Part shown: piece by piece, positions 1 through 27,242 of the stretch
Layout of the letters: every line of letters starts with the position of its first letter
Position numbering within the stretch: position 1 is the first letter of the stretch
IMG/VR virus record: IMGVR_UViG_3300020137_000034
Location: 1 to 27,242 of that record
Direction: 5' to 3' (one strand)
Source: a virus
Lineage: Duplodnaviria; Caudoviricetes
Length of the DNA stretch: 27,242 bases
Notes under the pieces: model-generated
Seen by the model: only the letters and a program-made list of their open reading frames with translations
Told to the model about the DNA's origin: nothing
Databases searched by the model: none
Position numbers and translations under genes: made by a program

Positions 1-1605
1 GCCCAGGGCACCACCACCACCGAGCGCCGCAAACCCGGTGCCAAGAGCGCCAGCTGCCCCGACGACTCGCCCCGCCACGCGACGCCCGAGACTGGCCGTA
101 CCGGCGCCTGCGGCGGCGGCTTCCGCCCGTGTCGCCGTAGCCACGCCAGCTCCCGCTCCGCCAATGCCGCCCGGAAAGTTGGTGACGAACACCGGCACTA
201 CACCCGTGGCGGCTTCGAGAGCCTTGCCTTCGGCGACGCCCGCAGCCACGCTGGCACCACGGCCGAGCAAATTCTTGAGCAGGCGTCCGCCTGGTCCGGC
301 GGCCCGCGCCAGGCGGTAGAGACCATACGCACCGGCTGCACCGACAGCCGCGACGCCGCCATAGGACACCGTGCCGGCAAAGCCGCGATGCTTGGTGGCC
401 AGATTGCCGATCGCGCCGCTCAGCTCATCCGTTTTCTTGATCGCACTGGTGATATCCGACAGCAGCGGATCGAATAGCGAGGCCAGCGTGCTGTCGTTCG
501 TCGAGGAGAGCTTCTGCAGCTGGGCGTTGAGACCCTTCGCCCAGGTGTCGTTCTGCTGCTCCAGCCCAGCCTGCTGGCTGTAGGAGTCCTTGATCTCCCA
601 GTAGCTCTTGACGCCCGGCATGCTGGGTGCAATCAGCTGCGTCACCGCCTTGCCACCGGTCTGGCCAAACAGCAGGCCCAGCATCTTGTTGCGCTGTTCC
701 TGCGTCATCTTTTCGGTGCGCTTCTGTATCAGCGCGATCGACTCGTCCAGGCCAATGAAGTTGCCCTCCTTGTCATAGAAGTCGAAGCCGGACTTCTGCA
801 TCCACTTGCGACCGCGATAGCTGCCGCCTGTGACGCGCGAGAGGAACTCGCCTAGGTCCGAGCCCGCCTCTTCACCCAATGGCGCCAGTGCTTTCAGCGC
901 GATCGCCGTCGACTTGAGGTCCATGTTGCCGAACATGTGCGCGCGGCTGCCCACCTGGTCCAGGTTGTGGAACAGCTGCGTCAGGCTGCCCGAGCTGGTC
1001 ACGCTGGCGCGGGCGATGATGTCCGCCGCTTCGCCGTACTGGTCCGGGCGCAGCTGGAAGCTGTGGCCGAGGTTGGCGATGTCCATCGCCACCGTGGCCG
1101 GATCCACGTGTTTGGTCTCGGCCAGGACTTCCGTCATGTACGCCGCCCCGTGGCGCACCAGCTTGCCCTTGCTGTCGTACTTCTCCAGGATGGCTTCGAG
1201 CGGCACGCCACCCTGGTACAGCTCGCGTGTCACGTCGGTGACTGCGGTGGCGCTGTACTTCAGGTGGCTGGCGACCTCGATCGAGTTGTCGCGCACCCGC
1301 TTCATCTGATCGGCCAGCAGCTTGGCATTGGGATGGGCGCCCTGAAGGATGCCCTCCACGCTCAGCAGCGATTCCTGCAGCTCGGCAGCCTTCTCCACCG
1401 CCGGCTTGAGCTTGTTGTACCCGTAGTCGGCCACCGCCAACGATTTGAGACCGGCCGACGTGTGCCGAATCATCGCGTCGTAATCGCGCTGCATGGCCTT
1501 GGCCTGCGCGCCCGCGCCGCCGATCTCATTGCGAAAGCGCCGTAGCACTCCGCTGAAGAGATCGACGGCGCTGATGCGCATGGCCAGTTTCAGGGTGTCG
1601 CTCAT
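1..1605 (-). CDS. Tail tape measure protein (3' part runs off the window)
   Basis: ATG at 1605 (MSDTLKLAMRISAVDLFSGVLRRF...), frame open to position 1, Ala/Gly-rich and helical, directly after the tail chaperone; not in the ORF track because no stop is in the window. Confidence 0.9.
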   Translation of the reverse strand, partial: MSDTLKLAMRISAVDLFSGVLRRFRNEIGGAGAQAKAMQRDYDAMIRHTSAGLKSLAVADYGYNKLKPAVEKAAELQESLLSVEGILQGAHPNAKLLADQMKRVRDNSIEVASHLKYSATAVTDVTRELYQGGVPLEAILEKYDSKGKLVRHGAAYMTEVLAETKHVDPATVAMDIANLGHSFQLRPDQYGEAADIIARASVTSSGSLTQLFHNLDQVGSRAHMFGNMDLKSTAIALKALAPLGEEAGSDLGEFLSRVTGGSYRGRKWMQKSGFDFYDKEGNFIGLDESIALIQKRTEKMTQEQRNKMLGLLFGQTGGKAVTQLIAPSMPGVKSYWEIKDSYSQQAGLEQQNDTWAKGLNAQLQKLSSTNDSTLASLFDPLLSDITSAIKKTDELSGAIGNLATKHRGFAGTVSYGGVAAVGAAGAYGLYRLARAAGPGGRLLKNLLGRGASVAAGVAEGKALEAATGVVPVFVTNFPGGIGGAGAGVATATRAEAAAAGAGTASLGRRVAGRVVGAAGALGTGFAALGGGGALG

Positions 1606-1609
1606 GGTG

Positions 1610-2037
1610 TCAGTCGTCGGTTTCCGTGTTCGTCAGGGTGCGCACGAAGAGGTCGAACACGCTGCGCGGCAGGTCGGTGATCTCCCGGTAACTCCAACCC
1701 GTCCTGGTGCCAAGCATCAGCACCTGGAGGTGCTGACCCTTCAGCTGCCGGGTTGCGCGTTTCCCTCTTCGTCGACCTTGTCCATGTCCGCGCAGAGCTG
1801 GTCGAAGTCGGCGGGGTGCAGCTTGCGGATCAGTGCCAAGTCGATCGGGCCGGACAGCTCACCCAGGCGCACCAGCTGGCGGCCGAGCAGCGCACCCTTG
1901 AACGCCAGGCGCTTGGTGACCGGCGCCTGGTCTTCTGCATCGAACAGGTCGGCCGTAGTGGCCTCGCGGATCTCGTAGTCCTTGTGGACCGCGTCGCCCA
2001 CTTTCAGGCCATGCTTGAGCGTGTTCTTGATCGTCAT
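1610..2037 (-). CDS. Tail assembly chaperone, -1 frameshift-extended form (lambda gpGT-like)
   Basis: G GGA AAC slippery heptamer at 1765-1759; the -1 frame reads KRATRQLKGQHLQVLMLGTRTGWSYREITDLPRSVFDLFVRTLTNTETDD* and stops at 1610, just before the TMP ATG. Confidence 0.75.
1741..2037 (-). CDS. Tail assembly chaperone (Mu gp41-like)
   Basis: MTIKNTLKHGLKVG...IREATTADLFDAE...LHPADFDQL; lies between tube and TMP; ATG overlaps the tube stop. Confidence 0.85.
   Translation of the reverse strand: MTIKNTLKHGLKVGDAVHKDYEIREATTADLFDAEDQAPVTKRLAFKGALLGRQLVRLGELSGPIDLALIRKLHPADFDQLCADMDKVDEEGNAQPGS
1759..1765 (-). other. Programmed -1 ribosomal frameshift site GGGAAAC
   Basis: X XXY YYZ heptamer in the correct phase (GAG GGA AAC) near the end of the chaperone ORF. 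Confidence 0.75.
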
Positions 2038-2396
2038 GCCACGCGCTCCGCCTTGGGCGCCACGAACTTCAGCGACGTCTTGCCGCCGTTGGTCGCCGCA
2101 GCGGCTTCTACAGGCGATTCCAGCCACGCATGCGCGAGCACATAGCACTGACCGCTGTCCGCCTTGAAGGTGATCGTGGCGTCGCTGGTGTTGTTGAGCG
2201 CGCCCAGGTCGACCGTACCGTCGACATAGATGCTGACCTCGACGGAAGCTTCGGCCGTCTCCTCGGCGTAGCCGTACACCTCAGTGCCTTTGACCGCATT
2301 GCGTTTGACGCCGCCGAGGTTGAGCTTGCTGGAGTCGTCGACCAGCAGACGCCGCCCGTCGACCGATACCTCCGCTTTTCCGAACATCTTTGCCAT
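2034..2396 (-). CDS. Tail tube protein (Mu gpM-like)
   Basis: 120 aa directly after the sheath; LNLGGVKRNAVKG..VYGYAE, TITFKADSGQCYVLAHAW. Confidence 0.88.
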   Translation of the reverse strand: MAKMFGKAEVSVDGRRLLVDDSSKLNLGGVKRNAVKGTEVYGYAEETAEASVEVSIYVDGTVDLGALNNTSDATITFKADSGQCYVLAHAWLESPVEAAAATNGGKTSLKFVAPKAERVA

Positions 2397-2411
2397 TGGT
2401 TGCTACCTCTC

Positions 2412-3884
2412 TCAGACGATGAACTGGATCTGCTCGGCGAAGATCCGCAACTGGTTGACCAGGTTCGGGCTCGACAGCACGTTGGCGCGGTTCGGATCGT
2501 TCGGATCGATCTCCACCACCAGGTCGCGCTTGAACTGCTCCAGGTCCTCGATCAGCCCCGCATCGAGCAGGTCGCTGGCCAGCGCGATCAACTCGGCGCG
2601 CAGAATGGTGGGCGTGACGATCGCCTGGCCCGGCGCCGGCTTGACCGTGTCGCCGGCGAGCTTGTGCCGCGGGAACTTGCTGGTGATGCGCGCGCGGGTG
2701 GCGTAGCGGATGTAGCTGAGCGTGGCGATCGTCTCGACGTCCAGATAGCTGGTGTCGGGCAAGTCGAACGCGTTCTGCTGGAACATCGTCACCTGGCGCT
2801 CGATCAGCACGTTGCCACCCGCGTCCACTTTGTGGGTGGCGATGCCGCTGTGCAGCTGCAGGTTGCGCTCCTCGAACGTGAATCGGTCGGCCGGCGCCGG
2901 TGGCAGCAGGCCGGTAAGCGCCAGCGTCTGCAGGGGCCGCGCCGGATCGATCGCCAGCGAGGCCGCTGCCACCGCCGCGTTCACCGCCGCCCACACGTAG
3001 GGTGGCTGCGGTGCCTTGGAGGCGCCGATACAAGTGACCAGGTGCGAGTTGCGCCCGAGGCCGAAGGTATCGGTCTCCGCCGCCGTGCCGCGGAACGCGG
3101 TATAGGCCACGCCGTCGATCTGGCGCATGCCGCCGAAGCGGCTGACCAGTTCGGTCTCCAGCGCGGTCAGGTTCGCCGCGTCGGTGTACGGCATGGCGAT
3201 CGCCTGGTACCAGTCGTCGCCCATCGCAGCGATCGCATCGGCCACGTCAGGGTTGGTGGTGCCGCCACTCATGGCCGTGATGGTCAGCTGCAATCCTGCC
3301 GGGGTCAGCTCGCCGGTGTAGTAGTTGATGCGCAGGTCCAGATCGTTGCCGGTCAGGCCCTTGTGACGCGCGGTGAGATCGACCTGACTGGACGTCTCGC
3401 CATTGACGGCAGCCGTCAGCGGCAGCGCGGTATTCGCCTGGATGGCCGCGGCGGTGGCGGTGGCCACCGCATCGGCATCATCGCCAGCGGCGACGCCCAC
3501 GGCGACCTTGGTGCCGGCCACGTAGAGGTTGAGCGTGCCGTTCTGCGTTGCCGCACCGGCGAAGGCCAGCTTGCCGGTCGCCGCCGCACCGGCCCCGGCA
3601 TCATCCAGCGCAATCGCCACCACGCGGGTATAGCTGTTGGCTTTCTTCAGCGCCTTCAGCATCGAGGCGAGCATCGAGCCGCGGCCGAAGGCCTGCTCGG
3701 CCTGGTCCGCGCCCAGGATCTCGGTCGGCACGCCGGCCGCCACGGTGCCAGCCGCCAGGCGCTGGCCCAGCACCAGGATGGTGTAGCTGTCGCTGGCAAG
3801 GCCGGACTGCGCACGCGTGTTGTTGAACTCGACGTAGGCAAGCGGGACACGGACGTCGCTGGGGATGGTGTCGAAGCTGATCAT
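2412..3884 (-). CDS. Tail sheath protein (Mu gpL-like)
   Basis: MISFDTIPSDVRVPLAYVEFNN, FGRGSMLASM, DPARPLQTL, FPRHKLA, DPNRANV motifs; 490 aa. Confidence 0.95.
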   Translation of the reverse strand: MISFDTIPSDVRVPLAYVEFNNTRAQSGLASDSYTILVLGQRLAAGTVAAGVPTEILGADQAEQAFGRGSMLASMLKALKKANSYTRVVAIALDDAGAGAAATGKLAFAGAATQNGTLNLYVAGTKVAVGVAAGDDADAVATATAAAIQANTALPLTAAVNGETSSQVDLTARHKGLTGNDLDLRINYYTGELTPAGLQLTITAMSGGTTNPDVADAIAAMGDDWYQAIAMPYTDAANLTALETELVSRFGGMRQIDGVAYTAFRGTAAETDTFGLGRNSHLVTCIGASKAPQPPYVWAAVNAAVAAASLAIDPARPLQTLALTGLLPPAPADRFTFEERNLQLHSGIATHKVDAGGNVLIERQVTMFQQNAFDLPDTSYLDVETIATLSYIRYATRARITSKFPRHKLAGDTVKPAPGQAIVTPTILRAELIALASDLLDAGLIEDLEQFKRDLVVEIDPNDPNRANVLSSPNLVNQLRIFAEQIQFIV

Positions 3885-4081
3885 TTATCCGCACCTTTGT
3901 TGGTCGCCGCCTTCACGGCCTGGGGAGCCTTGCCCTCGCGCACGTCGCCGTCGCGCAGCCGGCGCAGCCAGTACGGCGAGCGCGGCTTGTTGGCGCCGGC
4001 CTCCGGCAGTGGTTTGCCGCTGACAGGATCGCGCACGGTCACGCCGGCCTTGGGAATCAGGTAGAACTCGGTAAGGGACAT
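3881..4081 (-). CDS. DUF2635 / Mu gp38-like small tail protein
   Basis: VRDPVSGKPLPEAG...YWLRRLRDGDV; ATG at 4081 with GGAG RBS; directly before the sheath. Confidence 0.85.
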   Translation of the reverse strand: MSLTEFYLIPKAGVTVRDPVSGKPLPEAGANKPRSPYWLRRLRDGDVREGKAPQAVKAATNKGADK

Positions 4082-4091
4082 CGGCTCGCTC

Positions 4092-4631
4092 CTACTGCGG
4101 CAGGGTGTCGGTTTCGGTGATCTCGATCTGGCCGTCGGCTGGCGCCACATCGATGTCTTGATGGAACGTGGCGAACACGCCCAGCGTGGCCTCGTCCGTC
4201 GCGGGGCTGGAGTCCACCTGGTCAAACGTGACGGCCCACAGCGCCACGCCGAGCTTGTCGATCTGTCCCGCATACAGGTTGCGGGCGTCGATGTCCGTGG
4301 GTGCCGAGAGGCTGTCCTGGCCCCAGGTGTTGTCCTCGATGCGCCGCTCAATCGCTTCGGCAAGAGCCAGGGCGCCGGCATCGCGCTCGAGCTGGGGCGC
4401 GTCCTTGGTAATCACGAACACCAGCCACCGACCGCGCAGCTGCACCATGCCGCCGCCCGGGCTCACCGGCTTGAAGCCCACGCACGCCACCAGCACCTGC
4501 GGCGCCTTTACGGCAAAGCGCTGGATCTCGGCGGCGCTGTCGAAGCGGCCGCGATGGGCGACGACGGTCACGCCCGGCAGCGCCGCCTTCAGGTCGTCAA
4601 CGATCGCCTGGCGCTGGGCAAGCAGGCTCAT
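4092..4631 (-). CDS. Mu gp37-like (DUF1834) tail terminator/completion protein
   Basis: ATG at 4631 overlaps the upstream stop; HRGRFD, ARNLYAGQIDKLGVALWAVTF; synteny. Confidence 0.75.
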   Translation of the reverse strand: MSLLAQRQAIVDDLKAALPGVTVVAHRGRFDSAAEIQRFAVKAPQVLVACVGFKPVSPGGGMVQLRGRWLVFVITKDAPQLERDAGALALAEAIERRIEDNTWGQDSLSAPTDIDARNLYAGQIDKLGVALWAVTFDQVDSSPATDEATLGVFATFHQDIDVAPADGQIEITETDTLPQ

Positions 4632-5095
4632 GCCGCGCGTCCCTGCAGGTGCTGGTCGAGCCAATCGCTGGCCACCGCCGCGAGATCCATGCGGTTCTCC
4701 TGCGACAAGCCGAGGTATTCGCGCGCCGGCAGCCCTGGCTTGCCAACCCCGGCGCCGCCGAAGTTCTGGATGGCGGCATAGATCAGGTTGGTGCCCACGT
4801 CCACATCCTTGCCCGTCATCTCGACCACGTGCGTCATGCTCTGCAGCAGATGGTTCTCCGACTGCAGCAGGCTGTGCCCGGCGTGGCGGGTGGCGGCGTA
4901 GCTCTCCGACCAGGCTGGCCAGGCGACGCCCTGCGGCGTGGTCTTCTCGTCCTGGATACGCCGCTGGATCTGCGTCACCGCCTCAGCACCCAGGCTGTCC
5001 ATCAGCTCGCGCTTGTCCATGTCGATCACCGCGCTGACGTGGCGCTGCACGTCAGCGAGGTGATCCAGCGAGAACTGGAGCCCGACGCCGCTCAC
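4628..5095 (-). CDS. Phage virion morphogenesis protein (Mu gpG-like)
   Basis: PQGVAWPAWS, VGTNLIYAAIQNFGG, LPAREYLGLS motifs. Confidence 0.9.
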   Translation of the reverse strand: MSGVGLQFSLDHLADVQRHVSAVIDMDKRELMDSLGAEAVTQIQRRIQDEKTTPQGVAWPAWSESYAATRHAGHSLLQSENHLLQSMTHVVEMTGKDVDVGTNLIYAAIQNFGGAGVGKPGLPAREYLGLSQENRMDLAAVASDWLDQHLQGRAA

Positions 5096-5502
5096 CAGGT
5101 GCGCACCTTGTTGCGGCCGAACTTGCGGTCCGGGCCGACGAACGTCGCCGACTGGCCAGTGCTGCTCGGCGGCGGCGCCAGGCCCAGCTGCTGCACGCCC
5201 GTGGCGATATTCTTCAGCGCCTTCAGCGCGTCGGTGTAACGGTTGCGCTGCTCGTCGGTGGGCAGCGACGCCAGGTTGTAGACGGCGATGTCAACCGCCG
5301 CCTTCACGAGCAGCGGTGGCACCGTGGCCAGCGGCAGTTGGTAGCGCTCGGCCAGGTGCGAGTCAATGACGTCGTCGGCGTCGGCCAGCGCGAGCAACAC
5401 GGCGTCGGTGTCGACCTCGCCGTCACCGTCACGGTCGGCGATGGTGAGCAGCAGGTCGCTGCCGTAGCGGCTGTCGATGTCGACCTGGGTGGCGTAGCTC
5501 AT
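5092..5502 (-). CDS. Mu gp36-like (DUF1320) head-tail connector
   Basis: MSYATQVDIDSRYG, IDSHLAERYQLPL, DIAVYNL, RYTDALKALKNIATG. Confidence 0.9.
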   Translation of the reverse strand: MSYATQVDIDSRYGSDLLLTIADRDGDGEVDTDAVLLALADADDVIDSHLAERYQLPLATVPPLLVKAAVDIAVYNLASLPTDEQRNRYTDALKALKNIATGVQQLGLAPPPSSTGQSATFVGPDRKFGRNKVRTW

Positions 5503-5511
5503 GGTCGCGAC

Positions 5512-5838
5512 TTACTCGTCAGCCTCGGCCGGCTCGGCCGCGTCGGCCACCGGTACCAGCACCAGCGACTCCGGCGCGCCCTCAGTCACGGCCACGTTGA
5601 TCCGCGCGCCGATGATGCGCAGCGAGGATTCATTCTTCAGCGTCTCCAACTGCTCCTGGTTGAGCGCAGCCGGGTTGAGGTACGTTGGCTGGTCCTGCGT
5701 GAAACCCAAACCCAGGCGGCGGAAACCCTTGCCCACCGAGCGCACGTCCAGGACGTTCACCTCGCGCATCTCCACCTTGGGCGTCGGCGGGGTCTGGTCG
5801 CCGTCCTTGGGCGGGTTATTGTTCTGGTTCTTGGCCAT
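5512..5838 (-). CDS. Mu gp35-like / HI1506-like protein
   Basis: GFRRLGLGF...LNQEQLETLKNESSLRI motif; lies between capsid and gp36. Confidence 0.65.
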   Translation of the reverse strand: MAKNQNNNPPKDGDQTPPTPKVEMREVNVLDVRSVGKGFRRLGLGFTQDQPTYLNPAALNQEQLETLKNESSLRIIGARINVAVTEGAPESLVLVPVADAAEPAEADE

Positions 5839-5861
5839 GTTCTGTGCCTCATGATTGAGTG

Positions 5862-6060
5862 GCGCTCGTCTCTCCGAGCTGTCACGCCTGGGTTTGTGGC
5901 CTGCTTACTGGACCGGCGTTCCGCAGCACTCTCCCCGTGACCTTTGGGGCCGATCCCTTCCCGCATCGGGATTCGGTGAAAACGCAGGCCGAAGCCTGGG
6001 CGGGTTTTCAGCTCGTCGTGTGTTCCCGGCGACGGCGCCCGAACTCATCGGGCGCCGTCT
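5862..6060 (-). ncRNA. Candidate structured RNA downstream of the capsid gene
   Basis: Non-coding gap with a 12-bp perfect stem (6031-6059), a cUUCGg-capped stem (5977-6010), further stems and a GCTCG-GAGAGA-CGAGC hairpin. Confidence 0.5.
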
Positions 6061-6077
6061 AAATCAAGCCGTCCGTA

Positions 6078-6998
6078 TCAGCCGGCGCCGGTCGAGCCGT
6101 AGCTCATCTGCCAGAAGCTGTAGCCGCCGGCCGCGCGGGCTTCGGCGCCGTACTTGTATTCGCCCAGGTTGAACACGCCCTCGGACTCGGGATTGATCTG
6201 CTGCACGAAGACCGGCTTCTTGCGTTCCTGGTAGATGAACGGCTTGACAGGGCGGCTGGTCACATGGACGAACCAGGCGGTATCGCTCGACAGGCGCGGA
6301 TTCACCAGCAGCTTCAGCGTGCCCTTGTACGGGTTGGGCGAGTTGTCATCGAGCTTGTCGGCGTTGCAGAGCGTGTGCCCGACTTCCTGTAGCGCCACCG
6401 GCACCTCCAACGTGTCAGCCACCAAGCCGAGCTTCCGGCCTTCGTTGTCGGTCATGTTGCCGATCGCCTTGCGCGCCGCGCCCAGGCTGGCCTTGGCCGC
6501 CGTTTGGGTGGCACACGACAGCGCCGCCGTGCCCTTGTTGCTCACGCTCACCGTGCCGCCAGCGCCGTTACCCACCGGGTGGTCGGTGTCGTAGAAGTAC
6601 TGGCCGTCGTAGCACGTGCTGGCGAAGGCGTTGTTCTTGAGGTCCGCGACGATCTCGTCAGCCAGAGTCTTGGCGCTGTAGCCAGCGTCCTGCGCCATCG
6701 GCGCATAGATGCCGAGGTTGTCGTCCTCGATGTCGTTGCGGCGCACTGCGACGGTGGCTTCCCAATCGTCGTTGACGATGGTGTAGCTGTTGGCCTTGAG
6801 GGCCTTCACCACCTTCTCGCCGATCCACTTGCGCATACGCGGGAAGCGGTCGAGCCAGTCGTAGTTGTTCTGGCTGCTGCCCGAGGGCACCAGCATGGCG
6901 GTCTTCTGCCACTGCGACTCCGCCGCGTCGAACGCCTTGTTGAAGGTGGTCTTGAGGTTGATGAAAACCCCGACCAGGTTCTCTTTGTTGATCAGCAT
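6078..6998 (-). CDS. Major capsid protein (Mu gpT-like)
   Basis: ATG at 6998 after AGGAG; YDWLDRFPRMRKWIGE, IEDDNLGIY, CYDGQYFYDTDHPV, KPFIYQER motifs. Confidence 0.95.
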   Translation of the reverse strand: MLINKENLVGVFINLKTTFNKAFDAAESQWQKTAMLVPSGSSQNNYDWLDRFPRMRKWIGEKVVKALKANSYTIVNDDWEATVAVRRNDIEDDNLGIYAPMAQDAGYSAKTLADEIVADLKNNAFASTCYDGQYFYDTDHPVGNGAGGTVSVSNKGTAALSCATQTAAKASLGAARKAIGNMTDNEGRKLGLVADTLEVPVALQEVGHTLCNADKLDDNSPNPYKGTLKLLVNPRLSSDTAWFVHVTSRPVKPFIYQERKKPVFVQQINPESEGVFNLGEYKYGAEARAAGGYSFWQMSYGSTGAG

Positions 6999-7009
6999 CG
7001 CATCGCTCC

Positions 7010-7411
7010 TTAGACGATCCAGACGCCGCTGGCATCGACACCGATGACGATGCCGGCTGCGGATTGGGTGTTGCCGCCGGCGTTCGTCTTGGAGACGGTC
7101 TCGTCGTCGACGATGTAGGCGGTCTTGCCCAGGCTGGCCTGGGTGACGGCGTCGGTGCCGGAGTTTTTCCACAGGAACGCCTGGCCGCGACGCACCATCA
7201 CCTGGACGTCACCGTCGTCGCCGTTGGTGTTGTCGACGTACTCCTCGGCGCGGCCGAGGTAGGTCAGGGTTGTGGCGGTGGAGCCGCGCACGGCGTAGCC
7301 GGTGGCGTTGGCGGCCACCAGGGCACCGGCGTAGATCTTTGCGCCTGCGGCGACCGGCACGGGGATGAGCTTCCCGTCCTTGGTCGGGGTGTTGCGATCG
7401 GCGTTGAGCAT
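7010..7411 (-). CDS. Probable capsid decoration/cement protein
   Basis: Beta-rich 133 aa between protease and capsid; VAAGAKIYAGALV, YIVDDETV, GVWI. Confidence 0.7.
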   Translation of the reverse strand: MLNADRNTPTKDGKLIPVPVAAGAKIYAGALVAANATGYAVRGSTATTLTYLGRAEEYVDNTNGDDGDVQVMVRRGQAFLWKNSGTDAVTQASLGKTAYIVDDETVSKTNAGGNTQSAAGIVIGVDASGVWIV

Positions 7412-7902
7412 CACGCTTTCTCCTGGCCGTACTTCTCGATGTCCTCAGCGCTGTTGCCGAACATCGAGGCGATGCTCTTCGTCGCAGCGTTGAGGGCCTT
7501 GGGGTCGGTGCCTGGCGGGGTCTTGCCGCCCAGGTTCGTGTCGTCACCCACGGTCACCGCGGCTTTCACGAACTCGCGGAAGCGGTCCAGGCCACCCTCG
7601 GTGGCACATTGCGCCTTGTGGTAGTCGACGGTCGCCGGGGTGATCTTTCCGGCTTTGAGGGCCGTGTCGACTTCGGCATCGATCGACGCCTGCAACTGCG
7701 TCTTGGCCTGTTCGGCCAGCTGGGTTTCGGCGGTCGCCGCACGGTTGAGGGCCGTGTCGTAGTCGGCGCGCGGCACGTACTTGTCCAGCGGCGGTGCCTT
7801 GATGTTGCTCACCGAGGTCTGCAGCGCATTGATGGCGGTCACCGCCTCGGCGGCGGTGGCCTGCTCGGGCAAGCCGAGGGCCTTGCGGATGGCTTCATCC
7901 AC
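7411..7902 (-). CDS. Scaffold protein (Mu gpZ-like) from an internal in-frame start
   Basis: AGGAGA RBS at 7916-7911, then in-frame GTG at 7902 (VDEAIRKALGLP...), matching the Mu I/Z arrangement. Confidence 0.7.
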   Translation of the reverse strand: MDEAIRKALGLPEQATAAEAVTAINALQTSVSNIKAPPLDKYVPRADYDTALNRAATAETQLAEQAKTQLQASIDAEVDTALKAGKITPATVDYHKAQCATEGGLDRFREFVKAAVTVGDDTNLGGKTPPGTDPKALNAATKSIASMFGNSAEDIEKYGQEKA

Positions 7903-8424
7903 TGTGGGTGTCTCCTGGTCGGCGGCGCGGTTGAGCGCCAGGGGGAAGTTCGGTTCGTTGACCAGAGCCACGCTGGTCAAGCGGAGGATCTGCCGCGTGT
8001 TCGGGTCGAACTTGAACACCGGGGACAGAAAGCGGTACTCGCGGTCGGCCACCGCCTGGCGCCCGCGGGGCGTCCAGCTGACCCGGCCCCATACGGCACC
8101 GTCACGCGCCTCCAGGGCCTCCACCCAGCCTTGCGCTGGGGATTCCTTGCCGCCCGGCGCCAGCAGCTCACCGGCGTGGTTCACGTCCACGGCCAACGGC
8201 AACGTGAACTGGTCGACCACCTTCTGCGCATCGGACATGCGCCACCAGCGGCCATCCTGGCCGACCATGCGGCCATCGGCACCAGGAGCGGGAAGCAGCT
8301 CGCGCCATTGCGGCGCGTTGTCGGCGGCGGCCTCGGTCGGAGCCAGCGCAAAGCACAACGCTGCACGTTCGGCCGAAATTTCGGCCGCACAAAGGGCGGT
8401 ATGGAGATCGGATGCGGCGAACAT
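7411..8424 (-). CDS. Prohead protease (Mu gpI-like) with C-terminal scaffold
   Basis: DGRWW, VDVNH, PAQGWV, WTPRG, EYRFLSPVF, VALVNEPN motifs; start is ATG 8424 or 8433. Confidence 0.92.
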   Translation of the reverse strand: MFAASDLHTALCAAEISAERAALCFALAPTEAAADNAPQWRELLPAPGADGRMVGQDGRWWRMSDAQKVVDQFTLPLAVDVNHAGELLAPGGKESPAQGWVEALEARDGAVWGRVSWTPRGRQAVADREYRFLSPVFKFDPNTRQILRLTSVALVNEPNFPLALNRAADQETPTVDEAIRKALGLPEQATAAEAVTAINALQTSVSNIKAPPLDKYVPRADYDTALNRAATAETQLAEQAKTQLQASIDAEVDTALKAGKITPATVDYHKAQCATEGGLDRFREFVKAAVTVGDDTNLGGKTPPGTDPKALNAATKSIASMFGNSAEDIEKYGQEKA

Positions 8425-8457
8425 GGGAAGCATGTTGCCGATGGCCCGCGGTGCCGG

Positions 8458-8479
8458 TCAGGCTGAAGCGCTTCAGCGG
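8458..8479 (-). promoter_or_regulatory. Late-promoter activator site upstream of the head operon
   Basis: TCAGGCTGAAGCGCTTCAGCGG, identical to 17336-17357; contains the 16-bp palindrome GCTGAAGCGCTTCAGC. Confidence 0.75.
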
Positions 8480-8683
8480 TACGTCGTATCCGCCGGGACG
8501 TCGTCAGCATGCCGCCCAACGCGGCCACTGACAAGCCGTGGACGCCCCACAGCGGCGGCGAATGCCCTTTGAGGCCATTTAAAACCCGTTTAAAAACGCC
8601 GCGCCCCCTCCGGGGCATACCCTTGCCGTCCCTCGGGTGCTGCGAGGCGCTCACGGGCTCGCAGCGGCGCACTGGCGAAACCG

Positions 8684-8712
8684 CTGTGAAATCGCCACGG
8701 CGAGCCTATACT
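8684..8712 (+). promoter_or_regulatory. Putative sigma70 promoter antisense to the late operon
   Basis: TATACT at 8707-8712, placed 6-7 nt before the 5' end of a long stem; -35 is weak. Confidence 0.5.
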
Positions 8713-8718
8713 GGCGCC

Positions 8719-8824
8719 GCTGTAGCCGCGAAGACTGGAAAATCGCCGGGCCAGTGGTTGCTTCCGAGCTTCCATGTGGGGGTGCCAGGTAACGACCTGG
8801 GTGGCGTCCCACCGTGGCTACAGT
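8719..8824 (+). ncRNA. Candidate ~105-nt multi-stem small RNA convergent with muF
   Basis: Terminal stem 8720-8730/8813-8823 (11 bp with a G-U pair that forms only on the + strand) enclosing hairpins 8734-8755 and 8776-8812. Confidence 0.55.
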
Positions 8825-10191
8825 GCATCACCCTCATCCAGGCGCACCATGCCGGGCTGTTCCAGGTTCGCCCGCGCCACGATAGCTCCACTGCGGATCG
8901 CATTGATCGCCGCGCCATCCTTCGCAAAGTCGATGCGCACCGCCAGGCGGCCGTACTGGCCATCGTCGCGTTGCGCCGGCTCGAACACGTACAGCAACGC
9001 AGGATGCCGGCTGGCACTGTCCCAGATCACCGCGCGCGGGTTGGCCAGGTGGCGGACCAGGTCGCGCACGTCAGCGAGAGTCAGCGACTTGCGCCCCTTG
9101 CGCGCCTCGGCCAGCAGATGGGGCACGTCGCGCTGCTCGATCGTCAGTCCGGCCGTTGCCGGCGTTACGCCCACCTTGCGATGCAACGCGTCGACGATCT
9201 GGGGGCTCAGTGCGCCGATCGTCCGACGCCCTCCCACGCCGCGCAGCTCGCCAGCGGTGATGGCATCCACCCACTCACGGTAAGCGTTCTCAAGATCACT
9301 CTGGATCACCGGCAGCGTCTGTGCCATCGCCCGCGCACCGGCCGCCGCCGGTGCGCGGTTGACCGCCTGCATGAATTCCTGCGCCACTTGCTGCCGTCGC
9401 GCCGCCTGGCCGGGATTGGTATCCCAGCCGGGATCGATGCCCTCGGGTATGTGTTCGATCGCGCCGGTGCGCTTGTTGATCCACTCGCGGAACTTCGGCT
9501 GAGGCGTTTCCAGCTTCACCGGTAGCAGTTGCTGCATTCGCCGGCCGGTCGGCAGGCCGGTGTCCTGGTCCAGCTCGGCCGGCGCCAGCGGATCCTGATA
9601 GCCGCGGTCGCGCAGACGACCGTATTCCACCCGGCTCACCTGGCGCACCCAGCATTTGCAGCCCCAGCCGTTGGGCGGCATGGCCCAGCGCCAGAATTCG
9701 TCCTCGATCGGCAGTAGCGTGCCCGCCCAGGCGACGTGCTGCGGGCGGTGCCGCGCGCTCGGTCCCAGCAGGTAAAGCAGGTAGGGGTGCGTGCTTGCGG
9801 TGCGCTGGATGCGCTCCCACTGGCCGGCCTGCCGCGCCGTACGCAGATTGGCGTTGTAGATCGTTTCGAGCCGCCTGGGTGAGCCGAGCTGCACTCGGCC
9901 CACCTGGCCCGTCAGCGGGTCCACCGCCCGCTGCACTCCCCACCAGCCGCGCTTCTGCAGCTCGGGCGTCACCTGCTTGGCCCACTCGCGCAACGTTGTG
10001 CCGTTCTTCAACGCACCGGCCAACGAATCGCGCATGTCGCTGAGCATGTCCAGCTGCGTCATCTTGGCGACGGTGAACGCGCCCGCATGCTCCTCGCGCC
10101 AAACATCACGGTAGTCGAAGCCCACCTTGAGCTTCTTCGCCTGCAGGTAGTCGAGCGCCTCCTGCGGCACCGGGCCGGTGGTGAAGCCCAT
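8818..10191 (-). CDS. MuF (gp30) minor head protein with C-terminal extension (possible BECR-fold nuclease)
   Basis: EEHAGAFTVAK, GSPRRLETIYNANLRTA, HRPQH, PPNGWGCKCWV, IDPGWDTNPG, followed by ~170 aa of extra C-terminal sequence. Confidence 0.9.
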   Translation of the reverse strand: MGFTTGPVPQEALDYLQAKKLKVGFDYRDVWREEHAGAFTVAKMTQLDMLSDMRDSLAGALKNGTTLREWAKQVTPELQKRGWWGVQRAVDPLTGQVGRVQLGSPRRLETIYNANLRTARQAGQWERIQRTASTHPYLLYLLGPSARHRPQHVAWAGTLLPIEDEFWRWAMPPNGWGCKCWVRQVSRVEYGRLRDRGYQDPLAPAELDQDTGLPTGRRMQQLLPVKLETPQPKFREWINKRTGAIEHIPEGIDPGWDTNPGQAARRQQVAQEFMQAVNRAPAAAGARAMAQTLPVIQSDLENAYREWVDAITAGELRGVGGRRTIGALSPQIVDALHRKVGVTPATAGLTIEQRDVPHLLAEARKGRKSLTLADVRDLVRHLANPRAVIWDSASRHPALLYVFEPAQRDDGQYGRLAVRIDFAKDGAAINAIRSGAIVARANLEQPGMVRLDEGDAL

Positions 10192-10193
10192 GC

Positions 10194-11768
10194 TCAGGCC
10201 ACCGGCTTGTCAGTGGCGTCGCCCAGGGCGCGAGCCTTGAACGCCTGCGCGGCGAGCGAGCGCATCAGGTCGGCCGGATCCTCGGTGCTCATCAGCACGG
10301 CCAGGCCAGCGATGAACTCCTCTTCCGTCTGCGACCGCTCGGCCAGGTCACGCACCGGATCGACCAGCGGGTCGATCAGCGGCTCCCATTCGCCCAGCGG
10401 GTCGGCGACCAGCTCGTCGATCGCATCGTCGGCTACCACGTCGACACTGCCGGCGCGGTTGCGGGCGCGCTTCTCGATAGGCGGCGCAGGCGTTGGCGCT
10501 GCGGTCGGCGCCGGGCCGAGAACCTCTTCCTTCGCGTCCGGGTCGGGCAGGCCCAGCTTGTCGCGGATGGTCGATGCCCCCACGCGCAGGCCCAGCGGCA
10601 CCAGCTTGGACAGCGCCTCGGCTAGGCTGGCAATGTCTTCCGGCTCGATCACATCGATGCAGATCCGCGGGTAGCGTTCCTGCGGGCCGTAGTTCAGGTC
10701 GATGTACGGGCGCACCAGGTCACGGCTGAGCGTATTGCCCAACTGACGGGCGTCGGCGCGCTGGATGTCGCTGCGCACGTCGTTGTGCACGCTGGCCGTG
10801 TTGGAGCCCAGGCCCGTGGGCTGCGCGTCGGTGGTGGCCGTCTGGCCCAGCACCGCCTTGCTTACTTGGCGATCGAGCCAGTCCGCCAGGCCGGCAAACA
10901 CCTTGTCGCCGCCGTCGCTGGTGCGCGCCAACTGCTCGAACTGGATCTCCATCGACTTGGGCAGAATCGCCGCCGCGTCGGTACCGATGTTGGCCACCGC
11001 CGTGATCAGCGTGTTGATGTCGTCCTGCGACGTGCCCGGCGAGTACCGGCCGATGCGCAGCGGCATACCGAACACCTCGGCAAACGCCATCCAGTCGGTG
11101 AGCGTGAAGCTCTTGCACATGTAGGCCGCTGCGGCGATGCGCGCCAGGCCACCACGGATCGAGAGGCCGGACTTCAACCGGGGGCGGTGCACGATGAATT
11201 TGAACGCCGGCAGCGGCGTGCCCATGATGTGCTCGTCATCGAGCAGCATCAGCTTGGTCTGCGTTTCGTAGTCGAAGCGGAAGAACCGCGGGTCGCGCCA
11301 CTCGTAGCGTGCCGGCTTCCAGGTCTTGCCACTGCGATCCCACACGATCTCCACCGCGCTGTAGCCCTTGCCCAGCGCGTCCAGGCAATCGTCCGCCAAA
11401 TCGCCGAACGCCGGCGCCCGCACCAGCTCGCGTACGGCGTCGGCCAGCTTGATGTCCTTCGGATCGTCCGTGGCCGACTCCACCGTCACCGGCAGTCCGG
11501 AGACCGCCCGCTTACGCGTGCCCAGCACGCTGGTGTAGTGCCAGTCGCGCTCCTCCATCTCCTCGGCCAGGGTCAGGTACGTCGTGGCGTCGTTCTCGGT
11601 GGCATCGAGCAGGATCTGCGCCAGGCGCGATGGCGACAGCGATCCGGCCACCGGCGTGAAGCCCCAGGTGGAGCGGATGCCGGTGACCGTAGGCCGCGCG
11701 ATTTCCTGCTGCAGCACGCCCATCTCGAAGGGCTGGCCGTCTGGGCCAAGGATGCGGGACAGTGCCAT
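10194..11768 (-). CDS. Portal protein (Mu gp29, DUF935)
   Basis: LAEEMEERD, DALGKGYSAVEIVW, FAEVFGMPLRIGRY, SKAVLGQT, VHNDVR. Confidence 0.95.
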   Translation of the reverse strand: MALSRILGPDGQPFEMGVLQQEIARPTVTGIRSTWGFTPVAGSLSPSRLAQILLDATENDATTYLTLAEEMEERDWHYTSVLGTRKRAVSGLPVTVESATDDPKDIKLADAVRELVRAPAFGDLADDCLDALGKGYSAVEIVWDRSGKTWKPARYEWRDPRFFRFDYETQTKLMLLDDEHIMGTPLPAFKFIVHRPRLKSGLSIRGGLARIAAAAYMCKSFTLTDWMAFAEVFGMPLRIGRYSPGTSQDDINTLITAVANIGTDAAAILPKSMEIQFEQLARTSDGGDKVFAGLADWLDRQVSKAVLGQTATTDAQPTGLGSNTASVHNDVRSDIQRADARQLGNTLSRDLVRPYIDLNYGPQERYPRICIDVIEPEDIASLAEALSKLVPLGLRVGASTIRDKLGLPDPDAKEEVLGPAPTAAPTPAPPIEKRARNRAGSVDVVADDAIDELVADPLGEWEPLIDPLVDPVRDLAERSQTEEEFIAGLAVLMSTEDPADLMRSLAAQAFKARALGDATDKPVA

Positions 11769-13343
11769 TTAAAGAACCCTTTTCGACGTCTTGAAACCGG
11801 CGGTAATGGACACCGGCCGGGGCTGGCGATCGCCGTCGGCGTCGCCGCGGGTGGGCACCTTCTGGTAGGCGTACACCTCCACATCCTGGCGGCTTGCGTA
11901 GTGCATGAGCGCGATTGAGATCGCCGCGTCGCCGTGTCGCTGTCCACCGTCCTTGCCGGTGGAGCGCGCATCTGGCACGCGCGCCACGCCGTGGATCAGC
12001 TTGACCATGCGCAAGTCGGTGGCCACGTCCTTGTCGCGTGGCACGGCGATCGTGCCGTCTTCGAACGCGGCCTTGAGCGGTGGCATCTGCTCGCGGTACC
12101 AGGTCTCGCTGAACTTGATCAGCTCCACGCGGTGGTAGCCGTAGCGCTGGGCGAGGAACTCGGCCACCGCGCTGCCGTTGCCGCCGGCGTCCACCGCCGC
12201 CTTGGTGAAGTTGGGCAGCCGGTCGCAGATGAAGTTGAGGATCTGCTCCTGCTGGCGGTGCGGCATGTTCCGCAGCTCCAGCATGAACGGGATGCGGCGG
12301 GTGAGATCCTGCTCGATCTGCGCCGGGGTGATCACGGTCAGATCGCCGCTGCGCGCGAAGTCCTCGCCAAGCACGCTCTGCAGGCGCGGATCCAGCTGCT
12401 CGAGCAGCGGCTCGACCTCGAACTCCAGCCACTGCTGGATGACCTGGAAGCGGGCGGCATCCGGCTCCTTTTCGAAGCCCGCCGGGCAGGTGTAGCGCAG
12501 CACCGGCGCGGCATACATGCGCGCCTCCACCAGCACGCCGGACAGCCAGGCGCCGGAGCCCTGGGCCGGGATCACGTCCAGCTCTTCGCTGGCCGCGGCG
12601 GCGTAGGTCTTGCGGATCGCGGCTTTCCACATTGCTTGGACTTCGTCGGACCAGACCTTGCCCTGCCGCAGGCACACGCGCTGGAACAGGCCCTCGACGC
12701 ACGCATCTTCGAACGTGATGCGATGAACGCTGCCGGCGCGCTTACCAGAGCGGATGTCTTCCACCAGTTGGTTGAACGGGTTGTCCACGCCGTCGTGGGT
12801 TGAGATCACGCGGACCTTGCCGCCCCACATCAGCAGCGCGATCGCTGCCTTGAGCAGCTCGTCCAGATCGTTGTGGAAGGCCCCCTCGTCGATCACCACC
12901 ACGCCCTGCTTGCCGCGCAGGTTCGCCGGGCGACTCGACAGCGCCACGATGCGGAAGCCGGACGCGAAGCGGATCGTGTAGGTTTTGATCGCCTTTTCGT
13001 CGTTGCCGTCCTGGAAGAGCTCCTCGCCTTCCTCGACGGTCCCGCACGCCTGGCTGAACGTGCGCGCCCACATGGCGCAGGCCTCGATGTACTCGATGGC
13101 CATGTCCATGTTGTAGCCGATGTAATACACGTTCATGCCGCCGGCGCTGCGGGCGCGGCCGGCGATCAGCACGTCGTCGGCGGCCTCGGCCCACGTCAGG
13201 CCGGTGCGGCGGCTCTTCTCGGCCACCTTCAGGTCACTGTCGTCCGCCAGCCAGCGCTGCTGGTATGGCAGCAGCGCTGCCGGCACGTCGCTGTTGGCCG
13301 TATTGGGCAGCGCCTCGCGGATGACGGCGTCGAGCGTCGTCAT
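11769..13343 (-). CDS. Terminase large subunit (Mu gp28-like)
   Basis: LLPYQQRW, EKSRRTGLTWAEA, LRGKQGVVVIDEGAFH, GEDFARSGDLT, RHGDAAI. Confidence 0.93.
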   Translation of the reverse strand: MTTLDAVIREALPNTANSDVPAALLPYQQRWLADDSDLKVAEKSRRTGLTWAEAADDVLIAGRARSAGGMNVYYIGYNMDMAIEYIEACAMWARTFSQACGTVEEGEELFQDGNDEKAIKTYTIRFASGFRIVALSSRPANLRGKQGVVVIDEGAFHNDLDELLKAAIALLMWGGKVRVISTHDGVDNPFNQLVEDIRSGKRAGSVHRITFEDACVEGLFQRVCLRQGKVWSDEVQAMWKAAIRKTYAAAASEELDVIPAQGSGAWLSGVLVEARMYAAPVLRYTCPAGFEKEPDAARFQVIQQWLEFEVEPLLEQLDPRLQSVLGEDFARSGDLTVITPAQIEQDLTRRIPFMLELRNMPHRQQEQILNFICDRLPNFTKAAVDAGGNGSAVAEFLAQRYGYHRVELIKFSETWYREQMPPLKAAFEDGTIAVPRDKDVATDLRMVKLIHGVARVPDARSTGKDGGQRHGDAAISIALMHYASRQDVEVYAYQKVPTRGDADGDRQPRPVSITAGFKTSKRVL

Positions 13344-13894
13344 GCCGCGATGCCCAGCACCTGCTTGCGGATGGCCTCGGCCGTCGCCTCAGTCATGCCG
13401 CCCGCTTTCACCACGCTCTTGAGCGCCTCGGCCTGCTCGGCCTGCAGCTGCTCGCGCGCAATGCGCACGATCTCCTGTCGCTCCTGCAGGCTCATTTTGC
13501 GGGCCTGGAGGACCGCACGAGCACCGCGCGCCAGCTCGCCCACTTCCTTGATGGATACGTTCTTGTCGGCCTCGGTCGCGGTCAGCGCCGCATGCGTGGC
13601 CAGCGTGGTCACCGCCTGCACCAGGAGCTGCCCGCCGCGATCATTGGGATCCTCGCCCAGCTCCGTCACCAGCGCGGTACCCGCCGCCTGGATGTCGCGC
13701 ATGCGGCCCGCCAGTTCCGTCACCTGCTGGCTGTAGCGCCCGAGCGCACTGCGGCTGGGCGCCTGCGCCTCGGGAAAGCGCTCCCGCACCTTGGCGAGAA
13801 TCTCGTTCAGGCTGTACCGGTCCTCGCGCATCAGCTTCTCCAGGAAGCGGCGATGCTCGGCCGGTAGGCGCTTGATGCTCGACTGACGCGGCAT
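13340..13894 (-). CDS. Mu gp27-like (DUF3486) putative small terminase
   Basis: MPRQSSIKRLP, PSRSALGRY, C-terminal GMTEATAEAIRKQVLGIA; directly before the large subunit. Confidence 0.85.
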   Translation of the reverse strand: MPRQSSIKRLPAEHRRFLEKLMREDRYSLNEILAKVRERFPEAQAPSRSALGRYSQQVTELAGRMRDIQAAGTALVTELGEDPNDRGGQLLVQAVTTLATHAALTATEADKNVSIKEVGELARGARAVLQARKMSLQERQEIVRIAREQLQAEQAEALKSVVKAGGMTEATAEAIRKQVLGIAA

Positions 13895-13898
13895 GGGC

Positions 13899-14204
13899 TT
13901 ACTTCGGGCTCGGGTGGCTGATACCCGGCACGCGGGCGTGGCCCTCGGCAACGTCGCCGCCGCGGGCAGTCAACGTGCACAGGTACAGGCTGGGCACCTC
14001 CGGCACCGGCTCCAGCAGCACCAGGCCCTGGTCCTTGAGCCAGTGCGCGTCCGTCAGCACATCGTCCCTCGAGGCGGCTACAGCCAGGTGATGCAGGCCG
14101 GCGTGCAGGTTCGAGGTGTTGAGCCGAAAGCCCGGCTGTTCGGAAAGGATGCGCAGAATCACCAGGCGGCGGTCCTCGCGCAGGCGTTCGGTAAAAGTCT
14201 TCAT
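13899..14204 (-). CDS. Mu gp26-like winged-helix protein
   Basis: REDRRLVILRIL, WLKDQGLV, LTARGGDVAEGHARVPGISHPSP. Confidence 0.85.
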   Translation of the reverse strand: MKTFTERLREDRRLVILRILSEQPGFRLNTSNLHAGLHHLAVAASRDDVLTDAHWLKDQGLVLLEPVPEVPSLYLCTLTARGGDVAEGHARVPGISHPSPK

Positions 14205-14494
14205 CGATCGTTCTCCAGCAGATGCTCCTGGATCGTTCTCAACATCTGCGTCATGGCCTCGGTCCGGCCGCTGATGGCGGCCATGCTTTCCTGTACGTCG
14301 CCGATGCCGGTTCGCAAATCCAGCAGGTCGCGGTGCGTAGGCAGGTTGTCCACACGCGCTTCAAGTCGCGTCAGGCGCCGATCCAAGTCGCCGGCATCGT
14401 TGCTCTGGCGGCTGACGCGGTAGCCGATCACCAGCAGGCCGAGCAGGTTCACGATGAGCAACGCGATGATGATGGTGGCGGTCAGGTCGCTCAT
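14201..14494 (-). CDS. Mu gp25-like (DUF2730) membrane protein
   Basis: N-terminal TM helix then coiled coil RLTRLEARVDNLPT; directly before gp26. Confidence 0.75.
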   Translation of the reverse strand: MSDLTATIIIALLIVNLLGLLVIGYRVSRQSNDAGDLDRRLTRLEARVDNLPTHRDLLDLRTGIGDVQESMAAISGRTEAMTQMLRTIQEHLLENDR

Positions 14495-14715
14495 CAGAAT
14501 GGTTCCAATCCTTCAAACAAGGCGCGCATGGCCAGGCGATCGACCAGCGTCGGCGCCTTCGCGATGCGGCGGTAAAACGTACCGTTTGCCAGGCCCAGCT
14601 CTTCGCGTGCCTGCGCGTGGGTGTACGTGCTCTCGTCCATCCAGTGCTGCCAGTCCGGATGCACATTGGGAGTTTTCTCGCTCCGCGCTTTCCCACTTTG
14701 TAAAACCTCGATCAC
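14494..14715 (-). CDS. Small hypothetical protein, possible HTH
   Basis: GTG at 14715 overlaps the upstream stop; THAQAREELGLANGTFYRR resembles an HTH. Confidence 0.6.
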   Translation of the reverse strand: MIEVLQSGKARSEKTPNVHPDWQHWMDESTYTHAQAREELGLANGTFYRRIAKAPTLVDRLAMRALFEGLEPF

Positions 14716-14963
14716 TAGCCGATCCTCTGGTTGATCCGGTGGCGCTGCTCGAAATCCTGCGCACAACTGACGCAACGGCTGGTCTTGTGCGCCAGCGCCG
14801 CCAGGCGTTCCGGTTCGATCGGTTCATCGCAATCGATGCACAGAGCGGCCACGCCCGGCGCCCTGGGCTTGAAACTCTCGGCGATGCGATCGCGCACCCG
14901 CCGCACGCCTTCGTCCCGTTCGCGCTGTTCCATCTCCGGCACGGGGTCGATCTGGTCGGTCAA
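14715..14963 (-). CDS. TraR/DksA C4-type zinc finger protein
   Basis: CIDCDEPIEPERL...RCVSC; TTG start after GGAG. Confidence 0.85.
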   Translation of the reverse strand: MTDQIDPVPEMEQRERDEGVRRVRDRIAESFKPRAPGVAALCIDCDEPIEPERLAALAHKTSRCVSCAQDFEQRHRINQRIG

Positions 14964-14978
14964 TGCCTTGCTCCCGGA

Positions 14979-15245
14979 TCAGCCGCGCTTCAAGCGCATG
15001 GCGCGGCGATGCTGGCGCGCCGTCTTGCCGTGGCGGCAGGCCTTGCCCTGTTGCTTCTGCGGGCACCCTTTCTTTCCAGGCAGCACGTGGCCCGTCCCAG
15101 CTGATGCACGGCGCGGGGCCTTGGCGCGAGGGCTGATGCCTGACACCACCCTCGGCCCGGCCACCGGAATTTGTGGCGGCATGGCCCACGCGCCAAGGGC
15201 GGCGGCAAGGCCTACCACCAGCGGAAAAAATCGGCGTCGATACAT
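14979..15245 (-). CDS. Small basic protein with N-terminal signal-like segment
   Basis: ATG 15245 with GGAG RBS; MYRRRFFPLVVGLAAALGAWA followed by an Arg/Lys-rich tail. Confidence 0.6.
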   Translation of the reverse strand: MYRRRFFPLVVGLAAALGAWAMPPQIPVAGPRVVSGISPRAKAPRRASAGTGHVLPGKKGCPQKQQGKACRHGKTARQHRRAMRLKRG

Positions 15246-15279
15246 GGGGACTCCAGGTGATTCGAGTGGGCGGACCGCG

Positions 15280-15621
15280 TCAGTGCGTTCGAGACGTAAC
15301 GGGTGTGCTCGCCGCGGTGGTCGCGCGGTCGAGGTTGGCCTGGTCACGTACAGCCGACCACGCGGGGATCTGCAGCAGGGCATCGAGCACGCATACCGTG
15401 GGCTCACCCTTGAACAGGCAATTCCACGGCGGCGGTGCTGGCGCCGGCAGGGGATCGGTGAGCTTGCTATCCACCGCCTGGTACACCGGCACGGGGTTGT
15501 CGATCACCACCGGCGCCAGCTGTGGTTGCAGCGGCGGCATGGGGCGGTTCGCCGAACAGCCGGCGAGCAAGCACAGGGCACATAGGCAGGTGCTCAAGGT
15601 CAGAGCAGTCGGAGCTTTCAT
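15280..15621 (-). CDS. o-spanin (Rz1-like lipoprotein)
   Basis: Lipobox LLAGC, Pro-rich mature part; overlaps the 3' end of the i-spanin in another frame. Confidence 0.8.
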   Translation of the reverse strand: MKAPTALTLSTCLCALCLLAGCSANRPMPPLQPQLAPVVIDNPVPVYQAVDSKLTDPLPAPAPPPWNCLFKGEPTVCVLDALLQIPAWSAVRDQANLDRATTAASTPVTSRTH

Positions 15622-15955
15622 GGGCAACTTTCCTGTCGGCGGCGATGCGGCGGCGCGCCTCATCGGCAAGTTTCTTGGCGAGTACGTCGCGCTGATCCAG
15701 CGCCACTTTCGCCACCTGCTGCGCATCGAGCAGCGTCTGGTGCAGGTGGGCCAGGCGGCCTTGCAGATCCAGCAGCGCGGCTCCCGCTGTGCGGGCATTG
15801 GCCTGCGCGGTTTGCGTATCCCGCTGCGCATCGAGCACCAACTTGTTGTCATGCGCGATGCCGGCGGCATGGCCGCGGGTGTACGCGATGCTGGCGGCCA
15901 CGCTGGCCACCAGCACCAGAATCCCTATATCTATGGCGACCGCTTTGAGCGTCAT
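15467..15955 (-). CDS. i-spanin (Rz-like)
   Basis: N-terminal TM helix plus coiled coil, directly after the endolysin. Confidence 0.78.
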   Translation of the reverse strand: MTLKAVAIDIGILVLVASVAASIAYTRGHAAGIAHDNKLVLDAQRDTQTAQANARTAGAALLDLQGRLAHLHQTLLDAQQVAKVALDQRDVLAKKLADEARRRIAADRKVAHESSDCSDLEHLPMCPVLARRLFGEPPHAAAATTAGAGGDRQPRAGVPGGG

Positions 15956-16704
15956 GCGCACACCGCTTCGCCGGCCCATCCGGCTTCGATGTACGCGGGC
16001 TCCAGCACCAGCAGGATCTTCCGCACGTACGCGCGGTTCTCGCGCCAGGCGCCCGCTGACCGAACGCGCATGTCAGCCACGTTGCCACCCCAGCGCCGCT
16101 GATCGCGCCCGGCCTTGGCGGCCATCGCCTGCTCCCGGCGTAGGTTGCCCTCGCCGCCGTTGTAGGCCGACAGCGCAAACGACCATGTGCTGCACTGGCC
16201 AGCGCCCGGGTTGCGCTCCGCGAGCCAGGCGTCATAGATCGCCGCCGCCAGCGCAGCCTGCTGTGGATCCCAGGGATCGAATCCGCCGAGGCGGCCGGGA
16301 AATTTCTGCGCGATCCAGCGTGCGGTGGCCGGCATGAACTGCGCCAGGCCCTCCGCACCCACGGCGCTGCGCGCGTGCGGGTTCCAGCTCGACTCCTGGT
16401 GCAGCTGCGCCGCCAGCCTGGCGGGCGAGCCATCCACGCCCCATTCCTCGGCGGCGGCTTGCTCGACCCACCTGCGGTACATCGCACTGACCTCGGGCAC
16501 GCGCACCACGGGCGCGGCCTTGGTCGGCGACGGCGCCGGCGTGGCCGCCGGCACGTTGATGCTGACCACGCCAAGGCCAACGACGATCGCCGCCCAGCCA
16601 AGCCAGCCTCGCACGGTTTGCCGTGGCCAGCCGGCGGGCATCGGCGTCGTGGCCAGGAGCACCCAGCCAGCACCGGCAAGGATCAGGATCACGCCGCCCG
16701 TCAT
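15952..16704 (-). CDS. Endolysin, SLT-family lytic transglycosylase with N-terminal hydrophobic anchor
   Basis: QLHQESSWNP (catalytic Glu), GLAQFMPAT, LSAYNGG, ENRAYVRKI; ATG 16704 overlaps the upstream stop. Confidence 0.92.
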   Translation of the reverse strand: MTGGVILILAGAGWVLLATTPMPAGWPRQTVRGWLGWAAIVVGLGVVSINVPAATPAPSPTKAAPVVRVPEVSAMYRRWVEQAAAEEWGVDGSPARLAAQLHQESSWNPHARSAVGAEGLAQFMPATARWIAQKFPGRLGGFDPWDPQQAALAAAIYDAWLAERNPGAGQCSTWSFALSAYNGGEGNLRREQAMAAKAGRDQRRWGGNVADMRVRSAGAWRENRAYVRKILLVLEPAYIEAGWAGEAVCA

Positions 16705-16895
16705 GGGAACACTCCCACCACGATCTTCAGGCCGATGCCGAAGAACCAGAAGATGACGCCTGTGGCGAAATAAAGCGCGCCGCGAACGGTCAGGTACGGC
16801 GCGAGCGGCGAACGGGCCTCGACCAGCGTGGTCGGGATCAACCACAAACCGCGCGCCAGTAAAACGGTGCTGAAGAAGATAAAAAGCCAGCTCAT
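16701..16895 (-). CDS. Small two-TM membrane protein in the lysis cassette
   Basis: MSWLFIFFSTVLLARGLWLIP...GALYFATGVIFWFFGIGLKIVVGVFP; ATGA-coupled on both sides. Confidence 0.7.
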   Translation of the reverse strand: MSWLFIFFSTVLLARGLWLIPTTLVEARSPLAPYLTVRGALYFATGVIFWFFGIGLKIVVGVFP

Positions 16896-17221
16896 GGCAT
16901 CAACCCCGCCGCGATGATCGCCGCGGCCATGAGCGTCGCGCGGCGCGTTTGCGCCATCGCCATCTCGATGCCATCGAGCTTGCTGGGCCTGCCGTCCGGG
17001 CTGGCCGCGCGGTCGAAGCCGTAACCGAGCACGGCGGCCAGGCTCAGCTTGGAGATGATCCACAGATAGCTGCCGACCTTCGCCGGGTTCAGCCACGTGG
17101 CGATGGCGGCGAGCAGCAGCAGCGACAGCAGCGCCCACAACGCCATGCGTCCGAAGTCGCTCAACGCCGCGGCAAAGCCCTCGTAAGCCGCGCTTAAACG
17201 CTCTTTTGTCGTGCCTGCCAT
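16892..17221 (-). CDS. Putative holin
   Basis: Three hydrophobic segments; KLSLAAVLGYGFDRA and RRATLMAAAIIA pattern of Mu-like phage holins; first gene of the lysis operon. Confidence 0.8.
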   Translation of the reverse strand: MAGTTKERLSAAYEGFAAALSDFGRMALWALLSLLLLAAIATWLNPAKVGSYLWIISKLSLAAVLGYGFDRAASPDGRPSKLDGIEMAMAQTRRATLMAAAIIAAGLMP

Positions 17222-17240
17222 GCGCCGCTCCTGAAAGGGT

Positions 17241-17275
17241 GCCGGCGAGGCTGCAGGGGAATCAGCCCCGCCGGC
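17241..17275 (-). other. Stem-loop in the holin 5' leader
   Basis: GCCGGCGGGGCTG / CAGCCTCGCCGGC, 13 bp with one G-U on the minus strand. Confidence 0.55.
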
Positions 17276-17335
17276 GTACAGCGTGCAGGGGTTACACGCT
17301 ATAGCGGTCAGGCTACGGATCGACGCGGGAGGGAA

Positions 17336-17357
17336 TCAGGCTGAAGCGCTTCAGCGG
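17336..17357 (-). promoter_or_regulatory. Late-promoter activator site upstream of the lysis operon
   Basis: Exact 22-bp copy of 8458-8479; TAGCCT -10-like element at 17315-17310. Confidence 0.75.
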
Positions 17358-17761
17358 GTTTGCTGGAACAGGTCGCACTGGTCGGCGACGGCGCTGGTAC
17401 GGGCAAGGATGTTGAACACTTGTCGCTGCGTCAAGCCGTTTTCCAGCGCCAGGGTGGCGGTGGATATGCCAGCTGCATGGTCGGCAATGATCTGGCGATC
17501 GCGCACCGCGCGCAAAGCCGCCGTCGCGCGATCGAGCTCGATGTAATCACGTGGCCGCTCCGACACCAGCTGCTGCAGCGCCGGCAAGCCGATCAGGCGC
17601 GCGATCCAGTGATCCACCGTCGCGACATCCGGCACATACACGCGCGTGCCGCCGCGCGCCTCCACCAGGCGCAGCGTGGCCGGCAAGCCGATCAGTGCCG
17701 CCAACGCCGCAAGGCGAGGCGGCAGATCGTTGGCGTCGATGCTGGCGTGCTGATCTTTCAC
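17351..17761 (-). CDS. Mor/C family transcription activator
   Basis: LIGLPATLRLVEARGGTRVYVP, RAVRDRQI, LALENGLTQRQVFNIL; last gene before the lysis operon. Confidence 0.9.
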   Translation of the reverse strand: MKDQHASIDANDLPPRLAALAALIGLPATLRLVEARGGTRVYVPDVATVDHWIARLIGLPALQQLVSERPRDYIELDRATAALRAVRDRQIIADHAAGISTATLALENGLTQRQVFNILARTSAVADQCDLFQQTR

Positions 17762-18348
17762 GCCGGCACGCCGCCATACTTTGCGAACGCCTTCGCGCGT
17801 GCGTCATCCCACTCGGCGTCGGTGAGTCGGCCGTAGTCGTGCATCTGATCGAGATAGCGCAGCTGCTCGGTCAGCGGATCCACAGCGGCGGTCGGCGGGC
17901 TGGGCCCCACCGCCCGCCGCCCGGACTTGGCGGCGGCTTCGCGCGCCTGCTCGGCGGCGGCACCGGCCTGGTCGGCGATGCCGTACACCACGCTGCGCAG
18001 ATAGTGGTGGTTGGCCAACGGCAAGGTGAGCCGCGCACGCTGCTCCAGCATCTGCTCGATGCCGGCCGCCCACTGCGCCGGTGTCGCTGCACGGCGCGCA
18101 CTGGTGCGTTCGTCGCGGCACACGGTGCCTTCGCGCACTAGGGCATCCAGCGCGGCCACCAGCTTCACCGCACGCGCCAGGCGCAGCTTCTGCTTGCCGG
18201 GCGTGAACAGCGCCAGGTACTCAACAACCGCGCGGCCCAGCGTCGGCTCCATGCCGGCCAGCAGCATGCCGAAGCGCTTGCCGTCCGGCTCCAGGAAGCC
18301 TGCGACGAGCGGGAAGGATTCATTGCAGCTCGGACAGGTCACATGCAT
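17758..18348 (-). CDS. Hypothetical protein typical of Mu-like phages (N-terminal CxxC)
   Basis: CPSC, YLALFTPGKQKL, LPLANHHYLRSV; coupled to neighbours. Confidence 0.8.
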   Translation of the reverse strand: MHVTCPSCNESFPLVAGFLEPDGKRFGMLLAGMEPTLGRAVVEYLALFTPGKQKLRLARAVKLVAALDALVREGTVCRDERTSARRAATPAQWAAGIEQMLEQRARLTLPLANHHYLRSVVYGIADQAGAAAEQAREAAAKSGRRAVGPSPPTAAVDPLTEQLRYLDQMHDYGRLTDAEWDDARAKAFAKYGGVPA

Positions 18349-18614
18349 CAGTGCACCTGTGAATTCGAACCGGATTCAATGATCGCCAAGGCCGTATCCA
18401 TGATGTTACCGATGGACTTGAACACCTCCTTTGCCCGGGCATGGCCAAGATCGGCGGCGGCGACGCCCAGCAGGCTCGCGATGACGTTCATGACATAGGC
18501 TTCGGTGAACTCAGCACTCCGGTCGGGTTGCTCGCGAAGAACATTGATAACCGCTTCGGAGACGGCGTCGCCGCGCGCAAGCCCCGCAGCCATCGACTTT
18601 TGCATCTTGTCCAT
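18348..18614 (-). CDS. Hypothetical protein
   Basis: ATG 18614 overlaps the upstream TAA, GGGGGAG RBS; 88 aa. Confidence 0.7.
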   Translation of the reverse strand: MDKMQKSMAAGLARGDAVSEAVINVLREQPDRSAEFTEAYVMNVIASLLGVAAADLGHARAKEVFKSIGNIMDTALAIIESGSNSQVH

Positions 18615-18847
18615 TACTTGACTCCCCCCTTCGTCACCTTCATCAAACGTTCTCGATCTGCCATCAACTTCTTGGTCTCCGCCAGCCAGGCTGCGGACCA
18701 CGCGATGCTTTTCCGACACCCATCCACGGCGCTCTCCAGCTGACGGATGTTTGAAAGCAAGCCATCGATGCGCAGGCGTTCCTCGGTCAGTGATTTCTCG
18801 CGCTCGGCTATTTGCGCGAGCAACCTGGATTCAATCGATTCGTTCAC
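18614..18847 (-). CDS. Hypothetical coiled-coil protein
   Basis: 77 aa, GGAG RBS before GTG. Confidence 0.65.
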   Translation of the reverse strand: MNESIESRLLAQIAEREKSLTEERLRIDGLLSNIRQLESAVDGCRKSIAWSAAWLAETKKLMADRERLMKVTKGGVK

Positions 18848-19100
18848 GCGTGATCTCCCCCGTAACGATGAATCCCCACTGCGGCCGATACCTCGGCACG
18901 AGCGCCGAAAGCAGGAAGATGGCCACGCCCATGACGAACTCGGCGGCCCACATGACCGCCGCGGGGATGCCGTTGCGCTCGCAGATCACGACACCATCCG
19001 GGCCGTCCTCGGCCAGATAGATCGGGCAGAACGCCAGCCAGCCGACGTGCGTGAAGCGCTCGCGGATCTCCTGCGGCGACATCGGATTGATGATCGACAT
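18831..19100 (-). CDS. Hypothetical protein with a hydrophobic segment
   Basis: ATG 19100 overlaps the gemA stop; FTHVGWLAFCPIYL...ERNGIP. Confidence 0.7.
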   Translation of the reverse strand: MSIINPMSPQEIRERFTHVGWLAFCPIYLAEDGPDGVVICERNGIPAAVMWAAEFVMGVAIFLLSALVPRYRPQWGFIVTGEITRERID

Positions 19101-19576
19101 CACTGTCCCCCTTGAGGCGGCACCGGCAGGTAGCCCGTGCGGCTGCGCTCCGGGTGCCTGCGGATGTCGTATTCCAGCGCGGCAATGATCTTCGACAGGC
19201 CCGTGCCATCGCAGAATTCGAGCCGATCGACCTTGCACATCCGACGCGCTATCGCATGCCCGTATTCCCACTCGCGGCCCTGGTCGGCCAGCAGCGCCTC
19301 GATCTTCTTCAGCCGCGCCTCACGCGCCATCACCGGCCGCCGTGGCTTGCCCTTGCGCCACGGCTGCACCGGCTGGCCGAGCTTCATACGCATCTCCGCT
19401 GCCACGGCATTGAGCTGCGCCAGGCTGCAATCCCCGGCACTGCGCACAGCCGGGCCGCAGGTGCGGGAGATCCGATCGACCAGGTCGCGATAGGCGTCGT
19501 CGTCGAGGTCGAGCTTGCGGCGCATGGCCTGGACTGCCCGGATCGCGGCGACGCGCTGTTTTGCCGCGCAGGTCAT
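19100..19576 (-). CDS. gemA: GemA / Mu gp16 family (DUF1018)
   Basis: LDLDDDAYRDLV, RSAGDCS, KKIEALLAD...WEYGHAIARRMCKVDRLEF. Confidence 0.85.
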   Translation of the reverse strand: MTCAAKQRVAAIRAVQAMRRKLDLDDDAYRDLVDRISRTCGPAVRSAGDCSLAQLNAVAAEMRMKLGQPVQPWRKGKPRRPVMAREARLKKIEALLADQGREWEYGHAIARRMCKVDRLEFCDGTGLSKIIAALEYDIRRHPERSRTGYLPVPPQGGQ

Positions 19577-19710
19577 GGCGCTACTCCGCCGGCGACGACG
19601 ATCCAGATCGTCACGCACGGGATCAGGTTGACGCAGAGCCGGCGATTCATTGGCGACCAATGCGCGCCGATCCAGAGGCTGCCGGGGCGGAAGAGGATGC
19701 CGACGCTCAT
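19573..19710 (-). CDS. 45-aa hypothetical protein (below ORF-track cutoff)
   Basis: MSVGILFRPGSLWIGAHWSPMNRRLCVNLIPCVTIWIVVAGGVAP; ATGA overlaps at both ends. Confidence 0.7.
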   Translation of the reverse strand: MSVGILFRPGSLWIGAHWSPMNRRLCVNLIPCVTIWIVVAGGVAP

Positions 19711-20390
19711 GCCTCATGCTCCAGCGCACGCTGGCCTGAGCCATTGACGCCGCGGTGCAGCTTCGCCGCCTTGCCCGCAAGGTGGCCGGCCCAGGCGTCG
19801 TCATCCTTGGCCTTACCTCGCGTGGTCAGGTCACGACCGCTGCTGGTGCCGGCGTATGGATAGCGGACGCGTATCAACGCGTCGATGGCCAGCTTCTTCT
19901 CGTCAGTGACCTCACCACCTGGGAACAGATGCGCGACCGCATTGACCCATGCCAACGCGAACACCTCTCCGCGAGCCTCGCGGTTGCCGCGCTTGCGCAC
20001 GCGGATGATGTGCTTCAGGCGGTCGGCATCCGTCTGCCGGCGCAGCACCGTGAAGGCAAAAGCAGCGATCTCGGCGGCGCCATCGCAGCCGTAGAAACGG
20101 ATCACGGTGGATCCGCTGTTCCAGCCCTTCTCGCGGTAAACGATGAAGCGCGCGCCGAACCCATTGGCAGCGAGCGTAGCCAAGAACATGACGCTTCGTG
20201 CGGGCTCCGCGCCTCGGGCGCGGGTGCTGACCTCCGCCTCGTCGACGCCCATCGCCTCGGCATGATTGATGCCGTGCGCCTTCATCATCGCTTGGGCTTG
20301 GCGTAGCGCTGCGGCAGCTTCGTTAGGGTTGGACGACGCGGCGAGGCGCAGGCACGCCTTGACCTTCCGCAGGATGGCCGCCCGGTTCAT
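19707..20390 (-). CDS. DUF2786 domain protein
   Basis: ILRKVKACLRLAASSNPNEAAAALRQAQAMM; ATG at 20390. Confidence 0.85.
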   Translation of the reverse strand: MNRAAILRKVKACLRLAASSNPNEAAAALRQAQAMMKAHGINHAEAMGVDEAEVSTRARGAEPARSVMFLATLAANGFGARFIVYREKGWNSGSTVIRFYGCDGAAEIAAFAFTVLRRQTDADRLKHIIRVRKRGNREARGEVFALAWVNAVAHLFPGGEVTDEKKLAIDALIRVRYPYAGTSSGRDLTTRGKAKDDDAWAGHLAGKAAKLHRGVNGSGQRALEHEA

Positions 20391-20860
20391 GCCGCCACCT
20401 CCGCCTTCAGCAGACGGCGCAGACGGCGGTCGATGGCCTTTCGGACCGAGGCTTGCAGCCCAGGTACAAGCAACGCCGACAGGCATTCGGACTGGTCGAA
20501 GTTCGCCACGGCGCGGCACCGGTCGTCGGCGGAAAGCGTGCTCACCGGGGTGCCGCACAGGTCGTGGTCAAACGGATTGGTGAACTGAACTGCGACGCGG
20601 AAGCCCGGCCGCTCACGCTGGGCGAGCCACAGCTTGAAGATTTGCAAGGCTTTAGCGGCGCGCTTCTGATCGGGCGCCTCCGGCACACCAGGCACCAGCA
20701 GCACGCCGGGCTCATACCCATGGCGTGCCGTGACGTCCATCCCGTCACGCACAGCGCGATCGCTGCCGCGCACGATCTCGATGGCTCCCTCCGGTACGGT
20801 CGACCCGAATTCAATCTGGCCGCTGGCCCAGCAGTAGGCAATGAGCAGGTCCATGTTCAT
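20387..20860 (-). CDS. Mu-like early protein (IAYCWASG family) with C-terminal extension
   Basis: IAYCWASGQIEFG...ARHGY...LLVPGVPEA; ATG 20860 after GGAGG. Confidence 0.7.
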   Translation of the reverse strand: MNMDLLIAYCWASGQIEFGSTVPEGAIEIVRGSDRAVRDGMDVTARHGYEPGVLLVPGVPEAPDQKRAAKALQIFKLWLAQRERPGFRVAVQFTNPFDHDLCGTPVSTLSADDRCRAVANFDQSECLSALLVPGLQASVRKAIDRRLRRLLKAEVAA

Positions 20861-21033
20861 TCCTCCCCGGCCATTTTCTTGGCGACCCGGATTTCCTCGG
20901 ACCATTCATCCACGTGGTCCGCAGCCTCCATGAAGAACAGTGTCCCGAGCGCGATAGCCCCTGCTTCACTGCTCGCCTCTGGGTTGCTGATGATCTGGTT
21001 GGCCTGCGAGCGGCTGATCTCGATGCTGGCCAT
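20857..21033 (-). CDS. 58-aa acidic hypothetical protein (below ORF-track cutoff)
   Basis: MASIEISRSQANQIISNPEASSEAGAIALGTLFFMEAADHVDEWSEEIRVAKKMAGEE; fills the gap exactly, GGAG RBS. Confidence 0.65.
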   Translation of the reverse strand: MASIEISRSQANQIISNPEASSEAGAIALGTLFFMEAADHVDEWSEEIRVAKKMAGEE

Positions 21034-21034
21034 C

Positions 21035-21652
21035 TCACACTCCCGCCATGTCGAGGCTGATCGGGCTGTACTGGTCGCTGTTGCCGACCCGCTCGTAGAA
21101 GCGCACGTAGGACTTGCTGCCGATTACCTGGACCGCATTGCTGATCGCCTCCATCGCCCGCTTCCAGCGTTCGTCGGAGATCTTCAGCCGGCGTAGGCTG
21201 AGCACCAGGCCGGTCCGGATGTTGCCGGCCTGGTCGACCCGGAAGGCGTCATTGATCAGCGTGGCCACCTCGACGCGGGCCTCTTTTGTCCAGTCGCGCA
21301 GGCACTCGTCGATCAGCGCCTTCGCCGCCTGCAACTGCTCGTCGAAGGTGATGTTGTCCTGCACCTGGCGCACGACCTTGTAGCGCCCGTCGAAGCTGAC
21401 CAGGGTGATGTTGCCCTTCTTGCCGCCCAGCTTCACGTCGTACTGCTCTGCGGACAGGTCGACGAAGGCATCGATCTCGCCGAACGTGTAGGTCTTGCAC
21501 GCCTTCAGGTCGGCCTGCACCGCCTTGGCCTTGGCGACCAGATCCGCCACGACCTGGTCGCGGGCGAGGTCGATCGGCTCGATCAGCTCCTCGGGGATGA
21601 GGTGCCCGACGCTGTTCCGGCGGTAGCCGGCGGGGATGGTCTGCTCAGTCAT
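21035..21652 (-). CDS. DUF3164 family protein
   Basis: ATG 21652; GGKKGNITLVSFDG, FDEQLQAAKALIDECL, SKSYVRFYER. Confidence 0.9.
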   Translation of the reverse strand: MTEQTIPAGYRRNSVGHLIPEELIEPIDLARDQVVADLVAKAKAVQADLKACKTYTFGEIDAFVDLSAEQYDVKLGGKKGNITLVSFDGRYKVVRQVQDNITFDEQLQAAKALIDECLRDWTKEARVEVATLINDAFRVDQAGNIRTGLVLSLRRLKISDERWKRAMEAISNAVQVIGSKSYVRFYERVGNSDQYSPISLDMAGV

Positions 21653-21818
21653 GTGCGTTTTCCTGTGTGGCCAGCGCTGCCTCAGCAGCGCTGCGGAAGA
21701 TCTGGTAGGTGGCATCGCGCAGGCGCTCACCCAACCACGGAGGCAGCTCGTCTTCGTGATCGATGCGTTGGCGTTGGGCCGCTGCAAGCGATGGCGGCAA
21801 AGTGCTGTCATTCGCCAT
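21645..21818 (-). CDS. 57-aa hypothetical protein (below ORF-track cutoff)
   Basis: MANDSTLPPSLAAAQRQRIDHEDELPPWLGERLRDATYQIFRSAAEAALATQENAHD; GGAGG RBS; fills the gap. Confidence 0.6.
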   Translation of the reverse strand: MANDSTLPPSLAAAQRQRIDHEDELPPWLGERLRDATYQIFRSAAEAALATQENAHD

Positions 21819-21819
21819 G

Positions 21820-22233
21820 TCAGGCCTCCATCACCAGGTGATGGATATCCACGCCGCCAGCCACTCCGTCGATCTTCACGACGACGGCGCCATGACCAAG
21901 GGACCAGGCCCCCGAGCGAATCGTCGTTTTTTGGTGAGCCAGCTCGCCGGCGACGGGGAAGTAGCGGCAGGGCGTGCCCGTCGGGTAGGCAGCGCTGAAG
22001 GACTCGGCGGTCATGTCGGCATCGATACTCGTGACGCGCTGCCGCACTGACCTCGTGCAGCCATCCAGACATCGGACCACGACGCCATCGCCAGGGCGCA
22101 GCTCCCGATGCCGCAGAACGCGGCACCCGATCCCCAGTGAGGCTTGGATTTGACGGCAAAAGACCACGACGCCGTTGTTGTCGAGTTGCCAGCAACGTGG
22201 GCCCCGGCCGTCGTCTTCAAAGTGGATGCGCAT
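21820..22233 (-). CDS. Hypothetical protein (possibly two fused small domains)
   Basis: ATG 22233 overlaps the upstream TGA; 137 aa. Confidence 0.7.
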   Translation of the reverse strand: MRIHFEDDGRGPRCWQLDNNGVVVFCRQIQASLGIGCRVLRHRELRPGDGVVVRCLDGCTRSVRQRVTSIDADMTAESFSAAYPTGTPCRYFPVAGELAHQKTTIRSGAWSLGHGAVVVKIDGVAGGVDIHHLVMEA

Positions 22234-22559
22234 CACGCACGCTCCAGCGCAGCATCGCTGCGCACCATGCGTACCAGCCACTCGACCTGGCAGCCCTGGA
22301 CCATCGCGACCATGACGTGCTCACGGTAGCTACCCATCCGGCGGGTCATTCGGATCGCGCCCTTCACCATCCCGCCGGGAGCGGCGTCAAGAATGACTCT
22401 CGGCCGATGGCTGCGGATCTCGATCGAAACCACGCTAGCCCCGATACTGTCGAGGAAGGACAGCGCACCGATCGCCTGGTTGGCGGCGCTGCACAGAACA
22501 TCGTTCATCCGCTGCTGTTCCTTTTCCGTGAGTGTGGTGACGCAGAGCTCGGTGCTCAC
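22233..22559 (-). CDS. Hypothetical protein downstream of MuB
   Basis: 108 aa, coupled to the MuB stop; ends GCQVEW. Confidence 0.75.
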   Translation of the reverse strand: MSTELCVTTLTEKEQQRMNDVLCSAANQAIGALSFLDSIGASVVSIEIRSHRPRVILDAAPGGMVKGAIRMTRRMGSYREHVMVAMVQGCQVEWLVRMVRSDAALERA

Positions 22560-23521
22560 TTGTCACCCCCACTCATCAATTCAGTGGCCGCCGCGCGCAC
22601 GTCTTCGCAGCACACGGTGCGGCCTTCGGCGGCGGCGTACATGCTGGCCAGGCGCAACGTCTTGGTGAGCGTGCGCAGCGCACCGGGACCCCGCGCGATC
22701 TGGATCAACGTAGCGTGGCACTTGGCGTCGTCGATGCCCCAGGCCTTGATCAGCGCCACGATGTCGGCCTCGGTGGACTGCTGCAGGCGCAGGCGCTTGC
22801 CGACGCGGCTGTAGAGGCGGTCCAGCTGCTGGGCATTGCGGCCGCCGGCCATGCGGGCGAACACGCCGTCGTTGCCGACCAGGGCAATGCCCACGCCGGT
22901 GGCGTCGTGGATCGCGCGGATCTCGTCCAGCGCGGGCACACCCAGGTGCTGCGCTTCGTCGATGATCAGCAGGCCGTGGGTGTCGCGCACACGCTTGCAG
23001 ATGGCCTTGGCCATCTTGCGGGCACCGCCACCGGGCGAGATCGCGATGGCATCGCAGATCTCTTCGAGTGCGGGCACAACGCCCGACGTGCTCGGCGTCA
23101 TGGTGGCGATCCACACGTTGGGGCTGGATTCGCGGTAGTGCTCGCCGGTGCTGGTCTTGCTGACGCCCGCACCACCGTAGATCACCGCGATATCGCCGGC
23201 CATCTGGGCGTACCCCAGCGCACCGAGGATGCGCGAGCCGGTGGGCGTGCTGACGTAGTTGGGTGCCACCGGCATGGCGTTGCCCGCAGCGCGGCGTGCC
23301 TGGTCGGCTTCAAGCCACAAACGCAGCTTCGCGTCGATTCCTTCGTTGTCGCCGGGATACTTGCCAGCCAGCCACTGGTTGAGCGTAGTGGCACTGACGC
23401 CGGACTTTTTCGCCAGGATGGCTTGGCTGAGTCGCTTGTCGTGCTGCAACGCTGCGCGGATCTGCTCGCGCAGCGCGGCGTCGCCCTGATAGATTTCGTT
23501 GACGTTGGCGGTGTCGCTCAT
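22556..23521 (-). CDS. MuB-like transposition ATPase (N-terminal HTH + AAA+)
   Basis: SATTLNQWLAGKYPG HTH, Walker A-like GGAGVSKT, Walker B LLIIDEAQHL, GIALVGN, GALR. Confidence 0.93.
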   Translation of the reverse strand: MSDTANVNEIYQGDAALREQIRAALQHDKRLSQAILAKKSGVSATTLNQWLAGKYPGDNEGIDAKLRLWLEADQARRAAGNAMPVAPNYVSTPTGSRILGALGYAQMAGDIAVIYGGAGVSKTSTGEHYRESSPNVWIATMTPSTSGVVPALEEICDAIAISPGGGARKMAKAICKRVRDTHGLLIIDEAQHLGVPALDEIRAIHDATGVGIALVGNDGVFARMAGGRNAQQLDRLYSRVGKRLRLQQSTEADIVALIKAWGIDDAKCHATLIQIARGPGALRTLTKTLRLASMYAAAEGRTVCCEDVRAAATELMSGGDK

Positions 23522-23562
23522 TGCTTGTTACCCCTTGTGGTGCGGTGGTGCTGCTGGCTAGT

Positions 23563-23588
23563 CGCGGCGGTGCGTCAACACCGCCGCG
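23563..23588. other. GC-rich stem-loop between the MuA and MuB genes
   Basis: CGCGGCGGTG-cgtcaa-CACCGCCGCG, perfect 10-bp stem, no U-tract. Confidence 0.55.
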
Positions 23589-23593
23589 GCGAC

Positions 23594-25552
23594 TTAGAAC
23601 TGGTTTTCCTTCATGGCCTGGGCACGCTGGAACATCAGCACGTCGAGCTTGCTGGGGCCGTCGGTGCCGGTGGCGGCCCTTCGCTCCGGCTGCACTTCGG
23701 GCTTCTTGCCACCGTGCAGGCCGAACACCGGTGAGATCACGCCTGCGGCAACCGCATCCGGTGGCGTCATGTCCGGCAGCTGCGCGGCGACGGCAGCTGC
23801 ATCCATCAGCCGTTCGGCGGCGAGCATGTCCCTCGCGGCGCGCTTGTATTGCTTCTTGCCACGGGCATGCTCGCGGGCCGCGTTGACGTCGGCAAAGCCG
23901 ACCGCTGCAACGCACTCGGCGGCGGCGATGTACGTGCCATCCAGCGCGTACACGTGCGCCACGCCCTGCAGGTGCCAGGGGTCGATGCGCAGCACCAGCT
24001 TGCGGCCGGCGTGCTCGCTGAGCGCTTCGGTCCAGTAGCGGTTGCCGGCGAGGCGCACGCTGCCATCGATCGGGCTGGCAGTGACGGCCTCGGCCGCCAG
24101 CAGCAGCTGGCGCAGCTGCTCGTCGCTGACCTTGCGCACGGTGATGCGCGCGTAACTCTCCGCAAAAGCGGCGTCGAAGCTGCGTCCGGCGCAGGATTTC
24201 AGCTGCCGGCCGGTCCGGGCGTTGTGTGCGTGAATCTCGCTTGTCACCACACGCTCGAACTCGGCCCACTCGATCACGCGGCTGCCGTAGTTCTCAGGCT
24301 TGTTGGCCACGTTGTTGCCGACGTATGCCCCGGCGAAGGCCGGGTGCTTGGCGATGCGATCGCAGAAGTCGCGCCACATGCGCTCGATCGGCTTGGCCTG
24401 GCCGTGGTACGGCGTCACCCAGTGCACATTGTTGGCGCCGACCAAGCTGGTGATCAGGCCGGTGGGGTCTTCCTCGCGCACCTTGAAGCGGTAGCGGTTG
24501 GGTGTGCCGCCCGTCATCCATTTGCTGGCGAAGGCGCGGCCGTTGTCCAGGTACACGCTGGCGGGCACGCCGTAGCTGCGCACAAGGTCGCCGAAGCTCA
24601 GGCGCACCATGTCGCTGTTTTCGTGGTCACCCAGGCGCCACGCCAGCAGCTTGCCGCAGCCCAGGTCCTGCCAACCGAGGATGCAGGGGCGGCCTTCGGT
24701 GCCGTCCGGGAACCGCACGCGGATATCCCAGCGGTGGCCGTCGGCGTTGACGCCGTCGAGCGCCTCCATCATGGAGCGGTCGCGCTCCTGCGCGGGGTAG
24801 GTCTTGGAGAGCGCCTCCTCGCCCTCGCGAGCCAGCACGCGCACGGCGCGCGGCAGTTCGCGGATGACGCGGCGGGTGAATGTCTTGAGGCTGGGCAGCT
24901 CCCAGCCGCGCGTGGTGGCGATGCGCACCAGGCGGTCGTAGCAGCTGCTCGCGGTTGGCTGCTCCTGGCGCAGGTAGTCGGCCTTGAACAGCTCCCAGGC
25001 TTCAGGCTCGATCTCGGCCGTGGCGGTGCGGCCGGCGTAGTGCGGCAGCAGCAGTGCGAGCCAGTCCTTGCGATGGGCGTGGGCAACATCCTGCTGCCAG
25101 CGGCCGATGCTGGCGGCGCTACCGCCGCGCACGCCGTCGCGCTGCAACTGCGCGGCGACGATGGCGCGCGCCTGCATCAGTGCCGTGCCACCGCGCACGA
25201 GGACACTGACGGCATCGAGCGCCTGCAGGCGCGTGGTTGCCACGTCTTTCATGGGCTGTTTGGCCTGCTCGTAGCGCTGCCAGATCGACGCCAGCCGCGC
25301 CTCGCTGGGGGCCAGGGTGTTGCGCGGCTTGGCCGGCTGTTGCGGGCGTTCGCGCAGCAGGATGGCGGCCTGCGTCGCCGGCGGCAGGCTGCTGAAGGCG
25401 TATTCACTGCCTTTGCCGCGCTCGCGCTGCCGGCGTGTCCAGCCCTCTTTCTCGGCGCGCGTATGCACGCGGCGATCAGTGCCGGGAAGGCCAGGCAACC
25501 CAGCCAGGTCGACAGCCGCGTACCAGCGCTCGCTGCTGTTGCCGTCGGCCAT
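23594..25552 (-). CDS. MuA-like DDE transposase
   Basis: ATG 25552; N-terminal Mu-type HTH (LAGLPGLP...RAEKEGW...EYAFSSLP); catalytic ADGH, YLDNGRAF, AKPIER. Confidence 0.95.
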   Translation of the reverse strand: MADGNSSERWYAAVDLAGLPGLPGTDRRVHTRAEKEGWTRRQRERGKGSEYAFSSLPPATQAAILLRERPQQPAKPRNTLAPSEARLASIWQRYEQAKQPMKDVATTRLQALDAVSVLVRGGTALMQARAIVAAQLQRDGVRGGSAASIGRWQQDVAHAHRKDWLALLLPHYAGRTATAEIEPEAWELFKADYLRQEQPTASSCYDRLVRIATTRGWELPSLKTFTRRVIRELPRAVRVLAREGEEALSKTYPAQERDRSMMEALDGVNADGHRWDIRVRFPDGTEGRPCILGWQDLGCGKLLAWRLGDHENSDMVRLSFGDLVRSYGVPASVYLDNGRAFASKWMTGGTPNRYRFKVREEDPTGLITSLVGANNVHWVTPYHGQAKPIERMWRDFCDRIAKHPAFAGAYVGNNVANKPENYGSRVIEWAEFERVVTSEIHAHNARTGRQLKSCAGRSFDAAFAESYARITVRKVSDEQLRQLLLAAEAVTASPIDGSVRLAGNRYWTEALSEHAGRKLVLRIDPWHLQGVAHVYALDGTYIAAAECVAAVGFADVNAAREHARGKKQYKRAARDMLAAERLMDAAAVAAQLPDMTPPDAVAAGVISPVFGLHGGKKPEVQPERRAATGTDGPSKLDVLMFQRAQAMKENQF

Positions 25553-26001
25553 CAGCGGACCCTCCGCCGCAGGTCTTTCAGGTCGCGCAGGCGGGCATCT
25601 GCGAGTTCGCGCTCGCGCATGATCCGTCCGATTTCGGCGTCCAGCGTTTCGGCGCCGACGCTCATGCGGCCGCCGTGCACGCCAACGTGCCAGTTGGCCA
25701 GCGGCGTGCTGCAGCAGACAATCTCCAGTACCGGCGCTACCCACAGCGGGCAGTTGAATTCCTCGCGGCCCGGCGACGTGTAGCCATCGATCATGGCTTT
25801 GGTCACGTCTTTGCCAGTGAGCCGGCTTGCCCGTGCAGCCACTTCGTGGCGGTCGATGCCGGCCGTGTGGGCCTCGGCCATCATGCGGCTGATCAGCTCA
25901 CTGACCACGGCGCGGTAGTCCATCGAGCCTGGCATTGGCGCTACCGCCCGCGGGATCTCGAACAGATCGAGCGTATGGGCTCCCCCAGCCCGGCGCGTCA
26001 C
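25552..26001 (-). CDS. Hypothetical early protein (possible DNA-binding)
   Basis: GTG 26001 overlaps the upstream TGA; RHEVAARASRLTGKDVTKAMIDGYTS; stop overlaps the MuA ATG. Confidence 0.75.
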   Translation of the reverse strand: MTRRAGGAHTLDLFEIPRAVAPMPGSMDYRAVVSELISRMMAEAHTAGIDRHEVAARASRLTGKDVTKAMIDGYTSPGREEFNCPLWVAPVLEIVCCSTPLANWHVGVHGGRMSVGAETLDAEIGRIMRERELADARLRDLKDLRRRVR

Positions 26002-26222
26002 GGACGTTCTCCAAGCTGCTGGTATTGGAGCTCGGCCGACCACTCGAAGGCCCGGCCCGAGAAATCCGCAGCAGTGCGGCGCCATGCAGCCGCGGCTTCT
26101 GGATCGCCCCGCAGGCCATGCTTCGCAGCGATGTTCAACGCCTGTTCGCACGACGAGGCGAGGCGAACGATTGCATTTTTGATCAGGCGGGACTGCCGCA
26201 CGGAAAAACTGAGGGCGGCCAT
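25998..26222 (-). CDS. Hypothetical protein
   Basis: 74 aa, starts 2 nt after the ner stop. Confidence 0.6.
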   Translation of the reverse strand: MAALSFSVRQSRLIKNAIVRLASSCEQALNIAAKHGLRGDPEAAAAWRRTAADFSGRAFEWSAELQYQQLGERP

Positions 26223-26224
26223 GT

Positions 26225-26581
26225 CTATTCGCCGCGCTTGCTTTGCAGATTGCCACTCCGCCCACCGGTGGTAGCCTTGCTCACAACACGGATGTGGTCG
26301 GGACGACGGGGCTTCATGCCGCGTGCGCGATTCGGCGTGCCGTCGGCGTTGTAGCGGCTGGGCCAGATTTCCTTGGGCTCGACACCAAGCGTTTCAGCAA
26401 TGATGGCTTCGGCTTTCGGGTACGGTTCCGCAAGCGCTTTGGACAGCGCACTGCGACCAGCGTAGCCGTGTTCCAGGGCGAGCTGCTGCAGGGACCAGCC
26501 TATTTTCCGCAGCCCGGCAACGATGTCGGCTGGGTGCCAGTCAGTAATGACTGGCTTTTTTTGGGCGGCGTTAGTGGACAT
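26225..26581 (-). CDS. ner: Ner-like DNA-binding protein
   Basis: DWHPADIVAGLRKIGWSL...PYPKAEAIIAETLGVEPKEIWPSRY. Confidence 0.93.
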   Translation of the reverse strand: MSTNAAQKKPVITDWHPADIVAGLRKIGWSLQQLALEHGYAGRSALSKALAEPYPKAEAIIAETLGVEPKEIWPSRYNADGTPNRARGMKPRRPDHIRVVSKATTGGRSGNLQSKRGE

Positions 26582-26617
26582 GTGGCGCGGTTCCCCTTGG
26601 CGGTATCTACGGGCTAG

Positions 26618-26645
26618 ATACTACTCACATTTGATGGTGAGTCAA
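26618..26645 (-). promoter_or_regulatory. Early promoter (Pe-like)
   Basis: TTGACT (26645-26640), 16-nt spacer, TAGTAT (26623-26618), upstream of ner. Confidence 0.65.
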
Positions 26646-26658
26646 CACATTTGCGAGT

Positions 26659-26790
26659 GTCCGATTCTGCTGCGCTCGCACATCTGAGTAATCATGGTGA
26701 CAATTAAAGATAAATCAGTCGTTTACGACGAATCGGACGTGCCGGCACGGAATCCGACGTCGCGTCCGATTCCGGCCCCGGGAATCGGAC
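26659..26790. repeat. GAATCGGAC repeat cluster
   Basis: Exact copies at 26659-67 (rc), 26730-38, 26764-72 (rc), 26782-90; one-mismatch copy at 26750-58. Confidence 0.7.
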
Positions 26791-27242
26791 ATCGCATTGG
26801 TGAGGTCGCCAGGCTGCTGGGAACTCGCACATCTGCGTATACGGTGATGGGGATCTCGTCGGCAGCGCTGCAGCGCTACATCAAGGAAGAGAACGAACCG
26901 CCGTTCGGTCCGCTGGCAAGGCTTTGCGTGGCCGCCGGAGCGCGCATGGACTGGCTGGCCACAGGCGAGGGCGACATGCGCGTCGGCGCGTCGGAAGCCG
27001 CGCCAGACAAAACTGCTCAATCTGCGCGACCGGATGCCGATCTAATCCGTGGTGCCGCCGAAGTAATGGAGCGCGCGCTCGATCAGGCGCATGCGACCAC
27101 CGATGCGTCGGGCCGTGCCGAGCTGCTGCTGGCTATCTACGACATGCTGCAATCCGGCTTGGCGCTGGAGGCGGCGGGTCGCGCGGTGGCAGGCATGCTT
27201 CGCGCCACGGCGCGTTCGACTGGCGTTCGACAAGAACAGTAG
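26694..27242 (+). CDS. Prophage repressor, XRE-type HTH (true start may be downstream, e.g. GTG 26739)
   Basis: Divergent from ner; MGISSAALQRYIKEENEPPF...MDWLATGEG. Confidence 0.8.
   Translation: MVTIKDKSVVYDESDVPARNPTSRPIPAPGIGHRIGEVARLLGTRTSAYTVMGISSAALQRYIKEENEPPFGPLARLCVAAGARMDWLATGEGDMRVGASEAAPDKTAQSARPDADLIRGAAEVMERALDQAHATTDASGRAELLLAIYDMLQSGLALEAAGRAVAGMLRATARSTGVRQEQ
26713..26725 (+). promoter_or_regulatory. IHF binding site
   Basis: AATCAGTCGTTTA fits WATCARNNNNTTR, with an AT-rich 5' flank. Confidence 0.6.

Follow-up and report, generated by a model that had tools for sequence, protein, structure and literature searches.

A predicted tRNA-like small RNA converging on the muF stop codon of a Mu-like provirus is a candidate antitoxin to a predicted RNase tail

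Immunity genes of polymorphic toxins are known to outlive broken toxins, to occur as orphans, and to trail displaced remnants. For the MuF polymorphic toxins, the accessible text of Jamet et al. (2017; PMC5576092) describes a small ORF, a co-oriented protein gene, after 89% of 191 MuF toxin genes; that text leaves many proteobacterial tails, such as Ct_MAD, unexplained and mentions no RNA partner. PBECR and MuF-C domains are defined as predicted RNases in the accessible text of Iyer et al. (2017; PMC5512222), and an RNA partner is named neither there nor in the accessible text of a 2026 BECR preprint (10.64898/2026.08.28.747851), from which the words "ncRNA" and "RNA antitoxin" are absent. Our search of the literature turned up no experimental finding on the RNase activity or toxicity of a PBECR domain.

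RNA antitoxins are known from the type III systems (ToxIN, CptIN, TenpIN, and AbiF), in which the RNA lies upstream on the same strand, often as repeats that the toxin cuts, the toxin is free-standing, and the role is anti-phage. Mimics of tRNA are also known, among them the Y RNA YrlA and the tRNA-like domain of tmRNA. Here we describe a locus on a 27,242-nucleotide stretch of phage DNA (the window, meaning the whole stretch that was analysed) at which a MuF protein with a predicted RNase tail appears to be partnered by a structured, tRNA-like RNA.

The window carries a Mu-like provirus whose minus strand encodes transposase, MuB, Mor, terminase, portal, muF, protease, capsid, and tail genes. 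Its MuF protein has the N-terminal MuF domain and is encoded in a temperate-phage head module (portal, muF, protease, with a Mu transposase). The locus shares with the MuF polymorphic toxins, as the accessible text of PMC5576092 describes them, the MuF head domain with a swappable tail at its C-terminus, a place in the packaging module, a small downstream partner, and displaced cassettes (seen at locus L143), but the partner there is a protein gene and here it is an antisense structured RNA. No small protein immunity gene lies directly downstream of muF in the window: the next recognised gene, the protease, is 385 nt on, and the interval holds only unassigned overlapping frames. Unlike in Mu, gene G is not found downstream of muF (8434-8817); a 155-aa ORF further down (4628-5095, minus strand) resembles virion morphogenesis proteins by eye. 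An A+T-rich stretch containing TTTAAA (8578-8602), also present in many Mu-like relatives, occupies the position of the annotated gyrase cut site in phage Mu, and the minus strand has a terminator-like hairpin at 8617-8602.

Table 1. Features at the 3' end of muF, in window coordinates
Feature	Position	Strand	Remarks
Predicted cloverleaf RNA	8718..8825	+	108 nt; ends inferred from outer helix
Candidate -35, weak	8684..8689	+	CTGTGA, 3/6; 17 nt ahead of -10
-10 box TATACT	8707..8712	+	Under threshold of consensus promoter scan
P1 5' arm, acceptor-like	8718..8730	+	Pairs with 8813-8825, 13 bp, two G-U; without 3' CCA; two-sided change in 12/12 modelled pairs
P2 hairpin, D-arm position	8734..8755	+	ACTGG/CCAGT, 8734-38 / 8751-55; two-sided change in 4/5 pairs
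Kiss strand CGCC, P2 loop	8744..8747	+	Pairs with GGCG 8803-8806; outside model R1
P3, anticodon-arm position	8756..8773	+	GCT-TCCG-AGC, 8760-69; 4-nt loop, no anticodon loop; other stems in relatives
P4, T-arm position	8776..8812	+	GTGGG(G)/(T)CCCAC, 8776-81 / 8807-12; stacked directly on P1
P5 hairpin CCAGGT-AACG-ACCTGG	8785..8800	+	Inserted in P4 loop; missing from some relatives
Kiss strand GGCG	8803..8806	+	Partner of CGCC 8744-8747
muF	8818..10191	-	457 aa; Phage_Mu_F domain at residues 53-182, plus C-terminal tail; stop within RNA 3' arm
MuF-C/PBECR domain, predicted BECR-fold RNase	8821..9306	-	Pfam MuF_C E 1.8e-5, below cut-off
His/basic helix motif, H358 to K368	9088..9120	-	Invariant in alignment; presence tracks RNA

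The predicted RNA (Table 1) is single-copy in the window. Every helix that a first-pass annotation of this DNA had named is present where it had been placed, including a 13-bp outer helix with two G-U pairs, the 3' arm of which covers the muF stop codon (8818-8820, minus strand). The promoter proposed in that annotation stood in part. Its TATACT box is there, and because a -10-like hexamer keeps a near-fixed distance in 15/15 family members, we predict that the RNA has a promoter of its own; the -35 in the window is weak (3/6), however, and a consensus scan of the window returned neither a promoter nor a plus-strand terminator. In four of the 15 members (L016, L031, L035, and L037), TTGACG stands 17 nt before the -10. 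The annotation had also read the fold as favouring the plus strand, and here the folding energies (z of -2.2 on plus versus -1.3 on minus), the -10 box, and the G-U pairs agree; an RNA from the minus strand was rejected on these grounds. The sole available RNA run (metatranscriptome X1, contigs only, unstranded) has flat coverage of ~3-5x over the element and the adjacent late genes, and this signal is possibly DNA.

Folding energy alone is modest, and the RNA is lifted above chance because of comparison across loci. Protein and pattern searches yielded 15 distinct close homologues of the element. Across nine homologous loci, a 47-nt core is 94-100% identical in pairwise comparison, while the 100 nt upstream are 49-59% identical and the last 150 nt of muF 58-89%. 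Covariation in homologs, which the annotation had named as a check on the fold, is present: among 29 aligned matches to our model R1 (drawn from 49 chosen loci, with one match a chance hit), pairing holds in 93% of cells and two-sided changes occur in 27 of the 36 pairs, counts that are inflated by kinship among the sequences and come from an alignment fitted to nested helices. None of 500 shuffles reached that level of pairing, and slid registers pair at 36-52%. Overlooked in the annotation was a loop-loop kiss of 4 bp joining the P2 loop to the P4 loop region. It reads CGCC/GGCG in the window and CGUC/GGCG, CGUC/GACG, CGGU/GCCG, CGGG/CCCG, or CGCU/AGCG in relatives, with pairing kept in 6/6 sequence types (permutation p of 0.006, for six hand-picked representatives). 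At the level of predicted structure, the covariation and the new tertiary contact show selection on the RNA rather than decay.

The arms of the RNA follow the order of a tRNA: an outer stem, a three-base linker, a D-position hairpin, an anticodon-position arm, a two-base linker, and a T-position helix that is stacked on the outer stem. The kiss occupies the place of the tRNA D/T-loop contact, and the whole has tRNA topology, that is, a cloverleaf with a tertiary contact between the D and T positions. Like tRNA (RF00005) and its mimics, it has four arms, its acceptor- and T-position helices stack, and the loops at the D and T positions are in contact; its relatives keep true D- and T-loops. Unlike tRNA, the window RNA lacks a 7-bp acceptor with a CCA end, a 7-nt anticodon loop, and a T-loop; its outer stem has 13 bp, and a Watson-Crick kiss serves as the D/T contact. 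No Ro60 or RtcB neighbour was found among the window ORFs scanned. Rfam 15 returned no family at gathering threshold on the window (best local E of 0.93), ARAGORN called no tRNA there, and blastn of the element against named phages gave no match. A likeness of short words to SAM-I and c-di-GMP riboswitches was dropped because Rfam had no match.

Among relatives, the anticodon-position arm is freely swapped and has no 7-nt loop, and some carry the P5 insert while others do without it. At the muF stop, MuF-C genes further removed show shapes close to canonical tRNA (RF00005 scores of 31 bits at L003 and 35.6 bits at L139), and the class runs from Rfam-level tRNA matches to the derived form of the window. 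Consensus folding of eight tRNA-like members recovered the T arm alone, with the L136 row at wrong coordinates. RefSeq labels the Escherichia coli form "tRNA-OTHER". One E. coli variant occurs in 173 of 5,426 E. coli genomes; 165 records have it with at least 95% identity, and likewise 165 have the matching tail with at least 90%, as counts not matched row by row. Four E. coli variants have near-constant D and T arms and differ in the anticodon-position arm. A second sub-family (L051, L053, L057, L058, L064, L065, and L076) has the same kiss beside another tail type.

Other RNAs were noted at comparable positions. Antisense at the muF stop of L147, two different tRNA-like RNAs stand in tandem behind one -10 box, and ARAGORN calls one of them tRNA-Ile(AAT). 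Two further conserved RNA families, unmatched by R1, lie at PBECR2 stops (L163, L165, L166, L168, L169, L172, and L174; L162, L178, and L184). PBECR3-type genes L129, L187, L189, L191, L192, and L194 have a further RNA fold with common GGACGT words, and CTCATAC in three of them.

The tail of the window MuF belongs to the MuF-C/PBECR group (PMC5512222, accessible text), keeping the group's residues H358, R364, and S434, and is predicted to have a BECR fold, albeit with weak structural scores. Across 44 aligned relatives, Pfam matched MuF_C in 27 and PBECR3 in 11. The structure model of the tail is confident (pLDDT 94.5). Its best structural match is BrnT (Z 5.3, rmsd 3.9, 76 aligned), followed by the colicin D tRNase (Z 4.8, rmsd 3.2, 84 aligned) and the CdiA of NC101 (Z 4.8, rmsd 3.7, 85 aligned) and then by ParE/RelE/YoeB. 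Toxins of the BECR fold thus head a list that is coherent, though each score is weak (Z at most 5.3); Foldseek and a PDB sequence search gave no match. The residue at the presumed catalytic positions varies among tails. Mu gp30, the MuF-C prototype, is among the forms that differ in having neither the helix motif nor the RNA.

To compare tails with RNAs, we collected muF loci in two ways, with the N-terminal domain (the best 80 of 583 matches, plus 10 named phages) and with a tail profile (17 of 401 random genomes with a match, 20 loci). RNAs were called with a family-blind detector that looks for a -10 box and then a closing helix ending at the stop, with a call at a score of at least 20; neither folding z-scores nor the bare length of the closing helix told the classes apart at muF stops, but the -10 plus helix detector did. 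Eight long loci were dropped before counting: those with unrelated tails (L026, L028, L083, L089, and L093), those with broken frames (L141 and L143), and one at a contig end (L101). Among these loci, which include the best 80 of 583, the detector found RNA beside 30 of 43 His-bearing tails versus 2 of 14 tails without His (p of 4e-4, with the cut-off of 20 and the His rule both chosen after the data were seen). After R1 matches and reading by eye, which changed six calls, the counts became 41/44 versus 2/14. Two false calls made by a T-loop regex (L060 and L149) were overruled. In the protein-only sample of 401 genomes, RNA was present by reading at 15/15 loci with a kept motif or a broken frame and at 0/3 degenerate loci. 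The annotation had also proposed checking whether the RNA occurs only with long MuF proteins: with frameshifted L064 left out, the detector called the RNA at none of 42 short MuFs, again among loci including the best 80 of 583.

The detector also fired at 12/28 PBECR2 and 6/8 PBECR3 loci, families not used earlier (6 of 42 loci ended too soon). In three PBECR families, the corresponding position is repeatedly taken by RNA folds that are unrelated to one another. These results bear on the view that the element is a decayed tRNA gene, or an RNA unrelated to MuF that sits in a permissive gap. Relatives do score as tRNA and carry the RefSeq label, and family members occur at other phage and chromosomal sites. 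Nevertheless, we consider such an origin improbable: covariation with a new tertiary contact speaks of selection, many of the 42 short-MuF loci have the same kind of gap and all lack the RNA, and the folds that recur beside the three PBECR families are unrelated.

Individual loci illustrate the pattern. The MuF of L044 is 85% identical to that of the window and has lost the basic residues, and seven bases of the RNA 3' arm are left. Helix and RNA are both lost in L056, L059, L061, and L062, while their relative L058 has both; both are likewise absent at Mu gp30, which runs straight into gene G, and present in E. coli relatives. There are exceptions. His is kept without RNA in L004, L044, and L060, each with another conserved-site change (a post hoc reading), and RNA stands beside the His-less tails of L132 and L137, both with a Lys/Arg-rich helix. 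At the L060 stop, the -10 box is left and the RNA body gone, with a tail that keeps His and has one Lys-to-Gln difference, possibly a recent loss of the RNA. Across many phages, then, the RNA and an intact tail appear mostly to be kept or lost together. On the tree, RNA presence needs 9 changes; in six independent pairs the two move together in 4-5 and oppositely in 0, and because the sign test is not significant (p of 0.06-0.25), the lineage-corrected link is suggestive only. Nor is the pairing strictly cognate, because L013 and L050 have near-identical tails and different RNAs. Common to both RNAs are only P2, the kiss, and P4, which points to this surface as the recognised part, with loose specificity.

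The RNA is also found where no intact tail accompanies it. It persists beside frameshifted or interrupted tails (L064, L141, and L143), and orphan RNAs are listed at L017, L018, L032, L039, L041, L125-127, L152, and L154. Of these, L032 and L041 lie between gam and gemA and L039 after the tape-measure gene (the L032 and L039 records are fragments); L017, L018, L125-L127, L152, and L154 are chromosomal. R1 matched in 4/151 genomes of an order sample and 4/151 of a class sample, with the centre genome counted in each, and among six new R1-positive genomes a single RNA is beside muF (L153). No cognate tail was found in four of the five orphan-bearing genomes searched, all drafts and not including those of L152 and L154. 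Provirus G003 has an orphan of the window RNA family and a different RNA at its own muF. The orphans are highly conserved. At L143 (1097-1481), a tail and its RNA come first, then a remnant of another tail (its last 30 codons) with a second, different RNA, the layout of displaced toxin-immunity cassettes. Tandem RNA pairs occur in L125, L143, and L147 only.

Several orphans have neighbours worth recording. A single type I-E-like CRISPR repeat stands directly after the L018 orphan (RNA 2934-3051, minus strand), and the end of a CRISPR array directly before that of L152 (RNA 1501-1620, plus strand). By eye, the orphans of L125 (two in tandem), L126, and L128 are upstream of a DNA methyltransferase-like gene of a restriction system, and that of L127 is inside an integrated element with an AlpA-like gene. 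At L130 (1194-1293), the RNA is 200 nt off the stop, pushed away by the insertion of a small ORF that contains Cys and His and has a ribosome-binding site of its own.

Comparison among loci establishes the predicted RNA fold, its tRNA topology, its place at MuF-C/PBECR stops, and its co-retention with the His/basic helix. Because the RNA and the RNase-like tail are mostly kept or lost together, the RNA is likely the antidote in place of an immunity protein, and we hold with modest confidence that it is an RNA antitoxin acting as a tRNA decoy against the predicted RNase tail of MuF. Among the roles that the annotation had suggested, neutralising the MuF extension is favoured by the comparative evidence (the RNA tracks intact tails, outlives broken genes, and occurs as orphans); guiding it is rejected because the variable parts of the RNA are all base-paired and leave no free variable segment.

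The proposed antidote would work as follows. The RNA would be transcribed on the plus strand from its own predicted promoter. The tail domain would be an active tRNase-type toxin, as its fold and Iyer et al. (2017) suggest, and MuF would take it into the head and then into the next cell, as Jamet et al. (2017) hypothesised. The RNA would imitate the elbow and acceptor of tRNA without an anticodon loop or CCA end; because elbow and acceptor are mimicked and these cleavable parts are absent, it may occupy the enzyme, binding and blocking the predicted RNase. Lying on the opposite strand under a predicted promoter of its own, it would not depend on late transcription: the producing cell would make it, as would a cell that the DNA has just entered and, given a complete promoter, the lysogen. 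That the lysogen is protected is plausible for relatives with both -35 and -10 intact.

Were the RNA and tail to work together, co-loss would be expected as well. The MuF tail could bind, package, or mature the RNA, which would itself be the effector, for example an injected tRNA decoy that absorbs host anticodon nucleases or other tRNA-binding defences. Co-loss fits this equally well, the basic helix that tracks the RNA could be a binding surface, the presumed catalytic residue varies, and orphan RNAs stay so highly conserved that the RNA could have a job of its own. We nonetheless think cooperation rather unlikely. Conservation is lowest in the anticodon-position arm, the part that an anticodon nuclease would read; RNAs outlast the domain, whereas an intact domain is seldom found without an RNA; and the cassette layout of L143 is typical of immunity genes.

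The antisense position raises another alternative, namely that a convergent transcript or 3'-end structure silences, terminates, or destabilises the muF message in a type I-like manner. The RNA overlaps the end of muF by 8 nt, and since no plus-strand terminator was found in the window, transcription could run on into muF. Few bases are complementary to muF, however, and in several relatives the element closes with a T-run or is followed by a terminator; the L130 RNA lies 200 nt away behind another ORF, and orphans are far from any muF. Antisense action also needs no covarying tertiary contact, and we regard control of muF as an improbable function.

As an antitoxin, the RNA invites comparison with type III systems. 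It is structured with a pseudoknot, like the small RNA of AvcID, which the accessible text of PMC10511110 proposes to inhibit a protein toxin by binding. The ToxIN-like layout of an upstream, co-transcribed RNA, usually in tandem repeats, does not apply in the window, where the RNA is single, downstream, antisense, and convergent, derived from tRNA, and paired with a predicted toxin that is fused to a virion protein in a phage late operon. The best reading of our analysis is that the RNA would work like a type III antitoxin while departing from the known type III layout. The DUF3800, drum, and skipping-rope motifs resemble our class in that many unrelated RNA folds accompany one protein family on either strand, according to the accessible text of Weinberg et al. 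(2017; PMC5737381), but the protein family is another one and the window RNA matches no Rfam 15 model. Literature on AcrIIIA1 and HnrS, in its accessible text, proved unrelated to the element. No description of an RNA-MuF tail pair was found in the literature searched, which was mostly outside the subscription journals.

A broader proposal, which we offer tentatively and consider possible but doubtful, is that temperate phages have converted tRNAs into RNA immunity genes against virion-borne BECR RNases, a class both large and unrecognised. Tail and RNA would move as a cassette, and bacteria would retain captured copies close to CRISPR and restriction loci. Together, tail and RNA would act as a dead-man's switch: an injected RNase would stall or kill the cell unless the incoming genome survives to transcribe the RNA, with no translation needed.

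For the MuF field, the pairing offers an answer to an open point: why proteobacterial tails have no immunity protein of the usual sort, and whether such tails are toxins in the first place. It also suggests a function that can be tested for the elements called "tRNA-OTHER" next to muF in Mu-like prophages. If true, it would join polymorphic toxins with RNA antitoxins, reveal a tRNA remodelled stepwise into a new pseudoknotted fold, and supply many natural protein-RNA pairs.
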